This document shows, in pieces, positions 1 through 42,785 of a stretch of 42,785 bases of DNA. A program made the position numbers and the translations under genes. Source of the DNA: Octopus bimaculoides (Eukaryota); NCBI RefSeq assembly GCF_001194135.2, contig NC_068981.1, forward strand, positions 133,978,283-134,021,067, given 5' to 3'. The first letter of the stretch is position 1. Each line of letters opens with the position of its first letter. The notes under the pieces are model-generated. The model worked only from the letters and a program-made list of their open reading frames with translations. It did no database searches and had not been told where the DNA came from.

Positions 1-142
1 AATATATCCATTACATTATGAAAAAGTTTCAAACATTATATTGCTGACAGAATTACAGTTTTAGATAAAATTTTACAATATTGGTCACAAGCTTAGCTTT
101 ATATAGCCTCCTCATTATCATTATTATTATTATTGTTGTTGT

Positions 143-360
143 TAAGGCAGTGAGCTGGCAGAATCGTTAGCATGCCAGGCAAAATGCTTAGCAGTATTTC
201 GTCTGCCGCTACGTTCTGAGTTCAAATTCCACCAAGGTCAACTTTGTCTTTCATCCTTTCGGGCTCAATAAATTAAGCACAAGTTGCATACTGGGGTCGA
301 TCTAACAGACTGACCCCCTCCCACAAAATTTCAGGCCTTATGCCTATAGTAGAAAGGATT
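143..360 (+). mobile_element. tRNA-derived SINE (family B: AAGGCAGTGAGCTGGCAGAA... head)
   Basis: Pol III A/B-box-like head (TGAGCTGGCAGAATCGTTAG ... GAGTTCAAATTCC). Homologous copies in reverse at about 7410-7720 and 26685-26895, partial at 2950-3110 and 26940-27150. Confidence 0.8.
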
Positions 361-699
361 GTTGTTGTGTTGTTAAATTGTTTTACGTCAACATTTCCAT
401 GATTTTATAGGTAAGACGTTTTTTTTTCCAAAAGGAGCAATTAATTTTACTATTGGGCAGTTTTTCAAGTGTTAACTATTCAACCATGAAGGAATTATGC
501 AAACCTGATTTTATGTATGTCAAACAACCCAGAACAGGCAGAGTCATGTGACATGCTAAATAACACACAGCACAATGCCTGTGGCAGTGAAGTTTGAAGT
601 CCACACAGTCAACTATATAAACTATGCATGCACAACAAAAGATTATTTACCACAAAAGAAATCCTAAATTTTAAAACTGAGTAGCATACCTTATTAACA

Positions 700-1215
700 T
701 ATAGGCACATGGCTGTAGGGTTAGGAAGCTTGCTTCCCAACTACATGGTTTCAGGTTCAGTCCCACGGCATGGCACCTTGGTCAAGTGTCTTCTACTATA
801 GCCTTGGGCCAACCGAAGCTTTGTAATTGAATTTGGTAGGTGTTTGTGCCTCCTAACAGAGAGGGAACAGGTATGGCAGTATGGTTAAGAAGCTTACTTT
901 GCAACTACTTGGTTCTGGGTTCAGTCCCAATGCTTGGTACTCCTACTATGGCCCCAGCTCAACCAGTCTTTGTAAGTAAATTTGGTAAATGAAAACTGTA
1001 TGGAAGCCAGCCATATATGTGTGTATCCCTCATCCACCTACACATGCTTGACAAACGGTGTTAGTTTGTTTACTTCCTCGTAACTTAGCAGCTTGGTAAA
1101 AGACTGAGAGAATAAGTATAAGTGCTGAGGTCGATTTGTTCAACTAAAACCCTTCAAGGTGGTGCTCAAGCATGGCCACAGCCCCATGACAAACAAATAA
1201 AATGGAAGAATAAAA
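700..1215 (+). mobile_element. Two adjacent SINE copies (family A: GGCTGTGTGGTAAGAAGCTTGCTTCC...), first one 3'-truncated
   Basis: Both match the family A head and body seen at 1368-1748, 12042-12387, 18495-18842 and 40982-41688. Confidence 0.8.
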
Positions 1216-1220
1216 GATAC

Positions 1221-1321
1221 CTTTTTAATAACAGTGACTTGTCCCAAGTATCCTGCAGTACCACTTTCTATGAGAGGAATGTTAGCTGCCAGGCACAGAC
1301 GATTGACATGGTTACGAGCAG
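1221..1321 (-). CDS. UBA2: SUMO-activating enzyme subunit 2, coding exon 5 ((A)[33 protein letters not shown]); gene continues beyond the window start
   Basis: 101 nt, AG/GT flanked, phase-compatible with exon 4. Near-identical to the human UBA2 segment [34 protein letters not shown]. Confidence 0.97.
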
Positions 1322-1367
1322 CTGAAAGATAATTTAAAACAATAATTATAACTATAATCAACAATAA

Positions 1368-1748
1368 TAGGTTCAGACATGGCTGTGTGGTAAGAAGCTT
1401 GCTTCCCAACCACATGGTTCCGGGTTCAGTCCCAATGCGTCCCACCTTGGGCAAGTGCTTTTAACTATAACTTTGAGATGACCAAAGCCTTCTGAGTGGA
1501 TTTGGTAGACTGAAACTGAAAGAAGCCCATCATGTGTGTGTATGCCTGTGCTTCTGCTTGTCTCCTACATCACCACCTGACAACTGGTGTTGGTGTGTTT
1601 ATATCCCTGTAACGTAGCAGTTTGGCAAAAGACACTGATACAGTAAGTACTAAGCTTAAAAAATAATTCCTGGGGTCAATTTGTCCAATTAAAATCCTTC
1701 AAGACTCCAGCACAGCCACAGTCAAATAACTGAAACACATAAATTAAA
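1368..1748 (+). mobile_element. SINE family A, near full length
   Basis: tRNA-like head with GGTTCAGTCCC B-box, central TG microsatellite, CAGTCAAAT.ACTGAAAC tail shared with other copies. Confidence 0.85.
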
Positions 1749-2104
1749 TATGATTGTGGGGCAGTTTTTTTTTTTACTTTTTTATTTTTTTATTCTTAGC
1801 AATTACTTTGTTTGGTGGCAAACTGGCAATCATTAGAGCATTGAATTAAATGACCCGTGGTATCTTTTCTGATACTTGGTATTCTGCTGAGGCTAACTTT
1901 GACTTTTGTCCTTTTGAAGTCAAGAAAAAAGTGTCAAACCAAGTTGGTGGCTGGAATGACAAAACTGCATGAGCACCTCTGCCTGCCTGATCTGCAAGAA
2001 ATAACAGCCAAATTTCTTCGCTCACAATAAATGTCTTTTAAAAAACATAAGAAACGCAGGACTCACTGTATCTAGAAATGCCTTATCTAATATTTTAGAT
2101 AACG

Positions 2105-2620
2105 CACACATTATGATAATAATAAATAATGAAATTATTGCGTATAGTGCTCAGGTGCACTACAACTCATCAAAGGTGCATGTACAGTACAAAGAATTAT
2201 GAACAAAAGTCAGGAAAGTGAGCAGTGTAAGAGTCATGATATACATGTGTGTATCCATATGGAGGGAGAGGGGGATATCAGGTGTAGTGTTGGTGAATGT
2301 CAGGCAGCATGGAGGTTTTAAAGGATGTAATGTCTCAGCAACTAACAACTGATGCGGGTAGTTTGTTCCATGCTTCAGCAACTCTGAACATGAAAAATGT
2401 CTCTGAAAGTCATGGGAACTGTGTTGTTTTCTGACTTTGTATGCATGCCCACGTGTGTTAGTCACATGGAGCTCAAAAAGGTGCTCAAGGTGGTTGTTGG
2501 CATGATGGTTAATAATTTTGTGGGTGTTTACCAAGTCAGTTGCCAGAGGTTGGAGGTTCAATGTATCTATGCTCAAGGATAGTCAGGTATCAGATGTTTT
2601 GCCACAGTATTTTTGGTGCT
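2105..2620 (-). mobile_element. CR1/L2-type LINE 3' fragment
   Basis: ORF 2160-2576 reads ...LFELHVTNTRGHAYKVRKQHSSHDF; after a frameshift it reads RVAEAWNKLPASVV, the typical CR1 ORF2 C-terminus. (TTA)n-like tail near 2112-2135. Confidence 0.8.
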
Positions 2621-3408
2621 GCTTATTTGGCACCAGATGTTTTGATGTTTCTCTCTTGTCCTTTCCTCACCACCTCTCTCACTCTCTCTCTGTGTGACTA
2701 TATTTCTCTTTAAGTGTACAAAGAAGGGAAAGTGTTTATGTCATTTGCGTTCAATTTATACATTGTCTCTCTCTCTCTCTCTCTCTGTATGAATATTTCT
2801 GCATGTGTGTGTGTGTTTGTGCTTGCCTCCAGTGCCAAAATGTACTGTTGCTAAAACAGGCTGAATGTTCAGTCAACTGTACCAACTCATTATTTGCGCT
2901 CAAACAGCTGTGTCAAATCATCCCATTTCATTGTAAGACTATTCAGTCAATTGGCAGACAAGGCATTGGGTAGAATGCATTGCAGTATCCACTCCAGATC
3001 TTTGAGTTCAAACCCCCACCAAGATCAATTTTGCCTTTCAACTTTTCAGGTTTGATAAAGTACCAGTCCAGTATTAAGGTCAACTATCTCTCTCAAAGAC
3101 ATTGGCCGTGTTCAAACCACTAGGTTTAAAATGCTCAAAACACAGCAAATATCACAGTGTCCCTAAAACTCCATCAGGAGCACTGTCATAGCATCTGGTG
3201 TGGACACCTATCCCATACATTCCCATTACAATTCAATTTGTATAATTAAAACCAAAGTTAATTTTTGTTAATTTGCTTTCCTTTTTATGCAACATGAAAT
3301 GCATGATATTACTTTTAAGAGATTGAGAATCGTATTAATATAAGCATAAAAATCTTTGTTATAAACATTGCTCTACAATATGCAAACTAACTGAAAAATC
3401 CCACTCAC

Positions 3409-3473
3409 CTCTATTGTCAAGAGCATTCATAACAAGGGTGAACTTTTTAAAAAATTCAACATCATAATCAGTA
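3409..3473 (-). CDS. UBA2: UBA2 coding exon 4 ((S)TDYDVEFFKKFTLVMNALDNR)
   Basis: 65 nt, ttttgcAG acceptor, GTGAGT donor, UGACUAAU branch-like motif near 3503-3510. Matches human PDYNVEFFRQFILVMNALDNR. Confidence 0.96.
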
Positions 3474-3543
3474 CTGCAAAAGAACAACAATTTAGAAGAT
3501 AATTAGTCATTTTATGCATTACTGACTAAATCCATCCAATCTT

Positions 3544-3555
3544 AAAAAAAAAAAG

Positions 3556-3615
<60 letters not shown>

Positions 3616-3623
3616 AAAAAAAA
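3544..3623. repeat. 80-nt poly(A) run (poly(U) in UBA2 pre-mRNA)
   Basis: Only two G interruptions in 80 nt. Confidence 0.95.
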
Positions 3624-4313
3624 GAGAATACTGCAGAAATCAAATACACACACATCTATTTGTTAATTGTTCATATGAATGAACTACCCAAATGATTATA
3701 GATCAATAAAATAATTGGATATATTTTATTTCAAACTAATTTCGATACTGAAATTAATTTTGCTAAAACGTAATTGTGGAGCCACTTTTTTTTTTTTTTA
3801 CAACTAGCTTACTAAGCAGTTTTATAACTGACTTTTCAATTTTTTTAAAATTCAATTTTTCAAATAAGGTATAAAAAAAAAAAAAAAGTGACTAAAACCT
3901 TAACCTTACTTGTAGCGACATAGGCATGTATGTTACAGAAGAGTTGTGGCTAGAAGAATCTTGACAGAATTCTCTATTATAAAATATTTTCCCATTGATT
4001 TACACAACGTGAATATAAAAGCATTACATTTGGCAGAATTATCTGAATGCTAAAGTGTTAAGTAAACTATAGTATAGTTAAGTAACTATAGGATCTGTAG
4101 TTTGCTTACAGCATTTTAGGAACATAATGAAAGAGATGCCTGAAATTGTGACTTTCAATGAATGGCAGAAAAAACAAGTATTTGAAATTCTAATCAAAGT
4201 GAACAAAAAATAATTCAATTAAATTAAGATCCCTTTTATTCTTTTATACGTTTCAGCCCTGAGGCTATGCCCATGCTGGGGCACCACCAATATAAATCAA
4301 ACAAATAAACGGG

Positions 4314-4541
4314 TCAATCCATCAGCATTTAAAATGGCCATAACCAGCTCAAAATATTCTACCTCTTTTATGTTTAAACCAGCCAGATCTGGCCTTCGCA
4401 CCTACTCTACAATGTCAGTCTAAAAATAAACAGTCGCATCATTAAAATCTCACAGCTACGAGATACTACATGATTAATTCAAAACAATATGAATAAATAA
4501 ACATTATATTTGACAAAATAATCTGAATGCTAAAGGATTAA
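4314..4541 (-). mobile_element. Non-autonomous TTAA-type (piggyBac-like) MITE
   Basis: Degenerate TTAACCCTTTAGCATT-type ends. Homologous copy in opposite orientation at 36041-36272; fragments near 4015-4060 and 30190-30245. Confidence 0.65.
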
Positions 4542-5111
4542 AGAAGTTATCACTTAAATCAGTTATATGTATATGTCTATTTTTCACTAATCACTGTCTG
4601 AAACCGGCATTTGTAATTCAAACTTAGAAATTAACTTAACACCACTAATTGTTTTAAAACTAACTTTCTAATGAAAAACTGTAAGAAGGTTAGCTGTCAA
4701 CCCTGGAAATATTAAATTAGATTGCCAAACTATTTCTTATTTTAACTACAGTCAACTTAGTATGACATATGACTCTGTTTTAAACTACATTTTCTTCATG
4801 ACACTATATTTTCGAACTGCCTTTGTTTAAATTATTTCCATGGAGGGTTTAACTTAAGATTACTTATAAAAACAAAGTTTAAATCATAGGAACCATCAAT
4901 GGTCCCAGGTGGGCTAAAAAACTTATAATATAAGATCCTATGTAATAATGAAAGGAATAATTCATACACACACACACACAAAAACATGTTATGTAAGCAT
5001 AACACTAAAAATACATGTAATTTTCATTATATAATTTTATAACACTATTGATTCTTTTTATTTTAAAATAGTAAATATATATATATATATATAACAAAAA
5101 AAAAATATTAC

Positions 5112-5182
5112 CTGGTTATACTGTCATGGTAAGCCACAATTTTAGCATCTGGATTAAAACGAATTACACTGTCTTTTGCCAC
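5112..5182 (-). CDS. UBA2: UBA2 coding exon 3 (VAKDSVIRFNPDAKIVAYHDSIT)
   Basis: 71 nt, AG/GT flanked, phase 0 to phase 2. Matches human VAKESVLQFYPKANIVAYHDSIM. Confidence 0.96.
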
Positions 5183-5591
5183 CTGATTGAAGTGAATTTT
5201 AATAAAATTATTTTTAAGTTACATTTTCAAATCCAACATCACACCTATTCTATATTGAAAGGATTTTATTTTTAATAGGATTAAAAATTTTTTTCACATT
5301 ATCAAACATAACGGGTTTAATGAGTTAGTAGTACCTGATCCCTCAAACTGCTAGAGATAACAGACAAATCTTATACTAATCACATCCTGCCTTCTTAAAA
5401 AAGGAAGGACATACTGGATAACATAGTCACTTGAAAAGATAGGATGGCCAAGGTGAGAATGCATTTGATAATAGTTGTTTTGAGAGTGGTTAATACAGTA
5501 AAATGTGAGTTGAGGATGATTTGGTTACTATTTCTAACAGGATACCCAACCAGACACTAATTCATACTGGTAGCATTGGCTGAAAATGTGT

Positions 5592-5622
<31 letters not shown>

Positions 5623-5856
5623 AAAGCTGATCCCATTAAAAATAAAATCCTTTGACTAAACAAGTGTAAGTTTTGATTTTAAATAATAAATTATGCAATC
5701 CTGGAAATATATTTCTAAAAACAAAAAACAAACAAACAATAAACAAAATGGTCATGACTGGAATACCTTTGAATAACAGGTGTGTTGAATGAAGCTGACT
5801 AAACAATGACGACAACGAGAATAAAACACAAAAATATAACTGAATACATGTTTGGG

Positions 5857-6191
5857 TAACCTTCTTTGGTCATGAATGACCATGAGATTGCACCTAGAAA
5901 GTTACCCTCTGAAGCACAAGTCCAAGCAAGGTTGTTTATGGAAGACCGGTAGTCACCCATGCATACCAGCCTCCCCTCTCCACACCACTAATGTTATCCA
6001 AGGGAAAGGCAAAGGCTGATACAGCTTGGCACCAGTGATGTCACAGCTCATTTCTACAGCTGAGTGAACTGGAGCAACGTGAAATAAAGTGTCTCACTCA
6101 AGAACACAACATGCAGCCTGATCCGGGAATTGAACTTAAAACCTCACGATCATAAGCTCGATGCTCTAACCATGGAGCCATGCGCCTTCAC
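5857..6191 (-). mobile_element. tRNA-derived SINE (family C: GAAGGCGCATGGCTCCATGGTTAGAG head)
   Basis: A/B-box head and CACTCAGCTGTAGAAATGAG core, shared with 31434-31683 and 38220-38470. Confidence 0.75.
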
Positions 6192-6364
6192 ATATGTGTT
6201 TAAACATAAAATTTTAAGTGTTATCGTTATTTTATGCCTGTCTTTTTCCATGTTTGCAAATATGGGGTGGATGGAAATCTTCACCATCATCATCATAAAT
6301 GCATCTATTTTTCTAGACTTGTATGGGTTGAACAGGCAGTTTGTTCAGTCATTAAAGAAATGAA

Positions 6365-6678
6365 GGTAATCTTTCGGAGAAAGCATATCAAAACTGAAAG
6401 TATTAGTTTGGCAATTTCTACAAATTTTTTTTTGGCATCAGGTGAATTGCTTATGTTTATGTGTATGTATGTATGTATATTTGTATATGTATGTATGAAT
6501 GCATACACAAATATATATACATGCACATAAACACATACAAACAAACACACATACATACACAAAAAATACATAAATGTAAGTGATTAGGCTGAAAAATAAA
6601 TAGAAAAAAATAAAAAAATTTTTTAAAGGAAATTATCAAACAGTTTCAGTTTTGATATACAATCTACGAAAAATTGCC
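6365..6678. mobile_element. MITE-like element with about 55 bp imperfect TIRs enclosing a (TATG)n microsatellite
   Basis: ATATCAAAACTGAAA at 6385-6399 is the exact reverse complement of 6644-6658; similarity extends outward to GG...CC ends. Confidence 0.55.
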
Positions 6679-6857
6679 AAAATGAACTATTAATATTTCA
6701 ACTCCTCAACATCTGGCATAAATTTTCAGTTAACATCTGGTTTTTACTGCTTTCCAATAGCTTTATTTACTAGTTAATTTACACAAAACTACTGAAACAT
6801 TTTGCCACATATAACCAGAAAGCAGTTTCAAAAAAATATTCATTTCAATACACTTAC

Positions 6858-6941
6858 TTGAGCCTTTGATTTCCCAACGTGTTCTTTGTGAAAAAGAAAC
6901 TGGCGATTGAGGTTGCTGATGTCAATAGTATCAAGATCAAT
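6858..6941 (-). CDS. UBA2: UBA2 coding exon 2 ([28 protein letters not shown])
   Basis: 84 nt, tgcAG acceptor, GTAAGT donor. E1 adenylation-domain motif [15 protein letters not shown]. Confidence 0.98.
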
Positions 6942-7005
6942 CTGCAATGTAAATTAAATGTATCCATTTTAATGAAGCCAACATTTTGAGTCAAACGTCA
7001 TTTCA

Positions 7006-7212
7006 TTAACCCTTTTAACATCAATTCTTCTGAAACTGCCCTTTCTTGTTCTAAACTTATTTTTAAATGATCTTTAAAATTTCACTTTAATTTATGTTCC
7101 AAACACGAGATTAATAATGACAAAATCATTATATTAAATTCTTCATTATTTTCAAAATTAATCCAAACAAAAGCAGTGTATTTCAACAGAAATATGGTCA
7201 CAAAAGGGTTAA
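7006..7212 (-). mobile_element. TTAA-flanked MITE (piggyBac-like, CCCTTTT ends)
   Basis: TTAA|CCCTTTT...AAAAGGG|TTAA. Second copy in opposite orientation at 28221-28416. Confidence 0.75.
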
Positions 7213-7409
7213 AGAAATATTTTAAGAATTGCATCTGCTTTGTATAATTAACAAATTCTTAATCAATGAAAATTGAATATAAAATATTAAAATTCACTGA
7301 TGGGAAAATACAAATTATAGAGATGCTTTATATTCAAAGAAAGAAGTTCCATATGCAAATATATAAAATAGCCAGCATAAAATAGAAAATCAATAATGAT
7401 AATAATAAT

Positions 7410-7720
7410 TTCAAATTTTGGTACAAGGACAGCAATTTCAGGAGAGGGGGGTAAGTTGATTACATCGACCCCAGTATTTCATTGGTGCTTATTTTATCAA
7501 CCCTGAAAGGATGAAAGACAAATTCAACCTTGGCATAATAATATTAATCCTTTCTACTATAGGTACATGACCTGAAATTTTAGGGGAGGGAGCTAGTCAA
7601 TTACATCAGCATTAGTATTTGACTGGTATTCATTTTATCAACTCTGAAAGGATGAAAGGCAAAGTCGACCACAGGAGAATTTGAACTCAGACTGTGAAGA
7701 CAGACAAAATGCCACTCAGG
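7410..7720 (-). mobile_element. SINE family B with internal partial duplication
   Basis: Two successive copies of the ...ATTTTATCAACCCTGAAAGGATGAAAG... body. Confidence 0.7.
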
Positions 7721-8379
7721 ATCAACAACGTACACAAAAAGGATCTGAAAGATATAATCAAACCTTGAGGTACATTCGAGTTTATAGAGTGTCAAAAAGA
7801 GAAGATCAGCATATGCTGCACTAGGGTGGTCTACAAAGAAACTTCCAATGAATGAGATGAGAGAAAGGGGTGGAATTTATAAGCAAGTAGCCAGGCAAGA
7901 CACAGTCAAAAGCCTTACAAATATCAAAGACAGAAATATTGCTTTCATCAAAGTTCTTGCAATAACAAATGATTTGCAAATACTTGGCTTACAGAAGTAA
8001 CTTTGATTTTGTCAAATTTAAAATGGAATGGGAATGTCTGATAATAACAGAACTGGTGCAATGAAAAACCAACCACATAACAAGCCCAGCACTGGCCACT
8101 AGACATAACTAGAGATCCAAAATCTACAATCATATGTTTAATACTACAGCATGATAAATTGCAAACAGAATGAGCATTTTCATGGAAGACAATAAAGAAC
8201 TAGAAAAAAACTGTAAGTGTAAAAAACAAAGATCCAGTAAATGTAGAAGCTTACAATTAGTTAAGCTCTCATTGGGTTGCAGGATAAATTTGTTCATCCC
8301 AATCCTTTCCAATGTCATTTCAATTAACATATAAAATATTTCTAACAATATTTTAAACTTTTGTTTATCATTTTTGAAA

Positions 8380-9060
8380 TTTGCATAAATTTTTACCTCT
8401 TTTCAGACATATACCTATGGAGTGTCAAATAGAAAGAAAAACAAAATTTATCCGACAACTCAAATGGATAATACCTAAGTTGAGTCACAATAATTTCAAA
8501 CCAACAAATAGCTGGTTGTCTTGGAAATCTAGGTACATTAAATTGGTGATGCTTGTAAAAGTGCTGAACAACAGAAATTGTTTAGGCAATGAAAAAAGAG
8601 TTTTGCTATATTATCCCTCAAATGTTTTTCTTTGCTCCAAACAGGCTACTCTATTGTTGAACTATGTTGCAGTTGTTAAAGAACATCCATTACTTAACAA
8701 CAACAATGGTGAAACTGTTAAGAAAGAATGGAACATCTAACAGTGTCATGTAATACAAACATGCCTAGAATTGATAAACAGAAGCTGTTTAGGTTTGAAC
8801 AGGGCTACTTTTCAATCCAATACTATGTTAATGGCTTACCAGATACTTGGTTCTGTCAACAGACACAAAAATTATATATTTAAAGATCTCATAATACTGG
8901 GAAACAATATCTTTGAAGCTACAGAAGAAAACCTACAGTAAGTAATGTTTATTAAGAAAGACTATTTCAAAACTGCTTGGCTCCCTAAGGTTTTTCAGTA
9001 TGCCATTCGAGTGACTTTAGAATTACAAAACGTACCTGCTTCCAAGTAAAGTGATGACCA
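8380..9060 (+). pseudogene. Possible highly decayed pogo/Tigger transposase relic
   Basis: LSHNNFKPTNSWLSWKSRY resembles the CENP-B HTH motif LG..DFKASNGWL.RFK.R; weak DDE-like remnants downstream. Similarity judged by eye. Confidence 0.3.
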
Positions 9061-9629
9061 AACATGTTTTTTATGGAAAATTGGATAGGAAGGGACACCA
9101 CTTATAGTATGGTGACACCCATGTGATGTCAAGGCAAGGAGATAGTAACACACACACACAGATGTATATATGACTGGTTTCTTTCACTTTCTGACTTATA
9201 AATCCACTCACAAGGTTTTGGTCAGCCCAGAGGTACAGCAGAAGACACTTGTCCAAGGTGCCATGCAGTGGGACTGAATCTAAAAGTATGTGGTTTTGGT
9301 GATCTAATTTTTTAAAATGCTCTAGCAAAACAGAGGCACTTAAAAAGATCTTGTGCAAGTTACTGACCAGGTTGTTTAGAAATTTATTGCTGCATTACAA
9401 CATCTATATTTATTTTGTTCCATCACAACCAGCCAGGTGAACACGATCAGTTATACTTACTATATCATTCTTACATCATTAGCTGGCAAAGAATTAAACT
9501 AGGGATGGGGAAACTTTTTAGTGCGACAGGCAAATTTTCCAATGAAAAAGGTCCACAGGTGGACCACAAGTTCTAACACTTATATCTGTGTAACTCTTGT
9601 ATATATCTATGTATAATTCGATATACATT

Positions 9630-10960
9630 AATAAAGACAAGTTTAACACATGCTTTCAACAAGCCCTTCAACTCAGACATCCCAAATTAAAGGTCTTACA
9701 ACCAAAAGCCCTACCATACATTTCCACATACAACCCTCTTAATAACGAAGCCTTCGACACCATCCTTCAAAACATTCCCCTGCTAAAAAAGAACCACAGA
9801 ATGAACTTAATCCTCCAAACACACACCATTATAAAAGGCAAGAGACGGCCTAAAAAGTCTCCTAACACAAGCTCGAATACGCTCAACAACAACAACACTA
9901 AAGCCGTCAGTAAAAAAATGCGGTAGACCCAACTGCAGGATATGTGTCAATTTAATTGAGGGATCAGAGTTCTCCCTAAAACAGGGACAAAATTAAACAG
10001 TGCAAAGTAACTTCACATGTACTTCGGAGAACCTGATATGCGCACTAACCTGCTCTGGGTGTCAAGAGCAGTACATAGATCAAAAAAAAAAAAAAAAAAA
10101 AAAAGTCTGCATCAATGGATGACTCTGCACAAATCCCAGATCAAAATTCCGAAAAACAGAAAAATAGCATTCAGCCAACACATCGATATTTGTGCCAATA
10201 ACAAAAATCCAAGTTTCAGAATTTTTCCCCTCTATCAATTCAGAGACGATACAACCTACAGCCAAAGAATTAGTAAAGAGTCTCTCTCACAAAATACAGA
10301 CCCCTTCTGAACGCATCTACAACAAATGACATATCCACCACAACCTTAGAATAACACACACACGCAAATATTAAAAATGATAAACTCCAAAGAGATACTC
10401 AAGGAATTATAAAAAAACATAAAAAATAATCCCAATCACTGCTCACTCCACTAGTTACTATCACACTATCCCGCATTCTATTATCACTCTTTCTCTTCTT
10501 CCTTTCCACCACCTCCTCCCTTACTTTATTACTACTACTGCTGTTTAGAATAACACATTATAAACAATACATTCAAAAGGGATTTCCCAAGAATTCAAAT
10601 CACTACAGGTCATTTTCAGGACACTTAACCAATTAACACTCTGCTACTATCATAGCACTCCCGCTTCTTCTTAGCCAAGAATTCACAATGACCTCGAACC
10701 CACANNNNNNNNNNTAGCACTCCCGCTTCTTCTTAGCCAAGAATTCACAATGACCTCGAACCCACAAGAGTTAACAAGAGAAACAGAGACAGACAGAAAG
10801 AAGGAAAATGCCCCTTGTATTTGAATACTATACAAGTATGTTTTTAGAAAGACTTTTCATTTAAATTTGCCAAAATTTAATTTTCCCAAAATTTGTTATC
10901 CATATTTACAGTTGAAAAGATCTCAAAGATCGAAACTGGTACTGAAATGTTTTTTATAAA
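9630..10960 (+). mobile_element. Penelope-like element 3' part: RT-to-endonuclease linker, GIY-YIG endonuclease relic, 3' pLTR-like tail
   Basis: LPYISTYNP..., KKCGRPNCRIC, NLICALTCSGCQEQYIDQ (degenerate GIY-YIG, 10030-10083), MTLHKSQIK, FRIFPLYQ, KYRPLLN. Contains stops and frameshifts; followed by a hammerhead motif. Confidence 0.85.
10902..10950 (+). ncRNA. Minimal type I hammerhead ribozyme motif, U3:A8 core variant
   Basis: atttacag-UUGAAAA-GAUC(ucaaa)GAUC-GAAA-C(ug)GU-A-cugaaau. Stem I pairs 10904-10911 with 10942-10948, stem II has 4 bp with G10.1-C11.1, stem III has 2 bp, cleavage triplet GUA. Confidence 0.7.
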
Positions 10961-11044
10961 AGTATTTTAGCATTTTCTACCTTGTCTTTTTTCCATATAT
11001 ATATCTACTCGTGTGTTCCTCTTTCAACCTTTTACATATATCTA

Positions 11045-11300
11045 TATCATCATCATCGTTTAACGTCCGCTTTCCATGCTAGCATGGGTTGGACGATTTG
11101 ACTGAGGACTGGTGAAACAGGATGGCAACACCAGGCTCCAATCTGATTTGGCAGAGTTTCTACAGCTGGATGCCCTTCCTAACGCCAACCACTCAGAGAG
11201 TGTAGTGGGTGCTTTTACATGTCACCCGCACGAAGGCCAGTCAGGCGGTACTGGCAACAGCCACGCTCAAAATGGTGTATTTTATGTGCCATATATATAT
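11045..11300 (-). mobile_element. 5'-truncated RTE-family retroposon 3' end with (GAT)n tail
   Basis: Matches 15130-15291 and 28495-28850. Confidence 0.85.
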
Positions 11301-11825
11301 ATATACACAAGCGGACGTTAAACGATGATGATGACACACATACGAGCTTCATTCAGTTTCCGTTAACCAAATCCACTCACAAGCTTTGGTTGGCCCGCAG
11401 TGGGATTGAACCTGGAAGCTTCTTACCACACACCTATGAATGTTTATTTGCTGAATGGTAACAATTAACAGCAACAATATTAAACAAAAAATGCTAAAGA
11501 TTTTTGACTATTTTTAGTAGGATCTTAGCTATTTTGGTTAAAATAAACTAAAGAATGAAACAGATCAATATTTATAGGGCAAGTATTATAGGTGTGCTTA
11601 TTTAGACCACAACATCACTATCATTGTTTTATGGGTCAAATGACATTCACTGAGGCAGATTTTCTTGGGCCATGTCCTTCCTGTTACCAACCCTTCACCT
11701 ACTTTGAAGTAAGGTAATATTTCTTCATGAGTTGACATGTCTTCAGAGAAGATTGGAAACGAAGGTTTCCATTTGCATGATGGTGATGCTCATTTACAAC
11801 TACTATGCAATGTCAAGTGAAGGAA

Positions 11826-12387
11826 ACACATACACATATGACTAGTTTCTTTCTATCAAATCCACTCACAAGGCTTTGGTTACCCCAAGGTGCTACACAG
11901 TGGGACTGAGCCCATAACCATGTGATCGGGAAGCAAACTTCTTAATTGCACAACTATGCCTATACCTACACACAAACACGTGTGCATGTACATATACATA
12001 CATACATAACAATCGATTAAGTAGAGAGATGGAATTGGTATACTCTTTACTCTTTTACTTGTTTCAGTCATTTGACTGCAGCCATATTGGAGCACCACCT
12101 GTAGCCGAGCAAATCGACCCCAAGACTTATTCTTTGTAAGCTTAGTGCTTATTCTACACCACCATCGGTTGTCAAGCGATGTTGGGAGGACAAACTGACA
12201 CACAAACATATATATACATATATAAGACGGGCTTCTTTCAGTTTCCGTCTACCAAATCTGCCCACAAGGCTTTGATCGGTCCGAGGTTATAGTAGAAGAC
12301 ACTTGCCCAAGGTGCCACGTAGTGGGAATGAACCCGGAACCATGTGGTTGGTAAGCAAGCTACTTATCACACAGTCACTCCTGTGCC
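11826..12387 (-). mobile_element. SINE family A: partial copy (11826-11965) plus full copy (12042-12387)
   Basis: Reverse complement of the family A head, body and tail. Confidence 0.85.
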
Positions 12388-12429
12388 TTTATTTTGTACA
12401 AAATAAAGAATTATATACCAATTCCATCT

Positions 12430-12930
12430 TGTTCACTTAATCGATTATTATCTCAACTATCACTGCGGAATTCCTGAAGTAGATTCAAAAGAAACTGCAG
12501 ATGACATCAGGTAGCCCAAACTGTGCCAGTGCTTTACTCAACACACCAATACACTAATTGATATATACAGATATTGTGGTGCCGGTGTAGTATGTGATCT
12601 ACAGCAACTTAAATCTAGACTGGCTTGTGATTTACATTCAAAATTTTGTTATAAATTTGCAGCATGAATCAATATCTCCATGTTCATCGAGGAGAAATTC
12701 TATTGCAGCTTCTTCATCTCGAATAACCTGTGTGTAAAATTCTTTTGCTCTCATTACGACTTCTTTCAATGGGCTCAGAACTAAAAGTGTTTAAATCATA
12801 AAACTGGAAGTCGAGTAAATAGATGAATTTTAAATGTAGATCAAAAAGTCAGTGTAGATCAGAAACTATACCATTTGAACTAATGTAGATCACAAGCTAT
12901 ACCAGAAACATGTATGTAGATATTGTGTCA
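12430..12930 (-). pseudogene. Possible Merlin/IS1595-like transposase N-terminal relic with subterminal repeats
   Basis: Minus strand reads MRAKEFYTQVIRDEEAAIEFLL then a stop; TGTAGAT(CA) repeated four times in 12835-12925. Similarity judged by eye. Confidence 0.3.
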
Positions 12931-13079
12931 TATAGCCAGCTGGAAATGATGTTTCTTGGGACTAAACAACAGTAACAATCGTCCCTTACAGGACAGCCAC
13001 ATTATGCTGGCAAATAGTCTTTACTTTAAAGAACTGTTACTGAATATCTCTCTTTGAAAGATTTAGAAATAATATTGTT

Positions 13080-13124
<45 letters not shown>
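13080..13124. repeat. Compound (TG)n(TA)n microsatellite
   Basis: Read directly. Similar tracts at 19058-19107, 35152-35180 and 41890-41968. Confidence 0.95.
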
Positions 13125-13129
<5 letters not shown>

Positions 13130-14305
13130 CATACATATTTAACTTTTAAACTTATCTGCTTTCAAGTTATTTAAACTTTGTTTAACACCTGAATGCAGTG
13201 ACAGTCACATTGCACTCATTTGTTTTTTAATAACATATTCCCTGAAATGTGTATGTAACAGACTACTTTGATTACTCACAATTTTGTGTCATATTCTATT
13301 ATCTGAAAGCTCAATATTTTTTGTCTTTTCTTCATCTCATATTAAGTAAGTATATTCACCCATCTGTCCATTCATTTGCCAATTATATTATCTTGTTCTA
13401 TGTTCAATCATATTTCTGTCCCACAGTAAACTGAGGCAATAACACACATGTATTACTACCACTGTCATTTTGTTACTGCACTGAAGGACAACTTTTCACT
13501 TCATAGATGTAACCCCAAACCTTGTCCTGTTGTTTAGCTTCTAAATCAGTCCTATAAAGTTGACCTGTAATCAATGGTGTTCCAGCCATGACCATATCAC
13601 CTTTCTTTCAAGCACAATCCATATGGCAACACTTACCTAATGTGTCCTGTTTTAATGATGGTCAGATATGATTAAGTTGCTGTTTCTGGCAGCTCATGTT
13701 TTGTTAGCTTGCTTCTACTTAAAGGAAGGTTAAATATATGCTCTAACACATCAATAATTCATAAGATGTGTGTAGATTATATAATTTTCCCATATACATA
13801 ATGTAACATATATCCTCACAACCAAGTTATGTACTAAGTAGCCGACAGCTTTATGGCAGTTTGCTGACAGTCTAGACAAGGGGTGATAATGATTTCCATT
13901 TAATTATTTCAGGTACTACATGAAAATGTTGCAGCTTTATCACTTGTTATTAATTTATCAAAAACAATTTTGTATTTCTTCTATAGAAGGTGGCACACTG
14001 GAAAATGTACTCAATGACAGACTTCACCTTTACCTAATGTATCTCATGTTGAATCTGGTATGGCTGTGTGGTTAAGAAGTTCACTTTGCAACTACATGGG
14101 CTTCATTCCAGTGCTTAGCACCTTCAGTAAGTAGTTCCATCTATAGCTTCAAGTTGACCAAAGCTTTAGAAATTAAAGATTACATAAAAATTGAAAACAT
14201 TATTTCAATCCCAATAGTTCCTAGCTGACTTTTAAGTCAAGATAAAACACTATAGTTTCAATTTCTGAGAGAGAGAAAATTAATATAAGGTACGTGGCAT
14301 CTATA

Positions 14306-15360
14306 CAGGATGACTCAAAAGTAGGTTTACAGTTATACAACTAACTCTTTCGCATTCATATTAACAGTTTAGATCTTAATTATAAAAAAAAAAAATGAAA
14401 CCATTACTCTATGCTAATTTAGTTAATTTTGTCAAGCTCCCTTTTCAGTTTGTAAGATAGAAATTTAAATGTAGTATGATCTGCTGGATGTGTAATGTCA
14501 GCGTGCATACACGACAGTGTAAGTTCCCTGAGAGAAAAGTTGTGAATAAGCAGCATCAAATGCAGTGTGCAAGAGAGGGATCTGTGCTGGTATGGTCATG
14601 CATTACGTATGATTGAAGACAGCTGTGTGAGGAAGTGCCACCCCCTAACAGTAGAAGGAACCTGTGAAAGAGGTAGACCCAGGAAGACATGGGATGAGGT
14701 GGTGAAGCATGACCTTCACAGATGCAATGACAGGAGACCAGGACCTTTGGAAATATGCTGTGATTGAGAAGACCCGGTAACTAAAGTGAGATCGCAGCCA
14801 TGCATGTCCAGCCCTGTTAGGAATACTCCTAATGCATTGGGCGATATGATAGGCTTGAGAAGACCTGTTGAGTCAAGTAAAACCAATATCGTAGCTGTGG
14901 CCAGTGCCCCCAGACTGGCTCCCATGCTGGTGGAATGTAAAAAGCACCATCCGAACGTGGTCGATGCCAGGTCTGCCTGACTGGCTCCTGTGCCAATGGC
15001 ATGTAAAAAGCACTAACCGATCATGGCTGATGCCAGTACTCCCTGACTGGGTGGCATGTAAAAAGCACCATCCGAATGTGATCGATGCCAGGCTCACCTG
15101 ACTGGCTCGTGTACCGGTGGCATGTAAAAAAGCACCCACTACACTCTCGGAGTGGTTGGCATTAGGAAAGGCATCCAGCTGTAGAAACATTGCCAGATCA
15201 GATTTGAGCCTGGTGCAGCCACTGGCTCTCCAGACCTGTCAAAACCTCCGACCCATGCCAATATGGAAAACAGATGATGATGATGATGATGAATAAAATA
15301 TTTTTTTTTAAATTTAAAGTGCCTATGTGATAACTGTAAACCTACTTTTGAGCCACCCTG
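14306..15360. mobile_element. Tc1/mariner-type non-autonomous element (31-bp TIRs, TA TSD) hosting an RTE insertion
   Basis: TA|CAGGATGACTCAAAAGTAGGTTTACAGTTAT ... ATAACTGTAAACCTACTTTTGAGCCACCCTG|TA, 29/31 match. Confidence 0.8.
14476..15291 (+). mobile_element. RTE-clade LINE 3' fragment: ORF C-terminus, tandem-repeat 3' UTR and (GAT)n tail
   Basis: QERDLCWYGHALRM...VEGTCERGRPRKTWDEVVKHDL is the RTE RWYGHV.RM...RGRPRK.W motif. The tail matches the many truncated copies in the window. Confidence 0.88.
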
Positions 15361-16474
15361 TATATCTAGAATGCTTGCTAAACTGATCAGCATCTAACTA
15401 ACTCATTCAATTATTATAGATACAATGAATATATTAGAGAATGATAACTTGTTTTTTTTTTAGACTCCTGTAACATTTTCGGTTTATACCTAAATGTATC
15501 ACGTTAAATTTGACATGGTTGTAAAGTTAATTTTGATTTCAATTTTATTGTATAACACAGTGGTTCTTAACCACTTTTTATCTATGGACCCCTTTGATTA
15601 CTATTTTCTCCTGGTGGACACCCATAGCCATTCAATGTTCAAAAACTAGTTTTATAGATCCTTCTTTCAAAATTCCTATTTTGCTTATCACACACAAAAA
15701 AAGAAACTTAGCAGTTCCTTGCAATTAATGCATCTAAAGCAAATTTTGTTTCATGGACCCATAAAATACAACTGGCATAACACCTTGGACAAGTGTCTTC
15801 TATCACACTCTCAGGTTAGCCAAAACCTTGAGGGGTAACTGTGTGAAAACCAGATACCTTGGGAATTGGATAAACAGTAGTATGTTTCTAAAGGTACAAG
15901 ATAATTGTGTTTAGGGCGATCGAAAGTGAAAGATAACCAAAAATCCAATTAGCTCCAACTTAATCAAAATACATTTCGAGTGCCCCACTATTTTTCTGCT
16001 GCTAAAATAAAATTCTGAATGGAATCCCATTGGTTACAAACCTTAATTACTATAAAGATTTGACAATATATGACACAGAAAGATTAGTTGTGTATGAGAG
16101 TATAAACTAGGGTTGCCAAACGTCCCTTATATAAGGGACATGTCCCATATTTGATAATTTAGTCCCTTCTCCTGTACTGACCTTTCAGGAACACCCCAAA
16201 TGTCCCGTATTTAGTTCATTTTCAAATCTCGTGATAAAGATATATTTTTACTGCCTTCTTATGGTTCTTAGTTGTAACTTTATAAGTAATTATGCTTTCT
16301 TTTTTCAAATTCTCTTTCTTGAAAATAACCTAAATGTAACGAGGAAACTAGTGTTACTAGAAGTTTACTAAAACTTGATGTGCTTGCAACTTGATACTGT
16401 CAACAAACTGTGTTGTTATTACTTGCCATGGCCCACTTTTTTTCTTTCTTATAAACTAATCCATCCATCTCAAG

Positions 16475-18140
16475 ATGCCAAGATGTAAATGTAAATTTCA
16501 TGATGAATATTCCAGCAAATGGACATTTATCAAACAAGGAAGAAGCTGTTTTGAAGCAAATTGTGGTGGATGTAATTGCACTTTCAGTACTGAACATGGC
16601 AGGAAGTCTGATATGAAGCAACACTTGGAAACGGCAAAGCACAAAAGTAGTATTGCCTCTACTTTAAAGAAGCTGGTAAAATGACAAACTTCTTGATCAA
16701 GAAAAACAGAGATGAAGAAAGTAAAATAATAGCTGCAAAAGTTGCAATGGCAACTCATATTGTCCATCATTCAGTTCAAATGACTGTACGAACGTACTAC
16801 TTCTAAAATTGCTTGCAAATTTTCAAGTGTTAAGACTAAATGTGCTGCAATAATAAAAAATCTTGTGGCTCCATACACTGTTGCAGAGATTGTTAAAGAT
16901 ATAAATAACTCTTCTTTTTATGGTATATCTACAGATGCAAGTAATCCCAATGCTGAGAAAATTTTCCTGTTGACTGTGCAATGTTTTTCACGTGATAAAG
17001 TTACTGCAAGTAAGATCCCTCCCAAATGAGACCTCGGAAACAATAGCCAGCTTCTGTAGAGCCTTGTTGAGTTAGGACTGGATGTGAAGAAATGTACAGT
17101 TTTTGGTAGAGATAACACAAATAAAGTCTATTCAAAATTCAAGGAAAGCATGAAAGAATTGATGGAAGGTGTTGGATGTCCAGCCGATATTCTGCACAAT
17201 GCTGCTCATACTGTGGTCAATGTTCTTTCTGTTGATGAAGTAATTTTTGTTAAATTGTCTTCATACTTCAGTATTTATACTGTTCCGCAAGTTTATTGGT
17301 GTGCAGTATACCTCAGTTCTCTCACATTCTAAAACTCAGCTTTCTTTGATGAGAACAGTTGAGAAAATTTTAAGGTTATTTAAAGCACTGAAATCTTTTT
17401 TCGTTTCTGAGGAAACTCCACTCATTCTTGTAGAATTCTTCAATAATCCGCTGAGTAAAGCCTACTTATATCTTGTTCACAGTTTTGAATGTTTTTAGCA
17501 ACAGGATTATGAAGATAGAAAAGAAAGAAAACAGCATTATTGAAGTGCTTGGCTGTTTAGAAGAACTCATTGCAATTATAAAGGAAAGAATCAATGAAAA
17601 GTTTATTCCTCTCAGAGTGAAGGATTGCCTTAATAATTGATGATGTCAAATCTGAAGAGGAAAAAGAAATTTCTACTTGAAGTGGATAACTACTATGGCA
17701 TTTGCCATGACTATCTTGAGAAATGGGTTCTGTCTTTTGAAAATTTTGATAACTTTACATGGATGTTATTAGATACAGTTCCAGGATGGGGACATGTAGA
17801 ATCATCTTATTTAGTGTTAAAGAACAAAAGTAAAAAAAATTGATGACAACATTCTTTTCTGTCAGTGGTGAACATTTAAAAAACTCCTTGCTAAAGAGAT
17901 GCAGACCAAACCTGATGAATGGAAGATCAAACTGTGCCATAAAAGATGGTTTTCTATCCTTCAGTAGTTTGAATTTCAAGAACAATACTTCAAGTTGTTA
18001 ATTTTGTGCCAGTTCTTATTTAGCATACCAGCACATAATGCTAATGTTGAGCATGTCTTCTCAGTGATGAATGTTCAATGGACTGGAGAATGAAATAAGT
18101 TGGATGTGGCTACTGTCGAAACTATCATACAATGCACATG
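16475..18140 (+). pseudogene. Frameshifted hAT transposase
   Basis: BED-like finger C..C...H....H (16475-16684), FYGISTDASN (first catalytic D), GCPADILHN (CxxH with H>D), HSKT[RW lost]LSL, and C-terminal FSIPAHNANVEHVFSVMNVQWT. Multiple stops and frameshifts. Confidence 0.88.
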
Positions 18141-18494
18141 GAACCGAACCTTAACTGTCAATGTTAACAAAAGCCAAATCATCAGTGAAGTATAACCAAA
18201 GGTTCAAGTTTAATTCTCATACGGTCTGTTACGAAAATTTTGCATAAGTTTATTAGTTTTGCTTCTTTCTATGTTCTCCATATGAAACAACTTTTTAGTC
18301 TATTTTCTGTAATGTTTGCATTAAATAATAATTTTCTAAATGATTTCTTTCGCATTTTTTTTATCGTCTCTATTGAATAAGAATTTTGCAATGATTTCAC
18401 TTTCTCAGTATTTCTTTTAGTTATCTATATTGCCTGTATTCAATAATTATATCCAAATGCTTTCACAGTAAAAGATTTTTTTCTATAGTCTCTA

Positions 18495-18842
18495 TATTCT
18501 TTTATTTGCTTCAGTCATTTGACTGTGACCATGCTGGAGCACCACCTTTTAGTCAAAGAAATCGACACCAGGACTTATTCTATCGGTCTCTTTTGTCGAA
18601 CCGCTACGTTACGGGGACGTAAACACACTAACATCGGTTGTCAAGCGATGGTGGGGGCACAAACACACATATATATATATATACGACAGGCTTCTTTCAG
18701 TTTCCGTCTACCAAATCTACTCACAAAGCTTTGATCAGCCCGAGACTATAGAAGACACTTGCCCAAGGTGCCACGCAGAGGGACTGAACCCGGAACCATG
18801 TGGTTGGTAAGCAAGCCACTTACCATACAGCCACTTCTGCGC
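18495..18842 (-). mobile_element. SINE family A nested inside the hAT element
   Basis: Full-length, CpG-retaining copy between the transposase relic and the right TIR. Confidence 0.88.
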
Positions 18843-19071
18843 CTATTTGTCATTAGATAAAAAAAAAAAAAAAAATTTACAATGATTTCAATATAACATT
18901 TTTNNNNNNNNNNNNNNNNNNNNNNNNNNNNNNNNNNNNNNNNNNNNNNNNNNNNNNNNNNNNNNNNNNNNNNNNNNNNNNNNNNNNNNNNNNNNNNNNN
19001 NNNNNNNNNNNNNNNNNNNNNNNNNNNNNNNNNNNNNACCCCCCAATTCTGGGGGGTAAAGCCCTGTAGTT

Positions 19072-19110
<39 letters not shown>

Positions 19111-19457
19111 AAAGAGATTTATATTTAATTTTCTAATCTGGCAACCCTAGTATAAAACGAAGTTGTTCAAATCTTTCCCGCCATAAGATTTGTTGACATT
19201 CGCCGAGTAGCTAATTACAGAAGCCATCATACGGAAATGGCAGAATAAACGCGACCAACAAAATGCCTAAAGATATTAATATATGCCTCGAACACAAACA
19301 TTGTCTAAGTTTACTTCACCTTTCATCAATTCTGGATTCAATAAAATGGCCTGTCCATTTTGGAGATCCTAAATAAGGAGGGGGGGATGAACATTAGAGA
19401 AATTTATAAAAAAAGAGAAAATGAAATTATTATTAACTATAAAAGATTTTTAAAAAA

Positions 19458-19574
19458 CCCGTAATTTTTCAGATTTACACCTGCACGATCTTCACTAGTT
19501 TTAGGGTTAGGGTTTGGGAATTCCGTCCCTAACCGTAACCCTAACACCCTAGTGTTAATCTGAAAAATTACCCC
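19458..19574. repeat. Palindromic element with inverted TTAGGG/CCCTAA arms, copy 1
   Basis: GTAATTTTTCAGATT...AATCTGAAAAATTAC 15-bp perfect inverted ends; core GGGAATTCCGTCCCTAA shared with copy 2. Confidence 0.8.
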
Positions 19575-20119
19575 AAAAAACCCCGGAAAGTGTTCTATGT
19601 ATTTAGGATACCAAAACAGGTAATGGTTACATAAATTGTTAAGAACATAATTTTTATAACTGACGCCATCCGAACCATCCAAGACATTTGGTAAAATTGT
19701 CGCTTGCACGTCACATAATTTTTGGGGTTTTTTTAAAAAGTTTTACTAAGTGTGTTCAATCATCAATTAAACGGATCCATGAATTTCATATTATCAACAA
19801 TATTCGTATTTCCAAAAAAAAAATCGCTGATATATATATTGAATACAAAGCACGGATTTCTACTAATTTGGCAAATGACTTGAAATAATTTTCCTCAACT
19901 TGATTTCTCAATTTCGAGTGTTTTCATTCTTGACTCTCTACATACCCCTCTGCCTTTTGAGATCCCAATATTACGATAGTATTCGATCCTTCCTCTCAGA
20001 TTTGTTTCTTATTGCTGTGGAGGTGAGAGGCTGAGGACCAAATGCTAGGCTTAATAAGATTGATTTTAAACTTGTCCAATACCATAGAGAAGAAATATCA
20101 GGATATCCCCATAAAAAAA

Positions 20120-20314
20120 GGGGAAATTTTCAGATTAACACCCGCACAATTTTCACTACGGTGTTAGGGTTAGGGTTTTAGGGTCAGGGTTAGGTTTTTA
20201 GGGTTACGGATAGGGTTTTAGGGTTAGGGAATTCCGTCCCTAATCCTAACAATAACTCTAAACCCTAACCCCCTAGTGAAAACCGTGCGGGTGTTAATCT
20301 GAAAATTTACCCCC
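20120..20314. repeat. Palindromic element with inverted TTAGGG/CCCTAA arms, copy 2
   Basis: 24-bp perfect inverted repeat 20124-20147 / 20285-20308, extending to about 50 bp. About 10 TTAGGG-like units on the left and about 5 CCCTAA-like units on the right. Confidence 0.85.
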
Positions 20315-20517
20315 AAAAGTCCCTAAAATCTGTTTGGGTATTGTCAGAAAATCACAGGCCTTGTAACTGTATTAGAAATTTTGTAAAAATAACTTATTTA
20401 AAATAGAGGGATAACTAAACAAATGAAGATCCTTAACATTCCACTTTAAAGTCAATGAAAGGAAATGAAAATTCAAATTTCCAACAAGATTACTTTACAA
20501 AAAATTAAAAAGGAGTA

Positions 20518-20909
20518 GAGATGGACTATATGTAATCTGAACCTTTCCCCCCACTTATTTATGAATTTTTTTTTTTTACGGAATCCCACGTTTTAGGCTA
20601 TGGAGATTCCGATTCTGAAAAAAAAATTTTTTTAAAATTTNNNNNNNNNNNNNNNNNNNNNNNNNNNNNNNNNNNNNNNNNNNNNNNNNNNNNNNNNNNN
20701 NNNNNNNNNNNNNNNNNNNNNNNNNNNNNNNNNNNNNNNNNNNNNNNNNNNNNNNNNNNNNNNNNNNNNNNNNNNNNNNNNNNNNNAAATTGAGATTTTT
20801 GAAAAAATTTTTCCAGAATCGGATTCTCCCTGGTCTGAAACATAGGATTCCGTAAAAAAAAACAAAATTTAAAAGCGGGGGTATACCCAGATTACATATA
20901 CTCCATCTC
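20518..20909. repeat. Fold-back element: about 120 bp imperfect inverted arms around an assembly gap
   Basis: GAGATGGA.TATATGTAATCTG...TTTTACGGAATCC...GGAGA.TCCGATTCTG is mirrored on both sides of the N run 20641-20786. Confidence 0.65.
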
Positions 20910-22206
20910 CATCAAAAAAGGTATTAGAGAACGAACCTACAATATTTTACAATAGGACAATAAGTTAGTCTTGCATTTGTCAGCTCATACTGACGTATAA
21001 GTATTTATTAAAAACATTGTAGATACTACTGCAGTTAAAATGTGATATATACAAATATTTTATAGATTGGAGACTTTACCAGCAAACTGCTATCTTTTAT
21101 AAACTCCTGTAAGAATGTGGCATAATACCTATCTTGTAACACTTGCCTGCATATTTGGGTTAATAAATTAACTTTTCAAAACAATTAGACTGAATAATGT
21201 GATTTCCCAGATATTAGATTATTTCAAAGGTCTATAATATATAGATCTCGAATCTTGATTGACAGTGTTTTGAGACAATTCACAAAAACGAAAATTAAGA
21301 TGCAGCAAAATAGTGGAAACAACATTGAGAATTTGAATAATTAAAAATGAAACCAGAAATAAACGGAGAACATACAAAACTAACTTGGCATTCCCGAATT
21401 GACGAAACGAATAAGTAAATCTTTAAATCGGATTATTAGACTATTTAATTTTTCGAAGACATCATAAAAAGATTAAGTTAACATAAGTTAGCATTGTTAA
21501 AAAATGGACAAAATAATTCGTAGCGAAAAGTACACAAAAATATGATTATTTGAAAGTTTATGGAAGGAAAATCTATGGAGATGTAAATGTCGGCGCTTCT
21601 TCACCGATATCTCCGCCTGTCATTTAGGCAACGAATGATGCCTGTCCATTTGAATGGTTTTACCGCACATCTATGCCATGTAGTCAGTCCTAGATATTAT
21701 GTGAATAGCCAGGCTACTGAGCTTCAAATTTTAGGGGATTGCAATTAGCACTAATGCCACAATGGACATCGTCTTTAATGGATCGTTTTATTGTGGCAAA
21801 ACATCGTCTTGATTACATTTTATCATCTACCTCATGGATACTTCAGGCGGAACAATGTAACATTTTTCCGGAATAGATCTACGTTTGTCTTTCTTATAAA
21901 GGTTCTCAAGATTGGAGAAGAGATTTTTGTAACATTCGGATCAATGATTTTTTGCCTAGTATCAGATCAGGCAGTGTTTTAAAGATTTAAACTATTAAAA
22001 TGAAATATATTAGTTTTGAAACAATAAAGTATGATATATATTTATAAATACATGCGTAAGCAAGAAAAATAAATGAAGGGATGATTAGAAATCAGAAGTA
22101 AATCCACAGTTCTTTGTGTCTTTATTAACCGGTTGGTTCCATTTCATAAAAAAAAAGCATTGATATGAAAACGTATTCAAAAGCAAAATAAATGAAAGAA
22201 ACTCAC

Positions 22207-22350
22207 AATTTCTATATCAGTAAATCCAGTAAGAACGAGGTTTTTCATCAGCTCACATCCTATACCACCAGCACCGACAACAAGAACTTTACTGTTCTGT
22301 ATTTCGGTCTGCAAGTTTGGTTCTAAAACTCCACTGACTGAAGCCGCCAT
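22207..22350 (-). CDS. UBA2: UBA2 coding exon 1 ([48 protein letters not shown])
   Basis: ATG in AAAATGG context, GxGxxG motif [19 protein letters not shown] donor at 22206, phase 0 join to exon 2. Confidence 0.96.
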
Positions 22351-23732
22351 TTTCTTTGTGACCAAACGAAGCTACTGCTGCTGCTGCTTTTGTTGTTGTT
22401 GATGAAGCTGCTGCTGCTGTTGTCGCTGCTGCAATTGTTGTTGTTCTCGAAGCTGCTGTTGTAATTGCTGCTGCAGTTGTTGTTCTTGAAGCTGCTGCTG
22501 CTGCAATTGCTGCTCAAGCTATAATAACTACCGCTGTTGTTATTGAAGCTATTACTGCTCCCTATCGCTACTGCTGCTGCTGTCGAAGCAACTGCTACTC
22601 CCTTTGTTGCTGTTGATGTTGCTGCTGCCGCCATTTTTTAAATCTAATGCTGCTGCCGTTGTGGAAATACAAGTTTCTATTGCTGATACATTTATTAAAG
22701 TTGTGGCAGTTGATATACTTGAAATTGCTTGTTCTTTCTGTTTTTGTCTACATTTCAAGTGTTGAGGGTTTTTTTTTATTCAAAAGATTACTATGAAAAG
22801 AATAAATGAATTATTTAGCAAAAGAATATAGAGAAAATACAATACTAATTAAAAGAAACAACTATATTATAAAAATGATAAATTTGGAGAATGACGGCGT
22901 AATTCGAGGGCATTGGAAGTGTATAAGAACATCATGGATTGCATGAAATACCGAAACGAAAAACCAAATATTGTGTACTTTCATTTTGAAAGGAAAAGGA
23001 AAACATTTAGATAACTTACTATTTTGTTAGAAACGTTAAAAGAAATTAATTTTCAATTATCGTGGTTAACTGAGACTATGGATATCATCTCCTGCCAATT
23101 GGCTCAGTATTTCGTAATTCCATCGAGATATAACTTTGAAAAAGTAATTTTAAGATGTATTGATTCGAGGAATACATGTAAAGAACATGTTTTCATTTGC
23201 AAATCGTGTTTAGTTCGAGAAACATTTAGGTGGAAGTATTTAATTAAAATGTAATGATATGTAAGAGCCAAAAATTAGAAAAGATGCGATTTCCTGACAT
23301 CATGTCAATAATATTTGGTTTTCATTTCGGTCTTTCGTGTAACCCTTGATATCCTAAACCCTCCTCATTTGAAAATACGCCGTGATTCTCCTTTTAGTAA
23401 ATCATATTAGTTTAATTTCCATTTTGTTAATAGAATATATTACAGAATATTAATATCGTTTAACTAAACATAAGTTGATTTCCTGCATTCGATTTGTAAA
23501 AGTGCGTTTCGCAATCGTTCCACTTTCCTATCTGGTTTTTACTGTAAACATATTATGAAGGAAGCCCGCTCAATATAAGTTACTGACAATTCGTTCCAGT
23601 TTCCAGTCCAGCGTTTTATGAAAAACTACCACAAGTCAAACCCGCTAAATATAAACTTGTTGACGGTTGAAGAATTTAATCATCCGTCTTTGATATTCGT
23701 AGTTGTTGAATCTGAAACTCTAAATAAATACC
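22351..23732. promoter_or_regulatory. Bidirectional promoter / 5' region between UBA2 and HAUS4
   Basis: Divergent ATGs at 22350 (-) and 23733 (+), CpG retention, YY1-type motifs, CCAATTGG at 23095-23102. TSS positions are not determinable from sequence. Confidence 0.75.
22370..22660 (-). repeat. Compound CAG/CAA (GCT/GTT on plus) trinucleotide repeat upstream of the UBA2 ATG
   Basis: Read directly. GC-rich island beginning about 20 nt upstream of the start codon. Confidence 0.92.
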
Positions 23733-23751
23733 ATGTCTACTTTACGTACCA
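23733..23751 (+). CDS. HAUS4: HAUS augmin-like complex subunit 4, coding exon 1 (MSTLRT+1 nt)
   Basis: accATG context and A|GTGAGT donor; phase 1 fits the exon 2 frame. Short exon, inferred from phase and position only. Confidence 0.72.
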
Positions 23752-24599
23752 GTGAGTAAGAATTGTAATATATATATATTGATTATTGCTCGATAATTAT
23801 TTACTTTTACCGGTTATTTATTTTTTTCTTAACTAAACAGTCGCTTATTAAACTTAGATTATGAAGTTTCTTAGGTAGCCAATGTTTTCTTTTAGCCCTC
23901 TTATTAATGTCCTTGGAATTTAATAATCTGGGTTGCAAGACTAAAATTTATATCTTGATGAAATTTATATAGACTTTCCAGGTATCCATCCATCCTCTCC
24001 GCCCATTATTCCTCAGGTACCTCCTCCATAGGATCCTTTCAGAAGCTGCTGGATTCTCGAGCGTGGGACTATGGATATTATCTCCTGCCAGTTGGTTCAG
24101 TATTTCGAAATTCCATTAAGAACAACTTAATATTTCAGCTTTCTGAATTCGAGTATCTTCTCCCTGTACAAGATACTGTGAGAGTATTCCTTTATAGAAT
24201 TTGTGGAAAAACTTCCGCCCGTTCCCCCACCCCCATTTTCTCCTAAATTTGTTAATTAAAAAATTTTTGGGGGGGGGCAAAAATCCCCGTTTTCGGATAC
24301 GGAGGTTCCGGAAAATTGCCCAAATGTGGCATTGTGAAATTTTTCCCCACACAAATTCTTCAATTTTGACTTTTTCCCCAACACTAACCATAACATCTTG
24401 GTATTTCGTTTCTAAGATCCATGAAGATGAAAGTACTTACCTTGTCAAAAGGCGAAGGTAAAGAATATGCACACCCGATGTTTAGGGTTAGGGTTATACC
24501 AAAAACTGCTAGTGTGCGTTTTCTTTACCTCCGCCGTTTAAAAAAAAATTTTTTTTTATGAAACCTTCACCTTACTGACAGCATCCCTGTACATGGCTC

Positions 24600-24965
24600 A
24601 TATAGCTCACACTAACCACTCATCTATCCCTAGTTTCCACATTGACCATCAGCTGCTCACTTTTGCACTGTTGATAAAGCTAGAGAGTCATCCCCTAATG
24701 TAGCAACCATGTCTGCATGAATGTCCTTGAGAGTTAAACCTTTTTTTTCCCAGATACTTGATGAACACAATGTTGCTAAATTTTGCCCATTTTCAAGAGA
24801 TGTCACTACTCGTTACTTTTGGAGTCTTCTTTGAAGATTCATGTGTCAGTTTCCATGGAAAGAAACAATGTTGCTATTAATAAAAAGAGTTGAAATTGCA
24901 TTCTAGATTTCATAGCTCCAGCATCACTCTTTAAGTCAGCCTTTGAACTTTTTCTCATATTCTCC
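24600..24965 (-). mobile_element. Mariner 5' relic (TIR remnant and N-terminal HTH)
   Basis: Minus strand reads KGLTLKDIHADMVATLGDDSLALSTVQK*AA, similar to the mariner motif G.TPKEIH..M...GDDAPS.STV.KW.AEF. Confidence 0.6.
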
Positions 24966-25835
24966 TAATTAAAATGAGCAAAGTAAGGCTGTAAACTACA
25001 AAGTGCATTGAATGTTAATACAAGGAAGATTAACAGTAAATGCACTAGACATTTCTGCAAAATTATAACCACCTTTATCGCATTCAACTTTGTCCTGGTC
25101 ATGAAAATAGGAAATTCACCGAAGACTTGCATGATGTAGATGGATACATATAGACAATGGCTGAGTGTCTGACACCCCAGGTAGCCCATGAGTTCGCTGG
25201 GCCACAAGCCTACACAGACCCAAAAGAGCGGTTTCCATAAAAACATCACCCCTAGGTGGACCACCCTGCTACTTTCAGTGGAAGTGTATCAAAAGAGTTT
25301 ATACCCATTTATCATCTGTATTTTAAAAGTTCATAAAACTTACGTTTTGCCTTTAAAAATTTACTTTTTTTCGAAAGAAAGCACTTTGAATTTTTTTATT
25401 GTTTTCATTCAGAATTTTTGTTTTCTTCATAAATAAAATTTGAAATATGTTTTTCAAAAAATTGGAAAATTTCAACTGCTAAGAAGGTAGATACTTTTAC
25501 TTCCATAGAACTCTTGAAATTAAGAAGCATCTGGACCAGTTGAACTAGTTTCAAACCTGTGTTGCGATTTCATCTAACATTGGATATCTTCTTTGATTGT
25601 CAACAGAGATATTTATAATCCACAATTATTAAATTGTTTTGGCTAGACCAGTTTGCTAAAACATTTATGAATTCTGAAGTACAATATAACATTGAAACAA
25701 AATACTTAAGACACCAGCAATTTGTTAATCAAACTAGCTACCAAGAATATATTATATATGCAAATTGGTTGATCTAATTTACCTCAGCCTTTAGTAATAG
25801 TAGGTTTATATGTTTTGTCTCTGTGGGTAGTTAAA

Positions 25836-25887
25836 GAGGGTTATCAGCTGCTGATGAAATAGTGAAACTAGTCCAGCAGATCCCTTT
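25836..25887 (+). ncRNA. Minimal type I hammerhead ribozyme motif in HAUS4 intron 1 (sense)
   Basis: gcug-CUGAUGA-a(auag)u-GAAA-C(ua)GU-C-cagc. Perfect core, GUC triplet, palindromic ACUAGU stem III, stem I of about 13 bp with bulge and mismatch, stem II reduced to 1 bp. Confidence 0.65.
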
Positions 25888-25932
25888 CACTACAATAGAA
25901 TGATTCTTTTTTCCTTTCCTTTCTCTACACAG

Positions 25933-26069
25933 TTAATGAATCTTTACCTGTTAAACTATCTGAAGAAGATGTGGAATCCATGCCAGAACTTGCAAATTTG
26001 CTTCTTGCACTATCAAAAAAAATTACTCCCAACGGCAACAGTATTAAACTGCAAGAGAGTATTGAAGAG
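25933..26069 (+). CDS. HAUS4: HAUS4 exon 2 (NESLPVKLSEEDVESMPELANLLLALSKKITPNGNSIKLQESIEE)
   Basis: Long pyrimidine tract plus cAG, GT donor. Aligns with human HAUS4 LPPCNLSKEDLLQNPYFSKLLLNLSQHVDESGLS. Confidence 0.9.
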
Positions 26070-26134
26070 GTAAAATTTATTTTGTATAGATGTGGGGTTT
26101 ACTGGTTTTTATCAATCTCATCATCTTTATTTAA

Positions 26135-26370
26135 CGTCTGTTGTCCATGCTGTTATGGGTTAGACAGTTTGACTGGGCCAGTATGCTAGAAGGCTGCACC
26201 AGACTCCAGTCTGATTTGGTATGGTTTTCTACGTCTGGATGCCCTTCTTAATGCCAACCACTCCAAGAGCATAATGGGTGCTCCTACATGCCACTGGCAC
26301 AGGTGCCATTTTCATGACACCAGAGTGTGTTTACATGCCACTGGCATGGGTGCCAATTTGTGTGATGCCA
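26135..26370 (-). mobile_element. Truncated RTE-family 3' end
   Basis: GGATGCCCTTC.TAATGCCAACCAC core plus short repeat units. Confidence 0.75.
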
Positions 26371-26684
26371 AAGGTCTTGGTCATTACCTCATCTAAGTGA
26401 GAAAATTTAATAGTTGTTTTACCCCTGAGTCACCTTTGATCAGAGATCAAAGTTATTCTAGCCAAGACTACCCATATTTGTTTCAAGACAAAGTAGCCAA
26501 TCATTCCTTTGCTTTTAAGATGGTAGATTGTGTTGAGAGAAAACTAGTTGTTTTGTCTAGCAGGTCAAGCAACTACATAGAAGTTCTTTTGTTGACTCAA
26601 AGGTTTGTTTTTAGAAAGTGAATTGAAGTGAGGTACATTACTATTTTAGTAATAAGTTAATGAGAGATTCATAAAAAATTTTCC

Positions 26685-26895
26685 CTTATTTTGGCACAAG
26701 GCCAGCAAATTTGAGGGGTGGTGAAGTTGATTACATCAACTCCAGTGCTTAACTGGGGCTTATTTTATCATCCCTGAAAGGATGAAAGGCCAAGTCAACC
26801 TCAGTGGCATTTGAATTCAGAATGTAAAGTTGGAAGAAATGCCACTAAGCATTTTGTCCAACGCAGCAGTGATTCTGCCAGTTTACCACCTTCAA
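26685..26895 (-). mobile_element. SINE family B
   Basis: Reverse complement of 143-360. Confidence 0.8.
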
Positions 26896-27297
26896 GAAAG
26901 ATTCATTAATATATTAGTAATTAGTTCTTAAAATAGTGAATTAGCTGAGTTGATAGGACGTTGGATACAATACTTCCAACCCTCTGTCCTCTAAGTTCAA
27001 ATCACATCGAGGTCAGTGTTACCTTTTATTCTTTTGGAGGTACCATTTCAGATAGGTGGATTTCCAGAACTGTTAGAGCATTATTTGGGATGCTTTGCAA
27101 TATCTGTCCTAGTTCCACATGAACTGAATTCAAATCCCACCTTTGTCGGGGAAGAAGAAAGTAAACAACGACTCTTTTGTTAGGTGTTCGCACCTGCCAG
27201 GTAGTATCAGCAATGGCAAAGAATACCAATGAAAATATAGCTTCTTTGGTTTGATTGAAAGATCATCTGCCACCACAACAGTAACTTCTTAAGCAAT

Positions 27298-27520
27298 CAT
27301 CATCATAATTGTTTAATGCCCATTTTCCATGGTGGCATAGGTTGGATAGTTCAACAGGAACTGATGAACCAGAGAACTACATCAAGCTCCATTTTCTGCT
27401 CTAGTGTAGTTTCTATGTCTGAATGCCCTTCCTAATGCAGTCCACTTTACAGAGTGTACTGGATGAATTTTTCATGGCACCAATGCTAGTGAGGTCAACA
27501 ACCAACTCACAAGATCTTTT
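27298..27520 (-). mobile_element. Truncated RTE-family 3' end
   Basis: (CAT)n start and GAATGCCCTTCCTAATGC core. Confidence 0.7.
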
Positions 27521-27828
27521 GACTGAGAAGCATGGGAGGTGGCTTTATGCCAGGCGTTGAGAGGTCATAGTATGATAGCAAAATAGGAAGAAGTGTCTTA
27601 CTGAAGGGGAAATACATGGCTTCTTCAGATGGAAAGAAAGAAAGAAATGGTTAGGTCATACTTCAAGGTACAAGGTGAACATAAGAGAGAATATGGATAG
27701 AGGGTCTGAAAGGGTAAGTGAGTAGGTAAGTTTGTGAGAGTGTGACAATAATTATACACAGCAAACAAGCAGAAATAGTACCAACTTGTAATTTTATTCA
27801 ACCCTTTCAATACCAACTTGCCCTAGAC

Positions 27829-28178
27829 CAGTGCTACTCAAAGTGGAGGTCCATGGTCTGGTGCCGGTCTGAGAGCCATCAGCTGCCAGTACATGGAGAG
27901 TTTCCAGTAAAGAAAGAAACATTATAAAATACTTATGTAATATTGTATTATTTTATTTTTTTTATTTATTTATGTGTTTCAGCCAAGTGGCTGCGGTCAT
28001 GCTGGTGCACCACCGTATTTGTTTACAAAATAAATATAATTTTTTTTTAAATTGTCAACTTCTATTATATTCATTATTTCTGGCATAAATTAATATTACT
28101 AAGAAATATTACTGGTCCCTGGCACATTGGGGAAAAAAAACTGCCAGTATGCCACATCAGATAGTTTGAGAAGCACTG
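27829..28178. mobile_element. hAT-Charlie-type MITE
   Basis: CAGTGCTACTCAAA...TTTGAGAAGCACTG TIRs (13/14). 8-bp TSD CCCTAGAC/ACATAGAC (6/8), resembling the NTCTAGAN preference. Confidence 0.75.
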
Positions 28179-28220
28179 ACATAGACCATTTCTGGCTTTT
28201 TGATATATGACCAGTTATGA

Positions 28221-28416
28221 TCCTTTTGTTACCATATTTCTGTTGAACTACACCCTTTTTATTTCAATTAATTTTGAAAATAATAAAGAATTTACTAAAA
28301 TATCTTGGTCATTGCTAAGTTGATAATTGGGACATAAATTAACATTGAACTTTAACAGGAAGTTTGTATCATAGAAGCAAGGGCAGTCTTGGGCGAACTG
28401 GTATCAAAAGGGTTAA
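28221..28416 (+). mobile_element. TTAA-type MITE, same family as 7006-7212
   Basis: CCTTTTGTTACCATATTTCTGTTGAA...TGGTATCAAAAGGG|TTAA. Confidence 0.72.
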
Positions 28417-28494
28417 AGTGTTTCTATTCAGAATGTTCTTTTATGTTCTATTGCAATGACCAACTTAAAAATATAGAAGTTAAAAGACATTCGA

Positions 28495-28850
28495 GCGAGA
28501 TCGTTGCCAGTGCCTCTGGACTAGCTCCTGTGCAGGTGGCACATAAAATACACCATTTTGAGCATGGCTGTTGCCAGTACCACCTGACTGACCTTCGTGC
28601 CGGTAGCACGTAAAAGCACCCACTTCACTCTCGGAGTGGTTGGCATTAGGAAGGGCATCCAGCTGTAGAAACTCTGCCAAATCAGATTGGAGCCTGGTGT
28701 AGCCACCTGGTTCACCAGTCCTCANNNNNNNNNNCTCTGCCAAATCAGATTGGAGCCTGGTGTAGCCACCTGGTTCACCAGTCCTCAGTCAAATCGTCCA
28801 ACCCATGCTAGCATGGAAAGCAGACGTTAAATGATGATGATGATGATGAT
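28495..28850 (+). mobile_element. Truncated RTE-family 3' end with (GAT)n tail (contains a 10-N gap)
   Basis: Near-consensus tail, two hairpin repeat units at the 5' end. Confidence 0.85.
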
Positions 28851-29064
28851 ATACTAAATCTTTCTAATTGTCCTATTTTTTAAAAGGAATTGAAGTACAT
28901 AGGCTGTGCTTTGCCTGAGAAATATTCTAATGAGAAGGTCAAAAAGAACAATTACCAAAGTTATATAATTTCAATGTTATAAGCTTTTCTTCTTTGTTAT
29001 TAAAAAGAAGAAAGAGCAGTCATTTCTATTTTTTGTTGACAGGCTTATTAATTTTTCTTCACAG

Positions 29065-29196
29065 GCTGAAGATATTTTGTCAAAGGAGAAAAATGAATGG
29101 TTACAGCATAAGATTTTACTAGCTGCAGCGAAGCAAGTATTAGTCGAATATGAAACAAAAGCTATTGATGAAGAGTTAAGTGAGCCTGATAAAGAG
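29065..29196 (+). CDS. HAUS4: HAUS4 exon 3 (AEDILSKEKNEWLQHKILLAAAKQVLVEYETKAIDEELSEPDKE)
   Basis: 132 nt, cAG/GTAAGC, phase 0/0. Aligns with human AWKEVRLHKTTWLRSEILHRVIQELLVDY. Confidence 0.9.
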
Positions 29197-30402
29197 GTAA
29201 GCATTCATGATAGGTATGGGGACATTTTAGATCAGATATGAGCAACCTTTTTCTAGCAGCTAATGAGATATTTGCTCAGTATAAATTGGGCCACAACACA
29301 CAAAAAAAAAAATTAACAAACATCATAGATTGTCCAGATTGGTGGGTCTCCATTGTTCAATGATGAGGATTCAGTTATTCAATAAACTGAATTACCTGGA
29401 TAGTATAGAAGTTGCTGTCTGCCAGTAGAGAGGGAAAGAGTAAGGAATGCACGGTGCTGATTTGAAAGGAAGAAAGGATAAAGGTGGCTTCGTCCTTGCC
29501 GCTGAAAGTTTCTCTAATGTTGAGTGAAGAGCAAAGGGAAGTACTGCTCTTGGTCATAGCTGACGCAAAAGAGTAGCAATTGCAGACATGAACAGACGAG
29601 ATAGAAAAACAACACAACCAAATTTTCCTCCATATTTTTACTTTGCTAACTTGAAGCAGTTGATAACTCTATGTAGCGGCAGATTTGTCCATGTTTCAAA
29701 TCAAGCTCTCCATATCCAACACGTAAATGCAACTGTTAACCAAATGAATAATGAAAATGGCAATCCCGTTCTCTGTCATTTGTTTTCCTTTGATGTCAGT
29801 CCAACATGCCTATCTTCATCTGCTACACCCAACAATGTACATTGAACCACCAGCATCATCACATTTCATTACACGTCTCACTACAACCTGCTCCTGAATT
29901 AACAAGTCTGTTACAGGTACAATCTACTAAATGCATTTCCATACAATCTCCATCCACTCAGTTTCACTTTTCTCATCTTTCTTTCCAAGAACTGAAGCTG
30001 TGGAATTCCTTTTTTTTTTTTCCTTCTTCTTTTTCTGCCTACAAACATTCAAGCTGATAACAGCAAGGCATTAATTTTACCAGTCTGGGAGAGCTTGTAA
30101 AGTCCATGGACATTACACTCCATACATAGTCAGATTCTCTTTCTTGACTAATTTATCATCAGAAAGATAATGCATAATTAATTCAAAGCAATCAGAATAA
30201 ATATTACATTTGGCAGAGTAATCTAAATGCTATAGGGTTAAATCTAATGAGTTGATGCTCTCATTTATAACTTCAGCAAACAACCAGAGTAAAATTGTGT
30301 GTCCTGATGAGAGTAGTGCCCCTAACCAGTAAAAGAATATAAGAACAAGTTTTGATTCTACTACATTCATGTTTATTCTATATTTTATTTTTTTTTTTAT
30401 AG

Positions 30403-30525
30403 TTTTGTCAGGCATTGAATGAGTGTTTGGCATTTGCTGAAATGATTCCACATTTGCACCCTTCTGGTGATTCTGATGTTTCTGTTCTTGGCCTGACAGC
30501 TGAATATCTTAAGAAGCAACGAAAG
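30403..30525 (+). CDS. HAUS4: HAUS4 exon 4 (FCQALNECLAFAEMIPHLHPSGDSDVSVLGLTAEYLKKQRK)
   Basis: 123 nt, phase 0/0. Aligns with human FHETLEQRLLVTELMRLLGP...PPLLGL. An in-frame alternative AG gives start 30412. Confidence 0.88.
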
Positions 30526-31433
30526 GTAAATATTATTTCAGCCCTAATAAACTTCCTTTTCCACAGCTCTTCCCACCTGCATCATTTGGTGCTTTTTCCC
30601 CAAACATTACATCCATACTCCTTCACTTCTGATCACTTCTCCTTTCTACACCAAATACCTCCAATGCCCAGTTGCTTTTTTTTTTCTCTCAGTACACTTG
30701 TTTTCTTATCTTCATGCACACTAACATTGCATATCCAGCCTAACATGCTTGTCTCATTTCTTTCCAGTCTTCTCAGATCCTTCACATTCATTACTCTTAT
30801 CTGTTATTATAATGTCCACTTTCCCATGCTTACATGAGTCAGACACAATTTGCTAAGAGATTTTTCTATCTTTGGTCAGATGCCTTTCCTGTCACCAATT
30901 CTTTCCTCTTTCCAAGTAAGATAATATTTCCTCATGACCAGACACAGTTTCAGATTCAGTCCCACTGTGTGGACCTTAGACAAATGTTTACTACTACAAC
31001 CTCCGGCCAACCCATGCCTTGTGAGTGATTTGATAGACAGAAACTGAAAGAAACCCATTGTGTGTGTTGGGTTTGTGCCTACTTGTCTTGACTGCACACG
31101 ATTGCTGCAAATGAATATCATTCATTTCCAATATTCTGCACAAAAATGTCTGCCTTTGGGGAAAATATTACCTTGTCTGGAAACAGATAAGGATTTGTGA
31201 CAGAGAAAATCTGTCTCAATAAATTCCATCTGACCCATACAGGTGAGAAAAAGTAAACTTTAAAATGATGATGGTGATGATGTTCAAACTGACCATTGAT
31301 GGTGGTGGTGGTGGTGGTGGTTGTGGTATTGACATTACCACTTCTGACAACTATTAAAAAGAAAAAACAAATGTATAATTCTACATTAAAAGATTTTTAA
31401 TAGTTAATTCCAATCAACTGTTTATTGAAGGTA

Positions 31434-31683
31434 CAGGTCAGTCCACATTTTTCTGTAAGGTACATTGGGCCAGTTTCCTGGTTTCTCTGGTGTGTATATT
31501 CTTCCCTGGACGGGACACCAGTCCATCGCAGGAATAGTAATTTTTGCCAGCTTGGTGAACTGGAACAACATGAAATGAAGTGTTTTGCTCAAGAACACAA
31601 TGCACTGCCTGGTCCAGAAATTTAAACCATAATCTTATGATCATGAGTCCAATATCCTAACCACTAAACCATATGCCTCCACA
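31434..31683 (-). mobile_element. SINE family C variant with TSD TTATTGAAGGTA
   Basis: 12-bp direct repeat at 31422-31433 and 31684-31695; tRNA-like head at the right end. Confidence 0.75.
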
Positions 31684-31699
31684 TTATTGAAGGTAAGGG

Positions 31700-32086
31700 T
31701 GGAGGCGCAATGGCCCAGTGGTTAGGGCAGCGGATTCGTGGTCATAGGATCACGGTTTCAATTCCCAGACCGGGCGGGCGTTGTGAGTGTTTATTGAGTG
31801 AAAACACCTAAAGCTCCACGAGGCTCCAGCAGGGGATGGTGGCGAACCCTGTTGTACTCTTCCACCACAACTTTCTCTCACTCTTTCTTCCTGTTTCTGT
31901 TGTGCCTGTAATTCAAAGGGTCAGCCTTGTCACACTGTGTCATGCTGAATATCCCCAAGAACTACGTTAAGGGTACACGTGTCTGTGGAGTGCTCAGCCA
32001 CTTGCACGTTAATTTCACGAGCAGGCTGTTCCGTTGATCGGATCAACTGGAACCCTCAACGTCGTAAGCGACGGAGAGTGCCAACA
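31700..32086 (+). mobile_element. Young tRNA-derived SINE (family D), 14-bp TSD
   Basis: A box TGGCCCAGTGGTTAGG, B box GGTTTCAATTCCC. Exact TSD ATTGAAGGTAAGGG at 31686-31699 and 32087-32100. Near-identical to 36393-36766. Confidence 0.92.
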
Positions 32087-32811
32087 ATTGAAGGTAAGGG
32101 ACTGGTAGTATTGGTACAGCATTGCAGTATTTGGTTATGTTCCCTTTATTTTCTAAGCTTGACTCTTGCTAAGTTCAACTTTACTTTTCATCCTTTTTGC
32201 AGTCAATAAAATACCAATGAAATGAATTACTTAGAATTAGACACTTTCATGTCAGACATTGTATGAGGTAGTAAAAGTATTCTATCATTGCTGCTGTGAT
32301 GCTTTTGCACTTTGAACTCTTCTTGTAGGTTAAGGTTTTTCCAGGAACAGGGTGCTAACCTGAAGCCCAACCACTTGTATTTAGGAAAGAGACTAAGTAG
32401 AACTGTCTCTGTTGTCTGCTAGCCAAGCTCCATGAAATATAGTGTGGGCTGTCTTCAGTCATGGACATCTGGTCATTGGTCTTCTTGAGACTCCTCTGCC
32501 CTGGCCATTGACTTTTGCTGTAGTTGCTCCACAGTGTCAATAACACCCCTTGTACTTTAGCTCACCAGCTGAGGTCATGTATCAGGGTGTTGCACTTGAT
32601 GCCAACACACGAGAGATTTAGTGACTGATGCCCATCTACCCTACCAAGTTTAGAGCATTCTAGACACCAAAGGTACTATCTCTTCTCAGTACCCTACACC
32701 CCACTCAATTACTGGGGTTGATTAAATCAACTATATTCCTTGTCCCTAAAACCTTTTGATTTTGTGACTATATGAGAAATCTTTATTATGATTTTTTTTT
32801 ATTACACTTAG

Positions 32812-32914
32812 CGCCATGAACCAATTTTGAATCGCATTCGAATGGAAGTAGAGGAACTGATGAAACAAAAATGCATTAACATCGCCCAATTCTATCTGCC
32901 AGGTGGTAAAACTA
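32812..32914 (+). CDS. HAUS4: HAUS4 exon 5 (RHEPILNRIRMEVEELMKQKCINIAQFYLPGGKT)
   Basis: 103 nt, tAG/GTAAGT. Aligns with human MRARLQQEVEEQLKKKCFTLLCYYDP. Confidence 0.92.
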
Positions 32915-33089
32915 GTAAGTGGTTTTATTCTTTTATTATTGTACTAGCTTTAGTTACTGGACTGTGGCCATGCTGTGGCACCATCTTCAAATGATTTTAG
33001 TCAATCATATCAGCTTCAGTACTTTATTTAATGAATTGTTAAAATAAGCTTTAGATACATGCATGTGTGCATGTGTATCTTTATGTATT

Positions 33090-33410
33090 ATCATCATCAT
33101 TTAATATTCACTTTTGCATGCTTGCATTGGATCTGATAGAATTTGTGAGGCAGATTCTCTACAACCAGACGCCCTTCCTGTCACCAACCTTCACCTGTTT
33201 CTAAGTAAGGTAATGTTTCCCCATGACTAGATATGTTTTACATGGAAGACTGGAAACAAACAGCATTGCTTGTATGACAGTGATGTTTGTTTACAACCAT
33301 CACATGATTGGTGCAGGGCTGTAATTGAAAACACTTGCCCAAGGTGTCATACAATATGACTGAACCTGGGACCACGTAATTGGGAAGCAAGCTTCTTTAC
33401 CAAAATGATA
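33090..33410 (-). mobile_element. Second (GAT)n-tailed retroposon 3' family plus a SINE A fragment
   Basis: GCCCTTCCTGTCACCAACC...AAGTAAGGTAAT core also seen at 11640-11830 and 30850-30950. Confidence 0.6.
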
Positions 33411-33559
33411 ATTTAGCTGGGGAGATGCTGTTCTGATCTAAATATACTCATTCCTCCTCTGGTAAAACAGATGCATGATCAATAATTTTAAAGAGAATGA
33501 TATTGGTGTTGAGGGTAAAGATGATGCCAAGTCATTATCATTTACTTATTGTTTTTTAG

Positions 33560-33699
33560 ATAATGCTGATCTGAACCTTGCCAAAGCTTGTCAGTTGCCA
33601 GCCCTTGTTGAAGCTCAACTTTCAGAACTAGAAGCCGAACAACAACAGCTTGAGGCACTCAAGAATGAAAAAATGTTACTTCAAGAAGAGCGATATAAA
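33560..33699 (+). CDS. HAUS4: HAUS4 exon 6 (NADLNLAKACQLPALVEAQLSELEAEQQQLEALKNEKMLLQEERYK)
   Basis: 140 nt, phase 1/0, coiled-coil character. Aligns with human AAKVWKLAEVLVGEQQQ. Confidence 0.88.
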
Positions 33700-35148
33700 G
33701 TTTGTATCTTCTCTTCTGTCCTGTGTTTTCATTATCATCATCATCGTTTGACATTCGCCTTCCATGCTGGCATGGGTGGAACTTTCAATTATACATTTCT
33801 TTCCTTCTTCTCTTCCTTCTTATACCTTGACCATGTGGTTGTTGGGGCATTCATTGATGACATCGCAACCAGATTTCACCATTTCTCCTGATCTTCTGCT
33901 GTTCTCTGTGTGTTGATGAAATTGAGGCCTGTCCACTTTTTGATGTTAAGCTGAGCAACAATCAATCCAGTAATGATTCTGGTCTTGTTGTCATCATGAA
34001 TGTATCATGGACAATCAGACAGTTGAGATGTACATTTACTATTGTTGCTACTAATAATACTACCGCTACTGCTGCTGTTGCTACTACTGATTAAGACAAT
34101 TGGATGCTGGGAATTTGTCATGGCTGACTAGACATAGAACCTCTTTTGGTGTCTGTAATTTTTAACATTGGCGGCAAACACACACACGCACACAGAAATA
34201 TACACATATAAATAGAGAGAGTGATAACAAATTATTAATTGTATATGCTTGACATAAAGACATTCCCTCTCCCCATACATATAAAAAGGAATATATATCT
34301 GTTGAAACCCTGAAGCTTGCCTACTTGACCAGGTGTGTTTGATAAATTCTGTCATCCATGAAGCAGAAGTCACAACACTGTTTCAAAATAATGTAACTGA
34401 AAAGAAAATGACATTGGTTTGTGTGAAAGCAATTTTAAAAGATGTTATACAAAGCACCAGTCTTCTTTGCAGCAAATCAACAAAGGTAAAGCCACTAAGC
34501 TGGCCAGACATATTTGGGGTTTAAAGACCAACTGCTCACTAACTACAATAAAGTGGGGAATCATGGAAAATCTATTCCAAATGTAAATATCTAAGTAATG
34601 CAAATTATGTGTAGCTGAAAGATTGCACATTGTTTTTAGATCCAACAATTCTACTACATGACTTAATTCCAAATCTGAAATTTTCAGCAAATGCAAGTAT
34701 ATGAACAAATTTATTTTGGCAAACTGGAGGACACCGTCCTCTTTGGATTGAATAACTGTCTCACAGACTTTGGACATCTTACCATTGAATTATTCTACAA
34801 CTAATTTAAGTGTGACTTTGATGGACAAAGGGGATGTAACGCTAATTTTCTTTTTCTCCCTCATTTTTATTCACCCTTTGTCTTCTCATTCCACTTTTTA
34901 CACCAAACCTTTTTTTTTGCTTATTCTCATGTACCAGCATCCTGATTTTCTTATAGAACAAACCATATTCTCAATGCCTGAAGATTGTTAGGAGACACAA
35001 GACATGTTATAAAAACCTAGTTAACAACATGTCTTAATGGCAAGAAACTGTTAGTAACTCTTATTTTAATTCAGTGTACATTAAATGATATTTATCTCTC
35101 ACTGGATGGAATACATCTTTTGTTGAGCTTACCTTAACGAACAGTAAA

Positions 35149-35183
<35 letters not shown>

Positions 35184-35656
35184 TTTAGTATTTTAACGTC
35201 CGCTTTCCATGCTAGCATGGGTTGGACATATATAATACAAATAATAAATGAGTATATGCATATATACGTACATGTATGTACATACCTACATCTACATGCA
35301 TATATAGATGCATATCTGGGTACAGGATGTTGCAAAAAAATATGGACAAAATGATAAACAGAGTACAGAAAACACACAGGCCACACAGAGAACATTTCCT
35401 TCATCAGCTGCCACCATTCTAAAACTAAGCGTTTCGAAGAGTTAGGGCTGGACGCATCATTAGAATGGCTCTTCCCACGGACCACAAATTAAATTTGTAC
35501 CATAGAGGAATATAGTGGCGGATATATATATATGCATATACACACACACACATATATATATACACACATGTAAATATATTTATACACATACACATAAGAA
35601 TAATGTGGTTTTACTAATGAATCTAATTTAATCTATTTCCCTTTTCTATTTCATAG

Positions 35657-35784
35657 ATTTTCAAAGACAGCTTGCTTGAGTTACAAAACATTTGTAACAA
35701 AAAGTTACAACTACAAAAAGATTTGAAAAGTACCACTTCCAAATATTTATCATCATATAGCAAAACCCTTCATTCAAAACTTGC
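35657..35784 (+). CDS. HAUS4: HAUS4 exon 7 (IFKDSLLELQNICNKKLQLQKDLKSTTSKYLSSYSKTLHSKL)
   Basis: 128 nt, tAG/GTAAGT, phase 0/2. Aligns with human VLLRCLTLLQRLLQEHRLKTQSELD...YL...AMILKL. Confidence 0.88.
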
Positions 35785-36040
35785 GTAAGTTTACTTACTG
35801 TCTAATTTTTGTTGGGAATAATTAAAGACATTTATTCACAGCTTCTTAAAGCTATGAATACTGGGCAGCAAAGCTATGAAAAAGCATTATATTCAGTATG
35901 TATGAAAGAATGTTGGTTGAAGTGTTTCATTCTTTTGGAAAACAAATCACTGAATATCTAACAAGTGATTCTTGTGACATTCAACTCTTTTGATATCAAC
36001 CTGTCTAACTGTCCTTAATTCTGTGATACAAATTCCCTTT

Positions 36041-36272
36041 TTAACTCTTTAGGCATTCAAATTACTCTGTCAAATGTAATGCTTGTTTATTCAAATCGTT
36101 TTAAGTTAATTGTGCATTATCTCATAGCTTTGAGATTTTAGTGATGTGATTGTTTATTTTTAAAATGACATTGTATGGTAGGTGTGACAGGCCAGATCTG
36201 GCTAGTTTGAACATAAAACAAGTCAAATATTTGGGCCAGAGATATGGCCAGTTTAAATGCTTAAGTGATCTA
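36041..36272 (+). mobile_element. TTAA-type MITE, same family as 4314-4541
   Basis: TTAACTCTTTAGGCATTCAAATTACTCTGTCAAATGTAATGC... start and homologous body. Confidence 0.65.
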
Positions 36273-36392
36273 AATAAAAGCACCAGCTTAATGATGATAA
36301 AATTATTTTAATTAATTCATTATTTTCAAAATTAACTGAATTAAAGGTCATCATCATTTAACGTCTGTTTTCCATGCTGTCATGAGTTGGGC

Positions 36393-36766
36393 GTGGAGGC
36401 GCAATGGCCCAGTGGTTAGGGGAGCGGACTCGCGGTTTCGATTCCCAGACCGGGCGTTGTGAGTGTTTATTGAGCAAAAACACCTAAAGCTCCATGAGGC
36501 TCTGGCAGGGGATGGTGGCGAACCCTGCTGTACTCTTTCACCACAATTTTCTCTCACTCTTACTTCCTGTTTCTGTTGTGCCTGTAATTCAAAGGGTCAG
36601 CCTTGTCACACTGTGTCACGCTGAATATCCCCGAGAACTACGTTAAGGGTACACGTGTCTGTGGAGTGCTCAGCCACTTGCACGTTAATTTCACGAGCAG
36701 GCTGTTCCGTTGGTCGGATCAACTGGAACCCTCAACGTCGTACACGAGTGCCAACAGCAACAACAA
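36393..36766 (+). mobile_element. Young SINE family D, 12-bp TSD, inserted into an RTE tail fragment
   Basis: Exact TSD CATGAGTTGGGC at 36381-36392 and 36767-36778; (CAA)n tail. Confidence 0.92.
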
Positions 36767-37497
36767 CATGAGTTGGGCATCATCATCAAAACATTCATTT
36801 TCCTCAGACTGGCATAGATTGGTCAAGCCTACTGTATTACATATTATCACCCATCTCAATCTTATGTTGTCTGATATCCACTTCATTGCTTAAGTCCTGC
36901 GCCTAGAGCCTTCCTCTACCATTCTACCTTTGATTCTTGATTCATAACACTTTTTTACTTTGCACTTCATTTTTCATGTCACAAGTTTTATCTTCAGTAA
37001 GTACTCCTTGCTCACTAGCATATCAAAAGTTCTATCACTCTGCCAGAGACCCCACTGCATATTTTGTGTACATATTGCTTGCAATAAATACACTGTATTG
37101 ACTTCCCTACCAACTCCATTCCTACATATCAAACAAGGCCACTTCTCAGACAGTATTGATGGCTTTACATGATGTCTTTACTGGTCTTTTAGTCATCATT
37201 GTCCTGTTGACATTGAGGCATTTTAGTTCTTGGCCATTCTGCAAAGGTTGGAATGTTTTCAGTTATTCTACTGCAGATTCTGCAATGATAATCAGATCAT
37301 TAATATTTGAAAATTCTAAGATCCAGCATTCTCATTCTAAAGGAAAATGGTATTAGACATTACAAATACTAAATTTGAGACAAAAGAAAACAATTACAGA
37401 CTTGCTGACTGGATTTGAGCCACATATCCATCACTGATGAGTCTTTATGTTAGTGATTGCACTATGGAGCACTTACTATTCTATGTCCTTGAATTCA

Positions 37498-37700
37498 TTA
37501 TCATCATCATTTAACATCCACTTTCCATGCTGGCATAGGTTGGTCAGTTATTACTAGGAACTGGTGAGCTAGAGGGCTGCATTGAGCTTCAGTGTCATAT
37601 TTGGCATGGTTTCTATGGCTGGATGCCCTTCCTAATGCCAACCACTTTACAGTGTACTGAGTGCTTTTTACATGGTGCCAGCCCTAGTGAGATTGCCATG
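37498..37700 (-). mobile_element. Truncated RTE-family 3' end
   Basis: (CAT)n start and family core sequence. Confidence 0.8.
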
Positions 37701-38087
37701 TAACTTGGCAAATAGGAAAATGGAAAAGCTCCCACTGTTAAGAGAATGTATTTGGGAGGGAAAGGTGGTTGTATGTCAGGTTTGACAGACTAAAGTATGA
37801 TAGAGTTACAGATATTGCACAGGTGTTTTGCTATAGAGGAGATGCATGGCTAAAAGAGATAAAAGGAAGGTAGTGATAGGGTGTTAGAAAAAACTCTCAA
37901 GGAACAAGATGAGTTTCAGAGTTCCTGGAATAGGTTATAGGTTTTGCCCCCTTTGGTCTCTAAGCCATTAAAAATAAAATTTAAAAAATTAATTTTTCTT
38001 TACTTTAGAAAAATACATTTAAGACCTTATAAGTTTGTTCCTAATGAAAAATTACTAATTAAATTCTTTTTTCCTTATTTTTGCTAG

Positions 38088-38156
38088 ATTATGTAATACT
38101 GAAATAATTTGTGACACTTATAAAGAAGACACAGTACTTGCTCTCCAGAAAATCAA
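38088..38156 (+). CDS. HAUS4: HAUS4 exon 8 (LCNTEIICDTYKEDTVLALQKI)
   Basis: 69 nt, tAG/GTAAGC, phase 2/2. Aligns with human MEELKILSDTYTVEKVEVHRLIR. Confidence 0.9.
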
Positions 38157-38219
38157 GTAAGCTTTTTTGTGTTATATTTTTTACTTCTGATTCTGTTATA
38201 AATGTATGAATTTCAATAG

Positions 38220-38890
38220 TATGCTGGTTAGCTTAATTATATTTACTACACATTGTTTTGGGTGTTAGACTCATGATCATAAGATTGTGGTTTCGATTCC
38301 TGAACTAGGTGTTATTTTGTGTTCTTGAGCAAAACTCTTCATTTCACATTACTCCAGTCCACTCAGCTGGCAAAAATGAGTAACCCTGTAATGGACGGGC
38401 ATCTCGTCCAAAGAGAAATATATACACCAGAGAAAGCAGGAAACTGGCCCTACACTCCTTACAGAGTAATGTGGACTAACCATAACACATATTGTATACT
38501 CTTTATTTTGTCTTTTTGCCAAAACATTTCATTTCATCTTGCTGCAGTTCATTTTCCATGCAGGCATGTGTTAGACAATTTAACAAGGATCCAACTAGTT
38601 GGAGGACAATGTCATGTTCCAGTTTCTGTTTTGGCATAGTTTCCATAGTTGGATGGCTTTTCCTAATACCAATCACTTTACAGAGTGTACTAGGTTTTTT
38701 CTTTTATTTCTTTCATACACCAGCATGAGTCAAGGTGCATGGCCTAGTAGAGTATGGCACTCATGATCGTAAGATTGTGATGTTGATTCCCAGATGAGAC
38801 ATGCATTGTGTTCAGGAACAAAATACTCCATTTCACATAATTACAGTCCACCTAGTTGTAAATGACTTCCACTAATAGCTGGCATATTAA
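38220..38890. mobile_element. Cluster: SINE C variant (+, 38220-38470), RTE 3' end (-, about 38530-38735), SINE C head (+, 38735-38890)
   Basis: Homology to other in-window copies. Confidence 0.65.
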
Positions 38891-39501
38891 CCCTGTGACA
38901 AAGTGGTGTCTCATTAAGAAAAGAATTTTGTAATTTCAGTTGCTTATATGACATGGAAACTGGGTGAAGGTTCAGCTATATAAGTCCTAGGGTTCATGAC
39001 AGACCTAAGTCTGAATCCAACACTAGTAAGGTGGCTTTGGATTCTGCAAGAGTAAAGAGTATAAAGGGCCTCCACAACTGAAAAAAGAATTGGAGAGTGT
39101 GATAATTTTAGGTGAGATGACAAGAGAGTCTAGAGTATAAAAGGAACAGATTTATAGTTGTGAGAGGGTGGTAGTAGGGAGAGTAAGAGAATATATACTG
39201 TAGAGAGGGAGAGAGAGAGAGAGTGTGTGTGAATATGTAAGAGACATGAGAAAAAAGTAGGGGATTAGTAAGTATCTGGGGGTTTGAGTGAATGTTTACA
39301 TTCTGTGCTTCCATCCCATCACTGCCATCTTTTGTCTCTTTCCCAGCTAGTCTTATCTACTCTGCTAAAGCAAATTGCCAGTGCTTGTCCCTCTACCATA
39401 CTTTAGCTTTTCAATGCTTGGCATAAATCCCCCTCCCAATGTAAAATACTCCCCACCCCCACCCCCTCGTTGTGGTAGGGTTTTCCTTTTTCTCTTTTGC
39501 A

Positions 39502-39695
39502 AGTTACTTAGCAATCTCACTAGTGCCAGTGGCATGGAAAAAGTACCTAGTACATATTGTAAATTAGCTGGCATTAGGAAGGGCATCCAGCCATAGAAAC
39601 CATGCTAAAGCTGACATCAGACCAGCTCACTAGATCCTATCAAACCATTCAACTCTTGCTAGCAGAGTAAACTGACATTAAATGATGATGATGAG
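39502..39695 (+). mobile_element. Truncated RTE-family 3' end with (GAT)n tail
   Basis: 37-bp stretch exactly complementary to 37604-37640. Confidence 0.82.
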
Positions 39696-40066
39696 GAGGA
39701 TGACTTCACATAAAAAACAGCTATTTGTTGACATTACCCTGTCAACAGATAGTCTACTAGTTCTGCACTTTCAAGGGTGGAAAGAATGGAATTCCCCCTA
39801 TTTGAAAAACAAGTAAGGGTTGACTGCTAAAAAGATATCTTGCAATAGCACAATGTTTCAATAACATGCATTTGTCTAACCCATGCTAGCATAGAAAGTT
39901 AATATAAGATGAACAAATGAATATTTGTAAGGAGAAAGACTGATTTTTAAAGGTAACAAAATATGGACACTTTGCAGAAAGATTATAAGAATGTAAACCA
40001 GTATGAATGATCTTCATATCAAAGAATTTGATTTGTCCAATTAATTACTATTGTTTTTATTGACAG

Positions 40067-40247
40067 AGAACATATTGATAAAGAACTTAAAAAGGCTAAA
40101 GAACAGAACAGGCAGGCAAATGAAGCTTTGAGTGAATATGAAAAATTGGGCCCAGAGTATACAGCAAAGGTTGAGCAATACAGGAAACTGGAACAAGAAA
40201 TTGAGAGCATCAAATGGTCTCTAGATCGCTTAAAAAACTCATCTTAA
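40067..40247 (+). CDS. HAUS4: HAUS4 exon 9, terminal (EHIDKELKKAKEQNRQANEALSEYEKLGPEYTAKVEQYRKLEQEIESIKWSLDRLKNSS*)
   Basis: Aligns with the human C-terminus SRQVLNSYEVLGEEFDRLVKEYTVLKQATENKRWALQEF. The nine exons total 1032 nt = 343 aa plus stop, with no frame break. Confidence 0.93.
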
Positions 40248-40718
40248 CTACAAAAAAAAAACTCATCTTAACTACAAAAAAAAATACTCCTCAAAATGCT
40301 TATCAGCTTTAAGCAATTCGTTGTTTTATATAAATATATACCTTTTATTAATGCTTAATGACTAAAAGCTAGGTTTTGCCATTGTAATGACAACTGTAAA
40401 TTACTCAGCATGCCCCCTTTTAAATGTAAATAGCTTTTTTTTTATTGTTATGGTAGAATATGGAGAAACCAATGTCTCACCGAAATATAAGATGATGCTA
40501 CTGAGGACACTGGCTGTCCCAGACTCTCAGCTTTCTGATTATCTTCAGTGCTGCTCTGTTTTAGATGGTATCGATTTTTAAGAGGTGAACCTAAGTATCC
40601 CTTGGAACTATATATAATTGAGTGGGTGCATGCCTTTTTTGTTGACTTACCGAAAAATATTTTATTGTGGACATATGAAAAAAAAAATCTTATTCAGTGT
40701 ACAGTTATTTTAATTTTA

Positions 40719-40745
40719 AATAAACTAATTATTATTGGAAATAAA
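40719..40745 (+). terminator. Candidate HAUS4 polyadenylation signals
   Basis: AATAAA at 40719-40724 and 40740-40745 with U/GU-rich downstream sequence, about 0.5 kb after the stop. Confidence 0.5.
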
Positions 40746-40981
40746 ATACTGTGAAATTTCATTACTGTTTTAAGTTTTATCTCTTAAATGACTTGAAAAT
40801 ATTTGCTATGTGTTTGTTTATTATTATTCTTTCATTTTCATATGAAATGCATGTGACAGAAAGCAAACCAGTCTATTATATACTCCATAAATGTGTGATC
40901 GTTACCACAACAGAGAAAATGCTTTGTGGAATTTCTTCTGTCATTACATCTTGAGTTCTAATTCCACTGTTGGTGATTTTA

Positions 40982-41688
40982 TAGGTGCAGGAGTGGCTTT
41001 GTGGTAAGAAGCTTGCTTCATAACCACATGGTTCTGGGTTCAGTCCCACTGCATGGTACCTTGGGCAAGTGTCTTCTACTGTAACCTCGGGCCGACCAAA
41101 GCCTTGTGAGTGGATTTGGTAGGCAGAAACTGAAAGAGGCCCATCATATATATATATATTTGTGTGTCTGTGTTTGTCCCTCCACCATCGCTTGACAACT
41201 GATGCTGGTGTGTTTACGTCCTTGTAACTTAGTGGTTTGGCAAAAGAGACCAATAGAATAAGTCCTGGTGTTGATTTGTTCAATTAAAGACAGTGCTCCA
41301 GCATGGCCGCAGTCAAATGACTGAAGTAAGTAAAAGTGTGGTAAGTAGCTTGCTTACCAACCATATGGTTCCGGGTTCAGTACCACTGCGTGGCATCTTG
41401 GGCAAATGTCTTCTACTATAGCCTCAGGCCAACCAAAGCCTTGTGAGTGGATTTGGTAGATGGAAACAGAGAAGCCCGTTGTATATATGTGTGTGTGTGT
41501 GTTTGTTCCCCTAGCATTGCTTGACAACTGATGCTGGTGTGATAATGTCCCCGTTACTTAGTGGTACAGCAAAAGACACCAATAGAATAAGTACTAGGCT
41601 TACAAAGAATAAGTCCAAGGGTCAGTTTGCTCGACTAAAGGGGGTGTTCCAGCATGGCCGCAGTCAAATGACTGAAACAAGTAAAAGA
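40982..41688 (+). mobile_element. Head-to-tail pair of SINE family A copies
   Basis: First copy ends near 41335; second begins at GTGTGGTAAGTAGCTTGC and lacks its first about 15 nt. Confidence 0.85.
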
Positions 41689-41892
41689 ACGGATTACTGG
41701 GGCTCCAAGGTTATAACCAAGATGGTAATTATGGAGCCATTGCAGATTTTTGATGCAGTGGAGGTCAAACATTAAGGAAAGGCAGAAAGAAATTCAAAAT
41801 CTTAGAGCTGTTTCTGGGATATCCCTGAGTATGCAATATTTTGTCACCAGAGATAAATAGAGGGAAAAAATATGGAAAATGAGAATGGTATG

Positions 41893-41939
<47 letters not shown>

Positions 41940-41968
41940 GTATATATATGTATGTATGTGTGTATATA

Positions 41969-42571
41969 TCTTAATATATAAAGCTGAAGTTGGGTGTCTG
42001 TGTGAATCCTTTTTGAAAGTTTATAGAAATCCACATTTTCCACTTTTTCGTAAAATTTTTTTACATCAATGGAATTTTCTCGATCTGAACTTTCCAGTGC
42101 AGTAATTAGATTTTTAAAATTCCGTTTACTTTGTGTGATTTAAGGGAGATTTGGCTGTCGTTTCTAGCAACTTTTATATTCCTTCCCTTCTCCCTGTACC
42201 GGCGTTGTTATAGAGAGTAAGAGTAAGAGAGGGAGAGAGAGAGAGAGAGAGAAAGTGATACATACAAAGTCATAGATTAACTTGGTTACATTTTACGCTC
42301 TTACTTCTTCTTCCTCTCTCTCATTTAATACCTTTCCTCTGCGTCTAACATATTTTTCATAACATAGAAACGTAAAAATACACACGACCACACATACGTG
42401 ATCTGTGACAACAACATACACTTAAACACATACACACATCAACATTATAGATATAAGATTTAGTTTCTGTGTTTCTTATATAAACACGTGCACGCATTGC
42501 TATTTTATAACTGTCTTCCGTTCTCTCTTTCTCTCTCTTCATTGCTACCATCTCTATTCCTTTCTCCCCCC

Positions 42572-42604
<33 letters not shown>

Positions 42605-42785
42605 CCCTCTTTTACTCTTACTCTCTAAATTATATGTTGAGCGCATAATTACTGCACTGGAAAGTTCACATCGAAAAAATTCTTTTGATGTAAACATTTT
42701 AAAATTCCGTTTACTTTGTGTGATTTAAGGGAGATTTGGCTGTTGTTTCTAGCAACTTTTATATTTCTTCCCTTCTACCTGTACA
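41969..42785 (+). mobile_element. Possible non-autonomous Helitron/Helentron-like element (runs off the window end)
   Basis: A|TCTTAATATATAAAG 5' end followed by a GTCTGT motif, internal duplicated and inverted modules, GA/TC microsatellites. Confidence 0.4.

Follow-up and report, generated by a model that had tools for sequence, protein, structure and literature searches.

Minimal, type I hammerhead ribozymes are found in Penelope-like elements (PLEs) and in animal retrozymes, and Lunse et al. 2017 is said to be among the sources for them. Published Penelope-type hammerheads have a larger helix II, of 7-8 bp; in vitro, cleavage by single PLE-type hammerheads is undetectable and cleavage by dimers is weak (PMC4209133). 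The insertion architecture drawn for PLEs is an inverted pair of 5'-truncated copies (PMC8557442). Hammerheads also occur in the introns of the amniote genes RECK, CTCL and DTNB (Rfam HH9 and HH10), where, according to the summary of de la Pena & Garcia-Robles (2010) given in PMC6155905, they are complete, active and ultraconserved across classes. Engineered hammerheads in which helix II is a single G-C pair, or is missing, can retain good cleavage in vitro provided that their helices I and III are long, and miniribozymes with one G-C pair can cut long RNAs efficiently (PMC544870); deletion of helix II alone therefore does not prove that a ribozyme is dead. Vertebrate retrozymes are reported to be depleted from introns (preprint 10.64898/2026.07.22.740005), a pattern that, by analogy, would be in keeping with the survival of none but inactive copies on the sense strand of genes.

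Here we describe a hammerhead in intron 1 of the Octopus bimaculoides HAUS4 gene that is very probably a decayed, helix II-deleted transposon hammerhead, drifting neutrally, most likely without meaningful cleavage and without ribozyme function. The window that we analysed is the whole stretch of 42,785 nt to which the coordinates below refer. A sequence-only reading had placed the motif on the sense strand of HAUS4 intron 1, 59 nt 5' of exon 2, and mapping of the exons by tblastn and by pattern agrees with this placement (Table 1), the gap between C25873 and the start of exon 2 being 59 nt. The identity of the gene was established through its last exon, which matches Pfam HAUS4 (PF14735) at window positions 40065-40235 on the + strand with 37.4 bits, and through the Octopus vulgaris protein; a Pfam search with exon 2 alone gave no match. 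In particular, a protein search with the concatenated exon translations returned the HAUS4 proteins P0001 (O. vulgaris, 343 aa) and P0002 (Argonauta hians), and tblastn of P0001 located eight coding exons, all on the + strand and with 86-98% identity. The O. vulgaris locus is syntenic, at about 91-95% identity. The surroundings are CpG-poor, as had been noted, with an observed/expected ratio of 0.35 over the window. (Note that about 900 nt of intron 1, at 24390-25290, are without an O. vulgaris counterpart and represent a lineage-specific insertion or deletion; that intron 2 contains two common interspersed repeats, at 26118-26311 and 26688-26859, which many unrelated genome loci match at 72-85% identity; and that assembly gaps lie at 10705, 18904, 20641 and 28725, with N runs of 10, 134, 146 and 10 bases, respectively.)

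Table 1. Features of HAUS4 intron 1 and its flanking exons (window coordinates).
Feature	Position	Strand	Basis or remark
HAUS4 exon 1, coding part (MSTLRT plus first base of next codon)	23733..23751	+	ATG at 23733; found by pattern; before GTGAGT
HAUS4 intron 1 (GT...AG)	23752..25932	+	
Left arm of insertion: inverted family copy with decayed hammerhead (UAGAUGA core, GUU, damaged helix II)	25533..25601	-	BLAST/alignment
Right arm of transposon insertion: 5'-truncated family copy with hammerhead	25687..25905, ends approximate	+	BLAST to L002, L024; family alignments
Hammerhead ribozyme relic (type I topology)	25831..25893	+	Custom covariance model R1, 34.3 bits, E about 1e-7; Rfam HH9, 22.6 bits
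Stem I, 5' strand	25835..25850	+	Pairing probability in hammerhead register about 0.08
CUGAUGA core box (C3-A9), intact	25851..25857	+	Read directly
Helix II remnant AAUAGU	25858..25863	+	Scar of 11-nt deletion; family copies have AAUCCUAACACAGGAUU
GAAA box, ACUAGU helix III palindrome and GUC; nominal cut after C25873	25864..25873	+	
Stem I, 3' strand	25874..25887	+	CAGCAG prefers CUGCUG, including core C3-G5
HAUS4 exon 2 (protein residues 7-51)	25933..26069	+	tblastn with O. vulgaris HAUS4 (P0001)

Direct reading and evaluation of the structure confirmed the parts of the motif that had been proposed. The CUGAUGA box, the GAAA box (25864-25867), the ACUAGU palindrome (25867-25872) and the GUC triplet (25871-25873) are in place, and the two strands of stem I form 13 pairs, interrupted by one A.A mismatch and a UU bulge and including one G.U. 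The window copy thereby contains the nucleotides that define a hammerhead core, namely C3-A9, the GAA of G12-A14, A15.1-U16.1 and a cleavable NUH triplet. The six nucleotides (AAUAGU) between the two core boxes allow for stem II just what had been read, a single A25858-U25863 pair closing the loop AUAG, which is less than the helix II of at least about 2-4 bp that belongs to a three-helix hammerhead. Helix III has 2 bp and a 2-nt loop, and is formable between molecules only.

Taken by itself the core pattern is weak evidence, because chance predicts 0.14 matches per window to the bare CTGATGA-N4-30-GAAAC, and 12 of 100 shuffled windows had at least one. That frequency, and the finding that at gathering thresholds Rfam reports nothing in the window, would be compatible with a chance match and no hammerhead at all, a reading that is refuted by genome counts, BLAST homology, alignments and a covariance model, and to which we give practically no credence. 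The 2.34-Gb genome has at least 503 matches to the pattern CTGATGA-N4-30-GAAACTAGTC, versus 6 to the reversed control, and the window copy has the exact GAAACUAGUC signature that these copies have in common. Its alignment with members of one subfamily (L002, L003, L005, L024 and L031) covers about 200 nt, from 25687 to about 25905, the homology extends over both ribozyme and flanks, and BLAST matches to family copies have E values of 1e-15 to 1e-18. The genome-specific covariance model recovers it with an E value of about 1e-7. As judged from the homology and the model, the window motif is a true member of a hammerhead repeat family.

The family itself comprises several subfamilies with different stems I and II. 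Among 29 aligned copies GAAACTAGTC is invariant, and stems I and II covary with a score of 0.462 versus 0.178 after shuffling (0 of 500 shuffles reach 0.462) and 0.055-0.156 in slid controls; in each of the 11 variable pairs both partners change. Helix II of intact members measures 3-6 bp. The pattern of substitution indicates that this is a genuine hammerhead family. The proposal that the motif is a transposon-derived hammerhead whose palindromic helix III places it in the dimer-dependent animal class is upheld. A side result that may be of modest use is a large family, hardly picked up by the Rfam models, whose helices covary and which has an ACUAGU palindrome.

Several family loci have further features. 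The locus L005 contains three hammerheads, at 1205-1278 (-), 1481-1554 (+) and 1781-1848 (+), that is, an inverted copy and two direct copies; the direct copies have a 300-nt period, and the three form a retrozyme-like or pseudo-LTR-like arrangement of the subfamily to which the window copy belongs. The commonest subfamily, CUGAUGA-UGAGCAAUGACUCU-GAAACUAGUC (L027, L030 and L032), adjoins open reading frames with zf-CCHC matches of 16-20 bits. In L032 the frame with the CCHC zinc knuckle begins about 800 nt downstream, on the same strand as the hammerhead; the open reading frames beside this abundant subfamily gave nothing beyond the zinc knuckle. At about 1500-1610 of L060, a tRNA-like sequence (GGCGCATGGCTCAGTGGTTAGAGCG...), probably a nested SINE, splits a family copy right after a mutated core box.

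We scored hammerhead copies with R1, the genome-specific covariance model built from the 29 intact copies. The window copy reaches 34.3 bits and its O. vulgaris orthologue 37.4 bits, intact copies of the same subfamily reach 44.6-57.7 bits, and copies with CUGAAGA, CUUAUGA or GAGAC cores reach 33-36 bits. The window copy lacks helix II, and with it the covarying pair of helices I and II found in intact members, and it scores like copies with dead cores. R1 found no other scoring site in the window and none in the Argonauta locus. In E-value mode, Rfam Hammerhead_HH9 aligns at 25833-25896 with 22.6 bits versus a gathering score of 52, and shows helix II as deleted. When seven family loci with exact-core copies were run in the same mode, only L012 was listed (28.3 bits), amid microsatellite-driven microRNA false matches that swamp the list; the Rfam models are therefore no yardstick for the ACUAGU-type class.

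The one-pair stem II had been taken as a trait of minimal PLE hammerheads, and this is contradicted by the larger helix II of the published examples (PMC4209133), by the 3-6 bp of intact octopus copies and by the singular nature of the deletion. In alignments, relatives have CUGAUGA-AAUCCUAACACAGGAUU-GAAAC and the window copy has CUGAUGA-AAU/AGU-GAAAC, with 11 nt missing; the nearest relatives (L005, L024 and L031) have AAUCC(N)GGAUU where the window shows AAU/AGU. Spacers of 9 nt or fewer between the boxes are confined to 4 of the exact-core copies, which number at least 503, and since each of the 4 has a different remnant, no short-helix variant was amplified. An amplified 'mini' subfamily with a short helix II is accordingly rejected, and the window deletion is a singleton. 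In a sample of ~25 copies, which was ascertained by the 5' block of stem I and not by the core, internal deletions and point mutations in the core are the rule. On the evidence of these alignments, a one-pair stem II is not a family trait; that of the window copy is what an 11-nt deletion left behind.

The window hammerhead was said to have no tandem partner in cis. A tandem copy is indeed absent, but a decayed inverted partner sits 300 nt upstream on the minus strand (25601->25533); its helix II region is full-length, and R1 does not reach E<=10 on it. Resemblance is what links the family to Penelope-like elements, by analogy with the inverted, 5'-truncated pairs drawn for them. The genome contains at least 149 GIY-YIG matches, and at the best 30 of these loci neither exact nor relaxed descriptors found an ACUAGU-type hammerhead within 1.5 kb; BLAST of the hammerhead flanks against the same 30 loci returned only unrelated repeats. 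(At about position 1964 of one of them, L084, a different hammerhead-like motif, CUGAUGA-AUGCCAAUAGGCAU-GAAA, lies on the GIY-YIG strand ~200 nt downstream of the endonuclease domain; it is the sole such case in the 30 loci scanned.)

The orthologous intron of O. vulgaris (L034) contains the same element with the same deletion, CTGATGAAATATTGAAACTAGTC; insertion and deletion are therefore older than the split of the two species. The hammerhead core is the same as in the window copy, so that 13 of the 13 strictly conserved core nucleotides are intact in both. Divergence between the two hammerheads is 3/58 (5.2%), as compared to 22/475 (4.6%) and 11/274 (4.0%) in well-aligned neighbouring intron. 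One of the three differences is in the helix II remnant, which is AAUAUU in O. vulgaris at the site of AAUAGU, and two are in stem I. We rejected compensatory evolution of stem I between the two Octopus species, as one of these changes gives an A.C mismatch and the other a G.U pair. Intron 1 of Argonauta hians, which is about 2.5 kb, contains no hammerhead and no family homology. The locus shows neither the conservation beyond the neutral rate nor the presence in distant species that would mark a domesticated intronic hammerhead, and by this comparison the window hammerhead drifts as fast as the neutral intron around it.

The intact core had been considered notable in its decayed surroundings, a view that does not survive these comparisons. 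When sequences have diverged by about 4.5%, a 17-nt core has a nearly even chance of being unchanged, and the intactness of its core is the reason why the copy was picked. Moreover, the core is invariant over all subfamilies, which argues that the source copy already had an intact core, and the flanks differ among subfamilies; what remains of the window core agrees with the family majority at 22 of 23 positions, versus 70-80% in the flanks. As to conservation at the orthologous intron, which the sequence-only reading had held to bear on its proposal, the core of the motif is intact in O. vulgaris, though at neutral divergence, and the motif is absent from A. hians.

Nearest-neighbour folding, which leaves out tertiary contacts and co-transcriptional kinetics, predicts that the core is engaged elsewhere. 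The minimum free energy (MFE) fold of a 66-nt RNA (-15.5 kcal/mol, z -1.5) pairs CUGCUG at 25848-25853 with CAGCAG at 25874-25879, which buries core C3-G5; the predicted probability of this register is 0.84-0.92, and that of the hammerhead register about 0.08. A double-hammerhead dimer formed through the palindrome is predicted at -27.6 kcal/mol, less favourable than either two monomers (-31.0) or the best dimer (-38.3). In a 376-nt context the inverted arms are predicted to pair together (-89.5 kcal/mol, z -3.2), with unpaired probabilities of 0.16 for CUGAUGA, 0.05 for GAAA and 0.15 for ACUAGUC. Intact family strands are predicted to gain only -1 to -4.8 kcal/mol on the HAUS4 site, and the strand of L024 would pair in trans through the register that buries the core CUG. 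These models suggest that the core would be sequestered in three ways: by an alternative register, by a long hairpin with the inverted partner and by an unfavourable dimer. (The predicted hairpin of the two arms is long and imperfect, spans 25525-25900 and lies about 30 nt 5' of exon 2; in a cephalopod it could, on this model, be a dsRNA substrate for editing enzymes.)

A cut after C25873 had been proposed to fall upstream of a branch point near 25903, and this holds in that all possible branch-point adenosines lie 3' of C25873. The interval between 25904 and 25926 is free of adenosine, which leaves A25903 or a position upstream of it for the branch point of HAUS4 intron 1, and the family homology of the insertion extends to about 25905, thus covering A25903. 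To judge from these positions, the branch point probably lies in transposon-derived sequence. One could accordingly suppose that the tail of the transposon was co-opted as branch point, perhaps as a structured splicing element, with the hammerhead as passenger; besides the branch-point restriction and the extent of the homology, the O. vulgaris gene model, which uses the same site for the splice between exons 1 and 2, speaks for this. However, the right end of the element is approximate, the branch point is placed from sequence, and the region is no more conserved than its neighbours, and we consider such co-option unlikely.

We regard as more unlikely still the proposal of the sequence-only reading that the crippled hammerhead cleaves HAUS4 pre-mRNA slowly and in a concentration-dependent manner, as an ACUAGU dimer with a second transcript or another family RNA, and so acts as an autoregulatory or transposon-sensing switch. 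A cut 5' of the branch point would, on that proposal, lower HAUS4 mRNA. It can draw on a core, GUC site and stem I that are intact in two species, on the position of every possible branch-point adenosine downstream of the cut, and on the intact copies of its subfamily, estimated at 35 (7 among the first 100 listed matches, scaled to 503). Set against these are the neutral divergence and the lack of any compensatory change, the dimer that is predicted to be less stable than two monomers, the trans complexes with their small predicted gain, again through the CUG-burying register, the predicted burial of the site in a hairpin with the inverted arm, and Argonauta, which manages without the element. 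Nascent HAUS4 transcripts are few per nucleus, and this too counts against a dimer-dependent switch. Activity is possible in miniribozymes that have one pair for helix II (PMC544870), but PLE-type hammerheads are poor in vitro even as dimers (PMC4209133). Neither conservation nor structure nor energetics favours the switch, and predicted folds, dimer energy and trans pairing are all unfavourable. A variant of the idea concerns the intact substrate half that the HAUS4 site keeps (ACUAGUC and the 3' strand of stem I), which could be cut in trans by intact family ribozymes when the repeats are strongly transcribed; the output of a mitotic spindle gene would in this way be tied to transposon activity, and we think this highly improbable.

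The fallback of the sequence-only reading, an inactive relic, is the one favoured by the neutral divergence, the deletion of helix II, the score in the range of dead-core copies and the predicted sequestering folds. For the decayed transposon hammerhead that we prefer, the following course may be envisaged. The source would have been a hammerhead-bearing retroelement of the Penelope-like or retrozyme kind, and the motif the ribozyme of a short, 5'-truncated copy that inserted as an inverted pair (about 25533-25905) in HAUS4 intron 1 before the window species and O. vulgaris separated. Eleven nucleotides of helix II and its loop were lost at or after insertion, and the sequence has since drifted neutrally, at the pace of the intron. 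Other pairings are predicted to lock up the core nucleotides of the pre-mRNA, and such a locked core, together with the deletion and the drift, would most likely leave no cleavage at a biologically meaningful rate. Tolerance of the element in the sense strand of an essential mitotic gene would fit inactivity. The locus has little importance in itself, being one decayed copy among hundreds of transposon hammerheads in the octopus genome; what it illustrates is that, when family background, a neighbouring species and alternative folds are taken into account, a ribozyme cannot be called active or selected on the strength of its perfect catalytic core.

When compared to the amniote intronic hammerheads HH9 and HH10, the HAUS4 copy likewise sits in sense orientation within a protein-coding gene's intron and derives from a retroelement, and HH9 is its best Rfam match; unlike them, it scores far below the gathering threshold, has no helix II, drifts neutrally and is absent from Argonauta. 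With the miniribozymes it shares a helix II cut to one pair and a 4-nt linker. The miniribozymes, however, retain G10.1-C11.1 as that pair, have helices I and III that are long and stable (12 nt arms), and act in trans (PMC544870), whereas the window copy has an A-U pair, a 2-bp helix III and a core sequestered by predicted alternative pairings. The hammerheads of PLEs and animal non-LTR retrozymes (Cervera & de la Pena 2014, PMC4209133; 2020, PMC7229834) differ in having a normal or enlarged helix II of 4-8 bp, which the window copy has lost through deletion; no PLE reading frame was found beside the octopus family (best 30 GIY-YIG loci, within 1.5 kb). The octopus family nevertheless shares with them the type I topology and invariant core, a very short palindromic helix III (ACUAGU) that implies action as dimers, and copy numbers in the hundreds, the copies being dispersed, tandem and inverted and their period about 300 nt (L005), and its inverted, 5'-truncated insertion architecture is like that of PLEs (PMC8557442). 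The element is thus of a type already known, the transposon hammerhead, and the window copy is a decayed, helix II-deleted member of it.
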